A stretch of DNA of 64,000 bases from Candidatus Dormiibacterota bacterium (GCA_963757475.1 CAVWRW010000008.1:65529-129528); one strand, 5' to 3'; shown: positions 1 through 64,000, counted from the first letter of the stretch. Notes: generated by a model from the sequence alone, not told the origin. Translations and numbers: made by a program.

Positions 1-2
1 CG

Positions 3-344
3 CAAGAGCGGATCGAACGGATCCCAGGTGGCTTCCTGCGGAGCCTGGCCGTAGAGCAGGTGGAGCGTCTTGCGCTTGCCTTGAAGGCGAGCGAGGTGAC
101 CATCCTCCACGTCGAGGCCGGTATTGCAGAAGCGCGAGCGCGGATGCGGCCGGAGGACAGCGCTGCGAAGCCGGCAGCGCCGGGGGTATGCCCGGTGCAC
201 CACGGCGCGGTGGAAGACGCCGAGGGCATACCCACCAAGCCGCATGTGCTCAACGAGGTGACGGCACCCGTCGTCGACTCGCTGGGACGACGTCAAGTTG
301 CCAACGGCGAGCTTGTGCACGCCGGTGACGGCAGCCTTCCCTAG
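3..344 (+). CDS. Partial (5' truncated) protein with a C-terminal PCP_red-like helical domain, possibly the tail of a universal-stress or radical-SAM-associated protein
   Basis: Frame is open from the window edge: QERIERIPGGFLRSLAVEQVERLALALKASEVTILHV resembles the PCP reductase-like repeat (xRleriPxFlRxxAxxxvExxA). It also contains GVCPVHHG and stops 2 nt before the next start. Confidence 0.5.
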   Translation, partial: QERIERIPGGFLRSLAVEQVERLALALKASEVTILHVEAGIAEARARMRPEDSAAKPAAPGVCPVHHGAVEDAEGIPTKPHVLNEVTAPVVDSLGRRQVANGELVHAGDGSLP

Positions 345-346
345 CG

Positions 347-1624
347 GTGAGCGGCGGCATGCCTGTCGACCGGATGCTTGCGCTCCAGGTAACGCCGCCC
401 CAATTTCCATGGCTGGGTAACAGCCTTCCCGTCGGCATCGTCTTTCTCCTCCACGTCGCGGTCGCCGAGTTCTCTGTCGGCGCGATCACGCTGGCGGTGA
501 TCATGGAGTGGCGAGCGCTTGCAACCGGGGACGTCCGGCCGTGGCGCTACGCACACTCTGCGGTCAACAGCTTCTATTTCGTCTTCAGCATCGGCGCGAC
601 GCTTGCGGTCTTCGCGGTGGTGCTGCTGTTCGGCCTCTGGGGAAACGCCTTCGGTCAGCTGGCGAACGTCCTCCTGCCGCTGCTCGCGCTTGCCTTCGGA
701 CTGTTCTTTCTGATCGCGCCGTTGCTGACCGTGTATCGAAATAGCTGGCAGCGATTCAGCCCGCGAACCCACGCCATCCTCGGAACCGTCGTGGCCGGGC
801 TCATGACGCTCTTCGTCTTCCTCATCGTCGGCCTCGACGCGTACCTCATCACGCCGTTCAACGGCGGTCTCTGGGATGCGACGCTCAACGCCGCCTACTG
901 GCCGTTGCTCGTGCATGGACTCATCGGCAACGTGTCGTGGACGGCCCTTTTCCTTGCGGCATACGCGGCCGTCCGGTTGCGTCGCACGGCGGACCCCGGC
1001 GAGCGTGCGTTTCAAGGCTGGGCCGCGCATCTCAACCTGCGTATCGGCCTCGGCCTCGCGTTGCTGATGCCGATCGAGGGGCTGATCCTCAGTTATGTGC
1101 TCCAGAACGCGCAGCCGGGATTCTTCACGAACCTGGTCAGCGGCAACTCGGCATGGCTGATGGTGGTGCAGGAAGTGTTCGTCGGCGTCATTCTCGTCGG
1201 GGGGAATATCGCGCTGTGGCTCGAGAGCCCAGTGAACGAGCGTCGCAACCGCTTCGCCGCGGCGGCAACGCTGGTTTCGCTGGCAGGCATGGTCGTCGCC
1301 TCCCTGCCTGACTCGGTGCTGCCGCCCGCGTGGGAGGACGCGCGTTTCATCGGCATCGGTGTTGGGATCGTCGCAACGGCCTTGCATCTCTGGCGGCGCT
1401 GGCGTCCTCCAGTGTGGGAGCCAACTGCGAGTGCGAAGTCGCAGCCGCGTCCCTCGCGAATGCTGCGTCCCGTGCTCGTCCTGGTCGGATCATTTGCACT
1501 CCTCACGTCGCTGCTGATGGGCGTCATCAAGGAGAGCGCCCGTGGCGACTACGCCGTGTACGGCGTGCTGACACAAGCACAGGCGCACGAGCGCTTCACG
1601 CCGCGAGCAGAGCTCTACCCGTGA
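347..1624 (+). CDS. Cytochrome bd ubiquinol oxidase subunit I-like protein (CydA'-type, non-canonical)
   Basis: About 9 TM helices. FLLHVAVAEF (His19-equivalent), LVHGLIGN (His186-equivalent) and the C-terminal GVIKESARGDYAVYGVL (like the CydA ExGRQPWxVYG motif). No long Q-loop. Confidence 0.7.
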   Translation: MSGGMPVDRMLALQVTPPQFPWLGNSLPVGIVFLLHVAVAEFSVGAITLAVIMEWRALATGDVRPWRYAHSAVNSFYFVFSIGATLAVFAVVLLFGLWGNAFGQLANVLLPLLALAFGLFFLIAPLLTVYRNSWQRFSPRTHAILGTVVAGLMTLFVFLIVGLDAYLITPFNGGLWDATLNAAYWPLLVHGLIGNVSWTALFLAAYAAVRLRRTADPGERAFQGWAAHLNLRIGLGLALLMPIEGLILSYVLQNAQPGFFTNLVSGNSAWLMVVQEVFVGVILVGGNIALWLESPVNERRNRFAAAATLVSLAGMVVASLPDSVLPPAWEDARFIGIGVGIVATALHLWRRWRPPVWEPTASAKSQPRPSRMLRPVLVLVGSFALLTSLLMGVIKESARGDYAVYGVLTQAQAHERFTPRAELYP

Positions 1625-1637
1625 ATGGGGACCAGCG

Positions 1638-1886
1638 ATGATCAGTGACATTCGCGAGGCGCAGTTTCAGGCGGCCTGGTATTACTCGATCATCGCGCTG
1701 GCAATGCTGGTCATGCTGCTGACCGGTTTCGGGTGGGCATGGGCGGGCGCACGGCGAGTCTGGCGCGCGGGGGACCACGGCGCGGCCGCGTTGATCGTTG
1801 CCGCGACTTCCGTGGGCTTGCTCGTGCTGGTCGGACTTGGCGTGGCCGCGTTTGTCGGCCTGGTGGCAACAGGAGGACGGGGCTGA
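1638..1886 (+). CDS. Small two-TM membrane protein, probable accessory subunit
   Basis: 82 aa with two hydrophobic helices; its TGA overlaps the Rieske ATG (TGATG). Confidence 0.65.
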   Translation: MISDIREAQFQAAWYYSIIALAMLVMLLTGFGWAWAGARRVWRAGDHGAAALIVAATSVGLLVLVGLGVAAFVGLVATGGRG

Positions 1887-2386
1887 TGCGCAAGCACACG
1901 CGCCGTGAATTCATGGTGCTTGGAACGGGCGTGGGAATGGGGCTGATCGGGGCGATGCTGTCGATTCCCGCCATCGGCTTTGTCCTGAGCCCGCTGTTCG
2001 CGAAACGGCGCGTCGCCTGGGTCACCATCGGCGCGATCGACAGCATTCCCCTCAACACGCCGACAGTACGCCTGGCATCGATGCCAAGCGATCAGGGTTT
2101 CCCGACGCCGCCCTCGAACCGCGTCGTCTACATCGTCCGAAAGGACGACGGCAGCGTCCTCACCCTGAGCAACATCTGCACGCACATGCAGTGTGACGTG
2201 CACTGGGATGCGCAGATCAACCAGTTTCTCTGCCCGTGCCATGGCGGTCTTTACGACATGAATGGTGTGAACGTCGGTGGCCCGCCGCCGCAGCCGCTCG
2301 CGCAGTGGGTGCACCGGGTGAACGTCGATCCGATCACGGGGCAGCACATCCTCGAGGTGCAGAACCAGCTCAATGAGTCGATCTAG
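1886..2386 (+). CDS. qcrA: Rieske [2Fe-2S] subunit of a Rieske/cytochrome b complex
   Basis: Tat motif RKHTRREF plus TM anchor; CTHMQC...CPCHGGLY boxes; GPPPQPL. AGGAGG RBS upstream of ATG 1886. Confidence 0.93.
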   Translation: MRKHTRREFMVLGTGVGMGLIGAMLSIPAIGFVLSPLFAKRRVAWVTIGAIDSIPLNTPTVRLASMPSDQGFPTPPSNRVVYIVRKDDGSVLTLSNICTHMQCDVHWDAQINQFLCPCHGGLYDMNGVNVGGPPPQPLAQWVHRVNVDPITGQHILEVQNQLNESI

Positions 2387-3551
2387 TTCCACCACGCGTG
2401 CCCGCGCGGCCTATCGCTGGGTCGACGAACGTACCGGGCTGACCGAGCTGGTCCACAAGGGCCTGTATGAAGCGGTCCCAGAACGGGGCGGATGGGCATA
2501 CACGCTCGGCAGCGCCACGCTCGTGCTGATCCTCCTGCAGTTGTTCACGGGCATCTTCCTGCTCCTTGACTACGTGCCCTCCGTGACGCAGGCATGGTCG
2601 AGCCTCAACTACCTCCGCACCGACGATCCCTTCGGCGCGTGGGTGCGCGGCCTGCATCTCTGGGGTGCGTACACGCTGATTCTCGTCATCGGGTTGCATG
2701 CCTTACGCACCTTTCTGAGCGCGAGCTACAAGCGCCCCCGCGAATTGAACTGGATGAGCGGTGTCATCCTCTTCTTCCTCGTGCTGGGCCTCGCGGCGAC
2801 TGGGGCAATGCTCCCGTGGGACAACGCCGCGTACTGGACCGCGACGGTCATCACCAACATCCTCCACTACGTTCCCTTCATCGGTGACGGGTTGCGTCAA
2901 CTCTGGCGCGGGGGGTCCTTCGTTGGACCGATCACCCTCACCCGGACATTCGCAATCCACATCTGGGTGCTCCCATTTCTGCTCTTCACGTTCATCGGCG
3001 GCCATCTCTATCTGCTCCGTCGTCACGGAGAGTTCGGCGCGTGGGTCAACTACGACACGAGCACCGACAATCCCAGCAGGGAGGTGGCGGAACGTATCCG
3101 CTCGGCCGAACCACCATATCCGACAAAGCGAATCGAACGTCGCTACGCCGCGCCGAACAAGACAGTCGACTTCTTCCCGAACCAATTGTTCAAGGACACC
3201 CTTGTCAGTGCGGTGCTCATCCTGTTCATCTTCGTCATGGGTCTCGCGGGTGGAGCGCCCCTGGACGCGAGCGCCAACCCGGCGACCCTCACGTACGTGC
3301 CGACACCCGAGTGGTTCTATCTGCCGCTCGATCAGTTCCTGGTGCTGACACCACAGAACCCGTTGATCGCCATCGGCGTTCTCGTCATCGTCGGTGGGGG
3401 AGCGGCGGCCATGTTCCTGCTGCCGGTCCTGGACAGGTCGCCCGAGCGACGGCCGACCCGAAGACCCGAGATCCTTGTGCCGGCGATCTTCGTGATCTTC
3501 GCGGTGATCTTCCTCGCGACACTCGGCGTGAACCGCCTGTACAGCCTGTGA
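2373..3551 (+). CDS. qcrB: Cytochrome b (b6 and subunit IV-like domains fused)
   Basis: RGLHLWGA...HALRTF, YKRPRELNW, AMLPWD, TLTRTFAIHIWVLP...GHL (four heme His), and Qo motif PEWFYLP. Confidence 0.93.
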   Translation: MSRSSSTTRARAAYRWVDERTGLTELVHKGLYEAVPERGGWAYTLGSATLVLILLQLFTGIFLLLDYVPSVTQAWSSLNYLRTDDPFGAWVRGLHLWGAYTLILVIGLHALRTFLSASYKRPRELNWMSGVILFFLVLGLAATGAMLPWDNAAYWTATVITNILHYVPFIGDGLRQLWRGGSFVGPITLTRTFAIHIWVLPFLLFTFIGGHLYLLRRHGEFGAWVNYDTSTDNPSREVAERIRSAEPPYPTKRIERRYAAPNKTVDFFPNQLFKDTLVSAVLILFIFVMGLAGGAPLDASANPATLTYVPTPEWFYLPLDQFLVLTPQNPLIAIGVLVIVGGGAAAMFLLPVLDRSPERRPTRRPEILVPAIFVIFAVIFLATLGVNRLYSL

Positions 3552-3561
3552 GCGCCGAGCG

Positions 3562-4989
3562 ATGACGCTGCATCCGATCCCCGGCGACCTCCTCACCAAC
3601 GGCGTGCTCGTCGCCATCGTCGTGCTCCTGCACATCCAGATCGCCGCGTTCCTGATCGGCGCAACAACGCTCGCCATTGTCAGCGAGGCGATCGGTATGG
3701 CTCGCCGGAGCGGTGACGAGCGCCATGATCGCCTCGGTCACGGCCTCCTGAAGGCGGAGATCTACCTCTTCAGCACCGGGGCGGCCGTTGCCATCTTCTT
3801 CATGATCATCATCCTCGGCGCCATCTGGGGGCGGTTCTTCGTTGCCCTGCAACAGATCACGTTCTGGGTGTTCTTCGCGGAGGCACTCACGTTCGTTGCC
3901 GAGGTGGTGCTCATCTACGCGCTTTACGCGAACTGGGACCGGCTCCGAGTGCACCGGCCGGCGCGCCTCGGCATGTTGTTCATCCTCAACCTCGCGCAGT
4001 GGTGGCAGATGTTCTTCATCGATGCCGTCGCCTCGTTCATGCTCACGCCCAACGGGGGCGACGCGAACTTCCTTAACCAGATCCTCAATCCGACAGAGAT
4101 CCCGCTCACCATCCACCGCACGGTCGGCAACATCGCGTGGGCGGGTGCGGCGGTGGCGTTTGTCGCTGCATTCCGGTACTGGCGCCTGACGCGCAACGTC
4201 GAGCACGTGACGGGGTCACAACCCTCGCTCAAGCCGGCGCGATCGGTGGGGGCGCTGGCTGTCCAGGGTGTGGTTGCGGAACCCGTGGAGATGCGTGAGG
4301 CCCGGTACTGGGATTGGGTCGCGCAGTGGGGAGCGATGTGGGCGGTGGGCGTGACCTTGCTGCAGCCGTGGCTCGGCTACTCGTACGCAAAGGAGATCCA
4401 GCTCCACGACTACCCGGCATGGTTCAACATGATGTTCGGCGACCTCAGCAACGTATTCCTCGTGCAGATCACGCTGCTCGGTGCGATCTTCACGCTCGGC
4501 AGCGCCTATTTCTGGCGCCGCATGCGTGCTTCCGGCGCCACGCACTACCGCCGTCAGGGATTCCTTGCGTTGCTCCTGCTCCTGGTGACGATTTTCGCCG
4601 CGCAACCCGCCTGGTTCGCGTTCACGTATGCGGATGTCGTCTCAGCGCACCTTGCGAAACCGTTCTGGGACGGTGGATTGCTGAACCCGCTCGGGGACTT
4701 CATCCCCTACAAGGTGAGCGCGCTCATCGCGATGGTATTTCTTGGGCTCTGGTCGCTCACCATCTATCTGCGCTCTGTCAGCCGTGAGCAGATGCGTCCG
4801 GGGGTTATCGGCCGGCGCAGCCAGGCGTTGCTCCTCGGACTCGGTGTCGTGGTCAGCGTGATGATGATCGTCATGGGCGTCATCCGCGAGAACTCACGAC
4901 AGCCGTACCTCATCAGCGGCGAGTTGACGATCCACAACCAGCAGATCATCAACTCGCAGCCGAGCAATGTCGGGGGTTCGACGGGATGA
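3562..4989 (+). CDS. Cytochrome bd ubiquinol oxidase subunit I-like protein (putative catalytic CydA-like)
   Basis: VLLHIQIA (His19-equivalent), AEALTFVAE (paired proton-channel Glu), SFMLTP (as in CydA nsxMqtP), IHRTVGN (His186-equivalent) and GVIRENSRQPY (ExGRQPW-like). Confidence 0.78.
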   Translation: MTLHPIPGDLLTNGVLVAIVVLLHIQIAAFLIGATTLAIVSEAIGMARRSGDERHDRLGHGLLKAEIYLFSTGAAVAIFFMIIILGAIWGRFFVALQQITFWVFFAEALTFVAEVVLIYALYANWDRLRVHRPARLGMLFILNLAQWWQMFFIDAVASFMLTPNGGDANFLNQILNPTEIPLTIHRTVGNIAWAGAAVAFVAAFRYWRLTRNVEHVTGSQPSLKPARSVGALAVQGVVAEPVEMREARYWDWVAQWGAMWAVGVTLLQPWLGYSYAKEIQLHDYPAWFNMMFGDLSNVFLVQITLLGAIFTLGSAYFWRRMRASGATHYRRQGFLALLLLLVTIFAAQPAWFAFTYADVVSAHLAKPFWDGGLLNPLGDFIPYKVSALIAMVFLGLWSLTIYLRSVSREQMRPGVIGRRSQALLLGLGVVVSVMMIVMGVIRENSRQPYLISGELTIHNQQIINSQPSNVGGSTG

Positions 4990-5429
4990 TCGCCGCCGCG
5001 GGTCGGGAGCAGATGACACCGAAGCCTGGGCACGTCGCCGTCCGCCTCCGCCTCTTCGAGTCCGCCGGTGACGAACTCCGTGCCGTCGTCACGCCGCCGT
5101 GGCCGCAATGGGTCCAGCGTCTGTACGAGCTCGAGCAGCATCAGGATCCCGACATGGATGTTGATGCTGCAGCGATCACGCCCTCGGCAGCAGTGAGCGC
5201 ACTGAGCGAGCGTTTGAGGAATCGTCTCGTGCTCGTGAGCTGGACTCTCGGTGTGCTGCAGGAGCTGGGCTGGGAGATCTCCCAGGACGGTGATTCCCTG
5301 ATCGCCTCCTGCGAAACCACCCCGGACGCAGCACGGATATCGCTCGAGCGCGCCGGCGTTGCGGGTGCGATGTGCCGGATATGCGATATCGACGACGATG
5401 GCTGGCCTCTGTTGTCGTGGAACGGATGA
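4986..5429 (+). CDS. Hypothetical protein with a C-terminal CxxC
   Basis: ATGA overlap with both neighbours; typical codon usage; contains MCRICD. Confidence 0.6.
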   Translation: MIAAAGREQMTPKPGHVAVRLRLFESAGDELRAVVTPPWPQWVQRLYELEQHQDPDMDVDAAAITPSAAVSALSERLRNRLVLVSWTLGVLQELGWEISQDGDSLIASCETTPDAARISLERAGVAGAMCRICDIDDDGWPLLSWNG

Positions 5430-5815
5430 CGTCCGTGCAACACGTGTCGCATCTCGAATCACGACCCCGGGTCGTCGTGGCCACCGGCGAGCCGGCGATC
5501 GCGCGCATCCTCTCGCACAAGCTCGGTCGCGAAGGCTACGCCGTGAGCGTTGTCACGAACACGCAAGCGCTCGATGAGGTCCTCGCGGATGCCGACACCG
5601 ATGTCGCGCTGGTCGACCTGGTCCTGGTTGGTCCTGGTGCGGACCGCATCGGGGAGCGCGTCGCCGCCGGCTGGCTCGCAATCGTCGACAGCCGCCGACC
5701 ACAACTTGCCGAGCGCGCGATGCACGCCGGAGCGGCCGGACTGGTGCGAACGCCCTTCAAGCCGACCGAGGTCGCGGCGCAGGTTGCCACACTGCTCACG
5801 TTGGTGCCCCGATGA
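5426..5815 (+). CDS. Stand-alone response-regulator receiver-like protein (degenerate)
   Basis: RVVVATGEPAIARIL...GYAV...DVALVDL...AGAAGLVRTPFKP follows the CheY-like pattern, but the acidic pocket and conserved Lys are altered. Confidence 0.7.
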   Translation: MTSVQHVSHLESRPRVVVATGEPAIARILSHKLGREGYAVSVVTNTQALDEVLADADTDVALVDLVLVGPGADRIGERVAAGWLAIVDSRRPQLAERAMHAGAAGLVRTPFKPTEVAAQVATLLTLVPR

Positions 5816-6805
5816 TCAGCCACCAACGCCAAAAGGTACAGCCGTCTCGCGAAGTCCCATTCGAGCTGGCTCCGATGCTCGATGCGTCGGCTGTTGAGCA
5901 TCGATTCCGCAACGGGCGAGGCGTCGGACCGGTCGATCTGCGCGTGACGGCCGGGGAACGCACCGCGATCATGGGCGCCAACGGTGCCGGCAAGACCACG
6001 CTGCTGCGGATCCTGGCGACCGTGACCCGCCCTCGACATGGCACGGTCCAGTGGTGCGGCACCGCTGTTCCGCGCAGCGCCAGGCGGTTGATCGGATTCG
6101 CGGGAGATGCCACGCTCGACGACCCTGGGCTCACAGGCCGGCAGAGCACGTACTTCTGGTGCCGGCAGTGGACGCCGGGCCGCGACATCCACGGCGCGGT
6201 CGCGGAGACGTTGGGGCAACTCGGCCTTGCTGATGTCGCCGACGAGCCCATTGCCGGATATTCGTTCGGCATGCGTCGCCGCCTCGCGCTTGCGCAGGCA
6301 TTGGCCCACCAGCCTCGGATCGCGTTGCTCGACGAGCCGACCGCCGGGCTCGACGCCGAAGGGACGCAATCGTTGAGCTCCGAACTTGCGATGCGGACGC
6401 AGGCGGGCGACGTAACGCTCCTCGCGAGCAACGATTGCGCTTTCGTCGCATCCGCGTGCACGAGGGTCATCTTCCTGAACCACGGCCATGTCGTCGCAGA
6501 CGCCGCGCCGGAAGCGCTGCTTGCGTCGGTCGGCGATGCGCGCCGCGTCGAGATGACCATTGCCGAGAACACGAACGCGCGGATCGGTGAGCTGCAGACG
6601 ATCCCAGGGATAGGGAACGTCGCCTCAACCGCAGACGTTGTGACCGTCGACCTGGTGGACGACTTCCGCGCTTGCCGCCGTCGTCCGCACCGTCGACGCA
6701 TGGCCCGGAGGGCTGCGCGCACTCCGCATTCAACGTCCTGACCTCAGCGACGTCTTTCGGCAACTCACCGGTATCGCCCTCGACCACCAGGCGGCGCCAC
6801 GATGA
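5812..6805 (+). CDS. ABC transporter ATP-binding protein (frameshift near 6670)
   Basis: Walker A GANGAGKT, signature YSFGMRRR, Walker B LLDEPT. The C-terminus ...RPDLSDVFRQLTG continues in another frame to TGA 6805. Confidence 0.85.
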
Positions 6806-7551
6806 TGCAGACGACTGCTCGCGCACCGTTGGTCCGCCGGATGATGCCTGGCAGCCTGTTCGCACGCGAGCTACTCGTCACCGCGTCGCGGCCGCGAGCG
6901 CTTGCGTTGAAGGTCGCGATTCCACTCGTGCTCACGTTGCCCCTGCTCGCCGGACACGCACCGACCTTCTGGTCGGGGATGCTGTTCACGGTGCTCACGG
7001 CGATGACCGGCGCCGTGGGCGCGGCGATGAGCGTTGCCCGGGCTCGAGAGAGCGGGCTCCTGGCACGGCTCGCGATCACGCCACGGTCGCCGGGCGGAGC
7101 GATGCTGCGCTGGGTCGCCGCGTCATCGATCGTCGATGCCGTGCAGCTGACGCCCGTGTTGGTTGCCATCTTCGTGCTGGCGCCCGTGACCGCTCCGGCC
7201 GCACTCGCGCTCGTGCTGATCGAGCTTGCGGTACTTTTCGTTGCCAACGTGCTCGGCTCGGTGGTGGCCGCGGCCGGCGGTGGAGCAGGCGAGGTGCTCA
7301 TCGACGTGCTCGTGCTGCTTGCGCCGTTGATGTTCTTTGGTGGCCTCTTCACCGGCGTGCCACGGGACGGCTGGCGTTGGATCGCGGCGCAGGTCGATCC
7401 CTTTTCATACCTCGACTCCGCGTTCATCCGCGCACTCGGCGGCGTTGCCACCTTTGATGATCGAAGTGTGCTGGTGGCGGCGATCGTCACCACAGCGGCA
7501 GGGGTCGTGCTCATGCGCGGTCTGGGCCGCATCGTGTTGCGCCGGCGGTGA
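6802..7551 (+). CDS. ABC-2 type permease
   Basis: 6 TM; RESGLLARLAITP and FGGLFT...QVDPFSY motifs of ABC-2 permeases. Confidence 0.85.
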   Translation: MMQTTARAPLVRRMMPGSLFARELLVTASRPRALALKVAIPLVLTLPLLAGHAPTFWSGMLFTVLTAMTGAVGAAMSVARARESGLLARLAITPRSPGGAMLRWVAASSIVDAVQLTPVLVAIFVLAPVTAPAALALVLIELAVLFVANVLGSVVAAAGGGAGEVLIDVLVLLAPLMFFGGLFTGVPRDGWRWIAAQVDPFSYLDSAFIRALGGVATFDDRSVLVAAIVTTAAGVVLMRGLGRIVLRRR

Positions 7552-8201
7552 GCGCGCGCCGTACGACGTCCGTCCTCCTGCTGTGTGCCGCGATGCTGGC
7601 GGCATGTGCGGGACCGACTCCCATGGTGAGTTTGACCTCGCTCGGTCTTCCTCAGGGAGGCAAGCCACTGGCCGACGTCACCATCGATACGAGCCCTGAC
7701 GGCGGCATCTATCAGAACCCCGATCCGATGACGGTGGTCATGATCACTCGGGCTCCCGGTGGCGAGTTGATCAAACAAGGTGGAGCCGATGCGAGCGGCT
7801 GGGCCGCGTTGGAACGCTACGGCGACTTCACGTTTGTCGGGATCGCGGTTCGCAACAAGGGTGCCGCCGGGTCCGACCCGCAGCTGAATGCGATGCAGGT
7901 CGCCGCCGACTACGCGCCGGCGGGAACAGCATCTGGGCCGCTCAGCCATTTCTATCATCCGATGTTCCCGCTGGCGCTCCTGAGCCTTGAGCCGAGCGAT
8001 CGGAACTGCACGCTCCACGTTGATCCCGGGGAGTCGCAGCTGGCGGTGCTTGCGTACCCGCCGATCAGCGATACGTCGAGCATCGTGTGGGGCGTCTTCG
8101 ATGTCTTCGCGATTCGTGCCCCATTCGGCGGTGGTCTCCCGGGAGCGGCGCCGGACTGGCGACTGACGCTGTGCACGCCGCCTCAGCCGCCGCCGGCGTG
8201 A
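7548..8201 (+). CDS. Putative lipoprotein
   Basis: Basic N-terminus, hydrophobic stretch and lipobox LAA-C; GTGA overlap with the permease. Confidence 0.7.
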   Translation: MSARRTTSVLLLCAAMLAACAGPTPMVSLTSLGLPQGGKPLADVTIDTSPDGGIYQNPDPMTVVMITRAPGGELIKQGGADASGWAALERYGDFTFVGIAVRNKGAAGSDPQLNAMQVAADYAPAGTASGPLSHFYHPMFPLALLSLEPSDRNCTLHVDPGESQLAVLAYPPISDTSSIVWGVFDVFAIRAPFGGGLPGAAPDWRLTLCTPPQPPPA

Positions 8202-8761
8202 TGCGCGACGGATCGCCTGCATGGTCGGTGCATCTGGGGACGGCCGGCTGCACATGCATCCGATTCACGTGTGATCGTGCTCGCGACAGCGATCCCTGGC
8301 TCTTGTCACGCGTCGTGAGCGAGCTGGTCGCGACTGGCGCGTCGATGGCGGAACGTCCGCGTGCCCTCGGGAGCGGACATGGCATGCCGCTCATCCATTC
8401 ACAGCTGTTGACGTGGTGCGGGACCACCCTCGAGTTCGAGGCGCATCACCTCCGCGATGGGGACGACGAGGTGTCGGTGACACTGCCGGCGTGGGACGAG
8501 CTCATCGACGTCGTGCCCGGGGAGGATTCGGTGTGGGAGATGCTCGATCTCGTCGCCGCGGCGATCATGCCGCGGTTCGGCATCGTCGGCGATGGAGAAC
8601 CCCTCGGCTCGACGCGATGTGAGACCGCTGCGGACCTGCGCGCGTTGCTGCGCCGGCACATCGGCGTGCTCGCACATGCGTACTCGTCGCCGCTATCCCT
8701 CAGCGATGCGAGTGCGTACCGGGAGCTTCCGCGCAGCGGCATGATCGCGATGATTCGCTGA
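8198..8761 (+). CDS. Hypothetical protein
   Basis: GTG overlaps the previous stop; codon usage is coding-like. Confidence 0.55.
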   Translation: MMRDGSPAWSVHLGTAGCTCIRFTCDRARDSDPWLLSRVVSELVATGASMAERPRALGSGHGMPLIHSQLLTWCGTTLEFEAHHLRDGDDEVSVTLPAWDELIDVVPGEDSVWEMLDLVAAAIMPRFGIVGDGEPLGSTRCETAADLRALLRRHIGVLAHAYSSPLSLSDASAYRELPRSGMIAMIR

Positions 8762-8769
8762 CCGTTCGC

Positions 8770-9120
8770 ATGTTCATTCACGACCGGCTCGGGTTCGTCG
8801 TGACGATCCTCGCGGCAGGAGGCGCCATCGCGACGGTCATCAGCCTCTTCCGTCCGCAGATCCTGGCGACCGTACGTGTCTATCTGATCCTCGCCTCGGG
8901 GGTCGTGGCGCTGCAGGCCGTCGTTGGCCTGGTCCTCGTCCTCACCGGGTCGCGGCCGGCCCAGATCATCCACTGGTTCTACGGGGGAGCAACGCTGGTC
9001 GCGCTGCCCCTGTGCGCGTGGATCGGGAGGAGCCGTCCGGAGAACCAGGAGCGGCTGTGGCTCGTCGGCGGAGCGGTGGCGACGTTCCTGTTCGCGGTGC
9101 GTGCGGTCACAACTGGCTGA
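8770..9120 (+). CDS. Hypothetical 4-TM membrane protein
   Basis: Hydrophobic 116 aa with QAVVG...HWFYG...RAVTTG, a pattern seen in small conserved membrane proteins. Confidence 0.7.
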   Translation: MFIHDRLGFVVTILAAGGAIATVISLFRPQILATVRVYLILASGVVALQAVVGLVLVLTGSRPAQIIHWFYGGATLVALPLCAWIGRSRPENQERLWLVGGAVATFLFAVRAVTTG

Positions 9121-9226
9121 ATCGAGGGCATCGGGCCGGTACAAGCCTTTAAGCTATTGAGTGCCAATCGCTCAGGAGATGCACTATGAAGGCTGTAACG
9201 TGGCTGCAGGCGGCTGGTAAGTAGAA

Positions 9227-10087
9227 ATGGCACCCGACGCAACAGCGATCCCCGCTCAGGCGCAGCGCTACCCCGGCGACACCGCACGGATGTCGCCCCG
9301 TCCCCATGACCATATGGAGGGCTACGTCGGCAGCGACAAACTGCGCGACAAGGTGGCTCTGGTGACTGGCGCCGATTCGGGCATCGGTCGCGCCGTCGCC
9401 GTGCTCTTCGCCAAGGAAGGCGCCGACATCGTCTTCGGCTACCTGTCGGAGGAGGAGGATGCCGCTGCGACCGTCGGTCACGTGATGGATACCGGCCGGC
9501 AGGCGACGGCCGTGCGCGGCGATCTGAGCACAGAGGCTGGATGCCTGCGTCTCATCGATCACGCAGTGGACAAACACGGCCGCATCGACATCCTTGTCAA
9601 CAACATCGCATACCAGCATCCGGTCGATCGCTTCGAGGCGTTGACGTCTGAGCAGCTCGAGCGAACGTTCCGGACAAATGTCTTCAGCTACTTCTGGTGC
9701 ACGAAGGCAGCACTGCCACACATGCGCGAGGGCGGCTCGATCATCAACACGGGATCGATCAATGGGCTGCGCGGCAATAAGAGCCTGATCGACTACGCCG
9801 CCACCAAGGGTGCCGTGCACGCCTTCACGTATTCCATGGCGCAGGCGCTCAAGGATCGCGGGATCCGAGTCAACTGCGTCGCGCCGGGCCCGGTGTGGAC
9901 GCCGCTGATCCCATCGACCATGCCCGCTGAGCATGTCGAAAACTTCGGCAAGAACACGCCGTTCGGCCGAGCGGCTGATCCGGATGAGATCGCCCCGTCG
10001 TTTCTCTTCTTCGCCAGCGACGAACAGTCGAGTTATTACTCCGGGGAGGTGCTGGCGCCGATCGGTGGCGAGACGCTCCCCGGGTAA
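9227..10087 (+). CDS. SDR family oxidoreductase (general stress protein 39 / YdaD-YghA-like)
   Basis: YVGSDKLRDKVALVTGADSGIGRA, NNIAYQ, catalytic YAATK, VAPGPVWTPL. Confidence 0.92.
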   Translation: MAPDATAIPAQAQRYPGDTARMSPRPHDHMEGYVGSDKLRDKVALVTGADSGIGRAVAVLFAKEGADIVFGYLSEEEDAAATVGHVMDTGRQATAVRGDLSTEAGCLRLIDHAVDKHGRIDILVNNIAYQHPVDRFEALTSEQLERTFRTNVFSYFWCTKAALPHMREGGSIINTGSINGLRGNKSLIDYAATKGAVHAFTYSMAQALKDRGIRVNCVAPGPVWTPLIPSTMPAEHVENFGKNTPFGRAADPDEIAPSFLFFASDEQSSYYSGEVLAPIGGETLPG

Positions 10088-10192
10088 AGCGCACATCGAG
10101 ATCCAGGAGCTCGGCCGCAGAGACCCATACTTGGCGGAAGCCGAATCGAGTTGCTCGCGAGGATAGGGGTAGCTCGCGGGCAGGAGAAAGTG

Positions 10193-11193
10193 ATGCATAC
10201 CGCCGTTCATCCCGGGAGCGAGCCAGGAGGCTCGAGGGCTCCGTCAGAGGTGATAGCGACGAGCGGTTTGGCGGTTGAGATCGACCATCTGCGCAAGACG
10301 TACGGTTCGCTCGTCGCGGTCGACGACGTCTCGTTCTCGGTGGTCGAAGGGGAAATATTCGGCATCCTCGGCCCGAATGGGGCCGGGAAGACCACGACTG
10401 TCGAGTGTGCCGTCGGGCTCCGGTCACCGGACTCGGGGACGATCCGGCTCATGGGTATCGACCCGCAGACCGACAGGGCTCGTGTCCATGAGATCACCGG
10501 AGTCCAGCTTCAGTCAGGCGCCTTTCCCGCCAAGTTGAGGGTCGGCGAGATCATCGATATGTACCGGTCGTTCTATTCCCGTCCGGCTGATGTGAGCGAT
10601 CTGGCCGGGGCGCTGGGACTCGCCGATAAGCGCAAGCATTACTACCGATCCCTGTCAGGCGGCCAGCAGCAGCGCTTGTCGGTGGTCCTTGCGCTCATCG
10701 GCGCCCCCAAGATCGCGGTCCTCGACGAGATGACAACCGGTCTCGATCCACAGGCCCGCAGGGACGTCTGGGAGGTGATCGAGCACCTTCGCGATCGCGG
10801 AACGACGATCCTGCTGGTCACGCATTTCATGGAGGAAGCAGAGCGATTGTGTGACCGGGTAGCGCTCATCGACTAGGTCGCATCGTCGCGATGGATACTC
10901 CGGCCGGTTTGGTTGCGCGAGCCACGGGCGCGACAACCGTCCGGTTCCTTCCATCAGCTCCGTTCGATGAGAGCCTGTTGACGCGCCTGCCAGAGGTGAC
11001 GGCGATCGAGCACGACGGCCGCCATATCGTCGTGACCGGCAAGGGGGAGCTCGCAACCGCCGTGATCGTGGCGATGCATACGGCGGGCGCCGAAGCGCAC
11101 GACGTGCGAATCGACGCATCGACGTTGGAAGACGCCTTCGTGCAACTCACTGGAAGGCATTTGCACGAGGCGGGGGAGGGCACACCGTCATGA
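10193..11193 (+). CDS. ABC transporter ATP-binding protein (frameshift at about 10875)
   Basis: GPNGAGKT, LSGGQQQR, LDEMT, THFMEEAERLCDRV; continues as GRIVAMDTP...TLEDAFVQLTG in a shifted frame. Confidence 0.88.
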
Positions 11194-11966
11194 CGACGAT
11201 CTCGTTGAGCCACCCGCGAGCGCCTCGCGCCGCCTTTGGCTACATGGTGCTCAACGAGGCCAGGCTGGCGTGGCGGCAACCGGCAGGGATGATCGCCGGC
11301 GCGGGGGTCGCCGTGCTGCTCGTCGTCATCTTCGGCGAGATCCCGGCGTTCAGAGCGCCGTCGGCCAGTCTGGGCGGCTATTCGCCGTTCGACATCTACA
11401 TCCCGATCCTGATGAGCTTCTCGATCGCGGTGATCGCCTTCACGTATCTTCCAGGGCCGCTCGTTTCCTATCGCGAGCTCGGCATCCTGCGCCGTCTGTC
11501 AACGACGCCAGTGCCTGCGTACTGGGTGCTTGCCGCGCAGATCGTCGTCCAGTCATGTGCGATGGTGGTCACGTTGGCGCTTGTCGTCACGGTGAGCATC
11601 GTTTTCTTCGGGATCCCCGTCCCAAAGGGACCGGTCGCGATGGTGCTGTCGATCGCCCTCTGCATGGCTGCGTTGTTCGCTATCGGCCTGACAATCGCGG
11701 CGCTGGCCCGGACGTCAGGCGCCGCCCGAGGCCTCATGGCTGCGGCGCTCTACCCGATGATGTTCTTCTCCGGGCTGTATTACCCGGTTCAGCTGATGCC
11801 GGCGTTCATCCAGGACATCAGCAATTTCACCCCGCTCGGCGCGGCCGTGCAGGCGATCGGCGACGCGTGGGTGGGCACTTTCCCTCCCGTTCAGCCGTTG
11901 CTGGTCATGCTTGCTTACGCACTGGTATTCGGATTCATCGCCAGGCGCTTCTTCAGGTGGGAATAG
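11190..11966 (+). CDS. ABC-2 type exporter permease
   Basis: YRELGILRRLSTTP and MMFFSGLYYP...TPLG; 6 TM. Confidence 0.9.
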   Translation: MTTISLSHPRAPRAAFGYMVLNEARLAWRQPAGMIAGAGVAVLLVVIFGEIPAFRAPSASLGGYSPFDIYIPILMSFSIAVIAFTYLPGPLVSYRELGILRRLSTTPVPAYWVLAAQIVVQSCAMVVTLALVVTVSIVFFGIPVPKGPVAMVLSIALCMAALFAIGLTIAALARTSGAARGLMAAALYPMMFFSGLYYPVQLMPAFIQDISNFTPLGAAVQAIGDAWVGTFPPVQPLLVMLAYALVFGFIARRFFRWE

Positions 11967-12157
11967 CCCGTGAAGCTCCCGCGCCTCGCGACTTGAGCGT
12001 CGTGCTGGGAGCTACGCACCGGGTAGCTCACGATCCGGGCAAGGGAGCACGCCGCTGATCAGCGTGGTCTCGTAGCCGGGACGCTTGGACGGTCCCCGGG
12101 GACTAGGCTATAGGGATCGAAAGCGTGCCGGAGCGCGGTAACTGAGAGGTAGTAGCC

Positions 12158-14108
12158 GTGGGGAAACGTCTTGTCGCGTTGTGTTTCGGTCTGCTCATCG
12201 CCGCCGGTGGCACCGGCGTGCTCAACGCCGGCGCCACCGCACCGCCGCCCACCGGGTGCAAGCCGACGGCATGCACACCGGGCACGACGGTGGGAACTCA
12301 CGAACAGCCAGGGCAAGCCGATTGCTGGGGCCGCGACCCTCTACGGCTGGGGCGCCGCGACGATGCCCGATGGGTCGATCCTCATCGGCGACTACTGGAA
12401 CTATCGAATCGTCCACTACGAAACCAACGGCACGCCGGCAACACCCTTTGTGTTCAGCCAGAGCAAGTTCGGCTTTGGCGCGGATACCAATCAGGCGCCG
12501 TTCGGCATCTGCGTCGACAACAGCGGGGGACCGTTCCAGGGCTACGTCTATATGACCGAGGGGAGCCTCTTCAACGTCAACCAGTACGACCCGAGCGGCA
12601 ACTGGGTGACGAGCTGGGGGACGAACAAAGCAGTGCATTCGGTGGCCTTCGACTACCCGTCGCAGTGCGTCGTCGGCCCCAATGGCCTTGTCTACATCGC
12701 CAACCAGTGGGGCGACAAGCACAATCCACCGGAGCCGGACCTGGTCGTGCTCAACCCACAGACAAACAAGGCGACATTCGTCTCGCCGACGAACTCGCAG
12801 TACAAATTCATGGCGACGCGGAGCATGGCGTTCGATAGCGCCGGCAACATCTGGATCGCGAATCAGGGCAAGCACCGGATCGATGTCTACAAGCCAAGCT
12901 GTCTGGTGAGTCCATGGCCCACCACGGGCTGCCTTCCGATCACGGAGATCACGCCCCCCGGAGGTGTCTCGAGCACGTTCGACATGCGCGGTCTTGCCAT
13001 CGACACGAGCACCAACCTTGCATTCGTTTCCAACGGGCAGAACTGCCTGGTCCAGGAGTTCAACGCGAATCCGAGCAGTCCGAGCTTCGGGGCATTTGTC
13101 CTCAACTTCAATGGCGTTGCTGCCGGCGGCAGCGATTGCGGAACCGCAAATGGTCAGTTCGAGGACGGTGCGCGCGACATCGCCGTGAGCAGCTCGCACC
13201 AGGTCTGGGTCGGCGATCTCGGGTATTTCCGCGCGCAGGTATTCAACGAATCCGGTGCCTTTCAATTCGTCGTGCCGTCGTCCCCGAACCCAGATCTGCC
13301 CCCGACCGGCGGGTTCAACGGGCCCCGGGGAATCGCGTTCGACAGTGCCGGCGATATGTACGTCAGCGATACGTTCAACGAGCGGATCGAAGAGTTCAAG
13401 CCGAACGGCAGCGCCTGGACCTACGACCGCGAGTGGGGACTGCGCGGTGATACCGCGACCACGATGAACTATCCCCGACTGATCTGCATTGACCCGCAGA
13501 CCGGCAACCTCATCGTCGCCAACACCAACTCGAACAGCGCGGTTGCCTGGAACGTGAGCGTCAATCCGCCCAAGGAGGTCTGGGCATATTCGGCACTGAC
13601 CTCCCCGTACGGACTCGCGTGCGCGTCGAACGGCACCGTCTACGTCGCGGACAGCAACGACAGCGATGTCGTCGCGTTGACCAGCGCCGGAGCGCTCCTC
13701 GGCACCATGGGTGCCGCACAGAACATGGGCTTCGTCCGCGGTATCTGGGTTGACAGCACCGATAGCTCGGTGTGGGTCGACACCAGCGCTACCGGCAAGG
13801 TGTTCCACTTCGCGCCGTGGTCGAGCGGGGGTGGATTCCTCGGGTCGTTCAACGTCAGCACATCGATCCCGACTGCCGGCGTGTTTGGGATCACGGGCAA
13901 CGCCCACTATCTCTACGTGGCGCTTGCCAGCGTCAACCAGGTGGCCGAGTACACCCGCGCCGGTGTGCTCGAGGGCACGTTCGGTGGAGCGGGCACCAAG
14001 GTTGGCCAGATGCGCACCCCGCAGGGCTTGGCGTTCGCCCCGAACGGCACGCTCTACGTCGTCGAGGAGAACAACAACCGAGTCAGTCAGTGGACGGTGC
14101 CGTCGTAA
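12158..14108 (+). CDS. Secreted NHL-repeat beta-propeller protein (frameshift at about 12290)
   Basis: Signal peptide MGKRLVALCFGLLIAAG in one frame, then NHL repeats (FNGPRGIAFDSAGDMYVSDTFNERI; MRTPQGLAFAPNGTLYVVEENNNRV) in the next. Confidence 0.85.
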
Positions 14109-14120
14109 CCCACGTCCCGA

Positions 14121-15206
14121 TCAGGAGCGCGGTCTCGCCGTGGATTTCCGAGGAGCCGGCGTCGATGATCTCGGCCGAGAGCGGCTGCGTTCTCGTTTCG
14201 TCGGCGGCTTGCGGACGAACAGACCGGCGACCGCGCCGAGCATGGCCATGAGCACGTCGTTGTACGCGCGATATAACAGGCCCGCGGCGGCACCGACCGC
14301 AGGAGGGACCCCGTTGGCGATCATGAGTACGGTCAACAGTCCTTCGAACACGCCGAGACCGCCGGGAAGAAAGCTCAGAGCCGAAAGGATGTAGCTCAGG
14401 CCGAGCACGAACGCGGCGGCGATGAAGCTGACCTGTGTCGCGCCCAAGGCCGCGACGGCGAGGTAGAAGAGCAGGTAGGTGAGCAGCACGGACAGCACAT
14501 TGAGGACCAATACCGGGAGCAGCGTGCTGGGCGTGAACAACTCGGCGAAGGTCGGCTGCAGCTCTCGGAGTTGCGCATCGAAGCGGCGGAGCAAGCGAAT
14601 CCGCTCGACGGTCCGCAATGCCCATTGATACGCCCGCTTCCAGATCAGAATCGTGAATACCGCGACATGCGCAGTCGTCATGATCACCACGAGGATTGCG
14701 ATGCCCGGCTGACTGAACACTCTGGGCAGCACGCCAAGCCCGACAAGCGTGAGATAGACAAGTTCCTGGAACGCGATTGTCCCGGCCACCTTTCCCGCGC
14801 CGGGCGGAGACTTGTCGGCCCGGCGTGCCATCGCAACCCGAGCGAGGTCGCCCATGGGCAGAAAGATCATCACCTGACCGGCAAACTCGATCGCCAGGCA
14901 GCGTGCCAGCGAAATCCTTTCACCGATCTTCCGCAATGCTAGCCACCACGCGGCGCCGCGCAGGACATAGGTTGCGACCGTGACTGGGATCATCAAGAGC
15001 GCGATTCGCCAGTTGGTCTTGTGCAACGCAGCAGCAAGTCGTGACGGGTTGACCCCGAGAACGAGGCCGACGATGCAGAGCACGGCGATCACCGCGAGCA
15101 AGTGCCGCTGCAGGAAACTGAGGCACGGACCGATCACCGGCTTCGCGGAGGCCGACCGAAACACGCGTCGTATTGCAGCGATCGAGGCCTCCAGCCTTCG
15201 ATTCAC
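14121..15206 (-). CDS. Lysylphosphatidylglycerol synthase TM-domain / flippase-like protein (UPF0104)
   Basis: LRGAAW, GDLARV, PGGLGVFE and LLYR motifs; multi-TM. Confidence 0.85.
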   Translation of the reverse strand: MNRRLEASIAAIRRVFRSASAKPVIGPCLSFLQRHLLAVIAVLCIVGLVLGVNPSRLAAALHKTNWRIALLMIPVTVATYVLRGAAWWLALRKIGERISLARCLAIEFAGQVMIFLPMGDLARVAMARRADKSPPGAGKVAGTIAFQELVYLTLVGLGVLPRVFSQPGIAILVVIMTTAHVAVFTILIWKRAYQWALRTVERIRLLRRFDAQLRELQPTFAELFTPSTLLPVLVLNVLSVLLTYLLFYLAVAALGATQVSFIAAAFVLGLSYILSALSFLPGGLGVFEGLLTVLMIANGVPPAVGAAAGLLYRAYNDVLMAMLGAVAGLFVRKPPTKRERSRSRPRSSTPAPRKSTARPRS

Positions 15207-15308
15207 CGCGAGTTCTTCGGCTTCGGCGCTCGCATGTCCGGTTGCAGTGACATAGGCGCTATATCATAAGGTGATAGCTAACCTAGCCGGTAGCCGACAC
15301 CACGGACC

Positions 15309-15341
15309 AAAAGAAAGACCCCGGAGGTCCTCCGGGGTCTT
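15309..15341 (-). terminator. Rho-independent terminator
   Basis: Inverted repeat AAGACCCCGGAGG-T-CCTCCGGGGTCTT followed on the minus strand by TCTTTT. Confidence 0.8.
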
Positions 15342-15359
15342 CCCCCGCATCGCGGGGAC

Positions 15360-15410
15360 CTAGTGGTCACCTCGATACGGCGTCAGCGTGGGGTCCATTC
15401 GGAGAACCAT
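15360..15410 (-). CDS. Candidate 16-aa small ORF MVLRMDPTLTPYRGDH
   Basis: GGAGGA RBS 6 nt before the ATG; terminator about 18 nt after the stop. Confidence 0.45.
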   Translation of the reverse strand: MVLRMDPTLTPYRGDH

Positions 15411-15484
15411 CGCTGTTCCTCCATGTTGGTCCTTGCTGCGGACACTTAAAACCGTAGCTCGATGTACCGCGCGGTGCAAGCGGT

Positions 15485-16231
15485 TCAGCCCCGCTGCAGG
15501 CGCGCCACGAGTGCACGTGCGTTCCGCACCGCATTCCCAGTCGTGTCGTTGTTGAAGTAGACGAAGGCCTCGCGATCCAGCGTCGCGAGCTGCGAGGCGT
15601 ATCGGTCGATGACGCGCGCCCCGTAGTTGCCGGCTCGGCCGCGACCTCCATGGAGGCGGAGGTAGAGCCAGTCCGTGGTGACCCAATCAGGGTTCTGCAT
15701 CCGACCAGCTCTGTCGGCCCATATGAGCGCCGCGCCGTGCCGTTCGAGGGCGGCGCGAATGGCGTTCCCGTCGAACCAGCTGGGATGACGGAACTCCACC
15801 GCGATCCGGAGGTTCCTGGGAAGTGCAGCCAGGATCTCCTCGAGACCGTCGCGGTCGGCGGCCCGCGTCGGCGGGAGCTGCACGACGATGGGTCCCAGGT
15901 GTGAGCCGATCCCCGAGAGGCGCTCCAGAAAGAGATGTATCGGCGCTGCTGTGTCGTGCAGCGTTTTGCCGTGGGTCACGTAGCAACTCATCTTGACGGC
16001 GAATACGAAACCCGGCGGCACGGTCGCGGCCCATTTCTCGGCGGTCGTCGCGGCCGGAAGTCCATAGAAGGTGTTGTTCACCTCGACGGTATCGAACGTC
16101 TCCGAGTACCGCTCCAACCATCGCCGCTGGGGGAAGCGCTTCGGGTAGAGGACGCCACGCCAGTCGGCATATTGCCACCCACTGGTCCCTATGTAGCGTC
16201 GGGGACCGCTTCTAGTGAGAGGCGGTGTCAA
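15485..16231 (-). CDS. DUF72 domain protein
   Basis: YIGTSGWQY, TVEVNNTFY, FAVKM, VEFRHPSW, YLRLHG, YFNND...AVRNA. Confidence 0.92.
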   Translation of the reverse strand: MTPPLTRSGPRRYIGTSGWQYADWRGVLYPKRFPQRRWLERYSETFDTVEVNNTFYGLPAATTAEKWAATVPPGFVFAVKMSCYVTHGKTLHDTAAPIHLFLERLSGIGSHLGPIVVQLPPTRAADRDGLEEILAALPRNLRIAVEFRHPSWFDGNAIRAALERHGAALIWADRAGRMQNPDWVTTDWLYLRLHGGRGRAGNYGARVIDRYASQLATLDREAFVYFNNDTTGNAVRNARALVARLQRG

Positions 16232-16315
16232 GTGGGCTCACTTGCATGGAAGGTGATACTCACACTATCATATTCGCGAACCCACGCCCGTGACACCAAG
16301 GAGACACGGAGACCC

Positions 16316-16468
16316 ATGGCAACCGAAGCGCAACGCGCGGCCGCAAAGCAGAACATCAAGAAGGCGGCGGCAGCGGCGAAGGAGCAAAAGACCATATCCA
16401 AGCTGCCCAAATCGACACGCACCGCGCTTGCCAAGCAAGCGAACAAAGTGAAGCGCGAGAAGGCCTAG
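16316..16468 (+). CDS. Small Lys/Ala-rich basic protein
   Basis: GGAGAC RBS; MATEAQRAAAKQNIKKAAAAAKEQKTISKLPKSTRTALAKQ resembles small stress-associated proteins. Confidence 0.75.
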   Translation: MATEAQRAAAKQNIKKAAAAAKEQKTISKLPKSTRTALAKQANKVKREKA

Positions 16469-16473
16469 GCGCG

Positions 16474-17452
16474 GTGGAATTCGGATTCTGCCTTTCGAGC
16501 GAGGAGCATGGGCCGCAGGAGTTGCTTGCCTTTGCGCAGGCGGCGGAGTCGAGCCGGATTCAGATCTGCGCTGATCTCGGACCACTATCACCCGTGGCTC
16601 GAAGAGCAGGGCCAGAGTCCCTTCGTGTGGTCGGTCATCGGCGCCATCGCAGCGACCACGAATCTTCGGGTCACCACCGGAGTCACCTGTCCGATGGTGC
16701 GCATCCACCCGGCGGTCATAGCCCAGGCGGCGGCCACCTCGGCGGCGATGATGCCGGGACGGTTCCGTCTCGGCGTGGGCAGTGGTGAAAAGCTCAATGA
16801 GCACATCCTCGGTGACGCGTGGCCGCCGGTGCGAGTGCGCCTGGAGATGCTCGAGGAAGCGGTCGCGGTCATGCGCCGGCTGTGGGAGGGAGGCATCGTG
16901 ACGCAACGCCTGCGGCATTACACCGTGGAGAACGCGCGACTGTACACACTGCCCGAGGTCGCACCTCCCGTGCTGGTCTCGGGGTTTGGACCGAAATCAA
17001 TCGAGGTCGCCGCGCGTATCGGGGATGGGTTCGTGACGACCAAACCCGACGCCGACGCGGTGAACCGATACCGCGAGCTCGAGGGGCGAGGTCCCGCCAT
17101 TGCCTCAATGAAGGTGTGCTGGGCCGCGTCGCGAGACGAAGCCGTACGGACGGCCCACCGGTTGTGGAGGACGGAAGCACTCCCGGGTCAACTCGCGCAG
17201 GAGCTGCCGCTCCCGCTCCACTTCACACAAGCCTCCGAGCTCGTGAGCGAGGACAAGGTTGCGCGATCAATCCCGTGCGGTCCCGACGCCGAACCGTATG
17301 TCCGTACCATCAAGCAGTACATCGACTCTGGATTCGACGAGCTGTACATCAATCAGATCGGTAAGGACCAGCAGGGTTTTCTGGAATTCTTCGATCGCGA
17401 GGTGAAACCGCAGCTTCGCACGGAAGCTGTGCTGGTGCGATCAGCAGGCTGA
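16474..17452 (+). CDS. F420-dependent LLM-class oxidoreductase, TIGR03557/G6PDH-like (frameshift at about 16550)
   Basis: FCLSSEEHGP / ISDHYHPW...GQSPFVWSVIG, TGVTCP, LGVGSGEKLNEH. Confidence 0.88.
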
Positions 17453-17468
17453 TGCCATCGAAGGGACT

Positions 17469-17883
17469 ATGGCCGAGGATGTGAACGACGCCCTCCGGGA
17501 GTTGATCGACGCCGAGCCCACCGACCCGAACTCGTGGCGACGCGGAGTATTGGTTTGATGTCTACACGCGTCTCATCGACTTGACCGAATCCATGCTGGC
17601 GCGGACCCGTGACTACCTCGCAGAGCTGCCGGAGCCCGCGCGGCGACATGTCGAACGCGTGAACATCAGGGTCATGGAGGAGGAGATCGACGGGTTCGTT
17701 CGCCGGCGGGACGTCTGGCGTAGACATCTTGATGAGTTGATCGAACTCGACATCGACCGGCTGAGGGCATTGCACGTCGCGGCCAAGATCCCTTCCGTGG
17801 CGAAGATGACGAAAGACGGTGCCAGTACACGGGTTAGGACGCTGTTCCGGTGCGCGCTCAACATGATAGTCTACATATCATGA
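17469..17883 (+). CDS. Hypothetical helical protein (probably one frameshifted gene)
   Basis: ATG 17469 after AAGGGA gives MAEDVNDALRELIDAEP; a shifted frame continues DAEYWFDVYTRLIDLTESMLARTRDYL...VWRRHL. The 3' end is uncertain. Confidence 0.4.
17862..17882. promoter_or_regulatory. AT-rich inverted repeat, candidate operator
   Basis: CATGATA-N7-TATCATG about 50 nt upstream of the TPP enzyme start. Confidence 0.35.
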
Positions 17884-17932
17884 AACTTGATTGCGCCTAT
17901 GCCTGCGCGCGCCCGTATCGGGGACGATGCGA

Positions 17933-19753
17933 ATGAGTGAGACGGTCGGCGACGACCTGGTTGCCCGGCTGGTGGAGTGGGGTGTCGACACGATCTTCGG
18001 CTACCCCGGAGACGGCATCAACGGCTTCATCGGCGCGCTGAGCCGGGGCGGCGAACGCATCCGGTTTGTACAGACGCGCCATGAGGAGATGGCGGCATTC
18101 ATGGCATGTGCCTGGGCGAAGTACACCGGCAAGGTCGGTGTCTGCACGGCGACCTCGGGACCTGGCGCTATCCATCTGCTCAACGGGCTGTACGACGCGA
18201 AACTCGACCATCAGCCGGTCGTTGCGATAGTCGGACAGACGAATGTCGCGGCAATGGGTGGCGACCAGCAGCAGGAGGTCGACCTCCTCACGTTATTCAA
18301 GGACGTCGCATCCGCATACGTGCAGCAGGTGAACACTCCGGGTGCGCTGCATCACTGCCTCGACCGAGCGCTGCGCATCGCCGACGCGGAGCACACGGTC
18401 ACGGCGGTCATCATCCCCGCCGACGTGCAGGAGATGAAGGCCGTTCCGCTGCAGCCGAAAGGGGTCAAAGCCATCCACTCGGGCGTGGGATACGTGCGCT
18501 CACGGATTGTGCCGTCCGCGGCCGCCGTAGACCGGGCGGCCGATCTCCTCAACGCGGGAAACAAGGTCGCGATTCTTGTCGGCGCGGGCGCGCTTGATGC
18601 GACGGACGAGGTGATGGCCGTCGCAGACGTGCTCGGTGCGGGCATCGCCAAAGCGTTGCTTGGCAAGGCCGCCGTGCCGGATGAAGTCCCGTTCTGCACC
18701 GGGTCGATCGGGTTGCTGGGGACGAAGCCGAGCTGGGCGATGATGCAACGCTGCGACACCCTGCTCGTCATCGGCAGCGGGTTTCCGTACTCAAACTTTC
18801 TCCCGCCGGTTGGTCAGGCCCGCGCCATTCAAATCGACCACGCGGCGCGTGCCATGAGCCTTCGCTATCCGATGGATGTGCTCCTCTGCGGTGACAGCAA
18901 GGCGACGCTCACCGCGCTGCTGCCGCGCCTGCGGCGTCAACCCAACCGCTCGTGGCGCAACGGTATCGTCGATGACGTCAAGGAGTGGTGGGCGCTCATG
19001 GACAAACGCGCCGAGCCCGAACAGCGCGGCGACCGAATCCGCCCACAGGCGCTGTTCGCAGCGCTGTCGCGGCAGCTCCCCGACAACGCGATGCTGAGTG
19101 CGGATTCGGGAAGCGTCGCAACCTGGTATGCGCAACACGTGCGACTCCGGCGCGGCATGAAAGCGACGCTCTCCGGTGGTCTGGCAACCATGCTCCCCGG
19201 CGTTCCCTACGCAATCGCCGCCAAATTCGCGTATCCCGATCGTGTTGCCATTGCTTTGGTCGGTGACGGCGCCATGCAGATGGGAGGCATGGCGGAGATG
19301 CTCACCGCCGCCAAGTATTACCAGTCGTGGTCGGACCCGCGCCTGATCGTGTTGGTGCTCAACAATGCCGACCTCAACATGGTCACCTGGGAGCAACGCG
19401 TGCTCGTCGGGGATCCGAAGTTCGTCGCGTCTCAGGAAGTTCCCGATGTCGCATACGAACGCTGGGCCGAGATGATCGGCCTTGTCGGCATAAGGGTGGA
19501 TCGTGCCGACCAGATCGACGACGCCTGGCGTCAGGCGCTCGCTGCGGACCGGCCCGTGATCATCAACGCGCTCACGGATCCGGAGGAGCCCCCGTTCCCA
19601 CCGCACATCACGCTGGATCAAGCACTCAACTTCGGTCGCGGCGTCATCAAGGGAGACCAGCGTGGCGTTCGCGACGTCGTGACCGCAGCACGCGACAAAT
19701 TGGAAGAACTGCTGCCGACCAATGCCGGCTCTGGAGGAACAAGCACCGAATGA
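17933..19753 (+). CDS. Thiamine-pyrophosphate-requiring enzyme (pyruvate oxidase/dehydrogenase-like)
   Basis: IFGYPGDGING, RHEEMAAFMA, TSGPGAIHLLNGLYDAK; TPP motif GDGAMQM...LNN. Confidence 0.92.
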   Translation: MSETVGDDLVARLVEWGVDTIFGYPGDGINGFIGALSRGGERIRFVQTRHEEMAAFMACAWAKYTGKVGVCTATSGPGAIHLLNGLYDAKLDHQPVVAIVGQTNVAAMGGDQQQEVDLLTLFKDVASAYVQQVNTPGALHHCLDRALRIADAEHTVTAVIIPADVQEMKAVPLQPKGVKAIHSGVGYVRSRIVPSAAAVDRAADLLNAGNKVAILVGAGALDATDEVMAVADVLGAGIAKALLGKAAVPDEVPFCTGSIGLLGTKPSWAMMQRCDTLLVIGSGFPYSNFLPPVGQARAIQIDHAARAMSLRYPMDVLLCGDSKATLTALLPRLRRQPNRSWRNGIVDDVKEWWALMDKRAEPEQRGDRIRPQALFAALSRQLPDNAMLSADSGSVATWYAQHVRLRRGMKATLSGGLATMLPGVPYAIAAKFAYPDRVAIALVGDGAMQMGGMAEMLTAAKYYQSWSDPRLIVLVLNNADLNMVTWEQRVLVGDPKFVASQEVPDVAYERWAEMIGLVGIRVDRADQIDDAWRQALAADRPVIINALTDPEEPPFPPHITLDQALNFGRGVIKGDQRGVRDVVTAARDKLEELLPTNAGSGGTSTE

Positions 19754-20694
19754 CTGCAACTCATGCCGACACGAAACCTCGACTCAGCAGACCAGTCGCT
19801 GGCGTCGCGAACCAGCATCTCGCCGCAGACGATGCCAACTTCAAGGCGTCACCGTTTGCCCGGATCTTCGCCAGGCTCGAGGGCTTGCCGGGTCTCGACG
19901 CGCTCAGCGACGGCATCGCCGGCGTACTCAAGCCGGTGACGGACCAGCGGCCCGTTATGGACGTGCTCCATGGGCGATGGATCGGTCATGCGTTGCATCC
20001 GGCGCTCAGCGATCTTCCGGTTGGGCTATGGAGCGGAGCGTCGTTGCTCGATCTCTGTGGTGACGACCGAGGCGCGACAGTCATGACGGCTGCGGGCTGT
20101 CTGTCCGCGCTCGCGACCGCCGCAACCGGCACCGCGGACTGGTCGGTCACCGCAGGACGCGATCGCCGCCTGGGACTTGTGCACGGACTCGCGAACGGCG
20201 CTGTGCTGGGGATCCAGATTGGAGCGCTGACGGCGCGGCTTCGTGGCCGGGGGCGACTTGGTCAATTGCTTGCAGCAACAGGCCTGGGCGCCAGCATCGC
20301 CACAGCATATGTGGGCGGCGAGTTGGTGTTTGGGCGCGGCCTCATGGTCGACCACGGTGCCTTCACTGCCGGACCGTCGAAGTGGACGCCGGTGCTTGCG
20401 GACGAAGATCTCGCGGAGGGCGCGATGCGGGCGGTTGACGTCGACGGACGTCAGGTCCTGGTAGCCCGGATCAACGGCTTGGTCAGCGCCATGGAAAACG
20501 CCTGCAGTCATGCCGGAGGCCCGCTCTGCGAAGGGACGCTTGCAGATGGGGTGGTCACCTGTCCGTGGCACGGCTCGCAATTTCGGCTCAGCGATGGAGC
20601 GGTGATGGGAGGCCCCGCGACGTTTCCACAACTGCAACTGCAGGTCCGTCATCGCAAAGGGCGGATCGAGGTCCGTGGCAGGGAGTCCGCGTAG
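19750..20694 (+). CDS. DUF2231-like membrane domain fused to a Rieske ferredoxin
   Basis: LHGRWIGHALHPALSDLPVGLW, TGTADW, GLVHG, GGELV; C-terminal CSHAGGPL...CPWHGS. Confidence 0.88.
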   Translation: MTATHADTKPRLSRPVAGVANQHLAADDANFKASPFARIFARLEGLPGLDALSDGIAGVLKPVTDQRPVMDVLHGRWIGHALHPALSDLPVGLWSGASLLDLCGDDRGATVMTAAGCLSALATAATGTADWSVTAGRDRRLGLVHGLANGAVLGIQIGALTARLRGRGRLGQLLAATGLGASIATAYVGGELVFGRGLMVDHGAFTAGPSKWTPVLADEDLAEGAMRAVDVDGRQVLVARINGLVSAMENACSHAGGPLCEGTLADGVVTCPWHGSQFRLSDGAVMGGPATFPQLQLQVRHRKGRIEVRGRESA

Positions 20695-20705
20695 CCGCCT
20701 GCTGT

Positions 20706-21386
20706 TCAGCCCCTCCGATAGAACGAGGCGTCACAAAGCGCTGCGGCGATCGCGGTTTTGATCGATTCATAGAACGTGTGACGCTGCGCCACGTCGATGC
20801 TCGGCTCAGGCGTGAACCCCTGCAAGCGGTTGGCGATCCACGGCGGCGTACCGCTCGCGATGATGACCTCGCCAAGGCGGATGTACACGATGGAATCGTC
20901 CGAGTCGTTCACGAACAGCGTCACCTTCAAGACCAGTCCGGTGTGATCGACGATTCGCCAGCCACGCTCCCAGCGGGCTTCGCGAGTCTGATCGCGCACA
21001 AGATGAACATAGTCGTCGGCGACCACCGTCTCGCCGGCACGAGCGGCCTTCGCGAGCGACGCTCGGATCGACGCGTCGAGGTCACGCGCGATCCAGCTCA
21101 CCAATGATGCGGCGCGATCGCTGACATCAGGAACCGTCACGGGGCGACCGGATGTGGTGTCGAGCGCCTGCAAGGTCCCGGCGTGACGGCGGCAGTAGCG
21201 GGTGCCGTTCACCACGGTGCCATGCGACCGGCAGGACGCTGTGCGGCATGTTCGACCGCGCCGATCGCGATATGCGCACGGCTGAGCGTCCTCGTCGGAA
21301 CAGCCTCGAGCGGAGCATGGGATCCCGGTCGCAGGCACCGGTGCTGCAACAGGCTCATTTCCTTTGCGACGGAAAGCGCCGATCAC
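20706..21386 (-). CDS. Hypothetical protein with an N-terminal Cys/His zinc-finger-like domain
   Basis: CSARGC...CAYRDRRGRTCRTASCRSH...YCRRH; GTGA overlap with the HD-GYP stop. Confidence 0.7.
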   Translation of the reverse strand: MIGAFRRKGNEPVAAPVPATGIPCSARGCSDEDAQPCAYRDRRGRTCRTASCRSHGTVVNGTRYCRRHAGTLQALDTTSGRPVTVPDVSDRAASLVSWIARDLDASIRASLAKAARAGETVVADDYVHLVRDQTREARWERGWRIVDHTGLVLKVTLFVNDSDDSIVYIRLGEVIIASGTPPWIANRLQGFTPEPSIDVAQRHTFYESIKTAIAAALCDASFYRRG

Positions 21387-23104
21387 GATGCGGCACCGGG
21401 GATGCTCGCGAACGATTGCTCCGGCGGTGCCCGATCGGCGCGAACCGTGTTCAGTATCTGCACCGGAATACCTCGGACCGAGACGGGCGGTCGTGCTGTC
21501 GTATCGTCGTAGGCGGTCTCCGCCATGAGATTCGGTGCATTTTGACGGCAGTTCGTGTGGCAGCGCGGATTGTTATGTCCGACGCAATAGTCGAGGCACG
21601 AGCGGTTGTTGTTGCCGAAGCAATGTGATGTGCACGAGTTGTTGTTGTTGCCTTGGCAATAGGTCGTGCACCAGTAGAGATTGTCGTTGGTGCACTCGGT
21701 CCTGCAGAACGGTGAGGTATTGACACAGGACGCGCAGCTCCAGGGATCCACCGGCGGCGGGGTCGGTGCAGCGGTGGGTCTGGGCGTCGGCTTCGGCGTC
21801 GGCTTGGGCGTCGGCTTTGGGGCCGGAGGCTTTGCGGTGGGGACAGGGGTTGGCGCCGTCGTCGGACGGGGAGTGGCGACGGGCGCTGATGTCGGCGCAA
21901 TTGGTCGACGGTCAGAGAAAGGTGGCGCGGGAGTGACGGACGTTGTGATGTCGCGCGCCCTGAGCAGGTTGGTTGCGTTCGGTGTCGGGGCAGGACCAGC
22001 GAGCGTCCCGACCGTCACCACCGTGGCGGTGGCCGCACTGATCGCTCCCGACCCAATCCACGAGCCGATCCGTCCGAGCTCGGACCAGAGGCGAACGAGC
22101 GCAGGGATCTGCCCGAACCACGCGCTGAAACCGATCGTTCGCCAGAGACGGCCAACGGAGATGTTTAGAAACGCGCGAACGATCGCGGGATCGAGCTGCG
22201 TCCCCGCCACGCGCGTCAGCTCTTGACGCGCAGCCGCGATGCTCATTGCGCGTTTGTAGGGACGTGGCGCGGTCATGACCTCGTACACATCTGCGACGGA
22301 CACGATGCGTGCGGCGAGCGAGATGTCAGTGCCCTTCAGCCGATGCGGGTATCCCGTGCCGTCGTAGCGTTCGTGATGCTCGACAACCGCGCGTCCCCAT
22401 TCGCCGAGCCACGGCAGCAGCGGCGCCACGAGGCGTGCGCCCTCGGCGGGATGCTGATGCAGGATCTTCCACTCGTCCTCGTCCGGCGCTCCCGGCTTGT
22501 TCAACAGGGCGACCGGCACCTCGAGCTTGCCGACGTCATGCAAGAGTGCTGCCCACCGCAACCGCGCTTGCCCGGCCTCGTCGATCTTCAACTCGTCAGC
22601 GATCAAGTCGGCGAACACACGAACCCGCTCTGAGTGGCCTCGCGTCGCCTTGTCATGCACGCTCAACGCGAGGACGAGCTCGATCACCGATTGCATTCCC
22701 TGCGCGTCGTCGTTCTTGCCGGTCGCGCGGGCATCGAGCAACTGCTCCTGGAGTTGGCGCGGGGATCCGGTCCGGCGCGCGACCGCGAAACGCGCCGGCG
22801 CTTTGTCGGGAAAGAGGAGCGACACGTTGAGCAGAGCCGCGAGCGGGAGCAGGCGCCGCGCGGCACGCTCGAAAAGGACAAGGGTGACGAACGAGCCCGC
22901 AGCGACGATGAGGATCCAGAGTGCGGCGCTCGCGGGACCGCTCGCGCGAGGCAAGACCGCGCTGATGAGGACGGCGATCGCGAACGACGCGAGGATCGGT
23001 GCGAAGAAGATGCCCAAACGCAAGGCGCAACTCAGGGCAGGCCGTCGTTCCCAGCGGTCCTCAGCGGTTGGGTGATTGGTGTGCTGTCGCCGTCGCAGCT
23101 GCAT
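21383..23104 (-). CDS. Membrane-bound HD-GYP c-di-GMP phosphodiesterase with a Pro/Thr linker and Cys-rich repeat tail
   Basis: Two N-terminal TMs; HSERV, LLHDVGK, HHERYDGTGYP, VADVYEVMT, RPYK; KPTP repeats; five CxxxC units. Confidence 0.9.
   Translation of the reverse strand: MQLRRRQHTNHPTAEDRWERRPALSCALRLGIFFAPILASFAIAVLISAVLPRASGPASAALWILIVAAGSFVTLVLFERAARRLLPLAALLNVSLLFPDKAPARFAVARRTGSPRQLQEQLLDARATGKNDDAQGMQSVIELVLALSVHDKATRGHSERVRVFADLIADELKIDEAGQARLRWAALLHDVGKLEVPVALLNKPGAPDEDEWKILHQHPAEGARLVAPLLPWLGEWGRAVVEHHERYDGTGYPHRLKGTDISLAARIVSVADVYEVMTAPRPYKRAMSIAAARQELTRVAGTQLDPAIVRAFLNISVGRLWRTIGFSAWFGQIPALVRLWSELGRIGSWIGSGAISAATATVVTVGTLAGPAPTPNATNLLRARDITTSVTPAPPFSDRRPIAPTSAPVATPRPTTAPTPVPTAKPPAPKPTPKPTPKPTPRPTAAPTPPPVDPWSCASCVNTSPFCRTECTNDNLYWCTTYCQGNNNNSCTSHCFGNNNRSCLDYCVGHNNPRCHTNCRQNAPNLMAETAYDDTTARPPVSVRGIPVQILNTVRADRAPPEQSFASIPGAAS
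21782..21820 (-). repeat. 12-bp tandem repeat encoding (KPTP)x3 linker
   Basis: gggcgtcggcttcggcgtcggcttgggcgtcggctttggg on the + strand. Confidence 0.75.
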
Positions 23105-23245
23105 CCCCGGCTCTCCCTCAACTACTACAGGTGGACTACAAGATTTGTGTCAGTCAGCCTGTCAGTCGAGTCCTCGCACGCCGTCGCATACGGCGTGACG
23201 ATTGTGTGTCGAAAATTATGCGTCCGCAAATACGCGATTCGGTCG

Positions 23246-23275
23246 CTGGACTAAGTCCAGTATTGGAGCTACACT
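23246..23275 (+). promoter_or_regulatory. furA promoter with a palindromic operator (leaderless)
   Basis: CTGGACT-A-AGTCCAG palindrome over -35 TGGACT; 17-nt spacer; -10 TACACT; ATG 7 nt later. Confidence 0.7.
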
Positions 23276-23282
23276 ACGGCTC

Positions 23283-23726
23283 ATGCCGAGCGGGACATCT
23301 GCCGAGAACGCGGCGCTGTTGCGCAGCCACGACGTACAGGTCACTGCGCAGCGGCTTGCGGTCCTGCAGGCCGTTTCCGACCGGCCGCACAGCACCGCAG
23401 AGGAGATCGACAAAGTGGTGAGGGTCGCCATTGGAGCGATCTCACCGCAGTCCGTCTACAACGCTGTCGGGACGCTGTCCGACAAGGGGCTCATCCGCCG
23501 CATCCAGCCCGCCGGTTCGCCCGCGCGCTTCGAGGACCGAGTGGGTGATAACCATCACCATCTCATCTGCCGTGGCTGCGGACGGATGACCGACGTTGAC
23601 TGCGCCGTCGGCCACGCCCCGTGCCTGACGGCCGCGGACGACGCGGGCTATGTCATCGACGAAGCCGAGGTCATCTACTGGGGCCGGTGCCCCGAGTGTG
23701 TCGCGGCGAACCGAACAACGGAATGA
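23283..23726 (+). CDS. furA: Fur-family regulator FurA
   Basis: [44 protein letters not shown]; directly upstream of katG. Confidence 0.92.
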
Positions 23727-23753
23727 GCATCGACAAGCAGGAATCAACGCTGA

Positions 23754-25961
<2,208 letters not shown>

Positions 25962-25974
25962 TTTCGGGTTCGTC

Positions 25975-26008
25975 TGCAGGGCCTCGGCGTGCGTGCCGAG
26001 CGCCCTGC
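25975..26008 (+). terminator. GC-rich hairpin after katG
   Basis: GCAGGGC-CTCGGC...GCCGAG-C-GCCCTGC stem without a U tail. Confidence 0.45.
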
Positions 26009-26185
26009 GGTCACCGATCGCTCCAGATCCGCACCCCGTCTTTCGATTCCGTAACCCGTTCGAGCGGATCTAGCAGGGAGGCGTCGATACGCTGATCTCG
26101 CTCCAACGCGGCGGTTCCCGCCGATCGTGAGGGCTAACCAGGCAGCGAGCTCGCCAGGAATGAGCCCCTGCTGGAGGATCACGCG

Positions 26186-28468
26186 TTGCGCCGACTAGTT
26201 TCGGGTCTCGTTGCCAGCTTCACGAACGTGCCTCGCGGCGCGAGGATCCTGATGACCGCAACGGGCGCTCTGGTCGCGCTGTACCTGTTGTCGACGATCC
26301 TTCGATCTCCAGGCACATCCGTCGTCTTCTTTGACGTCTGGGTGACCAACCTCGGGTACGCGGGATGCGCGGCGCTGTGCGCGTGGCGGGCAATTGCTCG
26401 GCGCCCTGGACGCTGGGCTTGGGCATCGTTCGCCGGCGGACTCACGTTCTTCACCGCCGGATCGGTGCTCTATGCCGCGGTGGTCCAGCACTTCAACCCC
26501 GTCCCGTACCCTTCGATAGCGGACTTCTCGTTCCTCGCCGACTACCCGCTTGCGCTGCTCGGGCTCGGCCTGCTCGTCCGCGAGACCGTGCCGAACATCT
26601 CGAAGACCTTCTGGGTGGACGGTCTGATCGCGGCGATGGGTGTCGCGGCGCTCGAAGCCACGGTTGTGCTCGGTCCGATCATCCAGACGAATTCCGGCAA
26701 TTTCGGCGCAGTGGCGACGAACATCGCGTATCCGACTGGTGATCTGGTGCTCATCAGCCTGGTCGTCGGAGTCTTTGCGGTACGAGGCTGGCGCCCGGGC
26801 CGTCTATGGTGGACCCTGGGCATCGGTCTTGTCGTTTTTGCCGCAGGTGACAGTATCTACCTGCTGCGGGTGACGACGGCAACGTACGTGATCGGGACTC
26901 CCCTCGACACCCTGTGGGCCATCGCCGCCTTCATGATCGCGCTGAGCGCGTGGCAGGGGCTGCGTCCCAAGGACAATAACGCCGCAGTGATCCAGGCGCC
27001 GAACTTCGTGCCGGTGCTCTTCCTGCTGAGCTCAGTCGGCATCGTCGTGTACGCGACCGGTCACAAGGTGCTGCCGGCCGGTGTCCTGCTCGCTACCATG
27101 ACGCTCGTCATCGCAATCGGCCGGTCCGCCTACGCGTTTCGCGAACTTCGAGCACTGGCGGACAGCAAGCGCGAGGCACGCACGGACGATCTGACCGGGT
27201 TGCCGAACCGCCGCCTCTTCTTCGAGCGGCTCGCGGTGCTGCTCGAACCAAGCGCCGCGCCGGGGCGCATCGCGGTGCTGATGATTGACCTGGATCGCTT
27301 CAAGGAGATCAACGACAGCCTCGGACACCATGTCGGCGATGACGTGCTGCGGCAACTCGGCCCGCGTCTCACTGCAGCGGTGGGCGACACCGGCACTGTT
27401 GCTCGCCTCGGCGGCGACGAGTTCGGTCTGATCCTTTCGCCGCTCCTCGACCCAGGCGACGCGACAACGGCGGCAGGACGCGTTCGCGAAACGCTGCGAC
27501 CGCCCTTTCAGCTCGAGGGCATGAGTTTTCGCGTCGACGCAAGCATCGGCATCGCACTCGCGCCCGACCACGGCACTACACCCGGGGGGTTGCTGCAGAA
27601 GGCGGACATTGCAATGTTCGCCGCAAAGCGCGCGCATGCACCCTGGCAGCTCTACTCGTCCGAGCACGACCAGGACGCCCGGGACCGGCTGCAGCTGATG
27701 GAAGACCTGCGCGATGCCCTGCGCCGCCACGAGATCGTGGTGCACTATCAACCGATCCTCGACCTGGCGACAGGCACGGTCACGGGTGCTGAGGCATTGG
27801 CGCGATGGCAGCATCCATCGCGCGGGCTGCTTGCGCCGGCGGTGTTCCTCGGCCTGATCGCCGATGCGGGGCTGATGGGGCCCTTCACCATGGACGTGCT
27901 CGATCAAGCCCTTGCGCAGCAAGCCAGATGGTCCGAGCGTGGATATGCGCTCGCGGTGTCGGTGAACATCTCAGCCGTCAGCCTGCGCGACGAGGATCTG
28001 CCTGAAAAGATCGGCAGCCTCATCGCCGCTCGCGGCGTCGCTCCGGCGTGCGTCACGCTGGAGATCACGGAGGACTGCTTCATCGCCGATCCGGAGCAAG
28101 CCCTGCTCGTCCTCGATCGGCTGCGAGCCCTGGGCGTGGACCTCTCGATTGATGACTTCGGCACCGGTTTCTCGTCGCTCACGTACATTCGACGGCTCCC
28201 GGTAAGCGAGTTGAAACTCGATCGAACATTTCTCACAGGTGCACCGCGGGACAAGCGTGCCGTTGCGGTGATTCGCTCCACCGTCGATCTGGCCCACTCC
28301 CTCGGACTGCGCATCGTCGCGGAAGGGATCGAACACCTCGACGCCCTGGCACTGGTCGACGATCTCGGCTGTGATGCGGCCCAGGGGTATCTCATGGGTA
28401 GACCGGTACCGGCTGAGGACTTCGACCTCGCGCCCGTTCCTTTCCTGACGCCGACAGTCGCCGCCTGA
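26186..28468 (+). CDS. Membrane-bound GGDEF-EAL diguanylate cyclase/phosphodiesterase
   Basis: About 9 N-terminal TMs; DLDRFKEIND, RLGGDEF; EALARW, DDFGTGFSSL, AEGIE, QGY. Confidence 0.95.
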   Translation: MRRLVSGLVASFTNVPRGARILMTATGALVALYLLSTILRSPGTSVVFFDVWVTNLGYAGCAALCAWRAIARRPGRWAWASFAGGLTFFTAGSVLYAAVVQHFNPVPYPSIADFSFLADYPLALLGLGLLVRETVPNISKTFWVDGLIAAMGVAALEATVVLGPIIQTNSGNFGAVATNIAYPTGDLVLISLVVGVFAVRGWRPGRLWWTLGIGLVVFAAGDSIYLLRVTTATYVIGTPLDTLWAIAAFMIALSAWQGLRPKDNNAAVIQAPNFVPVLFLLSSVGIVVYATGHKVLPAGVLLATMTLVIAIGRSAYAFRELRALADSKREARTDDLTGLPNRRLFFERLAVLLEPSAAPGRIAVLMIDLDRFKEINDSLGHHVGDDVLRQLGPRLTAAVGDTGTVARLGGDEFGLILSPLLDPGDATTAAGRVRETLRPPFQLEGMSFRVDASIGIALAPDHGTTPGGLLQKADIAMFAAKRAHAPWQLYSSEHDQDARDRLQLMEDLRDALRRHEIVVHYQPILDLATGTVTGAEALARWQHPSRGLLAPAVFLGLIADAGLMGPFTMDVLDQALAQQARWSERGYALAVSVNISAVSLRDEDLPEKIGSLIAARGVAPACVTLEITEDCFIADPEQALLVLDRLRALGVDLSIDDFGTGFSSLTYIRRLPVSELKLDRTFLTGAPRDKRAVAVIRSTVDLAHSLGLRIVAEGIEHLDALALVDDLGCDAAQGYLMGRPVPAEDFDLAPVPFLTPTVAA

Positions 28469-28552
28469 GCGCCGCGACGTGGGCGTCGTCGGGTGCCAAC
28501 GGTTTAAGGTGACAGCCACAGCCACGCACGGCCGCGCCATCAGGGGAGCACC

Positions 28553-28936
28553 ATGACCACACAGCTCGATCCATCCGTCCGCGAGGCGCTCGCCAGGGGC
28601 GGCCCTATCGACATCACCACAACGGGCCGGAAGAGCGGTCAGCAGCATCGTATTGAGATCTTCTTTCACAACGTCGACGGGCATCTGTATGTCAGCGGCA
28701 TGCCAGGGTTCAAGCGCAGCTACATCGCCAATCTGTCCGCCGATCCGCATTTCATCTTCCACCTCAAAGGAGCGGTGAAAGCCGACCTTCCGGCGACGGC
28801 GCGGATCATCACGGACGAGGCTGAACGTCGTGAGGTGATGCCGTCGATCGCGCGCAACTGGAAGCGCGACGATGTTGACACCATGGTGGCCACGAGCCCC
28901 CTTTTCGAGGTGACGATCGACGGTCTTGCTGCGTGA
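28553..28936 (+). CDS. Deazaflavin (F420)-dependent nitroreductase-like protein (split beta-barrel)
   Basis: IDITTTGRKSGQQHRIEI...RSYIANLSADP. Confidence 0.8.
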   Translation: MTTQLDPSVREALARGGPIDITTTGRKSGQQHRIEIFFHNVDGHLYVSGMPGFKRSYIANLSADPHFIFHLKGAVKADLPATARIITDEAERREVMPSIARNWKRDDVDTMVATSPLFEVTIDGLAA

Positions 28937-28998
28937 CAATTCGCTAGAAGCACACATCGTTCCCAGCGTCACAACTCTCCGACGGAGCATGTGAACGG

Positions 28999-29487
28999 AT
29001 GCCCCGCACGCGGTTCCCGATCGAGCAACTGCTGGCCATTCTTAGTGACACCCCGCGTCGCATCGCGGAGGTCACCGTCGACGTTCCGCCCGGCGTCTTG
29101 CGCACCGCACCGAGCGACGAATGGTCGGCGAATGATGTGCTCGCCCACCTCCGGTCCTGCGCCGACGTGTGGGGTGGCTGCATCGCCAGGATGCTCGCCG
29201 AGGACAAGCCGACGCTCCGGGCGGTGAACCCGCGCACCTGGATCCGAAGCACCGACTACCCGGACCTCACATTTCACCGGTCCCTGCAGGCGTTCACCGC
29301 GCAGCGGGACGCATTCCTCCCCGTGCTGCAACGACTGACGACCCGTGACTGGTCACGCGGCGCGATCGTGCTCGGTGGGGGGAGTCCGCTCGAGTTGACC
29401 GTCCTCGACTATGCGCAGCGATTGGCGCGCCACGAGCGGCCGCACGTGAAGCAGATCGCGCGCGTCGTCAACGCCGTACAGGGGTGA
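28999..29487 (+). CDS. DinB family protein
   Basis: WSANDVLAHL...LARHERPHVKQI His triad. Confidence 0.85.
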   Translation: MPRTRFPIEQLLAILSDTPRRIAEVTVDVPPGVLRTAPSDEWSANDVLAHLRSCADVWGGCIARMLAEDKPTLRAVNPRTWIRSTDYPDLTFHRSLQAFTAQRDAFLPVLQRLTTRDWSRGAIVLGGGSPLELTVLDYAQRLARHERPHVKQIARVVNAVQG

Positions 29488-29543
29488 TCGGGCTGGAGCG
29501 CCCCTGGTCGCCGGCTCCCTTGCGCCCTTTCGGCTCCCTGCGA

Positions 29544-29568
29544 TATGATACTTGCCAGCAAGCAAGTA
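29544..29568 (+). promoter_or_regulatory. -10 element and MarR-type inverted-repeat operator
   Basis: TATGAT immediately followed by TACTTGC-N6-GCAAGTA. Confidence 0.6.
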
Positions 29569-30073
29569 CCTTGGGAGCCGAACACTGACGACGAATAGCC
29601 CGCCCAGGCCGGAGACGACTGGCGAATTGACCGCAGCGCGCCTGCGTAGTGCCGTCACCCGAATGTCGCGCCGTCTGCGTCCCACGGCTGCAGCCGGTTC
29701 GCTCACGACGGCCGAAGTCGACGTGCTCATCGCCGCGGAGAAGCAAGGCCCGATTCGCATGTCCGACCTCGCCACCTTTGCCGGTCTCAATCCGACGATG
29801 CTCTCTCGTCTCATCCCGAGGCTGGAGGAGGCAGGGCTCATCCGCCGCCTCGACGATGACGTCGATCGACGGGTTTCGCGCGTCGTCGCGACTGACAAGG
29901 GCAGCCGCCTCCTCGAACGGATTCGCTCGGAGCGCAACGACGCGCTGTCAAAGCGGCTCCGCGATCTTGAGCCGAGCGAGCGGGATGCGCTCGCAGTCGC
30001 GCTCCCCGTGCTCGAGGCTCTGGCGGAGCGCCTTCGCCAACCGGAACCGCCCGTCACGACGAGGAGCCGTTGA
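29552..30073 (+). CDS. MarR family regulator (true start probably downstream)
   Basis: GPIRMSDLA...PTMLSRLIPRLEEAGLIRR...DRR. Confidence 0.9.
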   Translation: MPASKYLGSRTLTTNSPPRPETTGELTAARLRSAVTRMSRRLRPTAAAGSLTTAEVDVLIAAEKQGPIRMSDLATFAGLNPTMLSRLIPRLEEAGLIRRLDDDVDRRVSRVVATDKGSRLLERIRSERNDALSKRLRDLEPSERDALAVALPVLEALAERLRQPEPPVTTRSR

Positions 30074-30074
30074 G

Positions 30075-31359
30075 TTGAGCCGCGTGGTCGCCATCACCAG
30101 GCGCACCTTCTCCGCGCTCGCCATTCCGAACTTCCGGCTCTTCTTCTTCGGTCAGTCCACGTCGCTCGTCGGGACATGGATGCAGTCCGTCGCGCAGTCG
30201 TGGCTCGTCTTCACCGTCACGCATTCCGCAACGGCGATCGGCTTCGTCCTTGCGTTGCAGATGCTGCCGGTGTTGCTGCTGGCCCCATACGGCGGGGTCA
30301 TCGCCGACCGCGTCAACAAGCGCCGTCTCCTCATCGTCCTGCAGTCCCTGATGGGCGTTCAGGCGCTCGTGCTCGGTGTCCTCGCGATGACACACGTCGT
30401 CGTCTTCTGGGAGATCTGTCTGCTCGCGGTCATCCTGGGCCTCAACAACTGCTTCGAGATTCCGGCCCGCCAGGCCTTCATGCTCGAGATGGTCGGTCCC
30501 GAGCACGTTCGCAACGCCGTGAGCCTCAACTCCACGATGGTCAACGCGGCGCGGGCTGTTGGTCCCGCGGTCGCTGGGGTGCTCATTGCCACGGTCGGCG
30601 TGGGCGTTTGTTTCCTCGTCAACGCCGCTAGCTTCATCGCGGTCGTCACCTCACTCACATCGATGGATCCAAAGGAGCTCAAGCCAAGTCCGCCGGCTCC
30701 CCGTGCGAAAGGACAGCTGCGTGAGGGGCTTCGCTACGTTGCGAGAGAGCCGCGACTGTGGGTGCCGCTGCTGATGGCCGGCATGGTTGGAACCTTCGCG
30801 TACGAGTTTCAGGTGTCGTTGCCCGTCTTCGCCAAGCAGACCTTCGGCGGTAACGCCGCGACGTACGGTTTCCTCACGGCGGCCATGGGATTCGGCGCCG
30901 TCTTCGGCGGGCTCATGACCGCCGCACGTGGCCGCCCCGGAATAAGACGATGACCATCGCGGGCACCGGCTTCGGCATCGCGATGTTGTGCGTGGCGCTC
31001 GCACCGTCCCTCGCCATCGGGTTCGTCGCCATGGGGGTGACGGGATTCGCCGCCATCACGTTCATGTCCACCGGCAACTCGACGCTCCAACTCGAAGCCA
31101 GGCCGGCGATGCGGGGACGCGTCATGGCGTTGTGGGCGGTGGCCTTCATGGGATCGACCCCCATCGGCGGCCCGCTGATCGGCTGGATCATCGAGGTGGC
31201 GGGAGCGCGCGCCGGGATCGCCGTCGGCGGGTTGTCATGCCTCGATCGCCGCCGGCATCGGGCTGCATCGCCATGCGAAGGCTGGGAATCGGGCAGATCT
31301 CCAGCTGCCCGAAGCTTCCCGTCGGCGATGCTGCGCTCGTCGGGGCCGAGGCCGACTGA
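30075..31359 (+). CDS. MFS transporter (frameshifts near 30930 and 31250)
   Basis: NFRLFFFGQSTSLVGTWMQ, GVIADRVNKRR, PARQAF, NAVSLNS, MRGRVMA. Confidence 0.88.
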
Positions 31360-31467
31360 CCCGACTGGCGCCGGAGCGAGGTGGCTTGGCATACTTGACC
31401 TCTGTAGTCACCTTTCACCATCAGGCGCGCCAGTGCGGCGCCAATCACAGGACCAGGAGAACGCACG

Positions 31468-32124
31468 ATGACCCTCTCAATCGGCAGCACCGCGCCTGAC
31501 TTCGAGGCAGAGACCACCCAGGGGCCGATCAACTTCCACGACTGGATCGGCGATTCATGGGCCGTCCTCTTCTCGCATCCCAAGGACTTCACGCCCGTCT
31601 GCACCACCGAGCTCGGCGCCATGGCGAACATCCAGCCGGAGTTCGATCGCCGCGGCGTCAAGGTCATCGGCCTCTCGGTCGACCCGCTCGACCGGCACGA
31701 GAAGTGGGCGGACGACATCGAGGAGACGCAGGGCGCTCGCCCGACCTATCCGATCATCGCCGACCGCGATTTCAATGTGGCGAAGCTCTACGAGATGCTG
31801 CCCGCCAGCGTGTCGGGCGATCCGACGCAGCGCACCCCGGCCGACAACCAGACCGTGCGCAACGTGTTCGTGATCGGGCCGGACAAGAAGATCAAGCTGA
31901 TCCTTGTCTACCCGATGACCACCGGACGCAACTTCGACGAGGTCCTGCGCGTGATCGATTCACTGCAGCTCACTGCGAAGCACCGCGTTGCCACTCCCGC
32001 GAACTGGAAGCAGGGCGACGACGTCATCATCGCCGGCTCAGTGTCCGACGAGGAGGCCAAGGAGCTCTTCCCCGGGTACAACGCGCCGAAGCCGTACCTG
32101 CGGATCACCCCGCAACCGAAATAA
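31468..32124 (+). CDS. 1-Cys peroxiredoxin (Prx6)
   Basis: FSHPKDFTPVCTTELG, YPMTTGRNFDE, ATPANW. Confidence 0.95.
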   Translation: MTLSIGSTAPDFEAETTQGPINFHDWIGDSWAVLFSHPKDFTPVCTTELGAMANIQPEFDRRGVKVIGLSVDPLDRHEKWADDIEETQGARPTYPIIADRDFNVAKLYEMLPASVSGDPTQRTPADNQTVRNVFVIGPDKKIKLILVYPMTTGRNFDEVLRVIDSLQLTAKHRVATPANWKQGDDVIIAGSVSDEEAKELFPGYNAPKPYLRITPQPK

Positions 32125-32135
32125 GGGGCGACGCG

Positions 32136-32537
32136 ACGAGCGAAATTCCGGAGGATCCGGGCGTCGAGCCGCTCCTGAAACGGCCCGGCGGGATCTCGTA
32201 CCTGCACATCCCCGCGATCGATGTGCACGAGGCGGCTCGCTTCTATGAGGCCGTCTTCGGGTGGGCCGTTCGCGACCACGACAGCGACCGGCCCACCTTC
32301 GACGACGCCAGCGGCTACGTCAGTGGCGCGTGGATGAGCGACCAGGCCGTTGCGCGTGAGCCCGGTCTGCTCCTCTTCATCTATGTCGACGGTATCGACG
32401 AGGTCGTCGGGCGCATCGTTGACCATGGCGGGGAGGTCGTTCGCGCGCCGTACGGGGAGGGGACCTGCATGGTCGCGACGTTCCGAGATCCGGCGGGAAA
32501 CATTCTCGGCCTCTGGGAGGACGCGGCGGTCCGATAG
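32136..32537 (+). CDS. VOC/glyoxalase family protein
   Basis: ISYLHIPAIDV...FYEAVFGW...IYVDGID...FRDPAGNILGLWE; the start codon is unclear (in-frame ACG at 32136). Confidence 0.85.
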   Translation, partial: TSEIPEDPGVEPLLKRPGGISYLHIPAIDVHEAARFYEAVFGWAVRDHDSDRPTFDDASGYVSGAWMSDQAVAREPGLLLFIYVDGIDEVVGRIVDHGGEVVRAPYGEGTCMVATFRDPAGNILGLWEDAAVR

Positions 32538-32660
32538 AATCAGCCAGGCGCACCTGCGGCCGACACGTCCAGCGAGGCTCCCCGAGGCTGCGGCAGCGCC
32601 ACCGATGCCTTGGTGCCGACCGAGCAGGCACACCGCCATCCCATCGACTGAGGCAGATCC

Positions 32661-34765
32661 ATGACGAACGTCATCGATCAGGAAGGCGCTCGCCCACCGG
32701 TCCCCGCCCGGCATCCCGTCGTGCGCTCGGCGCACGGCGACGACCGCATCGACGACTACGCGTGGCTGCGCAACCGGGACGATCCCGCGGTCATCGCCCA
32801 CCTCGAGGCGGAGAACGCATGGACGGAGACGGCGCTTGCGCACATCGGCTCCCTCCGCGAGCGTCTCTACGCGGAGATGGTGGGCCGCGTCCAGGAGACG
32901 GACATCGGCGCACCGGTCCCGCATGGTCCGTACGTCGTACTACACGCGAACCTCGAAGGCAGTCAGTACGCGGTGCACTGCCGGCGCTCGAACGATGGTG
33001 GCGACGAGCAGATCCTCCTCGACGAGAATGCGGTGGCCGGCGAGCGCGGATATTTCCACCTCGGCGACGCGGAGGTGAGCCCGGACCACGCGACTCTCGC
33101 GTACACGCGTCGACTTCACCGGGGCCGAGCGCTACACGCTGCACCTGCGCAGCCTCGATACAGGAGTCGACCTTCCCGACGTGCTCGAGGATGTCTCGTA
33201 CTCGCTTGCATGGTCGAGCGAACTCGGCATACGTGTTCTACACGCGGCCCGACGCCGCGATGCGTCCGTGGCAGATATGGCGGCACCAGGTAGGCGCGGC
33301 GAACGACACGGACGTGCTCGTCCTGCAGGAGGACGACGAGCGCTACTTCGCATCGGTCGCGCGCACGCGGAGCGGTGCATTCATCCTCATCTCGCTGAAC
33401 AGCCAGATGACCAGCGAGGTGCACCTGCTCCGCTCGGATGAGCCCACTGCGGCGCCGTCAGTGATCGAACCGCGCCGGCAGGGGATCGAGTATGCGGTCG
33501 ATCACCACACCGACCGATTGTTCATCGTCACCAACGACGAAGCGCTCAACTTCCGGCTCGTCACGGTACCGGTTGCCACGCCCGCTCGCGAGCACTGGGT
33601 CGAACTCATCCCGCATCGGGACGACGTCAAGCTCGAGGGCGTCGACCTCTTCGCTCGCCATGCCGTGCTGTTCGAGCGCATCGACGGCTTGCGGCGGATC
33701 ACCATCATGCGGCTGAGCGACTGCGAATCCCATGTCATCGATCAGCCCGAGCCGGTCTACGCAGCCTCGCCGGGATCCAATCCAGAGTGGGATACGGACA
33801 CGCTTCGCTTCGAGTACACGTCACTCGTCACGCCGCGATCCGATGTGGATTACGGCATGGAGTCGCACGAGCGGACGACCGTCAAACAGGAGCCGGTCCT
33901 CGGCGGATACGACGCTGCCGAGTATGTGACCGGCCGGTTGTGGGCTGTTGCCGGCGACGGAGTACGCGTGCCGATCTCGTACGTCCACCGTCGCGACGTC
34001 GCGCTCGACGGAACGGCGCCGGCGTTGCTATATGGGTACGGTTCCTACGAGATCTGCACCGATCCGCGGTTCAGCTCGACGCGTCTCAGTCTGCTCGACC
34101 GGGGTTTCGTCTACGCCATCGCGCACATTCGCGGGGGTGGCGAAATGGGGCGGCGATGGTACGAGGACGGCAAGCTCCTCCATAAACGCAACACGTTCAC
34201 CGACTTCATCGCGTGTGCCGATTACCTCGTCGGGCAACGGTTCACGAGCCATGCGCGCCTGGCGATCCGGGGCGGGAGCGCAGGCGGATTGCTGATGGGT
34301 GCCGTCGTCAACCTGCGGTCCGATGTCGCCGCGGCGGTGGTCGCCGAGGTGCCGTTCGTCGATTGTCTGACGACGATGTTCGATCCGGACCTGCCGCTGA
34401 CTGTCGGTGAGTACGAGGAATGGGGCAATCCCGAGGACGCTGCGACGTACGCCTACATGCGCTCCTATTCCCCATACGACAACGTCGTGCCCGGCAGACA
34501 CCCTGCGTTGCTGGCGACCGCGGGACTCAACGATCCGCGCGTCGGATACTGGGAACCGGCGAAATGGGTTGCCCGACTTCGTGACGTATCCGACGGGGCA
34601 GCACCGATCCTGCTGAAGACCGAATTGGGGGCCGGTCACGGCGGCGCCTCGGGACGCTACAACTCCTGGCGTGACGAGGCGCTCGTGCTGGCCTTCGTCA
34701 TCGATACCGTTGCTCCGAAGGGCGAAGCAGCCGCAACAGCAACCAACAGCGAGGTCGCGTCATGA
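32661..34765 (+). CDS. ptrB: Oligopeptidase B, S9A (frameshifts at about 32940-33240)
   Basis: DDYAWLR, HLEAEN, YGYGSY, HIRGGGEMGRRWY, nucleophile GGSAGG, DPRVGYWEPAKW, GHGG. Confidence 0.93.
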
Positions 34766-35137
34766 ATCCCGAGGATCAGTTCGACACCCATCTCGACATC
34801 CGCTTTGCGCCACTCGAGTTGATCGACGTCCAGGCGATCGTCGATGCGACGACGCACCCCTGGTACAACCAGACGCTGTGTCGGGTCAACGACTGTGTCA
34901 TGCGCCTCGGTGTCGTCAAGGGTGAGTACATCTGGCACAAGCACGACGACGAGGACGAGTTCTTCTTCGTCGTCGAAGGCGCGCTCTCCATGGATCTCGA
35001 GGATCGAACGGTCGAGCTCGCGCAGCGCACAGGGGTTCTGCGTGCCGAAAGGCGTGCGGCACCGTCCTCGTGCCGCCGAACGCACGGTGATCCTGATGGT
35101 CGAAGGCGCGGGCATCGTGCCCACCGGCGACGCCTGA
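34762..35137 (+). CDS. Cupin domain protein (frameshift at about 35030)
   Basis: GEYIWHKHDDEDEFFFVVEG / VPKGVRHRP. Confidence 0.85.
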
Positions 35138-35142
35138 ACGAA

Positions 35143-35517
35143 TCAGCTTCCGAGCGAGCTCGCGATGACCTCGCTGATCTCCGCGTCGGAGAGCGCGGCG
35201 GCGTCGGCCGGCGTGAGGCGGATGGTGCCGGTGCTCGTCACCAGTTTCGGATGGTTCGACAAGAACGCCGACGGGCGGTCTTTCATCCAGCCGTAGATCG
35301 ACAGCCCGTGCTTCCAGACGCCGACGTTGAGGCGACGCTTCCCAACCCAGTAGGTCGGCATGGAATACGAAATTCCCACAGTCGCCTCGGGATGGAGCGC
35401 TCGCGTCAGCCGATCGACTCGGTCGAACAGCGGCCGGAACTCCGGCGCGATCCCGTCGACGAATTGTTGGAACGCCTCGGCCGGCACGACATCGTCCTTA
35501 TTGCTGACCATCCTCAT
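35143..35517 (-). CDS. DUF1801 (YdhG-like) domain protein
   Basis: ISYSMPTY...KHGLSIY...TSTGTIRL; ATGA-coupled to the upstream peptidase. Confidence 0.75.
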   Translation of the reverse strand: MRMVSNKDDVVPAEAFQQFVDGIAPEFRPLFDRVDRLTRALHPEATVGISYSMPTYWVGKRRLNVGVWKHGLSIYGWMKDRPSAFLSNHPKLVTSTGTIRLTPADAAALSDAEISEVIASSLGS

Positions 35518-36251
35518 CCTCCCGACAATGGAGTCGGAATCCCGCTGACCGTGTCTCCCGAACGATAGCGAACGCTCGCGTCGGAATCGTGATACACGGT
35601 GATGCCGCCCGGACCCAGGCATCGCCATTCGCCGGCTTCCCAGAGTGCGCATGTCCGCTCGTCGATGCCGATCAGGACCGCCTCGGGGAGGGCCGCACGC
35701 GCCGATGGGAACCAACGTCTTCCGAAGGTGTCGTGATGCGGGAGCACGGCCGCATTCGGGACGACGGCGAGCCCGGCGACGGGTCGCCTGTCTGCGCTTC
35801 CAGGGAAGCGCTGACGAACGAGCACGTGCTCGCAGAGCGCCATGGCACCAGCCGAGGAGCCGGCGAGGACCGCGCCGTTCCGCCACGCCGCGATGAGGCC
35901 GTCGCCGACCGGAGTCTCCCGTAACACCGAGGCCACGAGGCCGGGGTCGCCACCGGTGATGTAGATGAACGCCGCGTGGCTTGCGGCTTCGGCTGTCGTT
36001 TGCGCCTGCGCTTCAGCTCGGGTATATGCGCGAAGTTCCACAACGTCGAGATCGAACTGCCGGAACCAGGCGGTCGCATGTCGCGCCGCCGCCTCTGGAT
36101 GAGATCGTGCCGCCGCGGTTGCAACGACATATGCCGTTCCTCTCCCACGAGCAGCGGCAGCGAGCAACGCATCCTGCGCCTCGTTCCCGGGGTGGAATTC
36201 GTCCCCTCCGACAAGCGCCACCAGGCCAGGCGCAGTCATCGCTTCGGGCAA
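35514..36251 (-). CDS. Peptidase S51 / cyanophycinase-like (class I GATase fold)
   Basis: ALVGGDE, ITGGDP, AGSSAGAM, VLPHHD, IGIDERT. Confidence 0.88.
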   Translation of the reverse strand: MPEAMTAPGLVALVGGDEFHPGNEAQDALLAAAARGRGTAYVVATAAARSHPEAAARHATAWFRQFDLDVVELRAYTRAEAQAQTTAEAASHAAFIYITGGDPGLVASVLRETPVGDGLIAAWRNGAVLAGSSAGAMALCEHVLVRQRFPGSADRRPVAGLAVVPNAAVLPHHDTFGRRWFPSARAALPEAVLIGIDERTCALWEAGEWRCLGPGGITVYHDSDASVRYRSGDTVSGIPTPLSGG

Positions 36252-36269
36252 TGAGGTGACGTCGAAACG

Positions 36270-36422
36270 TCAGTACGCGGGCAGCTCGTCGATATTGAGC
36301 GGCGGGGTCTGTGGATCCTCGTCGTCTTCCTCGGCAGGGGTACCGGCATCGCCTGGATCCGGCTCGTCGTCTTCCAGATCGGGGTCGGTTGTCGCCTCGC
36401 CGGGCGCGTCATCCGAGGTCAT
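36270..36422 (-). CDS. Small acidic 50-aa protein
   Basis: GGAGAG RBS; MTSDDAPGEATTDPDLEDDEPDPGDAGTPAEEDDEDPQTPPLNIDELPAY. Confidence 0.5.
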   Translation of the reverse strand: MTSDDAPGEATTDPDLEDDEPDPGDAGTPAEEDDEDPQTPPLNIDELPAY

Positions 36423-36451
36423 TGCTTCTCCTCCCTAGGGGTGTATTTGCG

Positions 36452-36487
36452 CGTACCGCGCGCTGCCCAATGGCAGCGCGCGGTACG
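36452..36487 (-). terminator. Perfect 16-bp hairpin
   Basis: CGTACCGCGCGCTGCC-CAAT-GGCAGCGCGCGGTACG, 25 nt downstream of the small membrane gene. Confidence 0.6.
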
Positions 36488-36512
36488 ACTTACGACGTTA
36501 CGCGGAGCGGCT

Positions 36513-36670
36513 TCAGTAGTAGTGAGCGCGGCCGCCGACCGCGTGTCCTGCCATGCCGAGCAGGGCGAGGATCAGTCCCACGACGATCAGGATGATGCCG
36601 ATCGTCCATAGAACCGGGATCCCGACGAGGAGCCCGATGATGGCCAGAAAACGACTCCCAGAATGATCAC
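36513..36670 (-). CDS. Small membrane protein, DUF6131-like (frameshift in a T run near 36650)
   Basis: MIILGVV/LAIIGLLVGIPVLWTIGIILIVVGLILALLGMAGHAVGGRAHYY; AAGGAGAG RBS; missed by the ORF track. Confidence 0.65.
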
Positions 36671-36730
36671 GTGTCTCTCCTTATTGGCTAGTTGTCGAAT
36701 CTGTCAGAAGCGTCGTGTAAACCGAAACCG

Positions 36731-36955
36731 TTACAGGCCGCGGTCATCGACGGTTGTCGTCGTCGTGCCACCACGGCGATAGCCTGGTCCGATCCAGGAC
36801 GACCAGAGCACCAACGAAAGCAGAACGCCGAGTGCGCCGACGGCCATCAGGATGATGCCGATCGTGTGCAGGTCGACGCCGGACGCCGAGACGTGGATCG
36901 CGAATGCGAGAACCGCGCCTATGGCGATGAGAACGATCCCGACACCTAGGCCCAT
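36731..36955 (-). CDS. Small membrane protein, DUF6458-like
   Basis: AAGGAGG RBS; MGLGVGIVLIAIGAVLAFA...GVDLHTIGIILM. Confidence 0.75.
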   Translation of the reverse strand: MGLGVGIVLIAIGAVLAFAIHVSASGVDLHTIGIILMAVGALGVLLSLVLWSSWIGPGYRRGGTTTTTVDDRGL

Positions 36956-37194
36956 GACTGTTGACCTCCTTGAGCGTGCGATTTGATTGCCTGGTGACAC
37001 CATAGCAGCTGTAGCATAGGATTACAACCCCGGTATAACCTTCGAGCCGCCTGAAGGCGGTCCTGCGAATTGGTACGCCTCGACCGATGACCGAATCCCC
37101 GCCTCTCCAGCGCGGCGACCATCGACGCCAACTCGGGTGCGTTGATGACGCCACTTTGTGGCGACCCGAGCCAGCGCAACGCCCCGCCGGGCAG

Positions 37195-37214
37195 TACTAT
37201 CGAACGCATGTTCG
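37195..37214 (+). promoter_or_regulatory. -10 element and Gram-positive-type LexA (SOS) box overlapping the start codon
   Basis: TACTAT followed by CGAAC-GCAT-GTTCG, a perfect CGAAC-N4-GTTCG. Confidence 0.8.
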
Positions 37215-39280
37215 CGTGGCTCGATGATCTGACGGACGCCCAGCGGGAGGTCGTCACCCATGACGGCGGTGCGCTGCGGGTCCTCGCCGGCGCCGGGACT
37301 GGCAAGACGACGACCCTCTCCGCCCGCGTCGCATGGCTGCTGGCGACCGGGACGCCACCCGAGCGGATCCTCCTGCTCACCTTCACGCGCCGCGCCGCAC
37401 GCCAGATGGCTGCCCGCACCTCCGCGCTCCTGACGGCGATCGGCATGGACGGATCAGCTGGGCATCCCGCGGGCCGAGTGGTCGGCGGGACGTTTCATGC
37501 CATCGCGCATCGGACGCTGCGACGGTTCGCGTCGACCCTCGGCATTCCCGATGGCTTCTCGATCCTCGACGCTGCCGACGCCGCCGACGTCATGGATCTC
37601 GTTCGCGACGAGCAGGGCCACGCCGAGGCGACGCGGCGTCGCTTTCCGCGCAAGACGTTGCTGGTCGATCTGTATTCCACAGCCGTGAACACCGGCCGGC
37701 CGCTGTCGTCGGTGGTGCCCGAGATCGCTCCCTGGGCTGACGACTTCATCGAGCCCATCGCCGAGATCTGCCGTGGCTACGTCGCGTCGCAAGCGCCAGG
37801 CCGGCCTCGTCGACCTCGATGACCTGCTCCTGCTCTGGCGCGCCGCGGTGCAGGACGAACGTCTCGGCCCCCGTCTGGCGAAGGCGTTCGATCACATCCT
37901 CGTCGACGAGTACCAGGACGTCAACGAGTTGCAGGTTGATGTGCTGCGCGGGCTGCGCAGCGGCGATCCACGCATCGCGGTGGTCGGCGACGACGCGCAG
38001 GCGCTGTACTCGTTTCGCGCTGCCGAACCGCGCCACATCCTGGAGTTCGACAAGGTCTTTCCTGGCGCGAGAACCATCGTGCTCGAGACGAACTATCGGT
38101 CGAGTCAGCAGATTCTCGACGTGGCCAATGCGGTTGGGGCTGAGGCGAGCGTCGGCTTCTCGGCCGTGCTGCAGGCGGCGCGCCGCGCTCGCGGAGCGTC
38201 ACCGCAGGTCGTGCGCTGCGCCGACGAGGACGCGCAGACGGACGCGATCTGTGAGCGCATCCTTGCGCATCGTGAGGCGGGGATTGCGTTGCGCGAACAG
38301 GCTGTGCTCGTTCGTGCGGCACACCACTCCGCGTTGCTCGAGCTCGAGCTCGGCGCGCGACGCATCCCGTATGTCAAGTACGGTGGACTTCGTTTCATCG
38401 AAGCCGCACACGTCAAGGATCTCCTCGCCGCGTTCCGGCTCGCCGACAATCCCAACGACGTCGTCGCCTGGTTTCGCCTCCTGCAGTTGCTGCCCGGTGT
38501 CGGACCGGCGACCGCGCGGCGCGTGGCAACCACGCTCGGCTTGATCGGTCCGGATCGCGATCAGATCACGACCGACGGCGATGTCATGCGCCGCTGGCCC
38601 CTCGCGGCGCTCGAGCTGCCGGTCGTTGCGCAACCTGCGGCGACGCTGCTCGTGAGTGCGCTCGGTGCACGTGGGGAGGAATCCATCGCGACGCATGCGG
38701 AACGGCTGCGTGTTGCCGTCGCACCACTGGTCGAAGCTGCCTATCCGGAACCGGGCGCGCGGCTCGCCGACCTGGAGACGCTCGTGGCGGCGGGGGCGAA
38801 GGCGGCGAGGCTGTCCGACGTTGCTGCCGACCACGTTCTCGAGCCGCCGCGCTCGACGTCGGCGTTCGCGGGGCCACCGAGCGTCGATGAGGACTGGCTC
38901 GTCGTGTCCACCGTCCATTCTGCGAAAGGGCCTCGAGTGGGACGTTGTCCACGTCCTGCACGTGACCGACGGCAATATCCCCTCGGACATGGCCCTTGGG
39001 TCGGATGCCGGTCTGGAAGAGGAGCGGCGCGTCTTCTACGTCGCGCTCACCCGCGCTCGCACATCCCTCCATCTCTACGTCCCGGAGCGGTACCACCATC
39101 ATCCCCGTGGTCACGATGATCGCCACGGGTGGGCGCAGCCGTCGCGCTTCCTCACCGACAGCGTGCGCAGCCACTGCGAGGACGTGATCGAGACGCGCCC
39201 ATCGGTCCGATCTCGCCGGCAACGACGCCGGGGAGGCGATGGAGCGGGTCGGTGTCGTCCTCGACGCGCTGTGGTCGTAG
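37208..39280 (+). CDS. UvrD/REP/PcrA-family ATP-dependent DNA helicase (frameshifts at about 37790, 38930 and possibly 39200)
   Basis: LAGAGTGKT, LLLTFTRRAA, GTFH, VDEYQD, VGDDAQALYSFR, LETNYRS, STVHSAKG/LEW, EERRVFYVALTRA. Confidence 0.92.
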
Positions 39281-39305
39281 GCGCCCAGAGAACCGAGTAC
39301 GAAAG

Positions 39306-39335
39306 TTGACTTGCAAAGTAGGGATTCGGTAGGAT
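39306..39335 (+). promoter_or_regulatory. Sigma70-type promoter of the cys operon leader
   Basis: TTGACT-N18-TAGGAT. Confidence 0.55.
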
Positions 39336-39345
39336 CCCGCACCAC

Positions 39346-39447
39346 ATGAACTGCGCGGCCGTCCACATGCTGACCCGGCGCTTCTGGCTGGATTGGGGAC
39401 GTATCCGCGCGGGCGTCCCGAACTGTAGGGCTAATCCTCTGCGCTGA
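39346..39447 (+). CDS. Candidate Cys-containing leader peptide
   Basis: MNCAAVHMLTRRFWLDWGRIRAGVPNCRANPLR starts 10 nt after the -10; its stop overlaps an 8-bp hairpin; it lies upstream of sulfite reductase. Confidence 0.5.
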   Translation: MNCAAVHMLTRRFWLDWGRIRAGVPNCRANPLR

Positions 39448-39581
39448 GGCACCGATGGTGCCTCGCCGATAGTGCCGCAACGCGTCGCGGTACCGAGCAG
39501 GAACAAGTCGGCTCACGCACTCGCGCGCGGGTCATCAACAAAGTCGAGAACAACATTCATGGCATCATCCGAGGTCTGACC

Positions 39582-41298
39582 GTGTGTGATTCGTGCGGCT
39601 GCAACGGCGACATCGAGCAGATGTCGGCGGCCGAGCGCGCGAAGGCGCATGGCGACGGTCTTCGCGGCACGATCGGTGCGGAGTTGCTCGAGGACACGCC
39701 GATCTTCAGCGACGATGCCGGCGTGCTCCTGAAGTTCCATGGCGTGTACCAGCAGGACGATCGTGATCGGCGCAAGGAGGCCCGCCGTCTCGGGCTCGAC
39801 AAGCACCACATGATGATGATCCGCACCCGCATTCCCGGCGGCATCGTCAGCCCCGACGCGTACCTCGCGCACGATCGATCGCGGAGGAGTGGGGCAACGG
39901 GACGCTTGCGTGTCACCACTCGCCAGGACTTCCAGCTCCACGGAGTACTCAAGGGCGACCTGAAAGCCGCGATCCGCGCGATCAACGACGCGTTGCTCAC
40001 GACGCTCGGGGGATGCGGCGACGTCGAGCGCAACATCATGTGCTGCCCGGCGCCGTGGCACGATCGGTTGCATCGCGAGATCCACGCACGCCTGGCGGGC
40101 CTCGTCGACGGACTGGCGCCGGTGACACGCGCCTACAGCGAGATCTGGCTCGACGGCGAGCTCGCCACGTCAACAGAGCCGGCGCCCGATCCGCTCTACG
40201 GCGAGCGCTATCTGCCTCGGAAGTTCAAGACGGCACTCGCGATCGAGGGCGACAACTGCGTCGACATCTACGCCAACGACCTCGGCCTCGTCGCGCATCC
40301 CGCGGCTGACGGGACGCTCGACGGCTTCGATGTCCTCGTCGGCGGCGGCCTCGGCCGGACCGCAAACAAGCCGAACACATGGCCTGCGGTGGCGCAACCG
40401 CTCGGCTACATCGCGGCGCACCACGCCGTCGAGGTGGCGCGCGCCGTGGTGAGCGTCCAGCGTGACTATGGCAACCGCGCGGACCGGCGTCACGCGAGGC
40501 TCAAGTACCTGCTCGCCGACCGCGGCATCGCGTGGTTTCGCACCGAGGTCGGTGCGCGTACTCTCCTTCGCGATGGCGCCGCCGCGGCAGCTGCGCTGGG
40601 ATCTGTCGAGGACCATCTCGGCTGGCACGAGCAGGGCGACGGACGGCATCTGCTACGGCTTGTTCGTCGAGAACGGACGCATCCAGGACACCGAGGATGC
40701 GGCCTTGCGGTCCGCGTTGCGCGAGGTCGTCGAGACACTGCGTCCGCAGATCCGCCTGACGCCGCAGCAGAACGTGCTCATCGCCGACGTGACCGCTGCG
40801 GATCGCGGGGTCGTGACCGGGATCCTCGCTCGGTGGAATGTCACGCCGTCCGAGGTAGTGCCGAACGCGATCCGCGACTCGATGGCGTGCCCGGCCTGGC
40901 CGACATGCGGGCTTGCGGTCGCGGAGTCGGAGCGCGTCATGCCGGCGCTCATCCGCGAGATCACGCGTGCTCCAGCGCGATGCCGGTCTGCGGGACTCGC
41001 GCATCAGCTATCGGATGACCGGCTGCCCCAACGGCTGCGCACGGCCGTACCTCGGCGATGTCGGTTTCGTCGGGACGACGCTCGGCAAGTACGACGTCTT
41101 CCTCGGCGGCGACACCGAGGGCACGCGTCTCAATGCGCTCTACGCGCGCAACGTGAAATTGGAAGAGATCCCCGGCGTGCTGCGCGGCCCGATGCTCGAG
41201 TACGCGCGGACCAAGGACCCGGGCGAAGGGTTTCGGCGACTGGTGCGCGCGTCAGGGAATCACGCATCTTGCTGATCGCCACGCGGCCGAGGAGGTGA
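39582..41298 (+). CDS. sir: Assimilatory sulfite reductase hemoprotein (several frameshifts)
   Basis: LKFHGVYQQDDRD, RVTTRQDFQLHG, GCGDVERN, YLPRKFK, RRHARLKY; siroheme/[4Fe-4S] Cys motifs ACPAWPTCGLA and TGCPNGCARP. Confidence 0.92.
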
Positions 41299-41302
41299 GC
41301 GC

Positions 41303-42043
41303 ATGAGTGCAGTGACGGCGCCGGACGGGACGGCGGAGGAGATCCTGCGCTGGACGTACAAGCGGTTTCGGCGGGTGGCGCTGGTGGCGAGCTTCCAGGC
41401 GGAGTCGCTGGTGCTGATCGATCTGGCGTGCCGGATCACGGCGGAGCCGGAGGTGCTGACCCTGGACACAGGTCGGCTCCACGAGGAGACGCTGGAGTAC
41501 ATCGAGGCGGTGCGGGCGCGCTATCCGATCCGGCTGCGGATCCTGTCCCCGGACGCGGAGGAGCTGGAGACGATGACCGGGGAGCACGGGACGATGCAGT
41601 TCCGGCGCTCGATGGCGCTGCGCAACGAGTGCTGCGCGGTGCGCAAGGTGAACCCGCTGGGGAAGGCGCTGGAGGAGTACGACGCCTGGATCACGGGGCT
41701 GCGCCGGGAGCAGACGCCGACGCGAGCGGGGACGCCGGTGGTGGCGTCGGACCGGGGCCACGGGGACATCACCAAGGTGGTGCCGCTGGCGGGGTGGTCC
41801 CGCGAGGAGGTGTGGGACTACCTGGGGGAGCAGGGGATCGAGGCGCATCCGCTCTACGAGCGGGGCTACACGTCGATCGGCTGCGCGCCGTGCACGCGAG
41901 CGACGGCGCCGGGCGAGAACGAGCGAGCCGGCCGCTGGTGGTGGGAAGGGAACTCGGACAAGGAGTGCCTCCTGCACCCGCCACTCACCGCCGAGGCGGT
42001 GGCAAACCTGCGGGCCGCGCAGGCGCAGAACGCGGGGCGATGA
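41303..42043 (+). CDS. cysH: APS/PAPS reductase ([4Fe-4S] APS-reductase type)
   Basis: LDTGRLHEET, ECCAVRKVNPL, WITGLRREQ, GYTSIGCAPCT, RAGRWWWE, KECLLH. Confidence 0.95.
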   Translation: MSAVTAPDGTAEEILRWTYKRFRRVALVASFQAESLVLIDLACRITAEPEVLTLDTGRLHEETLEYIEAVRARYPIRLRILSPDAEELETMTGEHGTMQFRRSMALRNECCAVRKVNPLGKALEEYDAWITGLRREQTPTRAGTPVVASDRGHGDITKVVPLAGWSREEVWDYLGEQGIEAHPLYERGYTSIGCAPCTRATAPGENERAGRWWWEGNSDKECLLHPPLTAEAVANLRAAQAQNAGR

Positions 42044-43396
42044 CGGACACCGCCCTTCTACCCGGTCGTCCTTGACCTGAGCGGACGGCGTTGCGTCGTG
42101 CTCGGCGATACCGAGATCGCGATCGAGAAGGTTGCGACGTTGCGCGCCATCGGTGCGAGCGTCGACCACATCCCGCGGCCATTTCGCCCGGGAGATCTTG
42201 CGGGGGCGTTCCTCGCCATCGACGCGAGTGGCGAGACGTCGACACACGGCGACGTGCGATCCGAGGCCGACCGCGAACACGTGCTGCTCAACGTCGTGGA
42301 TGTCGCGCAACGCTGCGACTGGATCGCGCCCGCGGTGGTCCGGCGCGGTCCGCTGCAGGTGGCCATCTCCACCTCAGGTGAGAGCCCGTATCTCGCGCGA
42401 GCGTTGCGCGAGCGTATAGAAGGACTCCTCGGCGAGGAGTGGGCGCCGTTCACGAAGTTGGTCGGTCGCACACGGCGGAGGCTCCGTCGCGCAGGTGTCT
42501 CGGGTTCGGTGCAGCAACGCATCTATCAGCGCCTGCTGCACTCGGACACGCTTGCGCTGCTGCGATCCGGGGATGTCGCGGCAGCGTCAGCGACAGCGCT
42601 CGCGATCGAGCACGGCGGCCGCGACGCCGGCGATCGACCGCCGATGGGTGAAGTCGTGCTGGCAGGAGCCGGTCCGGGCGATGCGGACCTGGTCACGACG
42701 GCGACCCGTGCCGTCCTCGCGGATGCCGATGTGGTGCTGCACGACGCGCTGATCGATCCTGACGTCCTCCGCCTCTGCAGCTCGAAAGCTCGGCGCGTCG
42801 ATGTCGGGAAGCGCGGCGGCCGTGGTTCCGTCAGCCAGGCCGCGATCAATGCGTTGATGATCGACGCAGCGCGTGCCGGCCATCTGGTGGTTCGTTTGAA
42901 AGGGGGAGACCCCTTCCTCTTCGGGCGAGGTGGTGAGGAGGTCGAGGCGCTGCGTGCTGCAGGGATTCCGGTGCGCGTCATCCCCGGCGTGAGCGCGGCG
43001 CTCGCGGCGCCCGGTGCGGCGGACATTCCTTTAACGCATCGTGGTGTCGCCGCCTCGGTGGCGATCGTGACCGGTCACCGCGCGGATGGAGCAATCGCCG
43101 ACCTCGAACGTCTCGCCGCGAGTGTCGACACGCTCGTCGTGCTGATGCCGCGGCGGCTCGACGCGATCGCGCAGCGGTTGTCGGGCGTTCTCGGCTCCGA
43201 CACGCCCGCCGCGCTGGTCTCGCGCGCGACAACCGCACAACAGCAGGTCGTTCGGGCACCGCTCGGGCGTATTGCCGCCATCGCCCATGAGGCGCGCATC
43301 GAGGCACCGTCGACGCTCGTGGTCGGCGCCGTCGTGGACGTGCTCGTCGCGACGGCGGCCCCGTCGAGCATTCGCGAAGCGCTCGCCAGACCCTGA
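42040..43396 (+). CDS. cysG: Siroheme synthase (dehydrogenase/ferrochelatase plus uroporphyrinogen-III methyltransferase; frameshift at about 42055)
   Basis: FYPVVLDLSGRRCVVLG, NVVD, AISTSGESP; GAGPGD, RLKGGDPFLFGRGGEE, PGVSA. Confidence 0.92.
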
Positions 43397-43524
43397 CCAT
43401 CCCGGCATCCCTAAGTACGGTGACGGGCAGACGCGCGTTCATGTGGTGGCGCACCGTCTAAGGGCTGGACCCGTTCGCCCTCGCGGGTGGATCCGGCTCC
43501 AGGTTGCGACCCCCCCACCCTCGC

Positions 43525-43572
43525 GGCGGCGTCCCAGCTCGCGCTGCATATCGCAGCGTTCGGGGCGCCGCC
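43525..43572. terminator. Long hairpin between convergent genes
   Basis: GGCGGCGTCCC...CGCTGC-ATATC-GCAGCG...GGGGCGCCGCC. Confidence 0.5.
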
Positions 43573-43587
43573 GTCATCGTGTCCGCG

Positions 43588-45476
43588 CTACTGGTCCTCG
43601 ATCGGTATCCACACATTCATGGATCCCTTCCCGCGATTGCCCCAGAGGAAGTACGGGACGGCGGTGACCTCGATCGTCTGACGGTGGCTCGATACGTCAT
43701 CGAACCGCCGGTAGAGCCCGTGCCAATCCTCGTTTGAGCGCGTGCTGCCGGCGCCGATGACCACCGTCGCTCCGCCGAGGACGTCAGGGCGCCAGACGCT
43801 CCGCAGCGCAGCGTTGGGATCGACGGTGATGGTCGTGTCGATGGCAGCGCCAGGCTGGTCGCACGCCTCGATGCAGTACACGATCGGCCCGCGCACGATG
43901 GCGACCGCCGAGCGCGTTGCTTCGATGAACGGATTGCCGGCCATGAACTGTGCAGGCATCGGCAGAGTCGAGCTCCACGATGTCACCGGTCACCCAGTGA
44001 CGTCTCATGGTCGCGTAGCCGTTGCGACGCTCGGGCTCGATTGCCTCGCCGTTGAGCGACACCGTGGGGTCCTGGCACCACGCGGGGAGCCGGAGCGCCA
44101 GTTCGCATTCGCGTTGCGGTGCGGCACGGACTTCGACGATGACGGTCTCCGTCCACGGGTATCCGGTGCGTATGTCCAACACCATGTCGCCGTGCGTCAG
44201 CGTGCCCGATGCGAACTGGTGCACCTGGATGCCGTGCTCGTCACCTGTTGCGACGTAGTGGGGGAGTGATGCGAGCAGCCGCATCAGATTCGGCGGGCAG
44301 CACGCACAGCCGAACCATGGCTCGCGGGTGCGCTCGCCCCGGCTCGCCAACGGGCTCTCGTAGAAGAAGGACGTCCCGTCAAGCCCGACCCCGCACAGCA
44401 CTGCATTGAAGAGCGTCCATTCGATCTGGTCCGCGTATCGCGACTCGCCGGTTGCCAGCAGCATCCGCCAGCTCCAGAACACGCTCCCGATCGCCGCGCA
44501 CGTCTCGGCATACGCGGTCGCGGCCGGCAGTTCATACTGGATCACCGAAGCTTTCGCTGAATGCTCGCGATCCGAGCGCGCCGGTGATGTACTGCTTGTG
44601 TTCGACCATGTCGTCCCACTGCCGTCGTCGCGGCGGCGAGCAGCGCGTCCTCACCGGTTTCCAGGTAGACGTCGACCACTCCCGCCATCAGGTAAACGGC
44701 GCGGACCGCGTGACCTTCGATGCTCGATGAGTCGCGGATCGGCACGCGGTCCTGGTAGTACGCGGGTTCGTAGAAGCGTCCGTCGCGGATGAGCCCGTGC
44801 CCGCGGTTGTCGAGGAAGAAGCTCGCGAGCTGCAGGTGCGGCGACATTGCCGGTGTGACGGTGACAGCTCGACGAGCGCGCTCTCGATCTCGGGATGCCC
44901 GGGTACATCGACGCGACGGCCGTCGCCGAAAACGGCGTTCGCGCAACTCACCGCACGCTCAGCGACGCTGCAGCAGCCGGTCGTCGCCGGTCGTCGCGCG
45001 ACATCGCGATGCCTGCCTGCACCAGGTGGCCGATGCAGTACAGCTCGTGGCCGTGCGCGAGGTCTCCCCAACGCGCGGGCGGGTCGGTCGACCTGGACGT
45101 AGCGAGTTGATGTAGCCGTCGGCCGTCTGCGCCGCCGCCACGATCGTGATGACATCGATCGACGCGTTGGCGCAGCGGCGCGTCGGGTGAGCATCCCAGC
45201 TCCCATGCGGCGGCCTCGAGCCACTTGTAGACGTCGGAGTCCATGAACACCGGCCCGCGGAACGTTCCGTGGCCTTCGGCTGCGTTGCGAAGGTTGTCGA
45301 GGTTGCCGGAGCTCTCGAGCATCGCGAACCCGTGTGCGATGCGATAGCTCACTGTTCAGGCGCCGGCGGTCCGACCAGAATCCCTCACCGAGGTCAAACG
45401 CTGCCATCGGCAGCGGCCTGAGCACCGCGTGCGTGCCGGGCGAGACGTCGACGACACCGGGCCGCGTTTCGCCCAT
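43588..45476 (-). CDS. Glycoside hydrolase family 127 (beta-L-arabinofuranosidase-like; multiple frameshifts)
   Basis: FMDSDVYKWLEA, HELYCIGHL, GHPEIE, EGHAVRAVY, YAETCAAIG, WFGCACCPPN, RGPIVYC, VPYFLWGNRG. Confidence 0.9.
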
Positions 45477-46957
45477 TCAGATCGGTGCGTCGGGCAGGTC
45501 GGGGCCGACGATCCGGGTGCCGGTGAAGAAACGGAGCAGCTCCGCATTGCCGTGCCCACCGATGCCGCTACCGATCCAGAAGCTCTGTGTCGATGACGGG
45601 CTCAGATCGAGCACGCTCGTGCCGTTGATCTTCACCTCGCCCGCGTTCATCTGGCTGCCCGATCTCCACGCCGGCGTCGACATCCGCGCTGAACACGTAG
45701 GCGGCAAGCCCGCCGCGCAGGCGATTGGCCAGAGCGAGTGCACGCGCGTCGTCGGGGACCGCGTGCAGCACGAGGACCGGACCGAAGATCTCGTCGAGGG
45801 TGTCGGCGGGATCGGCACCGGTGATCACAGTCGGGGAGCGGAAGCAGCCCGCCGGACGCGCGGTCGTCGAAGACCGAATGAACGGTGGCTCCCCGGCTGT
45901 CGAGTCGTTGGATGGCATCGTCCACCGACTGCGCCTGGGCGGGTTCGCCTGTGGGCCGAAGGTGGTCGCGATGTCGAGACACGATCCGGGCCGCAGCGCT
46001 TCGAGATGGTCGCAGCAGCGCGGTGACCAGGCCGATCGTGCAGCGACTCTGCGACGAACACGGTCCCGGGGCGTTCGCACCACTGGCCGTTGAGCTTCGT
46101 GAAACCGTGGACGAGGGAAGCGCGCAGCTCGCATCGACGTCGGCGTCGGCTCGCACGATGGCGGGGTTGTTGCTGCCGCATTCGAGCTGCAGCGCTTTCA
46201 GGTCATCCGAAGCGGCGCTCGCAACAGCGCCGCCCGCCGCTGCGGCTCCCGGTAAACGCCAGGCAGCGGACGCGATCGTCTGATGCAAGTCGGGTGCCGA
46301 CGACTGCATCGCCGTGGAGCAGCTGGAAGAGCGCTACGGGTGCACCGTGCTCCGTGAGCGTCTCCGCGAATCGCGGTCGCGAGCAGGTTCGCTGCGTGCG
46401 GCGCGTGGGGAGACGGTTTGAGGAGCACCGGACATCCTGCGGCCAGTGCGTACGCCGTCTTCTTGACCGCGGTGAATGCGGGCGCGTTGAACGGCATCAG
46501 TACTGCCGCCGGGCCCCATGGCACGCGCAGGAGGTGCGCATCGCCACCGGGCGAAGGCAGCAGGTGCTCGCGCAAGCTGTGCCTGGGCGTGCGAGACCGC
46601 GTCGCGAACGATGTCAGGAAGCGCGCTCGCGAACATCGTTGTGACGCCGATCGGTACGCCACTGTCGATGGCGTCCGCAAACGCGAATTCCTCCGTAAGC
46701 GTTTCGAGACGATGGGCGAGCGCGTGGAGCAGCACTGCGCGGTCCTCGATGGATCGGTCCGGCCCAGCCGCCGCTCCGCATGATCGCGCGCCGCGGCCGC
46801 GATGGCGCGGTCGACCGTCTCCATCGTGGACGTCGCCGAGCGCGCAACCTCGGCACCCGTGTCGGGATGCACCAGCGCGCCACCGTCGAGCGGCGGGTCG
46901 ATCCACGACACCGTCGACGAAGTCGCGCTGCTGCGGGAGTACCAGCGTGCCGCTCAA
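45477..46957 (-). CDS. Aldehyde dehydrogenase (multiple frameshifts)
   Basis: PFNAP, ALAAGCPVLLKPS, LECGSNNP, LNGQWC, EIFGPV, GLAAYVFS. Confidence 0.85.
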
Positions 46958-46958
46958 G

Positions 46959-48320
46959 TCAGATGCTGTCCAGGTACCGCTCTCGCTCCCAGTCGGTCAC
47001 CGAACGCATGAACGTGTGCCACTCGTACTCGGCGAGCGCGTGATAGTGCTTGAGCACGTCGGCGCCGAAAGCAGTGGCCGCGAACTCGCTGCGGAGAAAT
47101 GACTCACGCCGCGGCAAGCAGAGTGGATGGCAGGCTGGTGTCGCCGCTCGCGTACGCGTCGCCGGCACTCGGCGGCCCGGGATCGAGCATGCGTCTCGAC
47201 GCCGTCGACGACGGACGCGAGCACCCCGGCCAGCGCGAGGTATGGGTTGACATCGGCACCTGGAAGGCGGAACTCGAATCGCGTCGCCGACGGCGCGCCG
47301 CCGCTGAGCACGCGCGTGCTCACCGTGCGATTGTCGAAGCCCCAGGTGAGGCCGTTGCCCGCGAAGTCCTGGCTGCCGGTGCGGCGGTAGGAGTTGATGC
47401 TCGGCGCATACCAGCACATCAACTCCGCCGCGTGCGCCAGCACAGCCACCGACGGCATGACGCAGCACGTCACTGACGCCGCGCTCGTCACCCGCGTCAT
47501 GGAAGACCGGTGCGCCCTTGTCGTCGCGCAGCGAAGTGTGGATGTGACACGAGGACCCGAGGTCGTCGGTCATCGGACGCGGCATGAACGTGGCGGTGTA
47601 GCCGTGCTGCGTCGCGTAGTCCTTCACCGCCTGCTTGAAGAGGACGTGGCGGTCGGCCATCTCCAGACGCGTCGGCATACTCGAGGTTGATCTCCCACTG
47701 GCCAAGCCCGTACTCGACCTGCGCGACGTCGACGGGCACGCCGCTCGCGTCGAGTGCACGCCGCAGGCCGCGGAAGAACGGCTCCATCGCGTTGCCTTCG
47801 GTGATGTTGTAGTCGGCGTGCACGTCGGTGGTCGGCGTCATGGCCCGATAGCCGGCGGCGCGCAACTCGCTCGGTGTCCCGCGATACAGATAGAACTCGA
47901 GTTCCGTGGCGGTGTAGGCTTGCAGCTCGCGCCGGCGAGCGCGTCGATCTGCCGCCGCAGGATCGTGCGCGGAGCAACTGCAAGCGGCGAGCCGTCGTGC
48001 TCGTCGACGCAGTCGGCCAGGCAGATCGCCGTGTTCTCGAGCCACGCAGCGGGCCCAAGCGTGCTCAGGTCCGGGACCAACGCGAAGTCGTGCCAACCCG
48101 TGTGTGCGCCCGCGAAATCGACGTGCAGCCCTTCGAGCGCCTGCGCCATGTCCCACGCGTAGACACAGGTGCAGATGTGCAGGCCCTCGTCGAGCTTGGT
48201 GGCAAAGACGCGCGGGCTCATCCGTTTGCCGAACATCCGGCCCTGGATGTCGGTGCCCGCGATGATCACCGTGTCGATGCCGAGGCGATCGAGATCCCCG
48301 ACCTCGAGCCGGTCCGTCAC
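46959..48320 (-). CDS. Glutamine synthetase-like gamma-glutamyl ligase (PuuA/GlnA-like; frameshifts)
   Basis: [83 protein letters not shown]. Confidence 0.9.
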
Positions 48321-49110
48321 CGTGCCAGCCATCCGCCGTCGACCACCAGCTGGGTGCCGGTGATGAACGACGCATCGTCGGAGAGCAGGAACGACACTGC
48401 GGCGGCGATATCCTCCGGCTGGCCCATCCGTTTGACGAGCAGCCGGTCGAGCACGATCTGCGGAGTCTCGAAATGCTCGGGATCGACACCCGGGAATGAA
48501 GTCCGTCAGCACCGGTCCCGGCGCGACCGCGTTGACGCGGGTTCCCTGGCCGGCGAGCTCGACCGCGCATGCCTTGGTCAGCATCTTCACGCCGCCCTTG
48601 CTGGCGTTGTAATGCGGCTGCGCAAACCCACTTGACGGAGACGACGACCTCCGCCTCGACGGTGGAGAGGTTGACGATGGCGCTCGGTGAACTGCTGTGG
48701 CCAGCAGCGGCCGGCGTCCTGGGTGACGACGAACTGTCCCTTGAGGTTCACGTCGATCGACGAGATTCCACTCCTCGTCGGTGACGTTAGGCGAGTGAGC
48801 TCATCGTGACGATGACCCGCGTTGTTGACGACGTAGTGGAGACCACCCCAGCGCGCCACGGTCTGCTCCAACGCAGTGGTGAACGCGCCACGGTCGCGCA
48901 CGTCGACCTCGAATGCATCGCCGCACCGCCACCCGGTCGGTGATGCTGTCCGCGGCCGTAACCCGGGCGCGCTCCGAGGTCGGACATCGGTGCATGCCAC
49001 TGCGCAACCTTCTCTCGCAAGTCGTCGAGCGATCGCCCGGCCGATGCCCGAACCCGCGCCGGTGACGAACGCGAAGCGGCCGGCGTGAGCGTGGGTGCGA
49101 TCGTCAGCGT
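48317..49110 (-). CDS. SDR family oxidoreductase (frameshifts; start uncertain)
   Basis: [43 protein letters not shown]. Confidence 0.85.
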
Positions 49111-50093
49111 GAGGCGCCGCGTACTGGCGCTGGCTCCTTCGCGGTCGACGTCCTGATGAAGTCGATGAGCCCACGGAAGTACGTCTGCCTGGTCGTCGTA
49201 CATGTACATGTGGCCACCCTTCGGGCAGAGGAGGAAGCGCCCATCCGGGAACGGGTGCGGGCCATCTCCTCCATGTACGCCGGATCCATGGTGTCGTAGG
49301 TGCCGCCGATCGACGAGCGTCGGCACCATCGATGTCCATCAGCGAGTCGGTCCGGTCCCAGTTGGCGACGACACCACTGGCGCCGAGCTCGCTCGGGCCT
49401 TGCATCGGAACGTAGATCTGACCGGTTCAGGTGGCCGAATCCGCGGTTCACCGGATCCGGCCACTCGCGCGGTCGGCATGCGGCAGACATGCTGCTCGTA
49501 GTGGTCGGTCGAGCAGGCCATGTACTCCGGCGACTCGGTGTCGCCGCTTGCCTCCAGTGCCTGGATCTTCGCGAGGACGTCCTGATCCATCGCCGGCATG
49601 AGCACGTTGCGCGCGTATTCGTTGTATGCCGGGAATGCTGGCCATCATGTTCGAGATGACCATTCCCTTGATATGCGCTGGTACTTCAGTGCGTACTCGA
49701 TGGCGAGCAGCCCGCCCCAGGAGTGTCCCAGGAGGAAAAAGTTGCTCGAATCCAGCCTCAGGGCGACCCGCACCTGTTCGACTTCTTCCACAAAACGGTC
49801 GATCTGCCACAGCTCCGGCTCGTCGGGCTGATCGCTGAAGAAGGAGCCGAGCTGGTCGTAGTAGTAGTACTCGATGCCCGCGCCGGGAAGAAAGCTGTCG
49901 CAGGCTTCGAAGTACTCATGGTCGCAGCCCGGGCCCCCGTGCAGCAGCAGCAACTTCACCCGGTCGGGTTGTTCCCGACACGCTTCGTCCAGACCCGGAA
50001 CTCACCTTTGGGCGTGGTGATCGGGATCATCCTCGCGCCGCCACCGAGGACGTCGTCGCGGCCGGTGTTGTCGAAATATGCCTCGGCGTTCAT
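49104..50093 (-). CDS. Proline iminopeptidase / L-amino acid amidase family alpha/beta hydrolase (frameshifts)
   Basis: LLLHGGPG, YDQLGS, GHSWGG, MQGPSE, YDTMDP, CPKGGHM; AGGAG RBS. Confidence 0.88.
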
Positions 50094-50326
50094 CGGCACT
50101 CCTGCGGACCGATTCTCGGCGTGGGCTCGTCACAACAGGGTAGCCATGGGACCGATGTGGTCGCAATCGGCCGTGAAAACAAAACCCTTGGCAAGCGCTG
50201 GGGGAAGACCGCATACTGCGGGCTGCCGGCGGCGTCCGGGAAAGTCCACATACGCACGGCTGTCGCACACCCACCGACCGACCCGTTGTTCGTTCTTCCG
50301 GTTACGGCTGCAGGGGAGTACTTGGA

Positions 50327-51837
50327 ATGATCACTGCTGATCCCGGTCACGCACTCGCTCGCGATGCGGTGACGACCCGAGGGGTCCTCTTCCAGTCGGT
50401 GACCACGATGGGCCCCGGCGTTGGGTTGGCCTTCTCCATCGGGGTCGGCGCCGGATTCGCCGGGGGCGGCCTGACGTTTCGGTCATCATCGCGCTGATCG
50501 CCTGCCTGCTGGTTGCCTTCAGCATCGGCCAGCTGGCGCAGCACCTCCCATCGGCGGCCGGGCCCGCGGCCTACGCGGCGCGCGGGCTGCACCCGATCGT
50601 CGGCGCCATTGTCGCCTGGGGATACAGCTTCACGTACCTCCTCGCGCTGCCGTTCCTGGCGCTGCTGATGGGCTTCTTCCCCGCCGGCATTCTGGTGTCG
50701 CAGTTTCGGCTGGGACTTCGGTGTGAGCTGGGTCGCGTGCGCCATGCTCGGCCTGGCGATCAGCTTCGTGATCAACTACGGCGGCATCAAGGAGAACACT
50801 CGCGTCGGCGTTGTGCTCGGCGCCTTCGAGATCGCCGCCTTCACCGCCCTCGCGCTGACGCTGATCATCGCCGGGCAACACAACGGCGTTGACAACCTCA
50901 CCACCAAGTACGCCAACGTGCCGGGGTTCGTCGGTGTCTCCGGTGTGTTCGCCGGCGCGGTCTACGCAATCCTGGCGTTCATCGGCTTCGACGCCGCCGC
51001 GCCGTTGGGTGAGGAGGCGAAGAATCCGAAGCGAGCGGTGAAGTTCGCTGTCATCGGCTCCTGCCTCATGGTGGGCATCTACTACTTGTTCGCGATGTAC
51101 GGCGCCGAGGCCTATCTCGGACCGCAGGGTTTCGCGAGCTTCAACACACTGGGCGGCGGCGATCCCTGGATCCAGCTCGCCAAGGACGTCTGGGGCATCG
51201 GCTGGCTCGTCATCCTGCTCGCACTGCTCAACAGCGCAGTGGCGAACACCAACGGCATCGCCAACGCCTCGACGCGAGTGTTCTGGGCATTGGGACGGGC
51301 ACGCATCCTCCCCAAAGCTCTGTCGGACACGCATCCGCGGCTCGGCACGCCGCGAGTGGCGACGATCGGCATCTTCGGCGCTCGCCGCGATTCTGACCCT
51401 CTGGCTCGGAGAGGCGTACACGCCGTCAGGTCGCCTACGGACTGCTCGGCACCATGGTCGTCGGCCTGGTGATTCCGATCTACATGATCTTGAACATCGC
51501 GAGCTTCGGCTACTACTGGCGCTTCGCGCGCACCGAGTTCAACTGGCTGAAGCACGTGCATCATCCCGATGCTCGGCGTGCTCGCGTTCGTCTTCCCGTT
51601 CCTCGCAGGTACTGGGGTTGGCGGTGGTCTCGTTCATCGCGCCGCTCGACACCCCCGATCAGCTATGCGGGGCCGGTCGTGATCGCGCTCTACGTCATCG
51701 GGCTCATCGTCGTCATCTACCACTGGCAGGCGCACCCCGAGCGGGTCATCGCGATGGGCAAGACGCTCGGCGACGACGGGACAATCGGTGGCGAGGCGAA
51801 CACCGCCGGTGGCGATTCCGGTGTGGTCGCCGGCTGA
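50327..51837 (+). CDS. APC-family amino acid/polyamine permease (multiple frameshifts; start uncertain)
   Basis: QSVTTMGPG, LAQHLPSA, AFIGFDAAAPLGEEAKNPKR, TRVFWALGR...LP...HPRLGTP. Confidence 0.85.
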
Positions 51838-51838
51838 G

Positions 51839-52610
51839 GTGGGCCGGCTCGACGGCAAGGTCGCCGTCGTGACGGGCGCCGGGAGCGGCATCGGCCGGGG
51901 TATCGCCTCGGTGTTTGCCGCCGAGGGCGCGCACGTGCTCGCTGCGGACCGCGACGCGCAAGGTCTCGAGGAGACTGCGCGGCGCGTCAGGCGGCGTCGG
52001 CGGTTAACGCTGCAGACGGTGGTCGCGGACGTATCGGACGAAGCGCAGGTGCAAGGTCTTGTGGATCGCGCTGAGGCGACCTGGGGCAAGCTCACGACAT
52101 GGTGCTCGAACGCGGGCATCTCGATGGCCGGAACGCTCGAGGAGACGACGGTCGCCGACCTCGAACGTATCTTCGCGGTGAATGTGCGCGGCCCATTCCT
52201 CGGGGCCAAATGCGCGATCCCCGCGATGCGACGCGCGGGCGGCGGCAGCATCATCAACACCGGCTCGGTAAACAGCTTTCTCGCGGAGCACGCGCTGTGC
52301 GCATACACGACCAGCAAGGGTGCGGTGCTGATGCTCACCAAGAGCATCGCGCTCGACTACGCGGCCGAGGGCATCCGCTGCAACTGCCTCTGCCCCGGCT
52401 TCGTCGACACGCCGATCAACGTGCCGCACTACAACCGCCTCGGCGGGATCGACAAGATTCGCGCCTCACTGCCGGAGTGGATTCCCGCCGGCCGCGGGCG
52501 GCGAGCCGGAAGAGATGGCATACATGGCGGTGTTTCTCGCCAGCGACGACAGCCGCTACGTCACGGGCACCGCGATGGTGGTCGACGGCGGCTTGAGCGC
52601 CGGCGCATGA
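51839..52610 (+). CDS. SDR family oxidoreductase (frameshift at about 52500)
   Basis: [44 protein letters not shown]. Confidence 0.9.
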
Positions 52611-53429
52611 GCAAGGAGATTTCTGACGGAGCAACAAGCTGTCAAGCGGGGTGACGCTGCACGTCGTCGACGAGGGCGACGGACCGCCCATCGTCTTCGT
52701 GCACGGCGTGATGATGAGCGGCCGGTTCTTCGAGCACTCAGGTCAGCGGGATGCGCGGCGCTCATCGAGTGGTCGTCCCGGACCTGCGCGGTCACGGGCA
52801 GTCGGAGAAGGTGCTCTCCGGGCATACGGTGGCGAACTATGCGCAGGACCTGCGACTGCTCTTCGCCGAGTGCTCCGTCGAGCGACCGCTACTGGTCGGA
52901 TGGTCGATGGGCGCGATGGTCGTGTACGAGTATCTGAAGGCGTTCGGGTCGGACTCCGTCGCTGGGGTGATGATCGTCGACCAGCCGCCGTCGGACTTCG
53001 CATGGGAGGGATATCCATTCGGAGTCCTCACCGTCGAGGCGCTCGCCGAGATGGTCGAGGGATTGCAGCTCGACCAGCGAGCGGTTGCAGAGGAGTTCGC
53101 CGGACTCATGCAGCACGATCCCAAGCCGGAGACGAGCGCCTGGATGGTGGAGGAGATCATGCGGGTGCCGTCAGCAGTGGCCTCGACGATTCTCGTCAAC
53201 CAGACGCTGCGTGACTACCGCCCGTTTCTGCCCGAGATCTCGTGCCCTGCGCTGGTCGCGTTCGGCAAGGATCCGAAGCTCACGCCACCCGAGGCGGGGG
53301 AGTACATCGCGAGCCAGATTCCGGGCGCGCGCTTCGAACTGTTCGAGCACTCGAGCCACGTGCCGTTCATCGAGGAGACGGAGCGTTTCAACGCGATGGT
53401 CGACGGAGTTCGCGGCTGGAATATCCTGA
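52607..53429 (+). CDS. Alpha/beta hydrolase (non-heme haloperoxidase-like; frameshifts)
   Basis: [28 protein letters not shown]. Confidence 0.85.
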
Positions 53430-53436
53430 CGGCGCG

Positions 53437-53949
53437 ATGGCCGACGAAGCACGTCCCGCAACTCGAACGCTCAGCGAGTTGGACTTCGCAGTGCCGATCG
53501 ACGACCGCTACTTCGAGGACTACACGCCGGGCGCGGTGTACGAGTACGGGTATGCGACCGTCACCGAGGATGAGATCCGCGAGTTCGCGGAGCGCTTCGA
53601 TCCGCAACGTATGCACACCGACCCTCAGTACGCGGCGACGGGTCCGTTCGGCGGCCTCATCGCGAGTGGCTGGCACACCGCGGGCATCATGATGCGGCTG
53701 TTTGCTGACCACTATCTTTCAACGGTCGCGGGGCTCGCATCGCCGGGGATCGACGAGCTGCGCTGGCCGAATCCGCTCCGGCCGGGTGACCGGCTGTTCC
53801 TGCGTACCGAAATCGTCGAGACACGTCCATCTCGATCGAAGCCCGACCGCGGTCTCGTGCACACCCGGGCCGAGCTCATCAACCAGGACGACCTCGTCGC
53901 CATTCGGCTATTGGCCATCAGCATTCTCGCGAGGCGCTCGCGGGGCTGA
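53437..53949 (+). CDS. MaoC family dehydratase
   Basis: YFEDY, FDPQRMHTD, FGGLIASGWHT, LRWPNPLRPGD. Confidence 0.9.
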   Translation: MADEARPATRTLSELDFAVPIDDRYFEDYTPGAVYEYGYATVTEDEIREFAERFDPQRMHTDPQYAATGPFGGLIASGWHTAGIMMRLFADHYLSTVAGLASPGIDELRWPNPLRPGDRLFLRTEIVETRPSRSKPDRGLVHTRAELINQDDLVAIRLLAISILARRSRG

Positions 53950-54051
53950 GTCGACTTCATGCTCCGCGTGCCCGATCATCGCGTGTGCAGGGCCGCGAGT
54001 CTGATCATGCGGAAGTCGCCACGAATGAACCAGGGACGGAGGGAATCCGGC

Positions 54052-54504
54052 ATGCCGACATTCGCCAACATCGACGCGCTTCGCGAGGCAGGGCAGACCG
54101 ACCTGGGACACGGGGACTGGGTCACGGTGTCGCAGGAGCGGATCGCCACGTTTGCCGACGCAACGGAAGACCATCAGTGGATTCACCTCGACAGCGAACG
54201 TGCGAAGGCCGGCCCGTTCGGCGTCACCATCGCGCATGGCTATCTGACGCTCTCGCTCCTGACCCGCCTCTGCGAAGGGATGATCGGCGTTGACGGGACG
54301 AAGATGGCGATCAACTACGGTTTGAACCGCGTCCGCTTTCCAGCGCCGGTGCCGTCGGGCTCACGAATTCGCGCGAGTGCGAAGGTAGCCGGCGTTGAGG
54401 ATGTGGAAGGTGGGCTGCAGGTGCTCCTCGATGTGACGGTGGAGTGCGAGGGCAGCGCGAAGCCGGTGTGCGTCGCGCAGACGGTCAGCCGCTTCTACGT
54501 CTGA
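54052..54504 (+). CDS. MaoC family dehydratase (NodN-like)
   Basis: FADATEDHQWIHLD, TIAHGYLTLS, NYGLNRVRFPAPV. Confidence 0.92.
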   Translation: MPTFANIDALREAGQTDLGHGDWVTVSQERIATFADATEDHQWIHLDSERAKAGPFGVTIAHGYLTLSLLTRLCEGMIGVDGTKMAINYGLNRVRFPAPVPSGSRIRASAKVAGVEDVEGGLQVLLDVTVECEGSAKPVCVAQTVSRFYV

Positions 54505-54514
54505 GAGGGCCCGG

Positions 54515-56312
54515 TCAGAACCACGACTTGCTCGTGTCGAGCGCGGTGCGGTCGAGTTGCTCGACGAGGTCGAGCATGTGCGCCGTCCGCGGCAGCTCGC
54601 AACGCACGAAGTAGCGAGCGGCCTGGCGTTTACCGTCGTAGAAGTCTCCCGAACGTCCCTCAGCGGCGAGCCACTGCTCGATCCACATCCAGGCGACCAC
54701 CGTGTGCCCCATCGCCTCGAGGTACCCGCTGGCCTGCGCCAGGACCGCCTCAGCATCGCGAGTGGCCCATACGCTCCTCGTCACCGCGGCGATTCGATCG
54801 ATAGACGCCTGGACTGGAGCCGCAAGCTCGGCGCACTCACCACCGACGGCTTTGGCACGGGACAACGTTGCGCTCGCGACCTCTACCCAGAGGTCGAGGC
54901 CCGCTCCGTCTCGCATGACGACCTTGCGTCCGAGGAGATCGAGCGCCTGGATGCCGGCCGTGCCCTCGTGAATGGGATTGAGCCGGTTGTCCCGGTAGTG
55001 CTGCTCGACGTCGAAGTCGCGCGTGTAGCCATAGCCGCCGTGAATCTGGATCGCGAGGTCGTTGCCCGCGAGGCACCACTGCGACGGCCAGCTCTTGGCG
55101 ATGGGAGTCAGAACCTCGAGCAGGAGATTGGCGCGCTCGCCGATCCTCCGCACGCTCCGCCGTCTTCTCCTCATCCACAAGACGGCTGCAATAGAGCACG
55201 AGTGCCAGCGCGCCTTCCGCGTACGACTTCTGCGCGAGCAACATGCGGCGCACGTCGGCGTGGCGGATGATCGGCACCGGCGGCGCCGATGGGTCGCGAT
55301 CGACAGCGGTACGCCCCTGCGTGCGTTCGCGCGCGTATTGCAGTGACTTGAGATACGCGGTGTAGCCGAGCGCGGCGGCGCCGATGCCGATGCCAACTCG
55401 CGCCTCATTCATCATGTGAAACATGTATGCGAGCCCCTGGTGGGGCTCGCCGACGAGATATCCGACCGCACCCGCCTTCCCAAGCGGGGCGTAGCCCCCC
55501 TCACCGAAGTTGAGCAGTGTGTTGACCGTGCCGCGATATCCCATCTTGTGGTTGAGCCCGGCAAGCACGATGTCGTTGCGCTCACCGATGGCTCCGTCAT
55601 CGTCCAGGAGAAATCTCGGCACGATGAAGAGGCTGATGCCCTTGACACCCGGCGGGCCGCCCGGGATCTTGGCCAGGACGAGGTGGATGATGTTGTCGCT
55701 GAGCTCGTGATCGCCGCCGGAGATCCACATCTTGGTGCCGATGAGCCGGTACGTCCCATCGTCCTGCGGTGTCGCGCGTGTGGTGATGTCGGCGAGCGAC
55801 GAGCCGGCCTGTGGCTCGGACAGGCACATCGTGCCGAAGAACCGACCTTCGACCATCGGTCGTACGTAAGCATCGATCTGCGCCGGAGTGCCATACACCA
55901 TCAGCAAATTCGCGTTGGCGACGGTCAGGAATGGGTACGCAGACGTAGCGACGTTCGCCGCCTGCAGCCATGCGAAACACGCCGAGGTGAGGACGTGCGG
56001 CAACTGCATACCGCCGACGCTCTCGTCCATGCTCGCGCCGATGAGTCCTGTCCGCGCAAAAACGTCGAGGGCGCTCTTGATCTCCGGAATCAATTGAACG
56101 ATTCCGGCGTCAAGCGTCGGCTCGTGTACATCGCTCCACCGATTGTGTGTCGCGAAGTGATCCGTGGCGATGCGCTCCGAGAGCTCGAGCACGGCATCGA
56201 ATGTCGGGCGCGAGTGCTGCGCGTAGCGCTCTCGTGATGTCAGTGACTCGACGTCGAGCCATTCGTACAGGAGGAAGTTGAGATCGGCTCGAGAGAGCAG
56301 CAGCGAAGCCAC
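54515..56312 (-). CDS. Acyl-CoA dehydrogenase (frameshift at about 55150)
   Basis: [62 protein letters not shown]. Start is GTG 56312 or ATG 56321. Confidence 0.93.
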
Positions 56313-56359
56313 AGTCGTCATCTTAGTGAGAGAGTCGGACGTGGTAGATTGCTGGCCCG

Positions 56360-56525
56360 ATGGACGAACCACACTCGGCCCTGATCACCGGCGCTGCCAA
56401 CGGAAGAGGGCGCGCGATGCGCAGTGCGTTTCGCGCGCATCAACCGCGAAGATCATCGGGATGTCCAACGCCGTCCGCACCGCATCGGACCGGGTTGAGG
56501 TGCCCATCAACAGCGCGGACGGCGC
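56360..56525 (+). pseudogene. SDR oxidoreductase remnant
   Basis: ALITGAANGRGRA (Rossmann-like) and VEVPINSA (NNAG-like) in different frames; the rest is missing. Confidence 0.45.
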
Positions 56526-56625
56526 TTAGTCGATCACGGTCTTCCGTCGACCTTGATTGGGGTTTCGCCGAGGGCATTGCTGTCGATGCGCTGCCGCGGC
56601 GGAATGATCCCGCGATGATGGCGAG

Positions 56626-57558
56626 GTGAGCGCAGCTCCGCAAAGGAGTTCGGACGGCCCGCCGCGGCACGTCGTGCTCGGGCTGGGCGGCGTCGGCGGT
56701 CTGCTCGCAGCGCTCCTCGCGCGATCGGGCGCTGATGTCCGGGCGATCATTCGCGAAGGCACTGTGGCGGCATATCCCGGACGGCTGACTGTTTCGAGCG
56801 CGGCCTTCGGCGATTTCGACGTTCCGGTTCCCGCGAGTGCGGAGCTCGACGAGGTATCCGATGTCGTCTGGATCACGGTCAAGGCCCCCCAACTGCGGGT
56901 CGCGATCGAGAGCATCCCGCCGTCCGTCGTCGGCGGGGGCTTGATCATCCCGCTGCTCAACGGCATCGACCACGTCGCGTTTCTCCGAGCGCACTTTGCG
57001 GATTCGCGCGTGATCGCGGCAAGCATCCGCGTTGCTGCCGAGCGGACCGCGCCCGGAACGATCGTCATCCGTTCCCCGTTCGCCGAGCTGGCGCTTGCAC
57101 TCGATCCCGGCTCGAGCCGCGAGGCTGCGCTGGAGGCCAGCCTGCGCGCGGCGGGATTCGGGATTCGTGTCGTCGCCAACGACGCGACCGTCCTCTGGGG
57201 AAAGCTGTACCTGCTCGCGCCCTTGGCGCTCGCGACTTCGATCGTGATGGGACCGATCGGCCAGGCGCGCCAGGACGCCGAGCTCGCGCCGCTGCTCTCG
57301 GCCGCGCTGCGCGAGACGTGGACAGTTGCTCGCGCGGAGGGTGCCGATATCGAGGATGGCGATCTCGACGCGCGGTTCCAGGCCGCGATGCCGGACGCGA
57401 TGTCCAGCTCGCTGGAGCGCGACATCCGCCTTGGCAACGAGACCGAGTTCGCGGCGATCACCGATCCCGTCCTCCGGTGCGGCGAGGCGCACGGCATCCC
57501 GACGCCGGCGTTCGCCGAGCTTGCCCGACGGGTCCAGAGCAGGATCGAATCGCGCTAG
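56626..57558 (+). CDS. Ketopantoate reductase family protein (PanE/ApbA-like)
   Basis: VLGLGGVGG, ITVK, PLLNG, LWGKL, SSLERD, TE. Confidence 0.88.
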   Translation: MSAAPQRSSDGPPRHVVLGLGGVGGLLAALLARSGADVRAIIREGTVAAYPGRLTVSSAAFGDFDVPVPASAELDEVSDVVWITVKAPQLRVAIESIPPSVVGGGLIIPLLNGIDHVAFLRAHFADSRVIAASIRVAAERTAPGTIVIRSPFAELALALDPGSSREAALEASLRAAGFGIRVVANDATVLWGKLYLLAPLALATSIVMGPIGQARQDAELAPLLSAALRETWTVARAEGADIEDGDLDARFQAAMPDAMSSSLERDIRLGNETEFAAITDPVLRCGEAHGIPTPAFAELARRVQSRIESR

Positions 57559-57658
57559 GCGGTCCGTGTGGATGTACGCGCTGCGTCCAGCTTGACGGAG
57601 GCCGAACACCCGAGGTAGCGTCGAGGGCCGCGACAGCCGTCGGTGCCTCACGAAGGGG

Positions 57659-59053
57659 GTGGACATGCTTCCGGTACGAGTGGCAGAGCGCAGTCGAAAC
57701 GTGATCGCGAAGCTCGCGGTGATCGCACTCGGGGTGGGGTTCGCCGCTATCGGGATTGGGCCCGCTCAGGCACTCGCCGGCGGCCCGCAGACGCTGACCG
57801 GGACGTTCGGTGACGGCGCGACCTATCTCATCCAGGTCCCCGCGGACTGGAACGGCACGCTCGTCCTGTACAGCCACGGCTATGTCACGCCGGGGAGCGC
57901 GAACCCGGCGACGGACGTCGGCGATCCGATCACCGGCCAGTGGCTGCTGAGCAACGGCTATGCGCTCGCCGGTTCCTCATACGCCACAACCGGTTGGGCG
58001 ATCCAGCAGGCGATCCCGGACCAGCTCGCGACGGTGAAGACGTTTGATCATCTCGTCGGCAAGCCGAAGCGCACGATCGCGTGGGGTCACTCACTCGGCG
58101 GCATGATCACCGCCGGGCTCATCCAGGTCGCGCCGAAGGAGTTCACCGCCGCGCTGCCGATGTGCGGCGTCGTCGCCGGCGGCGTGCAGACGTGGAACCT
58201 GGCCCTCGATTCCGAGCTCGCCGTGCAGCAGCTCCTCGGGCCGACGTCGGCCCTCCAGATCGTCAACATCACGGATCCGACGGCAAACTTGACCCTCGCC
58301 GAGGAGCTCTACGCAGGAGCGCAGGCGACACCGCAGGGCCAGGCGCGCATCGCTCTTGCTGCGGCACTCGGTGACATCCCGGGCTGGTTCGACCCGACGA
58401 CTCCCGAACCGGCGCCAACCGACTACACCGCGCAGGAAGCGAATCAGTACCTGTGGGCCACTGAGGTCGACGGCCCCTTCGCGTTCGCCTTCCGCGCCGA
58501 GCTCGAGGCGCGAGCCGGTGGCAACCCGTCATGGACGGGCGGCGTCAACTTCTGGCAACAGTTGCAGGAGTTGCCGGACTACAACGAGGTGAAGGCGCTG
58601 TACCACGCTGCAGGGCTCAGCCTGAGCGACGACATTGCGACGCTCACTGCGGCGCCGAGGATCACGCCCGATCCGAGCGCAGTCGCATACCTGAAGCACA
58701 ACATCGTGTACAACGGCGACATCAGCCAGCCGGTGCTGACGCTGCACACCACAGGTGACGGACTCGTCGTCAACGAGGATGAGTCGCAGTACAAGAACAC
58801 GGTCGACGCCGCGGGCAAGGGCTACCTCCTGCGTCAGGAGTTCGTGAGTCGCGCCGGACACTGCACCTTCACGCCGGCTGAGACCATCGCCGCGTTCAAG
58901 GCGCTGATCCATCGCATGAACACCGGACGCTGGGGGAACCTCCGTCCGGCCGCGCTCAACGCAGTCGCGACATCGCTCGGACCGACGTACAACACGGCCC
59001 CCGCGGCCTACGTGCGGTTCACGCCGCTGCCGTTCCAGCGTCCGGCGAGCTGA
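57659..59053 (+). CDS. Secreted alpha/beta hydrolase (S9/tannase-like)
   Basis: Signal peptide ...AQALA; VPADWNGTLVLYSHGY, GHSLGG, HTTGD, AGHCTF. Confidence 0.8.
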   Translation: MDMLPVRVAERSRNVIAKLAVIALGVGFAAIGIGPAQALAGGPQTLTGTFGDGATYLIQVPADWNGTLVLYSHGYVTPGSANPATDVGDPITGQWLLSNGYALAGSSYATTGWAIQQAIPDQLATVKTFDHLVGKPKRTIAWGHSLGGMITAGLIQVAPKEFTAALPMCGVVAGGVQTWNLALDSELAVQQLLGPTSALQIVNITDPTANLTLAEELYAGAQATPQGQARIALAAALGDIPGWFDPTTPEPAPTDYTAQEANQYLWATEVDGPFAFAFRAELEARAGGNPSWTGGVNFWQQLQELPDYNEVKALYHAAGLSLSDDIATLTAAPRITPDPSAVAYLKHNIVYNGDISQPVLTLHTTGDGLVVNEDESQYKNTVDAAGKGYLLRQEFVSRAGHCTFTPAETIAAFKALIHRMNTGRWGNLRPAALNAVATSLGPTYNTAPAAYVRFTPLPFQRPAS

Positions 59054-60125
59054 GCCTCGTTCCGTCAGCCTTCCTGGATCTGCACCTGACCGCGCGAATC
59101 GCAGTCAACGCCGCCCGACCACGCTCGCGCAATCGCTCATGCGTGCCGTCCATCCACGGAATATCGCGCGGCAGGTATCGCTTCGGGGCCTTGGCAACGA
59201 TCGTGTAGTTGGCGTCGACGACGTTGGCGATACGCGAGCGCGATGCTTGCGAAAGGAACTGATACGCATCCATGAGGCTGAGACCGGTGGCGGCCGAGAT
59301 CCAGGTCACCAGTCTGCGTGTGCGCGATGCGGAACGCGTCCTCGAGCGGCCGGTACGAGCCCGCGACCATGATCGCCTCGTCACTCTCGAGGCGGGGCCA
59401 TTCGCAGTAGACGCCCTTGATCACATCGACAGTGAGCGTCGTGATCATCGCTCCCTCGACGGCAGCGCCACACACTTCGCCCTCTCCCATGGTGTAGTGC
59501 CCGTCGCCAAGCGAGAACAGCGCGCCAGGGACGTTGACGCCGAGATACAGCGTCGCACCCGCGCATGCTTCCGGGGTGTCCATGTTGCCGCCGAAAGCCT
59601 CGGGCACCAGGACGTTCCGCGCTTCAAACGCGGCGGGCGCAACGCCGATCGTGCCGTGAAAGGGCTGCAGCGGCAGACGGATCTCGCAGTCGAAGTCGAG
59701 CGCGTGATAGAGCACCTCGGACTGGTCGCGCTGTCAACGCGATACAGCCATGTGCGTTCGGGAAGCGGCAGGTTGCAACGTGGCTGTGTATTTCGTGCCG
59801 GTCAGCGACTCCGAACAGCGAGACGGTCGTGCTCACCGCCCAGTCGCGCGCCGGCTGCACATCGATGAGGTGAATCGCGAGCGTGTCGCCCGGCTCGGCG
59901 CCCTCGACGAAGAACGGCCCGGTCTGCGGGTTGATGAATGGATATTCGATGCACTTGCTCGGGAAGGTCGTCGACACTGCGGATGTTGCCCCCGAAGCAG
60001 TCCTCGGTGAAGAGCCGAAGCACTTCGCCCGGGCGCACTCGCCAGACGGGATCGGTCCCACCGAATGTCCACGCGTATTGATCCGCTCGCGGAACGATGG
60101 AGCGGACGACGTCGAGATCAGGCAT
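59019..60125 (-). CDS. Acetamidase/formamidase family protein (frameshifts; 3' end approximate)
   Basis: NPQTGPFFVEGAEPGD, GGNMD, SLGDGH, GEGEVCGAAVE, DAYQFLS. Confidence 0.88.
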
Positions 60126-61226
60126 GCAGCAGCGATACCGAGGTGGTCAGCCGCTCGACGAGGTCCTGGCGCACGTCGACGCCGATACCGGGTCCCTGCG
60201 GAACGCGAAGGCACGCCGTCCTCGAGCACGAACGGCTCGGTGATGTCCTCCGCGAAATAGCGGTCGGATGCCGACGTGTCGCCCGGCAGCTTGAAGTTGG
60301 GCAGCGCGGCGAGCGCGAGGTTGGCCGCGCGTCCCACACCGGTCTCGAGCATGCCGCCGCACCACACTGGTGCACCGAGCGCAGCGCAGACATCGTGAAT
60401 GCGGACTGCCTCGATGTACCCGCCGACGCGTCCCGCCTTGATGTTGACGATGCTGCATGCACCACGATTCACGGCGTCGGCCGCGACTGCGGCGGAGACG
60501 ATCAACTCGTCAAGGCAGATCGGTGTTGACATCGTTGCCGCGAGCGCTGCGTGGCCCGAAATGTCCTCCTCGACAAATGGCTGCTCGATGAGCAGCAGGT
60601 TGAACTCATCGAGACGCCGCAGCCGCGGTGCGCTCGCGGCGTCGTAGGCGGTGTTCGCATCGACCTGGAGGAGCAGGTCGTCGCCGAAGGCGTCACGAAC
60701 GGCGTGTACCGGCTCCCAGTCCCAGCCGGGCTCGATCTTGAGCTTGATGCGCCGGTATCCCTGATCGAGGTAGCCGCCGACCTCTTCGAGCAATGCATCG
60801 AGTGTCGCGGCGATGCCGACCGACACGCCGCACTCGACACGATCGCGCACGGCACCCAGGTAGCGGGCCAGCGAGATGCCGTATGCGCGCAGCTCGGCGT
60901 CGAGCACTGCTGCCTCCACCGCGGCCTTGGCCATGCGATGCCCGATCACGCCCGCGAGCGCGGGTTGCACACCGCGTCCCGACAGGTGCGTCGACGGCGA
61001 ACAGGCGCGGTGCGAGGTGGTCGGTGATCACCGCCTGCGCTGCAGCGACATATTCGCTGCTGTACACCGGGTCTGCAAGCGCGACACACTCGCCGACTCC
61101 CTCACCGACATCGGTGAGCACCTTGACAAGCAGCACATCGCGGTCGGTCTGCGTCCCGAACGACGTGCGGAACGGACGCACCAGCGGCACGCCGATGCGG
61201 CGCAGCTCGATCGCCTGAATCTTCAC
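60118..61226 (-). CDS. menC: o-succinylbenzoate synthase / N-succinylamino acid racemase (NSAR/OSBS subfamily; frameshifts)
   Basis: PFRTSFG, RIKLKI, VDAN, IEQP, CLDE, NIKAGRVGG, WCGGMLETGVGR, PGDTSAS. Confidence 0.9.
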
Positions 61227-62374
61227 TGCGCGGCTTCCTCGGTTGGGTCCTCGACGTGGTCAGCGCCGCTGACGTCCGCGCCGGCGAGGATGCGCGCGAG
61301 CAGCGCGCGGAGCAGGGCTGCGCGTCCCGGCATCATCGCGACCTCGACGTACTCGCCCTCCGCATGCGCGCCGTCGCCGACGGCGCCGAGCCCGTCCAGG
61401 GTCGGCACGCCGATCGCGCCCGTGAAGTTGCCGTCGGACGCGCCGCCGACTCGCGCAGTGCCAACCGGCGGATCGCCGAGCGATGCCGCGCACTCCTCGA
61501 CGAGTTGCACGAGCGCGGTGGAGCGTCGCGCCTCGAGCGGCGGCCGGTTGATGCCGCCACTGATGGCAAGCAAGGCGCCGGGGAGCGTGGGAGTCAGGCT
61601 GCGGATGGCCGCGATCGACCCGCTGTTGCTCATCGATGCTCCACGCCCGGACGTCGATGTCGACCTCCGCAGCTGCCGGGACGGTGTTGATCACAGTGCC
61701 GGCATGTGAGCGCGTCGGAGTCACCGTCGTCCCGACAGCGGTATTGCTGATGGCCGCGATGACGGGGACCTGCGCCGCGAGTTCGACAAGCGCGTTGATG
61801 CCGCGCTCCGGTTCGAGACCGGCATGGGCCGCGCGCCCCGTGATGCTCAGCTTGTACATCGAGATGCCCTTGCGGGCGACCTTGACGCGGCGCGCCGAGG
61901 CCCGGTTCCAGCACGAGCACGCAGCGTGCCCGGCGCGCCTCGTCCTCGATGAACGCCTGCGATGCCGGTGAGCCGATCTCCTCATCCGACGTGACGAGCA
62001 GCGTGATGCCCTTGATGTCTGCGAGCCCACGCATGGCGAACAGCGCCTGCACGAGCCCCGCCTTCATGTCAAAGGCTCCGGGCCCGGTCGCACGTCCGTC
62101 GGTCACGGTGAACGGCCAGCGCGCGATCGTACCCGCGGGCCAGACGGTGTCGAAGTGACAGAGCACGAGAATGCCGCCGTCCTCGCCGCGAACGCGAAGC
62201 AACGGCCGGCCGCGAACGTCGAGCAACTCGGGGACGATGCCGATGATTTCCTCGATGACCTGCGCCGCCAGGCGCATGCCGGCACCGATGAGGTCGGGGT
62301 CGTTGCTCGGCGTTTCCGCGGTCACGAGACGTTCGAGCACGTCGACCATCTCCGCTCTCGGTCGCGTCAAGCAT
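61223..62374 (-). CDS. M20 family metallopeptidase (carboxypeptidase G2-like; frameshifts)
   Basis: HFDTVW, GPGAFDMKAG, SDEEIGS, GRAAHAG, GGASDGNF, DGLG...GAH. Confidence 0.9.
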
Positions 62375-63146
62375 TGGTTGACGCCGGTTGTGGGCGCGTG
62401 AACCGATATGCCCCGGCGGCCCATTCGATCGTGAGGCCGTCGCGCTCTGCGGCAAGCACGGCGTCGCGTGTCGCGATGCGTGCCGCGCGTGCTGCGACGG
62501 GATCAGTTCGCGCGAGTGTCGTGTAGTCCTTCGGAATCGCATGCGAGCGCACCACGTCGACGGGTCGAAATGGATCCCCGGCAGCGGCCGCGAGCACACG
62601 CGGCGAGTCGAGATGCCACGAGACCTCGAAGCGGTCGCTTTCCTCTCCGGCGTTGACGATGTCGTCCATGGCGCCGTAGAAGTTGGGATGCATCGTCATC
62701 ACGACGGCGCCGAGTTTGACCAGGTTGAACTGTGCATTGCGTGCCACCAATGGGTCGTAGGTCCAGCGAATCTCGCCGAAACCCTCGCGAAGGCAGACGG
62801 CGCGCTGCCACAGTTTGAGCGCATAGCCGACCCCGGCCGAAAGGTGGCTCGGGATCACGGCCGTCATGTGCGAGTGCAGATGCAACCCACCCTCCCAGCC
62901 GAGGAACCCAACCGTGGTCCCGACCGGGCGCTCGCCGACCAGGGCGCCCAGGAGCGTGCTCCCGGCATGCGCGAAGGCGCGCAGGAGATTCGACTGCGGG
63001 ATCTGCTGCGGCCCCCAGACCGCTCCGATCACCTCCTGGGCGATGGCGATCTCGCCGCTCTGCAACTCGCGGACCTCGACGCCGGCGCGCGAGGCTGCTT
63101 CGCGCGCGACTGACCACGCGCCGTCGAGCCCACTGTTGGAGATCAC
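62367..63146 (-). CDS. GNAT family acyltransferase (putative D-amino acid N-succinyltransferase)
   Basis: LHSHMTAV, GVGYALKLWQR, WTYDPL..RNAQFNLVKLG, NFYG, SDRF. Confidence 0.85.
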   Translation of the reverse strand: MISNSGLDGAWSVAREAASRAGVEVRELQSGEIAIAQEVIGAVWGPQQIPQSNLLRAFAHAGSTLLGALVGERPVGTTVGFLGWEGGLHLHSHMTAVIPSHLSAGVGYALKLWQRAVCLREGFGEIRWTYDPLVARNAQFNLVKLGAVVMTMHPNFYGAMDDIVNAGEESDRFEVSWHLDSPRVLAAAAGDPFRPVDVVRSHAIPKDYTTLARTDPVAARAARIATRDAVLAAERDGLTIEWAAGAYRFTRPQPASTNA

Positions 63147-63232
63147 CGCGCCGATTCTAGGTCGGTAGATCGTCGGATCCCGGCCGTCGCGCTGAGGCCG
63201 GGTGTCCTGACAGGATGGCTATGGTGGTGGCG

Positions 63233-64000
63233 ATGAACGAGATGGGGCGCCTCAGCGGCGCCGAGGAGCAACCGTGGACCTGGGAAGAAGCGCGCTGGCG
63301 CGGCTCAGTCGACCGGGTCCGCGCAGGCCGGCGGCTCGTCCCAGCGGTGTGGCCCGACGGCGCCGAGGTTGCAGTCGCCCTCTCGTTCGATTCGGATCAC
63401 GAAACCGTCCCGCTGCGCAACGCTGAGACGCACCCGGGCAAGCTCTCGCAGGGGGAGTACGGCGCACGCGTCGGCGTTCCGCGCGTGCTGCGGCTGCTCG
63501 ATCATCACCGGGTTCCCGCGACCTTCTTCGTTCCAGCGGTGTCGGGACTGCTGCATGCCGAGGAGATCCCGGCGTGCGTCGCGGCCGGGCACGAGATCGC
63601 GCTGCACGGTTGGATCCACGAATGGAACACCGTGCTGGACCGTGCCACCGAACGCGATCTGCTCTTTCGCAGCATCGATGTCCTCGAGCGGCTCAGCGGC
63701 ACACGGCCGACGGGCATTCGCACGCCGTCATGGGATTTCAGCGAGCACACGCTCGATCTCATTCGCGAGGCGCAGCTCACCTACAACTCGTCGCTGATGG
63801 CCGACGACGAGCCATACGAGCTGCTGGCAGCGGGGGAGGCGACGGGCATCGTCGAGATCCCGGTGGAATGGATCCGGGACGACGCGCCGTACCTGACCAT
63901 GGACCGATATACCGGCATCCGCCCGTACACGGCGCCACGTCAGATCCTGCAGATCTGGATTGACGAGTTCGACCAGGCGCGGCAGCAGCACGGGCTCTTC
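63233..64000 (+). CDS. Polysaccharide deacetylase family protein (PuuE-like; 3' truncated; possible N-terminal frameshift)
   Basis: VALSFDSD, YGARVGVPR, ATFFVP, HEIALHGWIHE, GIRTPSW, YNSSLMADD. Confidence 0.88.
   Translation, partial: MNEMGRLSGAEEQPWTWEEARWRGSVDRVRAGRRLVPAVWPDGAEVAVALSFDSDHETVPLRNAETHPGKLSQGEYGARVGVPRVLRLLDHHRVPATFFVPAVSGLLHAEEIPACVAAGHEIALHGWIHEWNTVLDRATERDLLFRSIDVLERLSGTRPTGIRTPSWDFSEHTLDLIREAQLTYNSSLMADDEPYELLAAGEATGIVEIPVEWIRDDAPYLTMDRYTGIRPYTAPRQILQIWIDEFDQARQQHGLF

What the first reader, a model, noticed from the sequence alone, without database searches (positions are those of the whole stretch)
347..4989. Two CydA-like oxidase subunits flank a Rieske/cytochrome b pair, with no CydB and no cytochrome c: candidate bc-bd respiratory supercomplex
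Seen: five tightly spaced or overlapping genes in the order cydA-like, small 2-TM protein, Tat-Rieske, cytochrome b, cydA-like. None contains a CxxCH motif, and no CydB-like gene appears. Known: canonical bd oxidases are CydAB quinol oxidases that bypass complex III and bind quinol at the Q-loop. CydA-duplicated (CydAA') and Q-loop-less bd-like families have been described. Rieske/cyt b complexes normally pass electrons to a c-type heme. Inference: here the Rieske protein may reduce the hemes of a CydA/CydA' heterodimer directly. This would put a Q-cycle upstream of a bd-type O2 (or NO) reductase, analogous to the actinobacterial bcc-aa3 supercomplex but cytochrome-c-free.
Basis: partly seen in the sequence, partly recalled or inferred. 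Interest (0 to 1): 0.82.

Follow-up and report, generated by a model that had tools for sequence, protein, structure and literature searches.

The report
Cytochrome-c-free Rieske/cytochrome b plus bd-like oxidase operon
A soil bacterium of the Dormibacterota group carries a conserved operon in which a quinol-oxidising Rieske/cytochrome b pair sits between two relatives of cytochrome bd subunit I, which probably form one oxygen-reducing respiratory machine that works without any c-type cytochrome.

Summary
Window 347-4989 carries five tightly coupled genes: a CydA paralog of the 'b' type (A1), a 2-TM protein, a Tat-Rieske protein, a fused cytochrome b, and a CydA paralog of the 'a' type (A2). 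None has a CxxCH motif, and no CydB lies nearby. The order is kept in 66 of 66 related loci with enough flank, in 3 of 3 genomes of other classes of the phylum, and in metagenome contigs.

A2 has the bd subunit I fold. It keeps the three heme-ligand sets and a channel glutamate, but its Q-loop is cut to 23 residues.

Relatives also hold a separate Rieske/cytochrome b/cytochrome c/heme-copper oxidase cluster, so this Rieske/cytochrome b pair is a dedicated second copy. Six genomes with the operon show no cytochrome c maturation gene.

A fold of cytochrome b, Rieske and A2 passed its controls (0.72 against 0.00). It places the Rieske cluster loops against A2 next to the heme b558 histidine.

More distant relatives add a membrane monoheme cytochrome c after A2, so this form is a c-less derivative.

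Clusters of two bd-like proteins with Complex III are already in print for Manganitrophus (TO_4). I therefore rate this a new variant of a known kind. Direct Rieske-to-heme transfer is inferred, not shown.

The parts
1..344 (+). 3' part of a gene for a cytoplasmic rubredoxin-like (CxxC...CxxC) protein with two PCP_red domains. It starts upstream of the window and its stop is 2 nt before A1.
   Evidence: Pfam PF21349 and PF08369 on L004:14940-15872. Conserved directly upstream of A1 in the relatives with A2 identity of 50% or more.
347..1624 (+). A1: CydA paralog of the 'b' type. It keeps the His19-like H36 and His186-like H190. It lacks both channel glutamates and the Met ligand, has a short loop in place of the Q-loop, and has no cysteine.
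   Evidence: PF01654 E 2.1e-13. PDB 5doq_A E 0.012 with the His aligned. hhalign of the family against a canonical CydA: probability 91.5, E 8.5e-7. Invariant residues.
1638..1886 (+). Small 2-TM protein with a conserved F-(Q/E)-x-x-W-Y motif. Candidate accessory subunit.
   Evidence: Two hydrophobic spans. An ORF of 60 aa or more with at least one TM span lies in the A1-Rieske gap in 63 of 68 loci.
1886..2386 (+). Rieske [2Fe-2S] protein with a Tat signal/anchor (RREF), CTHMQC and CPCHGG boxes including the disulfide cysteines.
   Evidence: PF00355, and NCBIfam b6f and bc1 Rieske models below their cut-offs. R6 R7 C98 H100 C103 C116 C118 H119 are invariant in 33 of 33.
2373..3551 (+). Cytochrome b, with b6-like and subunit-IV-like parts fused. 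It has four heme histidines (H95, H109, H196, H211) and the Qo motif PEWF. It has no cysteine, so no heme ci.
   Evidence: PF00033 E 2.3e-43, PF00032. Invariants. No Cys.
3562..4989 (+). A2: CydA paralog of the 'a' type and the likely catalytic subunit. Conserved residues: H24, E107 (E114 in 29 of 33), H185, M291, E443. Ten helices. The Q-loop is reduced to 23 residues, with an invariant K277-E278-x-Q-L-H282.
   Evidence: Model with pLDDT 76.7. Foldseek top 10 are all bd subunit I, E 6e-6 to 1e-4. Invariants. Loop length 23 against 87 residues in a canonical CydA of a relative.
4986..5429 (+). X_147: soluble protein of unknown family. Its start overlaps the A2 stop (ATGA). It sits where distant relatives have a cytochrome c and is not related to that cytochrome c.
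   Evidence: No Pfam or NCBIfam hit. Present after A2 in 46 of 67 loci with flank. BLASTP against the cytochrome c set gives E of 1.5 or worse.
5372..5815 (+). Receiver-domain-like protein. The match is below the Pfam cut-off and the start is uncertain.
   Evidence: PF00072 E 1.1e-4, 22.8 bits against a cut-off of 30.2. Conserved in 45 of 67 loci.
5812..7551 (+). ABC ATPase (5812-6741) and ABC-2 permease (6802-7551). This pair travels with Q-loop-less CydA genes in several lineages.
   Evidence: PF00005, PF01061. Synteny.

Best explanation
The operon encodes one quinol:O2 oxidoreductase built from two modules. A dedicated Rieske/cytochrome b pair oxidises (mena)quinol at a Qo site and runs a Q-cycle. 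A Q-loop-less CydA/CydA' pair takes the high-potential electron and reduces O2 at a bd-type di-heme site. A2 is the catalytic subunit and A1 stands in the place of CydB.

In this lineage no c-type heme takes part. The Rieske cluster tip is proposed to dock on the periplasmic face of A2 next to heme b558 (H185/M291), which the missing Q-loop leaves exposed.

Shown:
- Gene content, motifs and the A2 fold.
- Conserved order of the genes.
- Absence of heme c motifs.
- The Rieske/cytochrome b pair is a second, dedicated copy.
- A prediction that passed its controls and places cytochrome b and Rieske against A2.

Inferred:
- That A1 and A2 pair with each other.
- That hemes are bound.
- That electrons go straight from the [2Fe-2S] cluster to heme b558.
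- That O2 is the acceptor.
- That the yield is about 2 charges per electron (Q-cycle 1 plus bd-type charge separation 1), against 1 for a canonical bd oxidase.
For: 1. Order A1, small protein, Rieske, cytochrome b, A2 on one strand:
- 66 of 66 loci with more than 3400 nt upstream.
- 3 of 3 genomes of other classes.
- All 11 metagenome loci that reach far enough.

2. The genes overlap or lie at most 13 nt apart.

3. A2 keeps H24, E107, H185, M291 and E443 in 33 of 33 sequences, and has the bd subunit I fold.

4. Relatives G001, G003 and G004 also hold a separate cytochrome b next to a cytochrome c and COX1. In G001 the cluster was read in full: Rieske, split cytochrome b, cytochrome c, COX1, CtaA, CtaB.

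5. PF01578 was not found in 6 of 6 genomes of the 40%-identity group (G002, G305-G309). PF00034 was not found in 4 of 4 of those tested. Both were found in G001. In G002 the operon's cytochrome b is the only strong PF00033 match.

6. 0 of 396 operon proteins in 80 loci carry CxxCH.

7. In other Chloroflexota, the electron-entry place beside Q-loop-less CydA genes is taken by fused or adjacent cytochrome c.

8. Complex prediction (cytochrome b 20-392, Rieske, A2 1-460, A2 as partner) scored 0.72 (runs 0.72, 0.76, 0.69) against a best control of 0.00.
- That mark was reached by 58 of 80 solved complexes and 2 of 110 mismatched pairs.
- The runs agree in at least 91% of contacts, and the partner pLDDT is at least 76.
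- My own alignments were used, so the counts hold only roughly.
- Contacts are cytochrome b 321-392 with A2 175-184, 266-284 and 381-408.
- Rieske I111, Q113, L115, G120, L122, G131 and G132, which flank cluster ligands C116, C118 and H119, are listed at the interface with A2.
Against: - No coordinates were returned, so no cluster-to-heme distance is known. The fold used one cytochrome b monomer, although bc complexes work as dimers with a cross-over Rieske.
- Contact residues are only mildly more conserved than average in A2 (0.69 against 0.59, permutation p 0.015) and not at all in cytochrome b (0.69 against 0.73).
- Five of 7 more distant loci of the same cluster type encode a monoheme cytochrome c right after A2, so the ancestral path probably ran through cytochrome c.
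- The window's own genome and close relatives keep a cytochrome c maturation gene, so a carrier encoded elsewhere is not excluded for them.
- The A2 family profile finds no PDB sequence. hhalign against one canonical CydA was not significant. The link to CydA therefore rests on A1, Pfam hits of relatives and the fold.
- There are no expression data.
Confidence: 0.55

Rival explanations
1. The two modules work together, but through a small carrier encoded elsewhere (a cytochrome c or a cupredoxin), as OR-N enzymes are generally assumed to work. On this reading the Rieske protein does not touch the oxidase hemes.
For: Papers on Nitrospinota state that OR-N enzymes likely use cytochrome c (PMC10839748, passages). 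Five of 7 distant loci have a cytochrome c gene after A2. G000, G001, G003 and G004 have PF01578. A cupredoxin sits beside a related CydA in L098.
Against: The operon-linked cytochrome c has no homolog in G000 or in G001-G004. Six operon-bearing genomes show no PF01578. The complex prediction places the Rieske tip on A2. No cupredoxin was looked for genome-wide.
Confidence: 0.2
2. The genes are neighbours but the enzymes are separate. A1/A2 is a quinol oxidase that regained a quinol site: the Dormibacterial loop has K277-E278, which recalls the Lys/Glu of the canonical Q-loop. The Rieske/cytochrome b pair serves the heme-copper oxidases.
For: K277 and E278 are invariant in 33 of 33, whereas cytochrome-c-linked relatives have E-E there. 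Every genome checked has two COX1 genes. Archaeal CydAA' is a quinol oxidase (preprint 10.1101/2021.01.16.426971, abstract and sections).
Against: Separate enzymes would not explain why the Rieske/cytochrome b genes stay between the two CydA genes in 66 of 66 loci and across classes, with overlapping stops and starts. Genomes with a canonical bc/cytochrome c/COX1 cluster still keep this second pair. The K-E spacing differs from the canonical K-x4-E seen in the relative's CydA.
Confidence: 0.1
3. The assembly is real, but the CydA-like pair reduces something other than O2 (NO, peroxide, or another periplasmic acceptor), or it runs mainly as a protective rather than an energy-conserving enzyme.
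For: No OR-N enzyme has been characterised (PMC10839748 and PMC12342949, passages). The tandem-USP and rubredoxin-like neighbours hint at stress or low-oxygen control. E114 is not kept in distant relatives.
Against: All residues that define the O2-reducing di-heme site and one channel glutamate are invariant. Murali et al. take this site as the hallmark of O2 reduction in the superfamily.
Confidence: 0.1

Closest known systems
Terminal oxidase cluster TO_4 of Candidatus Manganitrophus noduliformans (two bd-like clade V proteins plus a 'more canonical Complex III'). Its sister TO_3 has Alternative Complex III instead.
   Same: Two bd-like paralogs clustered with a quinol-oxidising Complex III module, and read as one terminal oxidase complex (preprint 10.1101/2021.11.15.468770, passages).
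   Different: It lies in another phylum, Nitrospirota. I could not see its gene order or whether it includes cytochrome c, because the primary paper is not held. No sequence comparison was made. The nearest Atlas clusters of A2 are commonest in Nitrospirota, which is only a lead.
OR-N family of the cytochrome bd superfamily (Murali, Gennis and Hemp 2021)
   Same: The Q-loop is missing and subunit I has no heme c motif. The 'a' and 'b' paralogs sit in one operon, with channel glutamates in 'a' only. There are ten helices, and the spacing between the glutamates is 7 residues as in Geobacillus. [quoted passage not shown]
   Different: The subfamily could not be assigned, because the reference sets and the description of operon contexts are in a figure and supplements that I could not see. 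The word Rieske occurs 0 times in the main text of the preprint.
Nitrospira moscoviensis CIII_1 region with bd-like_1 and bd-like_2
   Same: A Rieske/cytochrome b pair encoded beside bd-like oxidases. The authors speculate on a complex III-IV supercomplex (PMC6606698, passages).
   Different: That region holds several c-type cytochromes and an NxrC-like protein. The bd-like_2 protein is of the many-helix type. The genes are not arranged as a paralog pair flanking the bc genes.
Actinobacterial cytochrome bcc-aa3 supercomplex, and the Sulfolobus SoxM complex (both recalled, not read here)
   Same: A Rieske/cytochrome b module hard-wired to a terminal oxidase with no diffusible carrier. In Sulfolobus this works without any c-type cytochrome.
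   Different: The oxidase there is a heme-copper enzyme. Electrons pass through a di-heme cytochrome c (actinobacteria) or a blue copper protein (Sulfolobus), not straight from the Rieske cluster to a b heme.
Cytochrome-c-linked form of the same cluster in other Chloroflexota classes and in metagenome contigs (L087, L089, L102, L104, L109)
   Same: The same order A1, Rieske, cytochrome b, A2, and the same USP/PCP_red neighbours in some loci.
   Different: A membrane-anchored monoheme cytochrome c follows A2. A2 there has Y-(L/V)-E-E-I-R in place of Y-A-K-E-I-Q-L-H, and lacks a 10-residue periplasmic insertion with W369-G-G-L.

Membership tests
Cytochrome bd superfamily, subunit I fold | Sequence or fold match to CydA, including the first four helices with the His19-equivalent | tested here: met
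   A1: PF01654 E 2.1e-13. A2: 14 of 33 family members hit PF01654, the ten best Foldseek matches are all bd subunit I, and H24 and H36 are invariant. A2's own sequence has no Pfam or PDB sequence hit.
Canonical quinol oxidase CydAB (qOR) | Q-loop with the quinol site between helices 6 and 7 | tested here: not met
   23 residues separate the QP motif from the Met ligand in A2, against 87 in the canonical CydA of relative G001.
Canonical quinol oxidase CydAB (qOR) | CydB encoded next to CydA | tested here: not met
   PF02322 is found only at G000:C3:97299-98268, beside a canonical CydA and not on this contig region.
OR-N family (Murali et al.) | No quinol site, no heme c motif, and 'a'/'b' paralogs in one operon with channel glutamates in 'a' only | tested here: met
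   E107 is in 33 of 33 and E114 in 29 of 33 A2 sequences. A1 has Ala or Leu at both places.
OR-N family (Murali et al.) | Placement inside the OR-N clade of the CydA tree, with a subfamily (N3, N4 or N5) | not testable with these tools
   The reference sequences are in supplements that are closed, and the published paper is not held. The only lead is that the nearest Atlas clusters are commonest in Nitrospirota.
OR-C family | CxxCH heme c motif(s) in subunit I | tested here: not met
   0 of 71 A1 and 0 of 78 A2 proteins have CxxCH. The window's A1 and A2 have no Cys. A true OR-C-like pair was seen in L100 for contrast.
Rieske/cytochrome b complexes (bc1/b6f superfamily) | Rieske boxes with disulfide cysteines, four heme histidines in cytochrome b, and a PEWY-type Qo motif | tested here: met
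   The motif is PEWF: P, W and F in 33 of 33, and E in 32 of 33.
Rieske/cytochrome b complexes (bc1/b6f superfamily) | A c-type (c1, f or di-heme c) subunit as acceptor of the Rieske cluster | tested here: not met
   None in the operon or within 15 kb upstream. The cytochrome c that follows A2 in distant relatives has no homolog in G000-G004.
Manganitrophus TO_4-type cluster | Two bd-like paralogs plus a canonical Complex III in one gene cluster | tested here: met
   The gene content matches the published one-sentence description. Sequence kinship with TO_4 proteins was not tested.

The most novel reading that the evidence does not exclude
A stable bc:bd supercomplex in which a Rieske [2Fe-2S] cluster reduces a b-type heme (b558) of a bd-type oxidase directly. 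It would have arisen when a dedicated monoheme cytochrome c was lost and the periplasmic loops of A2 were remodelled (K277-E278-x-Q-L-H282 and the W369-G-G-L insertion). This would put a Q-cycle in front of a high-affinity, copper-free and heme-c-free oxidase and double its charge yield per electron. In lineages without cytochrome c maturation it may be the only Rieske/cytochrome b-dependent respiration.
Probability: 0.45. Interest if true: 0.85.

Novelty: new variant of a known kind. Interest (0 to 1): 0.7.

Why it matters
Every Rieske/cytochrome b complex studied so far hands its electron to a c-type heme or, in some archaea, to a copper protein. Every bd oxidase studied so far takes electrons from quinol. 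A direct wire from a Rieske cluster to the b558 heme of a bd-type enzyme would be a new junction in respiratory chains.

It would also show how a low-yield but high-affinity oxidase can be coupled to a Q-cycle. In addition it would give the uncharacterised Q-loop-less bd families a defined electron donor.

The carriers are Dormibacterota, which are uncultured; from recall, not from any call here, they are known from nutrient-poor soils and tied to persistence on trace gases. The conserved universal-stress-protein and rubredoxin-like neighbours suggest use under low oxygen or dormancy.

The paired natural forms, with and without the cytochrome c, offer a ready-made comparison for experiments.

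Tried and rejected
- RNA evidence: no RNA holder was listed for the operon.
- Promoter and terminator scans gave no more sites than shuffles. No transcription unit could be drawn from them.
- The A2 family profile against PDB sequences found nothing. A2 alone found nothing either.
- hhalign of the 12-sequence A2 alignment against one canonical CydA was not significant (probability 0.52), although it aligned E114 and H185 with the expected residues.
- tRNA and Rfam scans of the window found nothing.
- X_147 found no family in Pfam, NCBIfam or the Atlas. It is not a decayed copy of the operon-linked cytochrome c.
- Conservation of the predicted contact residues gave little independent support.
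- Cluster look-ups of 20 distant representatives gave few organism names: Ktedonobacterales, Caldilineae, Chloroflexota, and one Myxococcales label.
- The published ISME J paper of Murali et al. and the Nature paper on Manganitrophus are not held. Supplements are closed and may already show this operon context.
- Papers describing a Rieske/cytochrome b pair flanked by CydA paralogs were sought with searches. Only the Nitrospira and Manganitrophus passages came up.

Full report
**What is there**

The window is G000:C8:65529-129528, from an assembly of 2.54 Mb that is 62% complete. On the + strand lie five genes:
- A1, 347-1624.
- A 2-TM protein, 1638-1886.
- A Rieske protein, 1886-2386.
- A fused cytochrome b, 2373-3551.
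- A2, 3562-4989.

The junctions are 13 nt of spacer, a 1-nt overlap, a 14-nt overlap and 10 nt of spacer.

A1 matches Pfam Cyt_bd_oxida_I over its first 257 residues (E 2.1e-13). The Rieske and cytochrome b proteins match their families. A2 matches nothing in Pfam or NCBIfam.

A2 is nevertheless a full-length paralog of A1:
- BLASTP gives 27% identity, E 8e-17.
- Family against family, hhalign gives probability 100, E 6.6e-48 over 391 columns.
- 14 of 33 A2-family members hit PF01654 on their own.
- An AlphaFold model (pLDDT 76.7, ten long helices) has bd subunit I chains as its ten best PDB matches, E 6e-6 to 1e-4, TM about 0.5.

The A1 family aligns with a canonical CydA of a relative at probability 91.5. 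H36 falls on the His19-type histidine and H190 on the His186-type histidine. The names of these residues in E. coli are recalled, not taken from a call.

**Residues**

In 33 A2 sequences spanning 40-100% identity, the following are invariant: H24, E107, Y119, Y122, H185, K277, E278, Q280, L281, H282, M291, R442 and E443. E114 is kept in 29 of 33.

Compared with the canonical CydA of relative G001, these are:
- the active-site histidine;
- the two channel glutamates, 7 residues apart;
- the His/Met pair of heme b558;
- the glutamate of the E-x-x-R-Q-P motif.

Between the QP motif at the end of helix 6 and the Met ligand there are 23 residues in A2 and 87 in the canonical protein. The Q-loop is therefore essentially gone.

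A1 keeps H36 and H190 in 33 of 33 but has no channel glutamates and no Met. This is the 'a'/'b' pattern that Murali, Gennis and Hemp describe for Q-loop-less families (preprint; abstract, sections 5 and 11, and passages).

The Rieske protein has the Tat RR pair, C-x-H-x-x-C and C-P-C-H-G-G in 33 of 33. Cytochrome b has its four histidines and P-E-W-F. A1, the small protein, cytochrome b and A2 have no cysteine at all, so no covalently bound heme is possible in them.

**No cytochrome c, no CydB**

In 80 related loci, 0 of 396 predicted operon proteins carry CxxCH. The set is 71 A1, 45 small proteins, 73 Rieske, 75 cytochrome b, 78 A2 and 54 X.

From 15.5 kb upstream to 12.5 kb into the window, the only CxxCH in a frame of 60 aa or more is antisense to a dehydrogenase gene.

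Upstream lie two genes:
- a tandem universal-stress-protein gene with a PCP_red domain;
- a rubredoxin-like gene with two PCP_red domains, which ends 2 nt before A1.

CydB is found only beside a canonical CydA on contig C3.

**Conservation**

A scan of one genome per species found 144 relatives of A2, of which 80 were kept. Most records are titled Candidatus Dormibacterota or Dormibacteria.

| Feature | Count |
|---|---|
| A1, Rieske and cytochrome b in this order and strand, among loci with more than 3400 nt upstream | 66 of 66 |
| ORF of 60 aa or more with a TM span in the A1-Rieske gap | 63 of 68 |
| X_147 after A2, among loci with enough downstream flank | 46 of 67 |
| Receiver-like gene after A2 | 45 of 67 |
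| ABC pair after A2 | 45 of 67 |

The downstream genes are present in all loci of the group with 50% A2 identity or more and are mostly absent from the 40% group.

In a sample of 301 genomes of the phylum, 20 have A2. The count includes G000 and one genome flagged as unpublished, G177. Seventeen of the 20 are in the same class and 3 in other classes. Those 3 keep the order.

A metagenome scan seeded with distant A1-type proteins gave 18 loci. In 17 a Rieske gene follows the A1-type gene; the other locus has 236 nt of flank. All 11 loci that reach far enough show cytochrome b and the second CydA paralog.

The family is small: 698 representatives at E of 1e-3 or better, and 63 at 1e-30 or better, among 1.84 billion.

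**Genome background**

All five genomes checked (own, G001-G004) have two COX1 genes.

G001, G003 and G004 have a second cytochrome b close to a cytochrome c and COX1. In G001 the cluster reads Rieske, cytochrome b6-like, subunit-IV-like, cytochrome c, COX1, CtaA, CtaB. The Rieske/cytochrome b pair of the operon is therefore an extra, dedicated copy.

PF01578, the family of CcsA, CcmC and CcmF, is present in G000, G001, G003 and G004. It was not found in G002 or in G305-G309, which makes 0 of 6 genomes of the 40% group. PF00034 was not found in G002, G305, G306 or G307 but was found in G001.

The record behind G002 is titled a chromosome of 2.49 Mb, and that behind G305 has a contig of 2.39 Mb. 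Incompleteness is therefore an unlikely reason there, though completeness figures were not given. In G002 the operon's cytochrome b is the only strong cytochrome b match.

**Relatives with other donors**

In other Chloroflexota, Q-loop-less CydA genes sit beside the same USP/PCP_red gene and often the same ABC genes, but with a c-type heme at the entry place:
- L100: two tandem CydA genes, each with a C-terminal cytochrome c domain.
- L098: cupredoxin, CydA, membrane cytochrome c.
- L101: CydA, USP, cytochrome c.

Among loci that do have the A1-Rieske-cytochrome b-A2 order but are not of the Dormibacterial type, 5 of 7 have a membrane-anchored monoheme cytochrome c directly after A2:
- Present: L087, L089, L102, L104, L109.
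- Absent: L088, L106.
- Pfam confirmation was done for L087 and L089 only.

These cytochromes share motifs with each other. They have no homolog in G000 or in G001-G004, while the control G090 is found.

In the 78 Dormibacterial loci, 10 have some CxxCH within 3 kb in a frame of 70 aa or more. None lies directly after A2 and none shows the motifs of that cytochrome. These ten were judged by eye, not by Pfam.

Compared with the cytochrome-c-linked relatives, Dormibacterial A2 has Y-A-K-E-I-Q-L-H instead of Y-(L/V)-E-E-I-R-A in the helix 6-7 loop. It also has a 10-residue periplasmic insertion with W369-G-G-L. This is one clade, so it is one evolutionary event at most and weak as evidence.

**Complex prediction**

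Cytochrome b (20-392), Rieske (1-166) and A2 (1-460) were folded together, each with a 33-row alignment in the same locus order, with A2 as the partner.
- Score 0.72 (runs 0.72, 0.76, 0.69); best of three controls 0.00.
- The mark was reached by 58 of 80 solved complexes and 2 of 110 mismatched pairs.
- The runs agree in at least 91% of contacts, and the partner pLDDT is at least 76.
- The tool warns that my own alignments and the three-chain set-up differ from its calibration.

I know of no solved complex of a bc-type and a bd-type enzyme, and none appeared among the fold matches. A pass from memory therefore seems unlikely.

The last helices of cytochrome b (321-392) touch A2 at 175-184 (just before H185), 266-284 (the end of helix 6 and the K277...H282 loop) and 381-408. 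Rieske residues I111, Q113, L115, G120, L122, G131 and G132 are listed at the interface. These are the loops around ligands C116, C118 and H119 and the G-G-P-P-P loop.

Which A2 residues the Rieske residues touch is not itemised, and no coordinates were returned. The model supports binding; it does not show it.

**Reading**

The best-supported mechanism runs in three steps:
- Quinol is oxidised at the Qo site.
- One electron recycles through the two b hemes.
- The other goes by the Rieske cluster to heme b558 of A2 and on to the di-heme O2 site, with protons drawn from the cytoplasm through E107.

The glycine after C-P-C-H-G suggests a low-potential, menaquinol-type Rieske protein. That, and the charge count of about 2 per electron, rest on textbook knowledge of these families and are inference.

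The rivals are a carrier encoded elsewhere, two separate enzymes, or another acceptor. They are weighed in their own sections.

**What is known**

[quoted passage not shown] The word Rieske does not occur in the preprint's main text. The figure and the supplements could not be seen.
- For Nitrospirales, OR-N5 genes lie downstream of Alternative Complex III (PMC12342949, passages).
- For Nitrospira moscoviensis, a Complex III, two bd-like genes and several cytochromes c form a co-expressed region, read as a possible supercomplex (PMC6606698, passages).

The kind of cluster is therefore known. Four things were not found in the searches named under Tried and rejected:
- this flanking gene order;
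- its spread in Dormibacterota;
- the absence of any c-type heme;
- the predicted Rieske-A2 contact.

**Verdict**

I rate it a new variant of a known kind, with interest 0.7.

Noticed in passing
L004:12988-15872 (upstream of the window), window 1-344; also L087, L088, L099-L103, L109: A tandem-USP protein with a PCP_red domain, and small PCP_red proteins (one with a rubredoxin-like CxxC pair), accompany Q-loop-less CydA genes in several classes, whatever the electron-donor module is. The role of the PCP_red domain outside protochlorophyllide reductase is unexplained.
   Followed up: partly
G000:C3:95902-98268 (loci L001, L002): The canonical cydA and cydB of the window's own genome each match their family in two adjacent pieces in different frames. 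These could be frameshifts or assembly errors. The same genes are intact in relative G001 (L085).
   Followed up: partly
L007 (G001:C1:339486-340019): In the closest complete relative, the operon's cytochrome b match contains one in-frame TAG. No intact ORF was recovered for it in my ORF extraction. It could be a sequencing error or a broken gene.
   Followed up: no
L100:7626-10148: Two tandem CydA-like genes, each with a C-terminal cytochrome c domain (the OR-C1a/b pattern), followed by the USP/PCP_red and ABC genes.
   Followed up: partly
G002, G305-G309 (genomes behind L064, L083, L076, L060, L069, L081): No cytochrome c maturation family (PF01578) was found in six genomes. G002 nevertheless has two COX1 genes; COX1 was not checked in the other five. 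What donates electrons to a heme-copper oxidase there was not examined.
   Followed up: no
window 7548-8201 (+): A 217-aa ORF with a lipoprotein-like signal (lipobox-like L-A-A-C) and no family match. It overlaps the stop of the ABC-2 permease gene by 4 nt.
   Followed up: no
L102 and the cluster of P0136: One distant member of the A1 family carries a source label of Myxococcales, while all other named relatives are Chloroflexota or Dormibacterota. It could be a mislabelled bin or a transfer.
   Followed up: no
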